Positions 1-28,406 of a DNA stretch of 28,406 nt are shown piece by piece; position 1 is the first letter of the stretch; each line of letters starts with the position of its first letter. Under the pieces are notes generated by a model, which made no database searches, had not been told where the DNA came from, and was given only the letters and a program-made list of their open reading frames with translations. Location: IMG/VR virus record IMGVR_UViG_3300010051_000002, positions 62,001 to 90,406 of that record; one strand, written 5' to 3'. This DNA comes from an uncultured virus (IMG/VR IMGVR_UViG_3300010051_000002) (Duplodnaviria > Heunggongvirae > Uroviricota > Caudoviricetes). The translations under genes and the position numbers were made by a program.

Positions 1-65
1 GGATCACCACAGTACATACAATTATATGATTTTGCTTGAGTGCAACGCACACATTGTGTACTCAT
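1..65 (-). CDS. Partial (3'-truncated) small Zn-finger protein MSTQCVRCTQAKSYNCMYCGD...
   Basis: Read manually: ATG at 65 overlaps the stop of the upstream ORF (ATGA); two CxxC motifs. Confidence 0.7.
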   Translation of the reverse strand, partial: MSTQCVRCTQAKSYNCMYCGD

Positions 66-301
66 TCTATTTTTAACCTCTCAGCAAGTCTTTCTAGTTT
101 TTGTTTATAATCTAAAGTTTCTTCAATTTCCTTTTCATATTCTTTAACTCTTTCTAATTGTCTTTTTTCTTCTTTGATAAATCGCTGATGTTTACAATGT
201 TCAACATTATGATCACAATTTTCAATTGAATCGTTAATTAATTCAACAATAACACTATGCTCCCATGTATCTATTTGTAAGGTTATAAGATCATTACTCA
301 T
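62..301 (-). CDS. Hypothetical coiled-coil protein
   Basis: ORF in a tightly coupled leftward operon; E/K-rich heptads. Confidence 0.75.
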   Translation of the reverse strand: MSNDLITLQIDTWEHSVIVELINDSIENCDHNVEHCKHQRFIKEEKRQLERVKEYEKEIEETLDYKQKLERLAERLKIE

Positions 302-657
302 TTCTTTTCTACACTACTCCTTGTTGTTGTTGTTATTTCCTTACGTATATCACCTATTATTTCACGCATTTCCTGCATATCACTACTCATATCTTCAATT
401 ACTTCTTTTGAAAGATAATTCTTGTTATTGCTTACAGTCATACTATGATGATCCCATAACAATTCAAGAGCTCTTGAAATTATCTTACGCTGTGTTATAT
501 TGTAGAACCCTAGTTTTTTTGAACATTCATCACAGATCAGCCTATGAGATTTTTTAAATAAATGAGGTGGTATGCTGCACTTTTTGAATCTATCTACTTC
601 TTCACCACAGAAATTACATTCCAATACCAGATCTTTACCTTCACCTAAGATTGTCAT
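298..657 (-). CDS. Hypothetical protein with N-terminal Zn finger (CNFC...CDEC)
   Basis: Start moved to ATG 657, which gives an ATGA overlap with the upstream gene; two CxxC motifs. Confidence 0.75.
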   Translation of the reverse strand: MTILGEGKDLVLECNFCGEEVDRFKKCSIPPHLFKKSHRLICDECSKKLGFYNITQRKIISRALELLWDHHSMTVSNNKNYLSKEVIEDMSSDMQEMREIIGDIRKEITTTTRSSVEKK

Positions 658-878
658 TCTAATTTTACTCCACACATGTGACAGAATTCGGTAGGTATGA
701 AAACATTCTTATCTTTATCAAAGATAACCCAGCAATTCATATAACCTTCTGCTTTCATTACTCTTTCTGGATGAAAACCTTGCAATAATTGAAAACATCT
801 ATGTTCTAGAAAGTTGAGAGTATTATCTAGTGGTCTAGCTGCATTAGATATTTTTATTCTGTTTTCTTTGTTAAACAT
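654..878 (-). CDS. Small protein with C-terminal Zn-ribbon motif (FCHMCGVKL)
   Basis: ORF coupled to both neighbours; CxxCG motif. Confidence 0.75.
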   Translation of the reverse strand: MFNKENRIKISNAARPLDNTLNFLEHRCFQLLQGFHPERVMKAEGYMNCWVIFDKDKNVFIPTEFCHMCGVKLE

Positions 879-1126
879 TAATCAAAATACCCCCCTGATT
901 TCTTTTTGTATAAATCCCTAGTTTCTATTGCATTTCTTACCTTTGTAAAGAATCCCGTGAAAAACTCAGGTTGTAATGAATACCTTGTTACCTGTTCCGT
1001 TCCATTCTGCACTATAATAAACATTACATGAAATAGATCTTCTAGCTGATCGTAGTTTACCGTAATATCTTTTAGCAAGAAGGTAGTATGCTCTTTATAT
1101 TCAACTGGTGGTTTATCTTCAGTCAT
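878..1126 (-). CDS. Hypothetical protein
   Basis: Likely start is ATG 1126 (MTEDKPP), directly after the stop of the RHH gene. Confidence 0.7.
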   Translation of the reverse strand: MTEDKPPVEYKEHTTFLLKDITVNYDQLEDLFHVMFIIVQNGTEQVTRYSLQPEFFTGFFTKVRNAIETRDLYKKKSGGYFD

Positions 1127-1127
1127 T

Positions 1128-1310
1128 TTAAAATCCAATTTTGTTATCTTCCACATATTTTATGATCTCTTCCTTATGATTCTCAAACATCATATTGATT
1201 ATTCTTTGAATGAACTTGGATCGTGGAATATCACCACGTAGTTTATCAATTTCATCCAGTCTTTTCATATCAATCGATAAACCAATTCCTGTTTTTGATA
1301 GTCTGCTCAT
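1128..1310 (-). CDS. Ribbon-helix-helix (CopG-like) DNA-binding protein
   Basis: Alternating strand GIGLSID, helix RLDEIDKLRG, and turn plus helix DIPRSKFIQRII: the typical archaeal RHH pattern. Confidence 0.8.
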   Translation of the reverse strand: MSRLSKTGIGLSIDMKRLDEIDKLRGDIPRSKFIQRIINMMFENHKEEIIKYVEDNKIGF

Positions 1311-1311
1311 A

Positions 1312-1489
1312 TCATTCCATTCCGTTTATTTTCTTGGTTAATACCAGCATTTTATTTTCCAAATTCTGCATTNNTAAGTTGAATATTCTGTAAATGCAAT
1401 CTTGCTTCAACGGTTGCTTTTGTATTAAATGCTCTTAACATTTCAAGCTCCCTTTTGGTTACAGGAAGATTATATTCTGTTTCTGTCAT
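1312..1489 (-). CDS. Small coiled-coil protein interrupted by ambiguous bases (NN at 1373-1374)
   Basis: ATG 1489 has an ATGA overlap with the upstream gene. MTETEYNLPVTKRELEMLRAF...QL continues into MQNLENKMLVLTKKINGME* if NN stands for 1 or 4 nt. Confidence 0.6.
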
Positions 1490-1722
1490 TGTGGCATTGG
1501 TCCTGAATAACCACGTTCTATCTCACCATACTTTGATTCATCATATTCACCACTACCTTCTTCTATAATGCGATTCAAAACATCCTGTTTTTCCTTGATA
1601 AGATTCAGCTCTTCCTGTGACCATTCTGTTTTTCCTTCACTTTTTTCTTTAGTCACTCCTTCATCTATTTTTCGCAATTCAATCATTGCTTTCAGTCTGT
1701 TAATAACTACCATATCAATCAC
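1486..1722 (-). CDS. Hypothetical protein
   Basis: ORF in operon, GTG start adjacent to the upstream stop. Confidence 0.7.
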   Translation of the reverse strand: MIDMVVINRLKAMIELRKIDEGVTKEKSEGKTEWSQEELNLIKEKQDVLNRIIEEGSGEYDESKYGEIERGYSGPMPQ

Positions 1723-1950
1723 TTATTTGCTGAATTGTTTTTTATAGAACAACTTTTCTAAAACGGATTTAGTAAGGTATACCCTATAATTTCCAACTTG
1801 AAGCATTGTGTAGTTGTTATGATAACCAATTCGTCTAATTGTTTCATTCTTGATTGCAAGATCCGTTGGTTTGATTTTCATAAAATTGGCTTTGGATTCT
1901 TCTATTCCTTCTGCTATTACTGCTGGTTTTGTTTTTAGGTTCGCTTTCAT
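1723..1950 (-). CDS. Hypothetical protein, first gene of the leftward operon
   Basis: AAAAATG start context with a TATA-like CTTATTAAAT upstream on the minus strand. Confidence 0.7.
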   Translation of the reverse strand: MKANLKTKPAVIAEGIEESKANFMKIKPTDLAIKNETIRRIGYHNNYTMLQVGNYRVYLTKSVLEKLFYKKQFSK

Positions 1951-2106
1951 TTTTATTATAACCTTGCAAGATTATTGATGTCTGCATTTAATAAGGTTTT
2001 CTATTTGAAAAAACAGTTTTATAGGAGTTTGTATAATTCCAAAATAGTAGGCTTTTCGCTTTTATCTAGTGAGTATTATATTATTATATTATATTTATTA
2101 TTATTA

Positions 2107-2386
2107 TTTTATGTAAATTGTTTAGTAAATACTTTAGTTTTTACTTTATGTAAATCCTTTAGTATATACAAAATTTAAAATATTTTAAAATTATTTTACA
2201 AATACAACTTTCACCGTTAAAAGCTAACGGATTTACATAAACAATTTACATAACGTAACAGCTAACGGATTTACAAAACGTCAATAATTATCGTAATTCA
2301 ATGGGGTATATGTTTTCTACAGCATCAGTAAAAGCTAAACAATTTACATAAACAATTGCATAAACTAACAGCTAAAGTAATTACTA
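2107..2386. repeat. Iteron-like repeat cluster, putative replication origin
   Basis: Consensus (G)CTAA-M-S-R-ATTTACATAA(A). Inverted copies at 2109-2125 and 2145-2162; direct copies at 2223-2241, 2261-2279 and 2334-2352; half copies at 2242-2254 and 2353-2365. A nearly pure A/T tract lies between the opposed sets, and the region sits between divergent operons. Confidence 0.65.
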
Positions 2387-2437
2387 CAAATAAAAAGATT
2401 TAATAATATAGGTAGGCTACCAACCTACCCAAGTAAG

Positions 2438-3016
2438 ATGTATAGGATTAAACCATCATCTCGTAAGAGAAAGATCTTAACAAAAGATGATTTAACAAAA
2501 GCGATTGAAGAATACAGATATATAAATTATGTACCGTTAAGCTGGAAAGACGATAATAATACTACTACTACTACTAATGAAATATGGTATAGACAAAATA
2601 AACAAACTGGTGAATTTTATTATTGTCAGTATTGTATGAAAACAAAAAATTATAGTGAGGAAGAAATACCAAAATTAGAATTAATTAGTGTTGGTAGATG
2701 GATCAGTAAAACGTACTGTAGATGTGTTAATTGTGGTATTATTTTATGTTATACGTGTTTAAGTAAGGCTCAGGTTCAAAATCAAAAGTATTTACGTTCA
2801 AATTGCAATACCTGTAAGAATAGAAGAATTCAAGAAGCAAAGCCTACAAAAAAATGTGAATGTTCACCCGAATGTAATTATGAAATTCCAGTAACAAATC
2901 TAAAAGGACAGCCACAGAAATATGCAGTTGGTCATGGACTGAAATTCTACCATACAAACAATAGTTTTAAATGGATTGATTATCATGCAAAACTAGAAGA
3001 ATATGAACGTAAATAA
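2438..3016 (+). CDS. Multi-Zn-finger protein (CQYC, CVNC, CYTC, CNTC; C-terminal CEC..C...YAVGH)
   Basis: Several CxxC pairs; the C-terminal CxC..C...GH motif resembles Zn modules attached to viral homing-endonuclease-type proteins. Confidence 0.7.
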   Translation: MYRIKPSSRKRKILTKDDLTKAIEEYRYINYVPLSWKDDNNTTTTTNEIWYRQNKQTGEFYYCQYCMKTKNYSEEEIPKLELISVGRWISKTYCRCVNCGIILCYTCLSKAQVQNQKYLRSNCNTCKNRRIQEAKPTKKCECSPECNYEIPVTNLKGQPQKYAVGHGLKFYHTNNSFKWIDYHAKLEEYERK

Positions 3017-3407
3017 TATAGTAGTTGAAGAGCTGGGAAGAAAGTATAAAGATAAAAATTACAGGCTCTTGTATCAAATCCAGGTAGATTATAAAAAACC
3101 TGCCATTTCAAAAATGCTTTATTTAGATAAGGAAGCATTAACTGCTTTACATTCTAAGGTTAGGGAATTTGTTGATGAATCAGATATAACTAAACTTAAT
3201 GTTGTTTCATTTGGTCATAAATGCGGTAAGGATTGTGGTGAACCTGATCTAGACGTATTAAATGAACATAAATTTGGATCAATTATAGATATACGAGAAG
3301 CAAATTCATTTGCAGAAATAGAAGTATTTGATAAGAAGAAAGTAAAGGGTAAACCAGCAATTAAAAAGAAAAGTACTAAATCAAAGAAAAAAGTTAAGCA
3401 AAAATAA
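3003..3407 (+). CDS. Hypothetical protein with Lys-rich C-terminal tail
   Basis: Overlaps the previous gene; tail KKKVKGKPAIKKKSTKSKKKVKQK. Confidence 0.75.
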   Translation: MNVNNIVVEELGRKYKDKNYRLLYQIQVDYKKPAISKMLYLDKEALTALHSKVREFVDESDITKLNVVSFGHKCGKDCGEPDLDVLNEHKFGSIIDIREANSFAEIEVFDKKKVKGKPAIKKKSTKSKKKVKQK

Positions 3408-3440
3408 CACTTAAATGACTATATAGTTAATAATACTTAA

Positions 3441-3686
3441 CCCACATGCATATAAGGTAAAAAGATGGGTTTTGTCAATAGTATGGAAACGGTCACGTGC
3501 TATTGACAAAAAGATGGAAAGATGGGTAGGTAGTTTTTTCGCTCATTTTTCTCTATCTATCTATCTTTCCATTTCTTTACTGTTCTATATTTTGAATTGT
3601 TGTATGTTCTATGGCATGAACAGGTACAAGAAATAGAATAACAGTCAAGACAGTTTTTATAAAAGCATTGATGTGATTCACCCATG
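3441..3686 (+). ncRNA. Putative novel structured non-coding RNA (three long hairpins)
   Basis: H1: 3470-3485 pairs with 3496-3511 (16 bp, 2 G-U). H2: 3512-3533 pairs with 3553-3574 (22 contiguous bp, 4 G-U). H3: irregular stem ~3575-3650. All non-Watson-Crick pairs in H1 and H2 are G-U on the + strand. TATA-like CTTAAAT at 3410. Fills a 280-nt gap between convergent genes. Confidence 0.65.
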
Positions 3687-3687
3687 A

Positions 3688-3900
3688 TTAATACCCACTC
3701 TTTGATTTATTCCACTGAATAACCCTAAATCTTGTTTTAAGCATACAGCATATACAATATGTACCATTAATACATGCTATCTTCTTAATTGACCTATGGC
3801 AGTTCTGACAGAATCTATAACCTCTTTTATAATCACAACCTGTAAATGGTTTAAAGTTGGGATTGGTATTACAAATTCCTTTACATCTAATTTTACTCAT
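3688..3900 (-). CDS. Small Cys-rich protein (CKGIC...FCQNC...CICC..KTR)
   Basis: Cys pattern matches a small-protein family recalled from Nitrososphaerota (CKGIC...RCxxC...CPCC...LR); not searched. Confidence 0.7.
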   Translation of the reverse strand: MSKIRCKGICNTNPNFKPFTGCDYKRGYRFCQNCHRSIKKIACINGTYCICCMLKTRFRVIQWNKSKSGY

Positions 3901-4169
3901 TTTATTAACTTTCTTAACCTTTCAATTACTTCATAACCTGTTTCATCAATTATAATGAATCCATCACCAAATACCCTAACCATAAAATCATGTATTGCAA
4001 TGTCTATATCATTCATACCCAAACTTTTTAATTCATTTATTCTTTCTTTCTTGTAATCAAAACCTACTGTTCTAGGTGGACCGTTAACATACATAATATC
4101 ATTTATTCCCCACCTATAATGAAAATTAAATTTATCAAATGGATCAGTCATGTTATTCATTTCCTTCAA
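3897..4169 (-). CDS. Hypothetical protein (start may be ATG 4151)
   Basis: ORF with ATGA overlap to the downstream gene. Confidence 0.7.
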   Translation of the reverse strand: MKEMNNMTDPFDKFNFHYRWGINDIMYVNGPPRTVGFDYKKERINELKSLGMNDIDIAIHDFMVRVFGDGFIIIDETGYEVIERLRKLIK

Positions 4170-4374
4170 AACATATTTGATTCAATCTATGTTTCATTAT
4201 TGGATCAGGTATTCCTGTTACTGTTTTACAATTCAAACATTGCATGCTGAATGTTTTAGTATAGAATTCTTTCTTTTGACTGTAATCAAACTGTATATGA
4301 AATATAATATCTTTGCTTTCGCATAAACCGCAATACATTCCAGAATAGGGTAATTTATCTGATGTATATGGCAT
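4153..4374 (-). CDS. Zn-ribbon protein (CGLC...CLNC)
   Basis: Two CxxC motifs with beta-hairpin spacing. Confidence 0.75.
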   Translation of the reverse strand: MPYTSDKLPYSGMYCGLCESKDIIFHIQFDYSQKKEFYTKTFSMQCLNCKTVTGIPDPIMKHRLNQICFEGNE

Positions 4375-4375
4375 G

Positions 4376-4753
4376 TTATTGTACCAGTGTTACAGTTTTA
4401 AGATGTTTATCTTTGGCATATGTTAAAAGAATCTCAGAGAATCCAAAATTATCATCCTTGAATTTTTTAGAACTGATTCGATAGGGTATATTTGCAATCA
4501 ACTTATCTACCTGCTTTTTAGAAAACTTGCAGTATTTTATTAGCAGCTCATTACAGAAATTTTCTTTTCTATCTTTTATATATTCAATCAATTTCTCAAA
4601 TCCTACATCATAGATATGACCATTTGTGAAAATTATACGTGGTCTACCTGTTCTATGTATAATAGAGATCTCTGATATGCAGCAACCCATGTTTTCATAG
4701 AGAATGGTATCTAAACTAGAATTGATATTGTGTTTTTTAGCAGTACTCAACAA
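4376..4753 (-). CDS. Hypothetical protein
   Basis: ORF in leftward operon; start uncertain (TTG). Confidence 0.65.
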   Translation of the reverse strand: MLSTAKKHNINSSLDTILYENMGCCISEISIIHRTGRPRIIFTNGHIYDVGFEKLIEYIKDRKENFCNELLIKYCKFSKKQVDKLIANIPYRISSKKFKDDNFGFSEILLTYAKDKHLKTVTLVQ

Positions 4754-4782
4754 ATGAGTAAATCAAATTGTTTTATTTAAAC

Positions 4783-5067
4783 TTAAACATTTGGCATTTC
4801 AAAATGTATTTCCTTCTCATAAACAACTTCTAGAATTTCAATTTTATTTACATGAAAAATTCTTTCTTTGATTGCTTTTTCCATAAACTTTGTTGTGGTC
4901 AATTCACAAAGTACATTGATAACATAATGATATTCTGAATGTATGCCAGTGTTATTTTCAGCTATATTTATCAGCTTGATTGTTTGGATTTGAATCTTAC
5001 TCAGTCTTTCTTTAAGTACTTTGGCTTGATTCAAACTAAAACAAAAAACACTGAAAATATAACGCAT
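4783..5067 (-). CDS. Hypothetical protein, possibly a stand-alone Lrp/AsnC ligand-binding (RAM)-like domain
   Basis: 94 aa with a beta-alpha-beta-beta-alpha-beta hydrophobic pattern; YHYVINV...MEKAIKERIFHVNKI loosely resembles RAM domains. Confidence 0.4.
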   Translation of the reverse strand: MRYIFSVFCFSLNQAKVLKERLSKIQIQTIKLINIAENNTGIHSEYHYVINVLCELTTTKFMEKAIKERIFHVNKIEILEVVYEKEIHFEMPNV

Positions 5068-5068
5068 G

Positions 5069-5302
5069 TTATTCTATCTCTTTTAAAATCTTTGTAAGTG
5101 TAATGTTAATAGCATTAATATCTGCTGTTACTGCACTATACTTTAGTGCTAGATCTTTAGAATATTCCTGCAAAAGTTTCAATGTCTTGATTAGATTTTC
5201 ATCCTTATCTTCATACTCTTTTGGTATTGATACCCTACCTTCATTTGTTACTACGTTTTTGTTTTCTTCAGTGTTACTTGATTCTATTATGTCACTTGAC
5301 AC
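5069..5302 (-). CDS. Hypothetical protein (helical C-terminus)
   Basis: First ORF after the divergent promoter region 5303-5357. Confidence 0.7.
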   Translation of the reverse strand: MSSDIIESSNTEENKNVVTNEGRVSIPKEYEDKDENLIKTLKLLQEYSKDLALKYSAVTADINAINITLTKILKEIE

Positions 5303-5357
5303 ACTAGTACTATAAAAAATCCTAAATATCTAAAAAATGTTACGATGGTAACAAAGA

Positions 5358-5798
5358 ATGGGGATCAGGGGAAAGAGTAAGAAGAAATACGAAATTTCAC
5401 CAGGAACGAGATTCTTATACCAGCTCTTAATATCATGCTGGATTAACAATATTACTAATCCTGATATTATCAAAAAGATTCTAGAGTATGCAGTTAACAA
5501 CTATAAATTCAATTACAGAAAAAACCTAAAGATAACAAATCATACATTATGGGTTTTTACATATCATATTAAAAGTCATATACCTGCTCTAGCAATGTTA
5601 CAAGATACAATTTATGGTGAAAAGGTTACCGTCATTTATGGACCAAAGAAATCTGGAAACAGTATTATCAACACTCCAACTTTCAAAACAATATTAACAT
5701 TAGAACGGGCTTTTCCAGAAGAAGATAATATAATCTTTAAAGAGATATACCCAACTGATACAATATTAAATGAAATACTGGAAAAAATAAATGAATAG
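5358..5798 (+). CDS. Hypothetical protein
   Basis: 146-aa ORF, ATG start, fills the gap exactly. Confidence 0.75.
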   Translation: MGIRGKSKKKYEISPGTRFLYQLLISCWINNITNPDIIKKILEYAVNNYKFNYRKNLKITNHTLWVFTYHIKSHIPALAMLQDTIYGEKVTVIYGPKKSGNSIINTPTFKTILTLERAFPEEDNIIFKEIYPTDTILNEILEKINE

Positions 5799-5800
5799 AT

Positions 5801-5823
5801 TTTGCGAAGATCTTCTTCGCAAA
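5801..5823. repeat. 23-bp imperfect palindrome, copy 1 (TTTGCGAAGA-TCT-TCTTCGCAAA)
   Basis: 10-bp inverted arms; exact reverse complement of 23180-23202; occupies the 25-bp gap between convergent genes. Confidence 0.9.
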
Positions 5824-6504
5824 TTATTTTACTATTGCTTGAATGTTTACCGCTTCCATATTTTCACGACTAAACGTAATGATAAGCCTGTTTACCTTTG
5901 AATCAGAAATATATTTTGCAACCTTTTCAAACATATCTTTATTCAGACTTACTTTTGTATTCATTTCTATTTCTTCACGTAGGTGTGCAACAGTACTGTT
6001 TAGTTCTTTAACCTGCTTTGCATATGAGCCAATCAATTCTGTCTGTCGTGTATTTGTGGGGTTTTCAACTTCTGCATTTGCCTGAGCTAGAGATACGGAT
6101 TTACCAACAGATTTACCTGCTTTTTCAGCTAATCTTGCATATTTATTTTTCTCGTATTCTTCTTTGGCAGTATTAGGATCTACTCTTGTACCACTTTCTA
6201 ATGTTTGATCGTTGGTACCGGCAGCTACAGCAATTTTATTTGGGTTAGCTCTAACCTTTGATTGGTCCTTATACTCAGCATCTAAACACTGTCTGATATA
6301 GTTCTTTGAAATTTGAAAACCCTGTAAATCTTTGGTCAGTTGAGTGCTTATTTTTTCCTTATCAAATCCAGCTTTATCTAGAGATTTGGCAGCCTTGTTT
6401 ACATACTCTTTTTTGTTAAACTCATATTCTGATGCTACATTACGGAATTCAGTAATTATTTTTTTATAATCTTCTGGTAGGTTTGGATCTAATTCATTTG
6501 TCAT
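5824..6504 (-). CDS. Putative DNA-binding protein (N-terminal HTH-like ISKNYIRQCLDAEYK motif, C-terminal coiled coil)
   Basis: Helical N-domain with an ISxxYIRxCL..YK motif recalled from Nitrososphaeraceae mobile-element proteins; function inferred. Confidence 0.5.
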   Translation of the reverse strand: MTNELDPNLPEDYKKIITEFRNVASEYEFNKKEYVNKAAKSLDKAGFDKEKISTQLTKDLQGFQISKNYIRQCLDAEYKDQSKVRANPNKIAVAAGTNDQTLESGTRVDPNTAKEEYEKNKYARLAEKAGKSVGKSVSLAQANAEVENPTNTRQTELIGSYAKQVKELNSTVAHLREEIEMNTKVSLNKDMFEKVAKYISDSKVNRLIITFSRENMEAVNIQAIVK

Positions 6505-6592
6505 ATCGAGTAAAAACTTACGAGTCTAAAAGTCTTAAAAAGGTATTGAAGGATTCAAAAAGAGCTATATAGAACCAGTATCAATTTAGTTT

Positions 6593-7516
6593 ATGGACAT
6601 TACTAATAAAGTATTCTTGGGTAATACATTAGAACTGTTAAAAGATTTTCCAGATAATTCTATTGATTTGGTAGTTACTTCACCACCATATTATAAACTT
6701 CGAGATTACGAACATCCCGATCAGATAGGACAGGAAGATGATATGATTGATTATATTAGAAATTTGATGATGGTATTCTTAGAATGTAAACGCATACTCA
6801 AAGATACAGGTAGTATTTACGTAAACATTGCAGACAAGTATGATAAGTATAACTCTTTGATGGGAATACCAGAAGAGTTTATGCGAATGATGACTAGAAG
6901 TTTAGGATTCTTTAGACCCAATACTATTATTTGGCAAAAGAACGCTTTACCCGAATCACCTAAAGCAAGATACAGTAACAACTTTGAATACTTTTACTTC
7001 TTTACCAAATCCATAGATTATACATTTAATATACAGTATGAACCCTATGCAGAAAGTACACTAAAGCAAGTTGAACAAATCTACAAAGGTCAAGCGAAAA
7101 AAGACTATTCAAGTGGAAAGGTCCAAAACCCTAGTGATACCAAAAGAAGAATAATAAGCAGTATAAAATTTGGTGGGAAGAAATACCCCGATAACGTAGA
7201 TAATGGAACATATTCAGGGAAACAGTGGGTGATAGAACCAGAGAAAGGAGCTAGAAAAAGATGTGTATGGAAAATTGCAACCGCTAACAATACAGAAAAC
7301 CATTATGCAAGTTACCCTGAGAAACTTGTTGAAACTCCAATCAGAGCATCAAGCAACGTTGGTGATTTAGTTTTAGATCCTTTCTGTGGCAGCGGCACAA
7401 CCTTATTTGTTGCTAATAGATTGGGTAGAAAATATTGTGGTATTGATATACAGCAAAAGTATATCAACAGCATTAATAGAAAGTTAAGAGGTATGCTTGA
7501 TGTCTATATTAAATAA
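6593..7516 (+). CDS. Orphan DNA amino-methyltransferase, beta class (N4-mC/N6-mA)
   Basis: Motif IV LVVTSPPY at the N-terminus, HYASYP, and motif I VLDPFCGSGTT at the C-terminus. Confidence 0.93.
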   Translation: MDITNKVFLGNTLELLKDFPDNSIDLVVTSPPYYKLRDYEHPDQIGQEDDMIDYIRNLMMVFLECKRILKDTGSIYVNIADKYDKYNSLMGIPEEFMRMMTRSLGFFRPNTIIWQKNALPESPKARYSNNFEYFYFFTKSIDYTFNIQYEPYAESTLKQVEQIYKGQAKKDYSSGKVQNPSDTKRRIISSIKFGGKKYPDNVDNGTYSGKQWVIEPEKGARKRCVWKIATANNTENHYASYPEKLVETPIRASSNVGDLVLDPFCGSGTTLFVANRLGRKYCGIDIQQKYINSINRKLRGMLDVYIK

Positions 7517-7562
7517 CAAAATCAAATCACTTATTAATAACCTAATAGAATTATAATTAAAA

Positions 7563-7883
7563 ATGAGGGATTTCAGTTATCTGGAAAATATAAGCAATGC
7601 GAGAAATTTCTTTTTAATGTTTCTTTGTATTGGGTTTGTGGTTGCTATTATGCTGGTTATGTGGGGATTTAGCAATCTCACAGAAGTTGAACGCCAGTAT
7701 ATGACCGAGCATCAATTTTTATTATTGCAATTTGCTTTTACTGGGGGTTTAATAATAGCATTGATTGGGATTATATTCTTAATTCATTATATTGGTGGGG
7801 TTAATCCAAAAGATGTATTTGCATATCAGTTATGGTGTCAGGCACAATTTAAGAGGTTAAAGGAAGAAAGGAAAAAGAAATGA
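7563..7883 (+). CDS. Membrane protein (2 TM)
   Basis: Two hydrophobic segments and a basic C-terminus; first gene of an operon. Confidence 0.75.
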   Translation: MRDFSYLENISNARNFFLMFLCIGFVVAIMLVMWGFSNLTEVERQYMTEHQFLLLQFAFTGGLIIALIGIIFLIHYIGGVNPKDVFAYQLWCQAQFKRLKEERKKK

Positions 7884-8053
7884 CACAATGTGAAAGATGT
7901 GGGTATGATAAAGATATGAGTGATTTATCAACTTCTATACATTTTATGTCACATCCTAGATACTGTCCTAATGGTGCATGGTTATGTGATGCATGTGCAG
8001 ATATACTAGAATTAACAGGTGAATGTTTCGTACCGGTGTATAAAAATGAGTGA
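7880..8053 (+). CDS. 57-aa Zn-finger protein (MTQCERCG...WLCDAC)
   Basis: Read manually, below the ORF-track cutoff; ATGA overlap; two CxxC motifs. Confidence 0.75.
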   Translation: MTQCERCGYDKDMSDLSTSIHFMSHPRYCPNGAWLCDACADILELTGECFVPVYKNE

Positions 8054-8288
8054 CCGTTATTTAAGAAAAGAAGAGTTAAGGGTAATACGTGAAAGTTTGC
8101 TTGTTAATAAAAAGCAAATAAGAATTGATGCAAATAATGAATTTACAGAGAAATTAGACAAGTATGAAAAAATATCTGATGTTCTTTATGATGAAGCAAT
8201 TGGATTATTAAAAATAATTGATGTGTTGTATAAAGAGTTAGATCCAAATAATACGAGTTTACATGTAGTGGTAGAAGAAAATGAATAA
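8046..8288 (+). CDS. Hypothetical protein
   Basis: Start moved to ATG 8046 (MSDRYLR). Confidence 0.7.
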   Translation: MSDRYLRKEELRVIRESLLVNKKQIRIDANNEFTEKLDKYEKISDVLYDEAIGLLKIIDVLYKELDPNNTSLHVVVEENE

Positions 8289-8478
8289 AGAAGAAGCGTT
8301 AGTTTGGTTGAATGTCTGTATTAGTAATGAACAATTAGATGAATCAAAACAAATTGCATGGGCAAAAACTAAACAAGATCTTAAAGATGAAGATAAGTTA
8401 GCAATCATAAAAGAATCAGAATGGCGAATAGAAATTTTAAATGAATTAAAAGAATATGTAAAAAGGTATCTAAGATGA
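8281..8478 (+). CDS. Small helical protein (MNKEEAL...), possible paralog of 12875-13036
   Basis: Coupled ORF. Confidence 0.7.
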   Translation: MNKEEALVWLNVCISNEQLDESKQIAWAKTKQDLKDEDKLAIIKESEWRIEILNELKEYVKRYLR

Positions 8479-8588
8479 CTACTAAAGAACAACTTTGTTT
8501 AAATTGTGGAACAAAACATTTTGGCGTTGATCGGAAATTCAAATGTGACAATTGTAAGGTAGAAGGCGAGATTGTTTTTAATGAATAA
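8475..8588 (+). CDS. 37-aa Zn-ribbon micro-protein (CLNCG...CDNC)
   Basis: Read manually; ATGA overlap. Confidence 0.7.
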   Translation: MTTKEQLCLNCGTKHFGVDRKFKCDNCKVEGEIVFNE

Positions 8589-8760
8589 ACTTGATATTGC
8601 AAAACAATTATTTGAATTTGATCAAAAAATTATAAAAGATATTATGGGGATTTTTTATAAGGAGGTATCATTTGATGAATTACCAGTAGAAGCAATAAAG
8701 TACTATCGATTTAAAACAAATAGAATAATTTCAATGGTGAAAAATCTGAATGAAACTTGA
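8581..8760 (+). CDS. Hypothetical protein
   Basis: ATG 8581, coupled to both neighbours. Confidence 0.7.
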   Translation: MNKLDIAKQLFEFDQKIIKDIMGIFYKEVSFDELPVEAIKYYRFKTNRIISMVKNLNET

Positions 8761-9010
8761 ATACATTAAATCAAAAATAGAAAATATCTTTTATGATAAT
8801 GATATTTCTATTGAATTAATTCTAAATTATGATATTAGAAAAAATGATGAAGTGAAAGAATTTGAATTTACAGCAGCAGGAATTAGTAATAATGAATTTG
8901 ATAGTTTATTTGATTTAAAAGAAAGAGAAAATTTAGAAATACATATTGAATGGGAATATGATACAAGATGGCTTGAAATCACATTAACTGAAAAAGAAGG
9001 GCTTAGTTAG
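8750..9010 (+). CDS. Acidic hypothetical protein
   Basis: D/E-rich 86-aa ORF. Confidence 0.7.
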   Translation: MKLEYIKSKIENIFYDNDISIELILNYDIRKNDEVKEFEFTAAGISNNEFDSLFDLKERENLEIHIEWEYDTRWLEITLTEKEGLS

Positions 9011-9023
9011 GTAGTTATTTAAG

Positions 9024-9356
9024 ATGGCAACACTTGTAAATCACTTACAATATATGCAAGTTTCTAAATCAAATAGATCTAGCAAACGTGGTAATAAAAC
9101 AAAATATGATGCAATTTATGATGCTTTATCTTTTTTAAAAGAAACAAACTATGCCTTACCTATATTTCATATAACATCAAATCGAAAATTCCATCCAATT
9201 TTAATTGAAAAAGGTTTGATAGAAAAAGTCAGGGATGTTAAAAATGCTCCACTATCAGGGTATAAAGCAACAACAGATTATTACATTCTATCAGAACGTG
9301 GCAGGGAATATATGAAAGAGTATGAGAAGTTACGAAAAGTGTTAGGGGAAATATGA
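9024..9356 (+). CDS. Winged-helix DNA-binding protein
   Basis: LIEKGLIEKV...YYILSERGREYMKEYEKL: the archaeal wHTH wing and C-terminal helix signature. Confidence 0.75.
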   Translation: MATLVNHLQYMQVSKSNRSSKRGNKTKYDAIYDALSFLKETNYALPIFHITSNRKFHPILIEKGLIEKVRDVKNAPLSGYKATTDYYILSERGREYMKEYEKLRKVLGEI

Positions 9357-9529
9357 ACGTAAAGGAAGAATTTGATAAATTATATAATCAGTATTTTGAG
9401 CAAATAAAATTTATGGGTGATCATTTAAAATTATTAGATCCTGTAACACGATCTGCTTGGTTTAATTTGGTACCAAGTGGCGTTCAAAAATGCATATTAA
9501 GATATTGGAGTGAACAACAAAATGACTAA
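9353..9529 (+). CDS. 58-aa hypothetical protein (MNVKEEFDKLY...)
   Basis: Read manually; ATGA overlap. Confidence 0.7.
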   Translation: MNVKEEFDKLYNQYFEQIKFMGDHLKLLDPVTRSAWFNLVPSGVQKCILRYWSEQQND

Positions 9530-9668
9530 TATACTGCACAAGGTAAAGTGGCAAAATGCTTACATTATTGATGATAGATTAAATCCATTTCAATGTAACA
9601 AATGTGGTGAACGTTTTAAGTTTGCCAAAAGATTAAGAAATCATATTAGGGAAATACATGCATATTGA
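9522..9668 (+). CDS. 48-aa C2H2 zinc-finger protein
   Basis: Read manually: PFQCNKCGERFKFAKRLRNHIREIHAY* fits F-x-C-x2-C-x3-F-x5-L-x2-H-x4-H. Confidence 0.85.
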   Translation: MTNILHKVKWQNAYIIDDRLNPFQCNKCGERFKFAKRLRNHIREIHAY

Positions 9669-10029
9669 TGAAAACGGTTATTGTAAAATTTGGAAAAATG
9701 GTAGATTTGTAAGGTTACATAGAGAAATCTACAAGCATTATCTTAAAATTTTATTTGATGAAGATATAGAAATTCCTGCTAATGTAGATATTCATCATAT
9801 AGATGGTAACAAACAAAATAACGCATTAATTAATTTACAACCTCTTTTACATGGATCACATTCTATTATTTCAAATATTAAAGATTTATCTAGTTATTTT
9901 TGTTTAAGATGTGGTAGTAAGAAAACTTACATTCAACCTAAAAATGATAGACCAAATTGGTATAAATATAAACATGGAGTGATATGTAAAAATTGTTACG
10001 AGTTAATGAGGTATCATAAAAGAAAATGA
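9658..10029 (+). CDS. HNH endonuclease with C-terminal Zn ribbon
   Basis: RLHR...DIHHIDGNKQNNALINLQ...H (HNH_3-type), then CLRC...CKNC. Confidence 0.88.
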   Translation: MHIDENGYCKIWKNGRFVRLHREIYKHYLKILFDEDIEIPANVDIHHIDGNKQNNALINLQPLLHGSHSIISNIKDLSSYFCLRCGSKKTYIQPKNDRPNWYKYKHGVICKNCYELMRYHKRK

Positions 10030-10697
10030 AGATTTTAGATTTATTCTCATGCTGTGGTGGAGCTGGTAAGGGATTATCTGATAATGGTAATAATGATGTA
10101 GTTGGGGTTGATATTACTAATAATCATGAGTACCCATTTATTTTTATTCATTCTGATGTTTTTGAATTACCAATGTCTTTTTTTCAGCACTTTGATCTTA
10201 TATGGGCTAGTCCACCATGCCAGCATTATCTACCTTTGAATAAGTGGCGTGGTAACGAATACCCCGATCTTGTTGGAAAAACTAGGGAGTTATTAAAAAA
10301 GACAAGAATACCATACATAATTGAAAACGTTCCTGGAGCTCCAATAAGGCAGGATCTTTTGTTATGTGGTGAAATGTTTAATGACCTTAGAATAATAAGA
10401 CATAGAATATTTGAATTCGGTAATGGATTTAAAAAACCATACAAACTACCACACAAAAGACACAAAGATACATTCATTGAAAACAATGTAAAGAAATCAA
10501 GATACGCATGTGTGGCAGGTCATGGTGGAAACTCTTATTCATTCACACTTACCGATTGGCAAAAGGCTATGGGTATAGATTGGATTACAAATAAAGAACA
10601 TCTAGCACAGGCAATACCACCAGCATATGCTAATTATATAATAACAAACAAAGTTGAGCATGTTAAAAGACTAGAGGATTTTCTAATACAAACATGA
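10026..10697 (+). CDS. Compact phage-type DNA (cytosine-5) methyltransferase
   Basis: Motif I ILDLFSCCGG, catalytic ASPPCQ, IENV, RHR and QAIPP. Confidence 0.88.
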   Translation: MKILDLFSCCGGAGKGLSDNGNNDVVGVDITNNHEYPFIFIHSDVFELPMSFFQHFDLIWASPPCQHYLPLNKWRGNEYPDLVGKTRELLKKTRIPYIIENVPGAPIRQDLLLCGEMFNDLRIIRHRIFEFGNGFKKPYKLPHKRHKDTFIENNVKKSRYACVAGHGGNSYSFTLTDWQKAMGIDWITNKEHLAQAIPPAYANYIITNKVEHVKRLEDFLIQT

Positions 10698-10837
10698 CAC
10701 AACAATATTGCAACTGTGAAGAATTTAAAGATGCATACAAACGTGGTATTAGAGCATCATGCAATATACCCGAAGTATTAGATCCTTTCAAGTATAAAGA
10801 AGTCTGTGATTTTTGTGGTAAGCGAGTAAAGATTTAA
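10694..10837 (+). CDS. 47-aa Cys-containing micro-protein (YCNC...CDFCG)
   Basis: Read manually; ATGA overlap. Confidence 0.65.
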   Translation: MTQQYCNCEEFKDAYKRGIRASCNIPEVLDPFKYKEVCDFCGKRVKI

Positions 10838-10868
10838 ATGAATTTGTATTTTAATAAGGAGTACAAAA

Positions 10869-11009
10869 ATGAGTCAGAAAGAATTAGGACAGTTAACAAC
10901 GTTATTACTTGAATATGGATTATATAAGAAAAAATCTAATACTCGAACTAGAGAATTACAAGAAGCAATAGGTATTATGATAAAATACATAGGTGATGAT
11001 CTAGAATAA
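10869..11009 (+). CDS. 46-aa hypothetical protein (MSQKELGQ...)
   Basis: Read manually; AAGGAG SD-like sequence and AAAAATG start. Confidence 0.65.
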   Translation: MSQKELGQLTTLLLEYGLYKKKSNTRTRELQEAIGIMIKYIGDDLE

Positions 11010-11632
11010 ATAAATTTGATTGTCTTTTAGTAGATCCAGCATGGGAATATAAAAATAAAAAAACTGGTGGTAGTTTCAAATCAGGAGCTTCACAGAAATA
11101 CGAAACCATGAGTATTGTAGATATTCAGAACCTATACGATAATTTACAACTAGACAAGTTAATGGATGATGATTGTTGTTTGTTCTTATGGACTACAAAC
11201 AGTATGCTACCACACGCTATATGTGCTTTAGAACTATGGGGATTTGAATATAAGACAATGATTACATGGATCAAGCCTAACTTCGGTATGGGATTCTGGT
11301 ATAGAAATAAAACAGAACATATGTTATTTGGAATTAAAGGCAAAGTAAAACCATTTAGATTTGCATATGAAAATATATTCTATACTCAGAATCAATTGAA
11401 ACATTCACAAAAACCACAGAAAAGTTACAGGATTGTAGAACAGGCTGCACAAATGGTTGCATTTGATAAAGATAGAGGTGGTATTAATATACTGGAATTA
11501 TTCGCAAGAAAACAACATAAATCATTAAATGATAGTATACGCTGGGTATGCCTGGGTAAAGAAATATCTAGAAATACTCTAGATGTAGATGTTCAAAATC
11601 TTATATCTTTAAATGCAAATATTACAAAATAA
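11006..11632 (+). CDS. MT-A70 family N6-adenine methyltransferase (probable ATA start)
   Basis: In-frame FDCLLVDPAW catalytic motif upstream of the first ATG (11108); LFLWTTN, WGFEYKT, WIK, EHMLFG, HSQKP, LELFAR. Confidence 0.88.
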   Translation: MNKFDCLLVDPAWEYKNKKTGGSFKSGASQKYETMSIVDIQNLYDNLQLDKLMDDDCCLFLWTTNSMLPHAICALELWGFEYKTMITWIKPNFGMGFWYRNKTEHMLFGIKGKVKPFRFAYENIFYTQNQLKHSQKPQKSYRIVEQAAQMVAFDKDRGGINILELFARKQHKSLNDSIRWVCLGKEISRNTLDVDVQNLISLNANITK

Positions 11633-11636
11633 TAAC

Positions 11637-11822
11637 ATGGTACTTGTAGATATGCTAATTGGTGGAATCATTGCCCTAGCGATAGGTATAATCCTGTATG
11701 CTATTAAAAACTGGTTACCACCAGTGGCACAAACTGTTGCAGCAATAGGTGGAATAATCCTAGCAGTGATTGGTGTTATACTGATAGTACTTTCTGTGGT
11801 ACTACCGTATATACCAACATAA
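11637..11822 (+). CDS. Small 2-TM membrane protein
   Basis: Two Gly/Ile-rich hydrophobic helices separated by KNWLPP; T-run terminator follows. Confidence 0.75.
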   Translation: MVLVDMLIGGIIALAIGIILYAIKNWLPPVAQTVAAIGGIILAVIGVILIVLSVVLPYIPT

Positions 11823-11860
11823 TTTTTTTATTCTAGTTTGTTTAATAAAAATTACCTTCT

Positions 11861-11972
11861 CATCATGGGCTAACGGTTGGTAGATCCCTTCGGGCTAAGC
11901 TACGGGAACTTAACGGGAACTTAACAAAAGGAAATGATGGTTGTTGATCGGACAGCAACCAGATCCTTTTTT
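11861..11972 (+). other. GC-rich non-coding element: short repeats plus hairpin and T-run
   Basis: GGGCTAA x2 (11867, 11892); 11-bp tandem ACGGGAACTTA x2 (11902-11923); hairpin GGTTGTTG/CAGCAACC (11939-11960) followed by a T-run. Confidence 0.55.
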
Positions 11973-11975
11973 ATT

Positions 11976-12089
11976 TTACTTCTTTTTTATTGCTTTTTTT
12001 GTCGAACCTTTCTTTTTAACAACAGAAGGTGTTTCTTTAGGTGATGAAGCAGTTTCTTTTTTTGCTATTTTTTTAATATTTTTTACCAT
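11976..12089 (-). CDS. 37-aa Lys-rich basic peptide MVKNIKKIAKKETASSPKETPSVVKKKGSTKKAIKKK
   Basis: Read manually; ATG 12089 with a divergent AT-rich promoter region upstream. Confidence 0.55.
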   Translation of the reverse strand: MVKNIKKIAKKETASSPKETPSVVKKKGSTKKAIKKK

Positions 12090-12145
12090 AACACGATTTA
12101 GAATATACTAAAATTTAAGTATATTTGTAAATATTATAAGTTTTA

Positions 12146-12379
12146 ATGAATTCTGAATTAAAAAAGACACAAAGAATAAGGGATGTACTATTTGTTTCAG
12201 TTCTTGTAATCTATGGTATATTTGCTGCAATAACAGCATACTCAATTGCGAATGGAGTTTTTGCAGTTGAAATACTATTAATGCGGTTAACCTGTGCTGT
12301 TTTAATATTGGTTATCTATTTGTTATCTCTTAAGATTATAAAAGCACATGAAGGATGTATAAAACGTATGAATTTCTAA
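12146..12379 (+). CDS. Small 2-TM membrane protein
   Basis: Two hydrophobic segments. Confidence 0.7.
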   Translation: MNSELKKTQRIRDVLFVSVLVIYGIFAAITAYSIANGVFAVEILLMRLTCAVLILVIYLLSLKIIKAHEGCIKRMNF

Positions 12380-12418
12380 ATCTTTTTATATCTAATAATT
12401 CTAATAGAATATACAAAA

Positions 12419-12697
12419 ATGAGCAATCAACAAGAAATGCAAGAACAAGTAGAAAGAAAAGGATTGTATACAGGAAACGTAATTTTGGAATTAATACCAG
12501 ATAGCAAGGGGGTTAAGCCTGCTTTTAAGGTAAACAACCTGGCAACAGAGAAGGAAATGGATGATGCACTGACTAATTTTATGTATCTTTCAAAAAATGT
12601 ACATGTAATTTTACATGAAAATGATCTTCCAATTACCTATGAACAGGCAGTAGAAGAAGCAAAGAAGAAAACAAAGGGTGAAAAGAATGTTGAGTAA
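12419..12697 (+). CDS. Hypothetical protein, first gene of an operon
   Basis: TATA box TTTTTATA ~30 nt upstream; AAAAATG start. Confidence 0.8.
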   Translation: MSNQQEMQEQVERKGLYTGNVILELIPDSKGVKPAFKVNNLATEKEMDDALTNFMYLSKNVHVILHENDLPITYEQAVEEAKKKTKGEKNVE

Positions 12698-12878
12698 TCC
12701 ACCTAATTTTAGAGTTGGCAAATGTGAGATTAGATTTGATAAAACCAATGTTATTTTAGATTCCTATGGTGTAACCAATTCTGAACGTTTTACGGTTGTT
12801 TTTCCCAAAGCAAGCTGGCTTAGAGTTGCACAGGACATTATTAAAGAATTCAAGCAAGATAGTGAGAAATTAAAATGA
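12687..12878 (+). CDS. Hypothetical protein
   Basis: ATG 12687 preceded by an archaeal SD (GGGTGA). Confidence 0.7.
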   Translation: MLSNPPNFRVGKCEIRFDKTNVILDSYGVTNSERFTVVFPKASWLRVAQDIIKEFKQDSEKLK

Positions 12879-13036
12879 ATAGAGAAGAAGCAATAAAACA
12901 TCTTGAGGAAATGGTTAATGCTTATATTGGTATGGCAAGACTAACAAGATCAATATCAAATAGTCCAGATGGAGTACAGAATAAAATATTCTATACTGTT
13001 GACGTACTAGATTATATCAAGGAAAATTTAAAATGA
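12875..13036 (+). CDS. 53-aa helical protein (MNREEAIKHL...VLDYIKENLK)
   Basis: Read manually; ATGA overlaps on both sides. Confidence 0.75.
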   Translation: MNREEAIKHLEEMVNAYIGMARLTRSISNSPDGVQNKIFYTVDVLDYIKENLK

Positions 13037-13236
13037 CACTTTGGAACGGTGATACCCCTATTATGTGCGAATATACTGGTTGTCGTAAAGGTGCAATAGA
13101 AATTAAATTTATAAGAGCTGGATTATTTGGCAATGCTAATCATACTTATTTTCAATTAGAATTACCTGTATGTGGTGATCATATGAAGGATGTAGTAAAC
13201 GGTGTATTTGTTTTAGAGGAAGTAAAGCATAGATGA
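13033..13236 (+). CDS. Small Zn-binding protein (CEYTGC...CGDH)
   Basis: Cx4C...CxxH motif. Confidence 0.75.
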   Translation: MTLWNGDTPIMCEYTGCRKGAIEIKFIRAGLFGNANHTYFQLELPVCGDHMKDVVNGVFVLEEVKHR

Positions 13237-13949
13237 ATGATAAAGAAATTGATCAATTAGAAAATGACATAAATGAATGGTTGAAAAGAATGGATGCATC
13301 AAAGTATGGAGTAGCAGCCAACTTTTCAAATTATGTTCCAGTTCAAAAGAATTCAGATATTACTAATAAAGATGTGAACAGTCTTTTACATTCACTCGGT
13401 GAAACTACGGAACGCTTACAAATGCCTAAAGATAAACTAGCAAAATTAGAAGAAGAAGAGAATAAAGGATTGTATGGTATTACTGATGAAAAGATGGCAA
13501 ATATCTTACAAGGGTTATCAAACAAATTCGTAGAGCTTTTAGAGCAAAACGAGCTTAACAGATTACCAAATGAAATAGTAATAAAATTAGTAACAATTTT
13601 TGCCAGTTTTATTATTGTTGAAATAGTCAGGCATACGCAAGGAAGTATATCAGCTCAGATAAACGCAATGTCAGCAGTATGCAGTAATATCTTACAGGTA
13701 TTTGATATGTCGATAGAAGAATGTAATCCAGTGGTTAAAAAAGCAATGCTCAAGACTTTACCGATAGGAGTTAAGGCGTTAATTGTTGATAAAACCATTG
13801 AAAAAATTGGAAACGTAGAAGATGGTAAGGTACGATCTAGAATGTTTTTAGAAGAAGTAATGAAAGCAATCGAAGAAGCAAACAAAGAAGAAAAAAAGAT
13901 TGATGATAATATAAGGAAGTTTTGGAAAGATGACATATATAAAAAATAA
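13233..13949 (+). CDS. Hypothetical alpha-helical protein
   Basis: 238-aa coupled ORF. Confidence 0.8.
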   Translation: MNDKEIDQLENDINEWLKRMDASKYGVAANFSNYVPVQKNSDITNKDVNSLLHSLGETTERLQMPKDKLAKLEEEENKGLYGITDEKMANILQGLSNKFVELLEQNELNRLPNEIVIKLVTIFASFIIVEIVRHTQGSISAQINAMSAVCSNILQVFDMSIEECNPVVKKAMLKTLPIGVKALIVDKTIEKIGNVEDGKVRSRMFLEEVMKAIEEANKEEKKIDDNIRKFWKDDIYKK

Positions 13950-14109
13950 AGAAAAATACAAGCATACTTCAAAGGGTAATACAATTATCTCTTTATACTG
14001 TCCATCCAAGCTATTAGAAGCGATTGATAAAGAACGTGGGTTAGTATCTAGATCGGTTTTCTTGGTTGATATTATATCAAAGAAACTTGGAGTGAAGTTA
14101 GATGACTGA
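13930..14109 (+). CDS. 59-aa ribbon-helix-helix protein
   Basis: Read manually: TIISLYCPSKLLEAIDKERGLVSRSVFLVDII, paralogous to 1128-1310. Confidence 0.8.
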   Translation: MTYIKNKEKYKHTSKGNTIISLYCPSKLLEAIDKERGLVSRSVFLVDIISKKLGVKLDD

Positions 14110-14233
14110 AAACAAACAAAAAGGTAATTGTTTTTTCTGTGGTAGTATTGTTGAACTACCAATAAACTATACTCCAATGTTCAAAAGAGAAATTGTATGT
14201 AAAGCATGTGAAGAAAAGTATGAAGGCATATGA
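14102..14233 (+). CDS. 43-aa Zn-finger micro-protein (CFFCG...CKAC)
   Basis: Read manually; overlaps both neighbours. Confidence 0.75.
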   Translation: MTENKQKGNCFFCGSIVELPINYTPMFKREIVCKACEEKYEGI

Positions 14234-14466
14234 CTAGAGGTGTTTATTACAGATTCGGTTGCTTATGCATGTTAAAAGGATGCAATAAAAAGGCTGAGTA
14301 TATGGTATCATATCGTGATGGGATGGACAATAAAGTACCAACTCATTACTTTTGTATAGATCATATTAAACAAGAATCTCATAAAATACAAAATAGCGGT
14401 ATTGTTTATGTCATTGAAGTAACAAATCTTAGAGATATAGAATTAGGACTAGCTGAAGGATGGTAA
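14230..14466 (+). CDS. Small Zn-binding protein (CMLKGC...FCIDH)
   Basis: Cx4C...CxxH motif, same type as 13033-13236. Confidence 0.75.
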   Translation: MTRGVYYRFGCLCMLKGCNKKAEYMVSYRDGMDNKVPTHYFCIDHIKQESHKIQNSGIVYVIEVTNLRDIELGLAEGW

Positions 14467-14470
14467 AAAA

Positions 14471-14761
14471 ATGAACGATTGGTATGTTTTTTGTAATGAT
14501 CATAGTAAGGTTGTAGATGGCAAAAAAGTTAAATTAATTTTTAAATGTAAAGACAGCAAAGAAGCAGATCTTGTATGGTATAAACTTCATCTTTTAAGAA
14601 AGCAATTAAAATTATCACATATTTATACAACTTTACGTTTTCCTGCTGTATATAAAACAAAAAAGTTTGCTGTATTTATGTATGATCGATTAACAAGTCC
14701 AGATATGTATGATCCACATTTTCCAATATTGGATTTAGAAAAAGGTGTACGATGGAATTAA
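14471..14761 (+). CDS. Hypothetical protein
   Basis: 96-aa ORF with an A-rich start context. Confidence 0.75.
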   Translation: MNDWYVFCNDHSKVVDGKKVKLIFKCKDSKEADLVWYKLHLLRKQLKLSHIYTTLRFPAVYKTKKFAVFMYDRLTSPDMYDPHFPILDLEKGVRWN

Positions 14762-14798
14762 CAAACTATTTTTTAATTAGTTTTTTTTATCTATATTC

Positions 14799-15005
14799 TT
14801 GCACTTTAATTATGGTTATACCAAACAACCAACAGAACCAGTAATTAAAATAAGATTCGTAAATGTGCTAGAAGCAAAAAGGGCAAACAAAGTATTAGGT
14901 AAAAACGAAGTATACCCTATCAAGAATTTAGATATGCATGTAACTCAAGGGCAGTATGACTTGTTGCAAAAATATTTTATTAACTTTAGATTAATAGACG
15001 AATAG
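14799..15005 (+). CDS. Hypothetical protein
   Basis: TTG start, uncertain. Confidence 0.55.
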   Translation: MHFNYGYTKQPTEPVIKIRFVNVLEAKRANKVLGKNEVYPIKNLDMHVTQGQYDLLQKYFINFRLIDE

Positions 15006-15182
15006 ATGAAAAAGAGAAGCAAAAAAGAGGTTGATAGATTACTCAAACAACTAGATGAAATGAAAAGTAAAGAACATGAACAGGCAGCTTGTTCTATTCC
15101 AGGTCACATTGTTACTTACGAAAAAAATGAGGATGGAAATTATAATGCTATATGTTATTCTTGCAAGGTTTACCCATTATAA
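15006..15182 (+). CDS. 58-aa protein with C-x4-H...CxxC motif
   Basis: Read manually: MKKRSKKEVDRLL...ACSIPGH...ICYSCKVYPL. Confidence 0.65.
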   Translation: MKKRSKKEVDRLLKQLDEMKSKEHEQAACSIPGHIVTYEKNEDGNYNAICYSCKVYPL

Positions 15183-15269
15183 AAGCAAATTTTAATCTTT
15201 CAAATTTCTTTAAACATACTTTTTCTATACCTTAAATAAGTAGTATTTTAAATGTACGTTTAGGAAAAA

Positions 15270-15635
15270 ATGATTCGGATTATAAAATATCTTGTTATTG
15301 TTATGTTTTTAGGTTTTATGGCAATAAGTGTTTTTATAATGTTTGATAATTATCATTTAGCAGTTGAAAAAGGAGTTGCACAGACAATTGTTTGTGAACA
15401 GGTTGAAACAACAGTTCAGGGGAGTTCACAGGTAAGATCACTTGAAACATGTTATACTTATGATCCACAGCTTTTATTTTACGGTCAAATAGGAATTATT
15501 GCAGTATTAATATTATCAATGAAATATGTATACAATCTTGCTGTATCTTATGTTGTTAGGTATAGAAAGAAAAGAGCAGAAGAGGAAAATACACTGGATG
15601 CGTTAAGAAAAAATAAAAAACATCTTAGGTTTTAG
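15270..15635 (+). CDS. 2-TM membrane protein with a Cys-paired external loop
   Basis: N-terminal and central TM segments, two Cys between them, basic tail. Confidence 0.75.
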   Translation: MIRIIKYLVIVMFLGFMAISVFIMFDNYHLAVEKGVAQTIVCEQVETTVQGSSQVRSLETCYTYDPQLLFYGQIGIIAVLILSMKYVYNLAVSYVVRYRKKRAEEENTLDALRKNKKHLRF

Positions 15636-15882
15636 ATTTAATATCTTCTTTTGTTTCCGTTACTACCTGTTTAATATTTTGCTGATCTACTTGTATATTT
15701 TTAATCTTCTGTTCCACCTGTTCTACTCTTTTCAGTATTTCATTATTTTTTTCTTCGCTGATTTGTGCATCTTTTCTTGCGATTATATGGGTAGATAACG
15801 CAATTATCAGTAGTGTTATAACCCCACAACCGATTATTACCTGTCCTAACGTTATATACCAGTGATCACCGAATAACATCAT
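15625..15882 (-). CDS. Single-TM coiled-coil protein
   Basis: N-terminal TM followed by heptad repeats. Confidence 0.7.
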   Translation of the reverse strand: MMLFGDHWYITLGQVIIGCGVITLLIIALSTHIIARKDAQISEEKNNEILKRVEQVEQKIKNIQVDQQNIKQVVTETKEDIKSKT

Positions 15883-15930
15883 AGGTATTTTTCTTAAAGG
15901 TAATTAATAAGAGAATCACTATTTTGTATT

Positions 15931-16263
15931 ATGCCAAAATCAGGAAGTTGTGAAACTCCGTATGAGAAAAGACAGAGAGAATTAGATTATAAAAGAAAGA
16001 CACAACCAGCAAGACCGATTACAACGGAAGAAGAAGAAGGACAGAAAGCAAATGAAATATTAATGAAAATGACAAGTAATCTAAATCCAAATGTGGAAAT
16101 TCAGGAAATAGAAAGGGTAGAATTAGAACCCAAACCATTTGAAATTGCTCCTGATAATCCAGAAAGAAGATTATTAGAAGAGCATCTAAAAAAAGAACAA
16201 GAGAAAAAAAGTTTTAAATTCTGCCCACACTGTGGGGGAAATTTAGACTACAAGTTAGATTAG
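15931..16263 (+). CDS. Charged protein with C-terminal Zn-ribbon half-site (KFCPHCGGNL)
   Basis: FCPxCG motif. Confidence 0.7.
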   Translation: MPKSGSCETPYEKRQRELDYKRKTQPARPITTEEEEGQKANEILMKMTSNLNPNVEIQEIERVELEPKPFEIAPDNPERRLLEEHLKKEQEKKSFKFCPHCGGNLDYKLD

Positions 16264-16631
16264 TTTAATAGTTGTGGTCCTTTTCCTGTTGGCGTAGGAC
16301 TAACAAAAGTATAACCCCAATCTTCTAACGTACCACTTAGAATACCACTGTTCATTGCGGTACATGATATTTCTGTTAAAACGTTAGGTTTTTCAAATTG
16401 TTGTAAACATTTAGCATTTAACCAGTCAAATGCAAAATCTATTTGCCACTGTTCTAGGTTCGGATGATAAGTATAAAGAGTATCAAAAACTTCTTTGTAA
16501 TCTTTGTTGGATTCTAATATTGCTGGTAATTCTGGTTGCTGTCCATATACATTATTAATAACAAACATTGATGTTGTGATTATTATACCAATAAATAAAA
16601 GGTGATCTAGATTCATTAAAGATTCATACAT
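16260..16631 (-). CDS. Putative secreted protein
   Basis: Hydrophobic N-terminal segment ending NNVYG-Q (signal peptidase-like site); two Cys. Confidence 0.7.
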   Translation of the reverse strand: MYESLMNLDHLLFIGIIITTSMFVINNVYGQQPELPAILESNKDYKEVFDTLYTYHPNLEQWQIDFAFDWLNAKCLQQFEKPNVLTEISCTAMNSGILSGTLEDWGYTFVSPTPTGKGPQLLN

Positions 16632-16885
16632 CCTTCATATTCAGTTGCGTTGGTCAAGGTTTTACAAATATCTTTTTTGACCGTTTCAATATAATTATCT
16701 ATCATGAATCCTTCAGTTGCGTTTGCTGCATTATTTGTTAGGGCTACTGTATAATCATATGATGCTGGGATCTCAGCTCCCCAAACTACCCCCAATGCGA
16801 ACCCCATTATAATACCACAGCAAAGTACTATTATCAGTATTGCTGTTGTTGTGCTTATTCCTTTTTCTGTATGCTGTACGTTCAT
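16616..16885 (-). CDS. Small surface protein with class III (pilin/archaellin-type) signal peptide
   Basis: MNVQHTEKG/ISTTTAILIIVL... matches [KR][GA]/[ILM]S plus a hydrophobic helix; two N-A-T sequons. Confidence 0.55.
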   Translation of the reverse strand: MNVQHTEKGISTTTAILIIVLCCGIIMGFALGVVWGAEIPASYDYTVALTNNAANATEGFMIDNYIETVKKDICKTLTNATEYEGCMNL

Positions 16886-16954
16886 TTTTCTTATCAGTAA
16901 TTAGTTTGATCTTGTATTTTAATGCTGCTATCAAAATTTAAGGTAGAATGTTTG

Positions 16955-17341
16955 TTAGAAAAGTTTTTTGTTTGAATTGTATTTTTTAATATCTGTTAAA
17001 AGTCTGTTCAATGATTTTATGATGGGATTCTTTGGGTTTATTCGATATTCCTTAACATGGTTTGCCCTTTTCTTATCACCACCAGTTAATCTTTCCTTGA
17101 TAAAACCATACTCGGAATTTGCAAGTTTAGGCAAATATCTTTCAAGGGTTGAAATCTTGATATTGCTATTTTCTGCTATTTCTTCCCTAGTATAATATAC
17201 ATCATTGTTTACGTAATTTTTCATAAGAAAGAGAATTATCTTTAGGGCAGTGTCGTTATACCATACTTTATCTAAATCATCACATTTATCAATCGATTGT
17301 AAGATTGGTGGTTTAACCCTTGTAATTTCTCTTGTATTCAT
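16955..17341 (-). CDS. Winged-helix (ArsR/TrmB-like) transcriptional regulator
   Basis: YTREEIAENSNIKISTLERYLPKL...GFIKE...YRINPKNPIIKSL. Confidence 0.8.
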   Translation of the reverse strand: MNTREITRVKPPILQSIDKCDDLDKVWYNDTALKIILFLMKNYVNNDVYYTREEIAENSNIKISTLERYLPKLANSEYGFIKERLTGGDKKRANHVKEYRINPKNPIIKSLNRLLTDIKKYNSNKKLF

Positions 17342-17440
17342 CTATATACAATAAAGCCTATACCTGCACTATTTAAATTTACGTGAAAATAAGATTAAAT
17401 AAAGTTTAAATTCTGCAAAATATAAGGAAATCAAAGAAAA

Positions 17441-17731
17441 ATGAAAACGAAAGATCTGGATCTAGAGTACGAGTTTGATATGAATGATGTGATGGTGGCG
17501 TGTTTAACACTGACTGCTGCATTTTTATTTTTATGGTGGGGGTTGTATATAGTCAAGGGTGTATTTTCCCCTGCTATGGGAATACCGTTCATCCTTATTT
17601 TGGTATTTTACGTATTGCTGGATGAACATAACGATCAGACAAAAGCAAGAAATGATATTAGAATTGCTGAAAGTTTGCAAGCAAATGACTACATACAACT
17701 GACACATAAAACCGCAATAAAATATGTGTAG
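17441..17731 (+). CDS. 2-TM membrane protein
   Basis: Two hydrophobic helices; first gene of the replication operon. Confidence 0.7.
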   Translation: MKTKDLDLEYEFDMNDVMVACLTLTAAFLFLWWGLYIVKGVFSPAMGIPFILILVFYVLLDEHNDQTKARNDIRIAESLQANDYIQLTHKTAIKYV

Positions 17732-17734
17732 CTT

Positions 17735-18907
17735 ATGACCGTACCGTTATCAATTCAACAGTACCCTTTTGTGAATGATTCAAAAGCGGTATTATCTAAA
17801 CTCAATATTACCTTTGAGAAGATAGACACATCAAATGTATTTGATGAAATTCTCAATGAATCATTTAATGATATTATAGATGCAACTACAAGAAAAAAAC
17901 TAGAAGTTAAATCTGTTATAAAAGACATTGAAAACTCAAGCTTTGAACGTGAGGTAGCAAAATTTTATTTAAGCTTGATGATAATCAAACCTTCAACAAT
18001 CCTTACAAGGATGTTCATCAGATATTATGTAAACAAATTTCAGATTATTGTTAACTATTATACAAATAGAATTGCAGGTGGTGATATTATCATTATACCA
18101 TATTATCTACTTTTGTTTAAGGAATTTGGTATAATCTGGAAGGTTGTAAAAATAACTGATGATTATTTTATTAAAACAACCATTGACAATTATCTTGATT
18201 TTGAAACACTAATAGGCAATAACGATCCACCTGAATACCAGATTTTAAAACTGGTAAACTGTACCGTATCAGCAGGTTATGTTTACTTTAGCATAAAGGA
18301 TCAGTTTGATTTTCAAAGGATGCTAAACAAACTTTTAGAAGAAAGGATCAGAAATTTGGTAAATAATATTGAAGAAAATATTGAATGTACCAAGATAGAC
18401 AAATGCAGAAATCATTTAAACAAATACATGAAAGACAAGGAAGGTTTATCATATCATCCTAATCCCCAAAAGTTAGAATATGGTGAAATAACCAATTCCG
18501 ATTTATTACGTAATGAAGATATTATAAAAACATTCAAAGAATTTTTGAAGGATGAAAGGTATATTTCAATACTTGAGTTTCAGATACCACCATGTATTAC
18601 TGCAATATTAGAACAGATAAGGGTAAAGCAAGAGCTTATACACACACAAAACATACTACTGGCTACATATCTAGGAGCAAAAGGATTTACATTTGAGCAG
18701 ATAACTGAGGTGTTTAAAAGCACAGTAAACTACAATGAACGGGTTGCAAGTTATAATATCAAATACGTTTTGAATAAGAAATTAAAACCGCAGAATTGCA
18801 GAAATCTGGTAGTTGAAAATCTTTGCAATAAACAAAATGATAAAACAAATCAATGCGAGCATCTTAAAAACCCTTTAGTATTCAAAGGAATGATAAATAA
18901 GAAATGA
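17735..18907 (+). CDS. priL: Archaeal-type DNA primase large subunit (PriL) with C-terminal Fe-S domain
   Basis: N-terminal YPF; IPPCI...LIH...LLATYL; PQNC...LC...C..LKNPL (four Cys of the [4Fe-4S] domain). Confidence 0.85.
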   Translation: MTVPLSIQQYPFVNDSKAVLSKLNITFEKIDTSNVFDEILNESFNDIIDATTRKKLEVKSVIKDIENSSFEREVAKFYLSLMIIKPSTILTRMFIRYYVNKFQIIVNYYTNRIAGGDIIIIPYYLLLFKEFGIIWKVVKITDDYFIKTTIDNYLDFETLIGNNDPPEYQILKLVNCTVSAGYVYFSIKDQFDFQRMLNKLLEERIRNLVNNIEENIECTKIDKCRNHLNKYMKDKEGLSYHPNPQKLEYGEITNSDLLRNEDIIKTFKEFLKDERYISILEFQIPPCITAILEQIRVKQELIHTQNILLATYLGAKGFTFEQITEVFKSTVNYNERVASYNIKYVLNKKLKPQNCRNLVVENLCNKQNDKTNQCEHLKNPLVFKGMINKK

Positions 18908-19227
18908 AAAACGGAGTATATGATTACGTATCAATTACATGTTCTACAAATACTCATGTAGGCTGTTTTCATACAGATAATAATAACAGTGGATGGTGTT
19001 CATGTGATTGTCATGATGAAGAATGTACCTGTAATGTTCATTATTTTAGTAGGGGTAATAAAAAGAAAAAAGAAGATGAAGAAAAAATAAAAATTCTTAT
19101 TGGTAAAATAAACTTGTTGCTTGATTCATGCAGGGGTATACCAAACACTCCTGTTGAGGTTAGGGAAAAAATTATAACCGCACAGAATTTTATACCGATA
19201 TTAAAGGAGTTGCTTAAAATTGAATAA
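18904..19227 (+). CDS. Cys/His-rich N-terminal metal-binding protein
   Basis: CSTNTHVGC...CSCDCH..CTCNVH. Confidence 0.7.
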   Translation: MKNGVYDYVSITCSTNTHVGCFHTDNNNSGWCSCDCHDEECTCNVHYFSRGNKKKKEDEEKIKILIGKINLLLDSCRGIPNTPVEVREKIITAQNFIPILKELLKIE

Positions 19228-19630
19228 GGTTGAGATCGTTCAAGAATTTGTAGGTATACTTTCATTAATTAGGGAATTATCAGACAGGTACAGTAAAAAA
19301 CAGGTTATCTTGTCAGCAAATATTGATCAAGCAGATAAATTAGAACAGCAATTAGATATGCTTTCAGAAAGTGGTTTTGTAACAACAATTGATAGAAAAG
19401 CCAAGAATATTTTCAATATAGGATTAAACAATAATGTTCTAGTCTTTTATCAAAACCATTATGATAAAATACAATACATATTTGATACTGATTTAGAAAA
19501 TATTGATCTAAATAAACCAGAGCATAAAACACGATTGGACCAATGTATGAGATATATCAGAAGAATGTTTTGGGCTACGGAACAATCTAACCATTGTGAA
19601 AATTGTTGCATGTATGATGGGGATGAATGA
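19220..19630 (+). CDS. Hypothetical protein
   Basis: Coupled ORF with C-terminal HCENCC. Confidence 0.7.
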   Translation: MNKVEIVQEFVGILSLIRELSDRYSKKQVILSANIDQADKLEQQLDMLSESGFVTTIDRKAKNIFNIGLNNNVLVFYQNHYDKIQYIFDTDLENIDLNKPEHKTRLDQCMRYIRRMFWATEQSNHCENCCMYDGDE

Positions 19631-20000
19631 TCAAATGCCATTTTCACCAAAAGATTATGATGAACTGCTAGATTATTTTTCAGAAGAAGAAAGGCTTGAT
19701 TATGTTCGTTTAACTATGCAGGTAGCAAATGGACATATAACAGAAGAATTCTTTAACGCAAAACATGATGAACTGTTTCAAAAGGTAGCAAAAAGAAAGG
19801 AAGAATTGGACAGGTATAATGCAATAAAACGAACTGATAAAGATGAAATATCTATGAAACTATACGGTGGTGTACATTCTGATTACGGGATTAAAAAGAA
19901 ACTAGATAAAATTAATGGTAGTAGTTTTATTGATAGGTACAAGCGTAAGATGCAAAAGAAAGAAGATACAAGACAAGTATCAACCTTTTATGATGTATAA
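19623..20000 (+). CDS. Hypothetical protein translationally coupled to polB
   Basis: Likely ATG 19623; TAATG overlap with polB; PIP-like tail TRQVSTFY. Confidence 0.7.
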   Translation: MNDQMPFSPKDYDELLDYFSEEERLDYVRLTMQVANGHITEEFFNAKHDELFQKVAKRKEELDRYNAIKRTDKDEISMKLYGGVHSDYGIKKKLDKINGSSFIDRYKRKMQKKEDTRQVSTFYDV

Positions 20001-22633
20001 TGATAGACAACAATCTTAATCTTGAAGGTAAAGAATTATGCCTTCTCAATGTATATTTTGAACCAAACAATCATAATATTTTTCTCAAACTATACGATAT
20101 TGAGAAGAAGAAATTATACAATATAAAAGATGCTTCAATGTTTAAAGGATTTTTTTATATCAAAAAAGAAGATATTAACAATGCTGATTTACAGAAATTT
20201 TTATCAGAACATAATGAATTTGAAGTTACATTAGAAACAAAATATGATGGTATAACAAATAAACCAGTTGAAGTATATAAATTTGAAAGTTACAATACTT
20301 TTAACTGTTATAAAAAATGGACCGAAGAATTAAAGATTCCAAACCAGTATGAGTATCTTATAAAACTCTATGAAAGTTTCTATCTTTCTAATCAACTGGT
20401 ACCGTGTGCAATTTATGAAGTTAAAAATGGCAAGTTAGAGTTTAAACGATTTCCGTTAAACGAGGTGGCAGTTCATACGCTTACAAAAATGATTCAAGAT
20501 AACAACACTGGTAATAAAATCTACAATGAATATCTAACAGAATATACCGAGCTTTTGAGTCAACCGGTACCTTTTATCAGAAGGGTAGCACTAGACATTG
20601 AAGCATACAGTAGTGATAATAGGGTACCAGATCCAGCAAATCCTAAAGATCCCATCATATGCTGTTCATTTTATGATAACGAAGGTGGTAAGGTGGTTGT
20701 AATGTCAAAAGAACATTTAACTCCTGTACAGTTAGCACAGGTAAATGATTCTGAGTATATCATACATGATTACATGCTTTTAGTAAATACCGAAGTGGAA
20801 TTAATTCAGTATATCTTTAAAATGATAAAAGAATACCCTATGGTTATTACCTTTGTAGGTGATAGTTTCGATCTTGCTTACATTTCAGAACGAGCAATTA
20901 AACTTGGTATGGTAGATCCGTTTAATACTCCTATTCGATTCACCCAAGATAATCTAACAAAGAAGGGAAACAAAGATCCTGTTTTTATTAAACATTCAAT
21001 TCATATTGACTTGTTTCCACTTTTTAAAAATAAAAGCTTGCATGGTTACGGATTTAACAATAAATATACTCAATTCGGATTGGATCATATATCAAAAGCA
21101 CTGATAGGTGAAGGCAAAATTGAACATGATGTTCCATTAAATGAACTATCAATTAATGACCTAGCTAGGTACTGCCTGCGTGATTCAGAACTTACTTTAA
21201 AATTAACAACATATTCTGATGAACTTGTAATGAAATTGCTTTTTACCATAGCACGAATTACCAAAGCAAGTATTGAAGATATAGCACGCTATGGTATGAC
21301 AAGCTGGGCTAGATCGATGCTTTATTTTGAACACAGGCGTTGGGGTATGTTAATACCTACAAAGGATGAAATCAGAACTGGTAAGGGTGAAGGCAGTACT
21401 CAGGCAATTATTAAAGATAAGAAATTTCAAGGTGCATATGTATTAGAACCAAAGATCGGTACCTTCTTTAATGTTACAACAATGGACTATGCCAGTCTGT
21501 ACCCATCTATCATTAAAAGATATAATATAAGCTATGAAACAATAAACTGCAATCATCCAAAATGCAAAGAGAAAAATCAAATTCCACAAACCACACATCA
21601 TTACTGTACAAAACGAACTGGATTAACTTCATTGATAATTGGCGTAATGAGGGATCTCAGGGTAAACTACTTCAAAAGATTATCAAAAGATAAAAATCTA
21701 ACCGAAGATCAACGTGATTTGTATGATTCGATCACTCAAGCAAGTAAGGTTATTCTTAACGGTAGCTACGGTGTTGTGGGTAGTGACTATTTCAATCTTT
21801 ATTGCATACCTGTGGCTGAAAGTGTTACTGCATTAGGCAGAAATATTATTATGAAAACAAAAGAATATGCAGAACAAAAGTTAGGTTTACAAGTTTTATA
21901 CGGTGATACCGATTCTATTTTTATATATAATCCAACTCAGGACCAGATAAACAATTTAATAAATTTCTCAAAAGGACAGTTTGATATAGATTTAGAGGTA
22001 GATAAGGAATACAAACTTATTATTTTTTCAAATAGAAAGAAAAATTATTTTGGAATTCATAAAGATAACAAGATAGAAACAAAAGGATTAACAGGAAAGA
22101 AAAGCAACGTACCTGATTATATCAAAAAGTGTTTTAATGAGGTAACCCAATTGCTTGTAAACGTAGATGATAATGAAAAGTTAGAGGTAGCAAAAAAGGA
22201 AATCAAAGATCTGATTCAAAATTACGTAACTGATTTGAGAAATTATAAGGTAGATTTAAAAGAATTAACATTTCAAAATAAACTAACCCAAGATGTAGAT
22301 AGTTACGGTGAAGTAACATCTATGAATACGGATCTATTTGGACAGAAGCAAGTAACGAAAAAAGGCGTACCAATTCATGTAAAAATAGCCGAACAAATAC
22401 AGAAAAAAACAGGCGAAAAGATAGAAGAAAAAACTTTCATTCAATACATAAAGACGGTTAAGGGAGCAAAATTAGCGAGTGAGTGCAAAAGAAGCGATAT
22501 AGATATACCCAAATACATAGACACAATGAAAACAGCTCTAGATCCCATCTTGGAAGTACTTGGTATGGATTTCAGTCAGATAGCAGATAACACAAAGAAA
22601 CAAACAAGTTTAGATAGTTTATTTTTTAAATAA
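20000..22633 (+). CDS. polB: Family B DNA polymerase, archaeal PolB1-like, with 3'-5' exonuclease
   Basis: ExoI ALDIE, ExoII GDSFDLAY, ExoIII YCLRD; DYASLYPSII, KVILNGSYG, YGDTDS, KKNY, KGLTGKK; C-terminal PIP-like QTSLDSLFF. Confidence 0.97.
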   Translation: MIDNNLNLEGKELCLLNVYFEPNNHNIFLKLYDIEKKKLYNIKDASMFKGFFYIKKEDINNADLQKFLSEHNEFEVTLETKYDGITNKPVEVYKFESYNTFNCYKKWTEELKIPNQYEYLIKLYESFYLSNQLVPCAIYEVKNGKLEFKRFPLNEVAVHTLTKMIQDNNTGNKIYNEYLTEYTELLSQPVPFIRRVALDIEAYSSDNRVPDPANPKDPIICCSFYDNEGGKVVVMSKEHLTPVQLAQVNDSEYIIHDYMLLVNTEVELIQYIFKMIKEYPMVITFVGDSFDLAYISERAIKLGMVDPFNTPIRFTQDNLTKKGNKDPVFIKHSIHIDLFPLFKNKSLHGYGFNNKYTQFGLDHISKALIGEGKIEHDVPLNELSINDLARYCLRDSELTLKLTTYSDELVMKLLFTIARITKASIEDIARYGMTSWARSMLYFEHRRWGMLIPTKDEIRTGKGEGSTQAIIKDKKFQGAYVLEPKIGTFFNVTTMDYASLYPSIIKRYNISYETINCNHPKCKEKNQIPQTTHHYCTKRTGLTSLIIGVMRDLRVNYFKRLSKDKNLTEDQRDLYDSITQASKVILNGSYGVVGSDYFNLYCIPVAESVTALGRNIIMKTKEYAEQKLGLQVLYGDTDSIFIYNPTQDQINNLINFSKGQFDIDLEVDKEYKLIIFSNRKKNYFGIHKDNKIETKGLTGKKSNVPDYIKKCFNEVTQLLVNVDDNEKLEVAKKEIKDLIQNYVTDLRNYKVDLKELTFQNKLTQDVDSYGEVTSMNTDLFGQKQVTKKGVPIHVKIAEQIQKKTGEKIEEKTFIQYIKTVKGAKLASECKRSDIDIPKYIDTMKTALDPILEVLGMDFSQIADNTKKQTSLDSLFFK

Positions 22634-22635
22634 AA

Positions 22636-23178
22636 ATGCTTTATTCTAATTTTACTGCTAATGATGTTTTTGTACCTAGTAGTTACTTTAGAAAGTATGA
22701 TAAAAATAATAAAAGATTATGCTCGTTAAAAGAATGTTTTAAACCTGTTAAAGATGGTAGATATATTACATGTTCTGATGAACATAGTAATGAATTCAAT
22801 CGCTGGTATTGTGATCATTTTCTTTGGTATAGTATTAAGATTATAATTTTAAAAAGAGATAATTATACATGTCAAATTTGTAAACAGGATTTTTCTCAAT
22901 ATTTAAATGAAAATAGTGTATGGTATGGTACTGTTGGTCAATTTGTCGAATTTGATCATATAATACCAAAGAGCAAAGCACTTGATTTACATTTAGTGGT
23001 AAAAAAGCCAATGGATCGATATTATATAATGTGGAATCAAATAATTGGAAATCATAATAATCTTAGAACATTATGTAAGGTTTGTCACCGTAAAGTAACA
23101 AATGAGTATATGAAAGAAGTTGGTAGGAAAAAAAGAATTAATAATTTAAGAAAAAAAGGACAAACATTTTTAGTGTAA
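22636..23178 (+). CDS. HNH endonuclease with N-terminal Zn finger
   Basis: ILKRDNYTCQIC...EFDHIIPKS...NNLRTLCKVCH. Confidence 0.9.
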   Translation: MLYSNFTANDVFVPSSYFRKYDKNNKRLCSLKECFKPVKDGRYITCSDEHSNEFNRWYCDHFLWYSIKIIILKRDNYTCQICKQDFSQYLNENSVWYGTVGQFVEFDHIIPKSKALDLHLVVKKPMDRYYIMWNQIIGNHNNLRTLCKVCHRKVTNEYMKEVGRKKRINNLRKKGQTFLV

Positions 23179-23179
23179 T

Positions 23180-23202
23180 TTTGCGAAGAAGATCTTCGCA
23201 AA
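23180..23202. repeat. 23-bp imperfect palindrome, copy 2 (TTTGCGAAGA-AGA-TCTTCGCAAA)
   Basis: Exact inverted copy of 5801-5823, at the boundary between the replication and head modules. Confidence 0.9.
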
Positions 23203-23234
23203 TTATATTAGTTATCTCTTTGCAGTTCTGTTGT

Positions 23235-24170
23235 ATGTCAGAACAAGTACAACCATTTCTTATCAACAATGAATACGGAACAGGGTATTTACCCGATCTC
23301 GGTGATTTCAGGGATTTTTCCCCTGAAATGATGCTAGCTCCACAACAAATTGAAGATCCAGCTGTAAAGGAAATTGCAGAAGCATTTACCAATCATGTAG
23401 ATATACCAGCAGTATCAGCAGAGGTATTACCATCTACATCAGATTTTGTTGATCTAATGCCACCTGTTAGGAATCAAGGTAGTATAGGAAGTTGTACCGC
23501 TTTTTCTGTTGATGGTATCGTATCATATTACAACAAAACAATGAGAGGTAGAACAGTACCAATTTCCACACTTTATACATATAAGAAATCTAGGGATCTG
23601 GACAAAGCAACAGGTGATGTTGGTAGTTATCTTAGAACTGCAATGAAAAGTTTAAAGATGTACGGATGGATTGAAGAAAAAAGATACCCCTATATAACTG
23701 CCAAATACGACAATGTAATACCACGTGATTTAATAGACTATGGAGTAGAAAACCAAGCGATAAGTTACGTCAGAATAGATTCAAAGAATCAACCGCTTAA
23801 TACTTTAGTCAATGAATTAAAGAAATACGTTATCAAAAAGATCCCGATCATGTTTGGTTTTTCTGTTTATTCATCTATTAATCAGGCAAATACCAATGGT
23901 GGTTTAATTCCATACCCAACAGCAGGTGAAAAACTAGAAGGTGGTCATGCAGTTGTAATATGCGGTTATGATGATAATGCTTTTATTATTAATAGAAACA
24001 GCAGCAATGCAACAGTTAAAGGTGGATTCATTATCAGGAACAGTTGGTCTAATAGATGGGGTAAAAATGGTTATGGAATCCTACCATACAAGTATGTTGA
24101 AAACCAACTTGCTATGGATTTCTGGTCATTACTTAATCTTGAATGGTTAGATTGGGCTGAATTCGACTAA
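23235..24170 (+). CDS. Papain-like cysteine peptidase (family C1A)
   Basis: NQGSIGSCTAF (Gln/Cys), GGHAVVICGY (His), IRNSW (Asn); true start likely ATG 23235. Confidence 0.93.
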   Translation: MSEQVQPFLINNEYGTGYLPDLGDFRDFSPEMMLAPQQIEDPAVKEIAEAFTNHVDIPAVSAEVLPSTSDFVDLMPPVRNQGSIGSCTAFSVDGIVSYYNKTMRGRTVPISTLYTYKKSRDLDKATGDVGSYLRTAMKSLKMYGWIEEKRYPYITAKYDNVIPRDLIDYGVENQAISYVRIDSKNQPLNTLVNELKKYVIKKIPIMFGFSVYSSINQANTNGGLIPYPTAGEKLEGGHAVVICGYDDNAFIINRNSSNATVKGGFIIRNSWSNRWGKNGYGILPYKYVENQLAMDFWSLLNLEWLDWAEFD

Positions 24171-24207
24171 TCTTAAATATGATTAGTCTATAGTTTTTTT
24201 TATTACA

Positions 24208-25677
24208 ATGTCTGCTGTTACTGAATTAGAATTAAAAAGGACTTCCCCTAGAATTTATTCAAATTCGTTATCATTTGAGCCACAAACATCAGAAAAACCA
24301 CCTAAAGCGTTTTTTAAATTATTCTTAATCAATAATAAGGTATCATTACCCACACATCCATATCTTATTGAATGGGGTACCACAAATCCAAAAACATTAC
24401 ATGAAGATGTTGATACTTTTATTGGCACATATTTAACAAAGAAAGATAAAGATGGTAATCATCCAAATCTAAGAGAAGCAGGAATATTTGAACACAATTA
24501 TTCTAATAAAGCAGAATATGTTAAGGATGCAATCGAGTTTTATAAAAAACATGCTGTTGCTAAAATTGTAGATATTTACAAACCTGATACTAGAATGTTG
24601 GAAGCAGCAGAAAAAGATCCTAACGTTCCGTTAGTCTATGAAGCAATGGCAGTAACAGAAGATCAGGACTTTATTGATGAATTAATAGCAAAACGAAAAA
24701 CTGGTGAAGATATTTATGTTTCACCTGGAGTTTTTGCACTTGATTCTTATAGTGCAGGGCAAAATAAATTAATAGTAAATCGTTTTATCGGTACACATTC
24801 TTCAATAGTAGATCATCCATCACATACAAAACCTGTTGCATTTGTAAAAAAAGAAATATGTAATAATGATCATAAAACCTGTTACTTCAAATTATTGACT
24901 GCTTCAGAGATGCTAAACTTAAATAATAACGATTCTCAAAATACCAATATGAGTACTAATACACAAGTTAGTGTTCCAAGTGCAAATATTGGAGCTCCCG
25001 ATCCAAGTGCTGTCAATGTTCACACTGAGGTTAAGAACGCAAAAGGTGAAACTACAGAAGTTATAGATCCAAACCCTACTAATAAGAATCAAACACAACA
25101 AAAACTAAAGCAAGAAGTTACTAATGAAAAGGAACAGGCAATTGAACAGGTAAAGAATGAGGTTGAAGAAGGAAAGAAGAAAGTAGAAAAGAAGGCTGAT
25201 GAAGAAGAAAAGAGTCTTGATAAAATGTCTAAATCTGAAATTATTGAAATGATGAATCAATGGAAAAAGGAAACTATACAAGATATTGAGAAACGAACAG
25301 AACAGAAATACAGGCAAACACGAAAGCATGAAATTTTGAATACTTATATACCAAGCACAAATGAAAGTTTAAAGACTGAATACGAATTCTATAAATCACT
25401 ACCAATTACCCCCGAACAACTACAAACAATACTTATCAATTCTAAGTATAATCCAGAAATTCAAAAGGCAATTGAAAGTGCAAAAACCATAAAACCATTC
25501 AGTAAACCAAATGATAAACCCGATAATATGCATACTGCTGGTGCAGTTAATCCTGCAATCACATCCCACAGGGTACATACTACAACCTATAATGATGCAA
25601 ATACAGGGTATGGTTCTGGTCAAACCAGTTTAAGACATCTTACTTCTGGTAAGAAAATACCCAAAAAATTCCTATAA
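24208..25677 (+). CDS. Putative prohead protease-scaffold fusion
   Basis: Globular N-domain with GNHP, YVSPG and HSSIVDHPS (HK97-type protease-like motifs), then a low-complexity linker and E/K coiled coil; lies upstream of decoration and MCP genes. Confidence 0.65.
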   Translation: MSAVTELELKRTSPRIYSNSLSFEPQTSEKPPKAFFKLFLINNKVSLPTHPYLIEWGTTNPKTLHEDVDTFIGTYLTKKDKDGNHPNLREAGIFEHNYSNKAEYVKDAIEFYKKHAVAKIVDIYKPDTRMLEAAEKDPNVPLVYEAMAVTEDQDFIDELIAKRKTGEDIYVSPGVFALDSYSAGQNKLIVNRFIGTHSSIVDHPSHTKPVAFVKKEICNNDHKTCYFKLLTASEMLNLNNNDSQNTNMSTNTQVSVPSANIGAPDPSAVNVHTEVKNAKGETTEVIDPNPTNKNQTQQKLKQEVTNEKEQAIEQVKNEVEEGKKKVEKKADEEEKSLDKMSKSEIIEMMNQWKKETIQDIEKRTEQKYRQTRKHEILNTYIPSTNESLKTEYEFYKSLPITPEQLQTILINSKYNPEIQKAIESAKTIKPFSKPNDKPDNMHTAGAVNPAITSHRVHTTTYNDANTGYGSGQTSLRHLTSGKKIPKKFL

Positions 25678-25806
25678 TTTTTTTTCTTTTCTCTTATTTT
25701 TACCACGCTTAAATTCCTCAATTTTTATATATTAAAACAAAACATTCATCCTTATGGTAAATAATTTCAAATTACCATTTACTAACAAAGGAGGACTTTG
25801 TTAAAT

Positions 25807-26307
25807 ATGGTAAACCTAGAAGTAGGCGTTACATATGGTGGCGAAGTATTTGCTGGTGATAGGGTTGATAATCAACATGTTTACTACCCTACGAAACTTA
25901 ACAAAAAAGCAGCATTGGCACTTGATAAAGGTGATATTGTTTATTGTGATCCTACCGATGCAGGTAAAGCACGTTTAGCAGATACAGGTGATCCAGGTCC
26001 ATTTTATATGGTCTATGAAGATACCCCTGCGTCAGCTCTAAGAGTACATGTATGGCATGATGAAGGTAACTGGTTACTTGGTAGTATTGTAGGTGCAGCA
26101 GACCCTAATACAAAATTAGTACCTGACGGTGGTAAACTGGTAGCACAGGGTGCTGATGTAACCACAGGTGTATACGGTGTTTTAATGGGTATACCCGATC
26201 AAGAAGCAGAGTTAACTGCTGGAAACGTTTTACAGGAAGGATTAACTACGGATGGTTTGGGGGTTGTAAAAGTACATAATATTGAGAGGCTTCCAGTAGC
26301 TCCATAG
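25807..26307 (+). CDS. Putative capsid decoration/cement protein
   Basis: Gly/Asp/Val-rich beta protein between scaffold and MCP; AAGGAGG SD. Confidence 0.6.
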   Translation: MVNLEVGVTYGGEVFAGDRVDNQHVYYPTKLNKKAALALDKGDIVYCDPTDAGKARLADTGDPGPFYMVYEDTPASALRVHVWHDEGNWLLGSIVGAADPNTKLVPDGGKLVAQGADVTTGVYGVLMGIPDQEAELTAGNVLQEGLTTDGLGVVKVHNIERLPVAP

Positions 26308-26336
26308 ATATAAACAAGGAGGATTGAAATAAGAAT

Positions 26337-27599
26337 ATGAGTAGTTTAAGTTTAGTACAACCAGAAAACTTTGAAGATGAAATTCGAGTAATTTCTGATA
26401 GAGTTAGCGTTATGGATTTGAAGAAATATGAAAATCCAGATTCAGTTGTATGGTTGGTACCAAAGAAAGGACAGATTGTAAAAGGAACAACTTATGATGG
26501 TGTTATTGGTAGACCAAGCGAAGCACAAAGTGATATAATCCTTAATCTAAAACCACACTTCCAAGCAAAGAAGGCATATTTAGAAGGACAACGATCATGG
26601 GATTCTTATGTAACTGAAGGGTGGCATCAGGAATACAAGGATGCAGCATATCAACTATATTCATTCATAGATCAGGGTCAACATATCAACCAAAATACTT
26701 TGGAAGCAGCAGCAGCAGTAATTAGACCAGAACATTTTGCTCCTTTAATCAGTACAGCAATCAATGAGGTTATTGTTGCAATCGATAATGAAGAGCATAA
26801 TCTATTGCAGACAGTGCAGAATGTCGAAATGGACAAGCTCAATGCTCGTTTCATTTTGGACATTAAAGATAACGGTCACAAAATGGTTTCACGTAATATT
26901 GGTGAGGAAGGTTTACCTTCTCAGATTGGACCGTACCCATTCAGTGCAAAATCCATTGATCTACAACTCAACGGTACAAAAATTACATTTGCTGGAACAT
27001 TCCAAATTACAGCAATGGATTTCGATGTATTGAGTCCATTTCAAAATATCACTGAAGGTGCATTAACAAGAGATAAACAATACATGGTTGCAGAATTTTT
27101 GAATGATTCAACCATTGCTGAAACTTCATTAACTGATGATTGGGATGCAATAGATACCAATGGCAGACCAACAGTAAGGGCATACCGTTCCTTAAGTCCA
27201 TTGTTTAAACTTGTTTCTGATGCAAAGAAAGGACAGGCACAATGGATTGCTTCTAATTTGGACATCTATGAATCCTTTGTTGAAAACAGTGGATTGTTAG
27301 GCACAACCGTAACAGCTCCATATGATAACACTGGTGTAGCAGAAGAACCAAAAGCAAACTTCATTGATGCAAATCCACCTAGAATGAGAGGAAGAAAATG
27401 GGTAGTTGATGATCTTATTGATACAGATACCCTAGTAACATACAACAGCAGGGCAATTTACTTTGCACAAGGACCAAGAAGATCTAGTACAATGAATGAT
27501 CCAGTAACAGGAAACTTTGGTAATATCAATTTGGAGTATTACAAGGCTCACCTTGTATACCCTGAATTGATAAAAAGAATGACATCCATTCTTACCTAA
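26337..27599 (+). CDS. Putative major capsid protein (HK97 fold)
   Basis: 420 aa, canonical position, strong AAGGAGG SD, E-loop-like NIGEEGLP, followed by a T-rich terminator. Confidence 0.7.
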   Translation: MSSLSLVQPENFEDEIRVISDRVSVMDLKKYENPDSVVWLVPKKGQIVKGTTYDGVIGRPSEAQSDIILNLKPHFQAKKAYLEGQRSWDSYVTEGWHQEYKDAAYQLYSFIDQGQHINQNTLEAAAAVIRPEHFAPLISTAINEVIVAIDNEEHNLLQTVQNVEMDKLNARFILDIKDNGHKMVSRNIGEEGLPSQIGPYPFSAKSIDLQLNGTKITFAGTFQITAMDFDVLSPFQNITEGALTRDKQYMVAEFLNDSTIAETSLTDDWDAIDTNGRPTVRAYRSLSPLFKLVSDAKKGQAQWIASNLDIYESFVENSGLLGTTVTAPYDNTGVAEEPKANFIDANPPRMRGRKWVVDDLIDTDTLVTYNSRAIYFAQGPRRSSTMNDPVTGNFGNINLEYYKAHLVYPELIKRMTSILT

Positions 27600-27627
27600 C
27601 AAATTTTTTATTTTATTTTACTTTTCT
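27600..27627 (+). terminator. Archaeal-type oligo-T terminator after MCP
   Basis: TTTTTTATTTTATTTTACTTTTC immediately downstream of the stop. Confidence 0.55.
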
Positions 27628-27677
27628 AAAAACAGCATATCTTTTATAATATTACTAATCAACCAAATTGATCATTA

Positions 27678-28055
27678 GTGGCAGAATTTCCCATTTTTGA
27701 AGAAATTAAAAATTTTATTTATGTTAATATTGAATATCTTCTTCTTATTATTGCTCCAATCTGTACACTTATTTTATTTTTAGCAAACAAAATTAATCAA
27801 AAAATTGAAAGTGAACAAACAGATAATGCTGAAACTAAAAAAGAAATTTTAGAAAAAATTAATAAACTGGAATTAAAAATAAACGAGTTTGAAAAAAAAT
27901 TTAATGATTTTGAATTAAATATTCGGTTAAAGGTTCAAGCCTTACAATTCAGCATACAGGGTAAGCAGATTACTAATAATACAAGAAAACGAAAAACGAA
28001 AAAAAATATGGATGATGATGAAGAAAATTATGATGGAGTTGGATTAATCAGTTGA
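27678..28055 (+). CDS. Single-TM coiled-coil membrane protein
   Basis: TM YLLLIIAPICTLILFLA, then coiled coil and a basic/acidic tail. Confidence 0.7.
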   Translation: MAEFPIFEEIKNFIYVNIEYLLLIIAPICTLILFLANKINQKIESEQTDNAETKKEILEKINKLELKINEFEKKFNDFELNIRLKVQALQFSIQGKQITNNTRKRKTKKNMDDDEENYDGVGLIS

Positions 28056-28406
28056 ACCTATTTTTAATTGTTTTTTCTCGTTACCACTACTACCTTCTTC
28101 TTCACCATTATCATCATTCTCTTCAGCATTAACTTCTGCTGTATCGGATTCACCAGTTTCCTGTTCTAATTCTTCTTGGTTTTTTTGTTTGTTTGCTTCT
28201 TCCTGTTGCTTATGCTCTTCTTCCTGTTTTTCTAAATCTTGATCTACATCAGTACTTGCACTTGCAAGTCTATTTGATCTTCTTTTACCTGCTGGTTTAT
28301 CTACAATGGTACCTGTACTTGCTACCTTTGGTAGTTCATTATCCATTAAGCCATCATTGTTTTCTTCTTCTTCTTCTTCCTTTTGTTGATTGTTCTTTTG
28401 ATTTGA
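28044..28406 (-). CDS. C-terminal acidic tail of a larger protein that starts beyond the window
   Basis: The frame stays open from 28346 to the window end (SNQKNNQQKEEEEEENNDGL-MDNE...). Confidence 0.7.
   Translation of the reverse strand, partial: SNQKNNQQKEEEEEENNDGLMDNELPKVASTGTIVDKPAGKRRSNRLASASTDVDQDLEKQEEEHKQQEEANKQKNQEELEQETGESDTAEVNAEENDDNGEEEGSSGNEKKQLKIGSTD

Follow-up and report, generated by a model that had tools for sequence, protein, structure and literature searches.

A double hairpin between convergent genes of an archaeal-type tailed virus as a candidate plus-strand RNA module

In this study, we describe an intergenic element of an uncultured virus in which two long hairpins, H1 (16 bp) and H2 (22 bp), directly abut in the largest gap between convergent genes of the genome. 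Its predicted fold is markedly stronger on the plus strand than on the antisense strand, it occurs once in the genome, and it is retained in the one true relative found, the metagenome contig L023, where H1 has changed its sequence and still pairs. We see about an even chance that the element is a functional plus-strand RNA module, and this chance is split roughly equally between a small RNA with its own promoter and a 3'-UTR structure of the upstream transcription unit.

The window, i.e., the whole stretch of 28,406 nt that was analysed, comprises bases 62,001-90,406 of the 90,406-bp IMG/VR record IMGVR_UViG_3300010051_000002, and coordinates refer to the window unless marked as genome. The record represents a complete viral genome with direct terminal repeats and a GC content of ~30%. 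It contains 4 N, two of which sit at ~1310-1330 (genome ~63,320), upstream of a minus-strand gene. Since the virus encodes MCM, a family-B DNA polymerase (PolB), the large subunit of an archaeo-eukaryotic primase, an Hjc resolvase, a tail tube protein and a Mu-F-like head protein, it is an archaeal-type tailed virus. PolB (20000-22633) shares 39% identity along its full length with the PolB of a Nitrososphaerales MAG, and near-identical DNA is present in sludge, farm, soil and rhizosphere runs, with zero RNA runs among those listed as containing the virus; the polymerase match and these habitats give a weak hint of the host. The window also encodes three DNA methyltransferases, one each of the N6/N4, C5 and MT-A70 classes, and two HNH endonucleases (6593-7516, 10026-10697, 11108-11632, 9658-10029 and 22636-23178 for the five genes), one of the endonucleases being wedged directly after PolB.

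The element itself is surrounded by a cluster of small Cys-rich ORFan genes. The features of the locus are as follows.

2438-3016 and 3003-3407, plus strand: two-gene unit that converges on the element
3003..3407, plus strand: 134-aa gene, last of the two-gene unit; the N-terminal ~55 aa form a conserved domain, and the Lys-rich tail varies
3401..3440, plus strand: invariant promoter-like block from the stop codon onwards, identical in L023
3441..3469, plus strand: unpaired leader that ends in AAAAAGATGGG, identical in L023
3470..3511, plus strand: H1 (3470-3485/3496-3511), 16 contiguous bp with 2 G-U pairs and a 10-nt loop containing ACGGTCA
3512..3574, plus strand: H2 (3512-3533/3553-3574), 22 uninterrupted bp with 4 G-U pairs and a U-rich loop of 19 nt
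3575..3589, plus strand: pyrimidine-rich tail, identical in L023, end of the conserved block
3590..3687, plus strand: variable spacer with the hairpin H3 and the end pairings described earlier; folds here, fold lost in L023
3688..3900, minus strand: 70-aa Cys-rich gene, last of the minus-strand unit and convergent neighbour of the element
about 5302 down to 3688, minus strand: unit that converges on the plus-strand unit across the 280-nt gap

Neither neighbouring protein has a family match in Pfam or PHROG. For the 134-aa protein an AlphaFold model was unusable (pLDDT 38), and its family amounts to four proteins, three relatives having been found among 5.8 billion clusters. At the other end of the plus-strand unit, a GC-rich hairpin (GGTAGG...CCTACC, ~2408-2428) separates the start codon of the first gene (192 aa) from a TATA-like box. 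The gene at genome 50394 has a comparable GGGTAGG/CCTACCC hairpin in front of it, and a search for a link of the GGGTAGG motif to other hairpins revealed no enrichment.

An earlier note, made from the DNA letters and their open reading frames, had described a highly structured RNA in this gap, and much of its geometry was reproduced. The gap between the stop of the plus-strand gene (3407) and that of the minus-strand gene (3688) is indeed 280 nt long, H1 and H2 pair without interruption over 16 and 22 bp exactly where they had been placed, and all six non-Watson-Crick pairs in the two stems are G-U on the plus strand, with zero A-C. Among the contiguous plus-strand hairpins of the genome H2 ranks first and H1 third. 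The second-longest (17526-17584; 17 pairs, 6 of them G-U, plus strand) is located within a 96-aa gene. The longest stems in five block-shuffled genomes, with G-U allowed, reach 14-21 pairs, and therefore neither H1 nor H2 is decisive alone; the exceptional features are the adjacency of the two hairpins and their combined energy.

The comparison with shuffled sequences on both strands that the earlier note had proposed came out in favour of the plus strand. Here, the region 3408-3690 has a folding energy of -82.7 kcal/mol (z -6.28), a value reached by 0 of 200 shuffles, and its antisense one of -60.6 kcal/mol (z -3.97). In a scan of ~4,500 windows of 120 nt across the whole 90-kb genome the most stable one starts at 3461 (-48.5 against a mean of -17.6, sd 5.9). 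The corresponding element of L023 yields -76.9 (z -5.85) in plus sense and -58.4 (z -2.69) in antisense, thus fold and strand asymmetry are both kept in the relative. The asymmetry is also visible with DNA parameters, which give the core a z of -4.99 on the plus strand and -3.15 on the minus strand. The plus strand is G- and T-rich at the element, so that a strand bias of mutation, with no selection on an RNA, could leave G-T mismatches in place of A-C ones. Strand-biased C-to-T mutation or a hairpin in single-stranded DNA would likewise give rise to the G-T wobble asymmetry.

The earlier note had proposed collecting homologs from related contigs in IMG/VR and testing covariation. Protein and pattern scans found none there, but one relative from a metagenome, L023, a contig of 90.6 kb, keeps the element in synteny, which extends over the 6 kb compared. 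Among public contigs aligned to the region, the same variant is also present in run X2, and a second, partial variant occurs in runs X3 and X4 (two studies, low depth). The comparison set thus consists of the window sequence, one full relative and one partial variant. Within the gap, the window and L023 differ in two patches only, the top of H1 (3478-3503) and 3590-3687; there are zero differences in 3401-3477 and 3504-3589, that is, 0 in 163 nt of the gap and ~32 in its other 117 nt. The flanking genes are 80-95% identical per 100 nt. The genome pair is a mosaic in which identical runs within genes can be as long as 281 nt and runs of 77-86 nt are not rare; therefore, we make no claim of genome-wide conservation and limit the argument to the local gap. 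Compared with the flanking genes and with the remaining gap sequence, the two invariant blocks do look constrained.

In L023 the lower 8 bp of H1 and its loop core ACGGTCA are unchanged, and the upper stem has been rebuilt by deletions in both arms and by substitutions into a 15-bp stem with one G-U and no A-C (-16.8, compared with -20.0 in the window). Counting this new pair, 7 of 7 non-Watson-Crick pairs are G-U on the plus strand. H1 of the X3/X4 type carries, of these changes, only those in the 3' arm, is weaker (-10.1) and looks like an intermediate form. A structure-aware realignment of H1 merely reproduced the MAFFT alignment. The stem and 19-nt loop of H2 are identical in all variants compared and hence uninformative on covariation, for or against pairing. 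With one full relative and one partial variant, the covariation thus rests on a single stem, H1.

The third hairpin and the end pairings fared differently. H1 and H2 were borne out, but H3 proved to be only the minimum-energy fold of the window sequence: among its 12 differences from L023, 8 disrupt the pairing, 1 preserves it and 3 fall at unpaired positions, and the structure found in the window (-19.2) reaches only -7.8 on the L023 sequence. Similarly, the end pairings CACAT/ATGTG and ATGGGT/ACCCAT had been positioned correctly, but the former is lost in L023, where ACCCA is kept. As the fold of H3 is lost, 3590-3687 probably lies outside the functional core. Because neither H3 nor CACAT/ATGTG is conserved and the differences are confined to patches, the real unit would extend over ~3401-3589 and not over 3441-3686, as had been proposed. 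Short repeats are found at this unit: AAAGATGGG has 2 occurrences in the 90-kb genome, both within the element, and AAAGATGG(G/A) is repeated three times within 66 nt in an iteron-like manner.

In agreement with the earlier note, which had recognised no known family, Rfam 15 covariance models gave 0 matches at the gathering thresholds that define family membership in the whole window. In a permissive scan of 3380-3720 all 12 matches reflected generic hairpin likeness far below threshold, the best (IBV_D-RNA) scoring 22.1 bits against a threshold of 35. An archaeal H/ACA guide sRNA, which has a stem broken by a pseudouridylation pocket, a K-turn and a 3' ACA box, was rejected: the stems are uninterrupted, and snoR135 (21.7 bits against 45) and snoR144 (17.8 against 100) scored low. 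No tRNA or tmRNA was found. A MITE or other mobile insertion, a match that would have spoken against the earlier note and that would call for several copies, terminal inverted repeats with target duplication and presence/absence polymorphism, was likewise dismissed, since neither BLAST nor a covariance model built from the window and L023 sequences detected a second copy in the 90-kb genome and L023 carries the element in the same syntenic place.

Wider searches yielded no relative beyond L023. The H2 20-mer had 0 hits in IMG/VR and 3 in metagenomes, with L023 the only real one, and the H2 hairpin pattern had 0 in IMG/VR and 34 in genomes, all due to chance, as were all 16 loci of an H1 pattern scan. 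Among 301 sampled genomes of one archaeal order, a tally that includes three unpublished genomes (G261, G272 and G109), only low-complexity matches to the pyrimidine-rich arm were obtained. This search, which had been designed for another question, also brought up no conspicuous CRISPR-repeat-like match of the kind that an RNA anti-CRISPR mimicking its host's repeat would show. Single-protein scans of IMG/VR with both flanking proteins and PolB returned no relatives, and the four-protein alignment of the 134-aa family had no match in IMG/VR or in the species-genome collection. The lineage is rare. Antisense targets of the element in the viral genome were not detected above chance.

The block 3401-3440 may serve as a candidate archaeal promoter for a rightward transcript, with a start site predicted at ~3438-3450. 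It contains the TATA-like CTTAAAT already pointed out at 3410 (3410-3416), a TATATA (3421-3426) and a direct repeat of AATAAYACTTAA (3403-3414 and 3429-3440), and boxes resembling CTTATATAA or CTTAAAT are frequent ~31-41 nt before the start codons of this virus's genes. Of the 96 genomic occurrences of the motif class CTTA[TA]A[TA], 27 are in non-coding DNA (7.9% of the genome), a 3.5-fold enrichment, and the copies in the gap lie at 3410 on the plus strand and at 3456 on the minus strand. About one occurrence is expected by chance in such a gap, and therefore the promoter evidence is only permissive. An expectation-maximisation motif search for the promoter produced no sharp motif.

Signals for transcription termination were analysed on both strands. 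On the plus strand the loop of H2 contains T6 (3534-3539) and T5 (3546-3550), and on the minus strand a T5 directly follows each hairpin (A5 at 3508-3512 and 3460-3464 on the plus strand). By the archaeal oligo-T criterion (at least 5 T in a row on the transcribed strand, downstream of the gene) tracts are present on both strands as candidates. A bacterial-type intrinsic terminator, with a short GC-rich stem, a loop of 3-8 and an immediately following T-run, was rejected, as the stems of H1 and H2 are AT-rich, their loops measure 10 and 19 nt, and a pattern scan of 3000-4200 on both strands gave 0 sites. According to the earlier note, archaeal terminators are usually oligo-T and need no stems. 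This is correct in that T-stretches were the main type of intergenic terminator in Haloferax, but in the same organism hairpins were found upstream of 503 termination sites, and at one such hairpin 59% of transcripts were terminated (excerpts of PMC7237163).

This virus also possesses a 23-nt perfect palindromic hairpin, TTTGCGAAGA-nnn-TCTTCGCAAA, with six genome copies in either orientation (window 5803-5825 and 23182-23204; genome 5052, 33290, 43130 and 53361). Five of the six occupy short gaps at which genes converge, the sixth follows an HNH endonuclease gene, and one copy is also found in L023 (494-524). It is probably the standard gene-end or insulator hairpin of this virus, and the junction 3407/3688 is without it. 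When used as a lineage tag in IMG/VR, the pattern was present in only one other record.

The gap had also been called free of ORFs, which did not strictly hold: it contains a 54-codon ORF on the plus strand that starts with TTG, with a 41-codon ATG ORF nested in it, and a 42-codon ORF on the minus strand. From their sequences we judge these small ORFs to be non-coding. The minus-strand ORF is frameshifted in L023. The nested plus-strand ORF (ATG 3514 to TAG 3636, 41 codons, 40 aa) is open and of equal length there, its first 25 codons being identical even at third positions, and 9 of 9 nucleotide changes are nonsynonymous and turn a basic tail into an acidic one. The 25 invariant codons, third positions included, together with the exclusively nonsynonymous changes suggest that constraint acts on the nucleotides and not on a protein. 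The peptide is hydrophobic and charged at one end, and its ATG lies within the 5' arm of H2. These properties, the conserved length of the ORF and the convergent arrangement, which is also known at some type I toxin-antitoxin loci, would fit a structured mRNA for a small type I toxin-like peptide with its start codon buried in H2. The ORF of such an mRNA would be expected to be under purifying selection and to be accompanied by an antisense RNA. Against this reading, which we consider highly improbable, stand the substitution pattern, the tendency of T-rich DNA to yield hydrophobic ORFs by composition, and the outcome of a search of 1.84 billion representative proteins, which gave 0 homologs at E <= 0.001 but has low power with a 40-aa query.

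Three further explanations deserve consideration. The element might be a termination or insulation device in which hairpins and T-tracts stop or stall RNA polymerase in both directions at the convergent junction, the RNA structure being incidental. Its place in the largest convergent gap, the T-tracts in the H2 loop (3534-3550) and behind the hairpins on the minus strand, and the convergent setting of most copies of the other palindromic hairpin of this genome all agree with such a role. Moreover, hairpins can terminate archaeal transcription, as in the 59% measured with a Haloferax reporter (PMC7237163, excerpted). However, the junction lacks the usual 23-nt gene-end hairpin and has instead an element ten times larger, the terminator-pattern scan was empty, and a pure terminator leaves the invariant 19-nt loop and the 70-nt leader block unexplained. 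In addition, the G-U pairs are exclusively on the plus strand, whereas the hairpin-plus-T5 arrangement is on the minus strand. In our view this device is unlikely, though it is the rival to be taken most seriously. A site that works at the DNA level, bound by a protein or acting as a strand-specific single-stranded hairpin signal, e.g., in replication priming or as an origin of this MCM/PriL/PolB virus, appears quite unlikely. G-T wobbles also stabilise DNA hairpins and the DNA fold is stronger on the plus strand, the AAAGATGG(G/A) repeats resemble iterons, invariant arms and loop would suit recognition by a protein, and the virus has its own replication proteins. An origin, however, is expected to have an AT-rich element for unwinding, repeated boxes for initiator binding on either side of it, and a signal from skew or context. 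At the element the three AAAGATGG repeats are seen, and both the AT-rich stretch and a skew inflection are absent: local GC (0.30-0.36) is at or above the genome mean, GC skew tracks gene orientation only, and replication genes are not adjacent. Furthermore, operators bound by dimers do not typically have arms of 22 bp with 19 nt between them.

It is very unlikely that the element is a functionless palindrome in decay or an inverted repeat derived from a microsatellite. The arms of H2 are tetranucleotide-repeat-like, its 3' arm being (CTAT)3, stems of 14-21 pairs with G-U also appear in block-shuffled genomes, H3 decays freely, and a strand-biased C-to-T change could yield the G-T pairs. Decay does not account for the fact that two of the three longest hairpins of the genome abut, that differences from L023 are absent from 163 nt while ~32 fall in the other 117 nt of the gap, and that H1 regained a perfect stem after its sequence changed.

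A plus-strand RNA is favoured over these explanations because of the exclusive G-U pairs (7/7), the z asymmetry in two viruses, the re-pairing of H1 and the invariance of the leader, the H1 loop core and H2. The plus-strand RNA reading of the earlier note is thus upheld in so far as the G-U pattern, the asymmetry and H1 fit it, but H3 and one end pairing are not conserved and the promoter motif is close to chance expectation. The functional unit, ~190 nt (3401-3589), would be read as plus-strand RNA and would fold into a single-stranded leader of ~30 nt followed by the abutting H1 (16 bp) and H2 (22 bp, U-rich 19-nt loop). Such an RNA may originate from its own TATA-like promoter just past the stop codon of the 134-aa gene, which would give an sRNA of ~135-155 nt, or may be the 3' end of the mRNA of that gene. 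Transcription, transcript ends and function of the element are what we infer from these features. Potentially, a viral or host protein is bound by the double-stem RNA through the invariant leader, the H1 loop and H2, and/or the RNA protects the 3' end of the plus-strand transcript from exonucleases where two transcription units collide. Several points count against the RNA module: the weaker H1 of the X3/X4 type, the possible origin of the G-T pairs in strand-biased mutation, and the T6/T5 tracts in the H2 loop, which resemble archaeal oligo-T terminators and could stop the polymerase before the 3' arm of H2 is made. It is possible, though doubtful, that the element belongs to an unrecognised archaeal-virus sRNA family, i.e., that the early-gene region yields a ~140-nt own-promoter transcript with an invariant leader and two coaxially stacked hairpins, which would act in trans, either as a decoy for proteins or as a regulator, in infected ammonia-oxidising archaea of soil and sludge.

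To our knowledge, the non-coding RNAs of tailed viruses of mesophilic archaea are almost unexplored. If expressed, the element would be a compact and easily assayed example of such an RNA, and would offer a handle on how these viruses manage colliding transcription units or host factors. Judged from its sequence, it represents a new candidate among known viral intergenic RNA structures, with good structural and thin comparative evidence.

Hairpin-assisted terminators and 3' stem-loops, i.e., bidirectional intrinsic ones in bacteria and those described for archaea (in part of PMC7237163), share with the element a convergent position, strong stems and oligo-T on both strands. The element is far larger than these, with 38 bp in two stems and a conserved leader, it has no GC-rich stem followed by a U-run, its strongest T-tracts are inside a loop, and its sequence invariance exceeds what a terminator needs. 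With the 23-nt palindrome of the same virus (TTTGCGAAGA-nnn-TCTTCGCAAA) it has in common the gene-end position, mostly convergent, and a stem with a T-run at its start and an A-run at its end; in contrast to the palindrome it is single-copy and strand-asymmetric, and there is no sequence likeness between the two. Type I toxin-antitoxin loci likewise combine a small hydrophobic ORF in a highly structured RNA with a convergent locus, but the ORF of the element shows neither a coding signature nor homologs. Phages have small structured regulatory or protein-binding RNAs, for example two-stem-loop cis-acting RNAs, with which the element shares compact adjacent stem-loops and an unpaired leader. 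Unlike these phage RNAs, this putative transcript has no likeness to any Rfam family, in sequence or by covariance model, and belongs to a virus whose host domain is archaeal.
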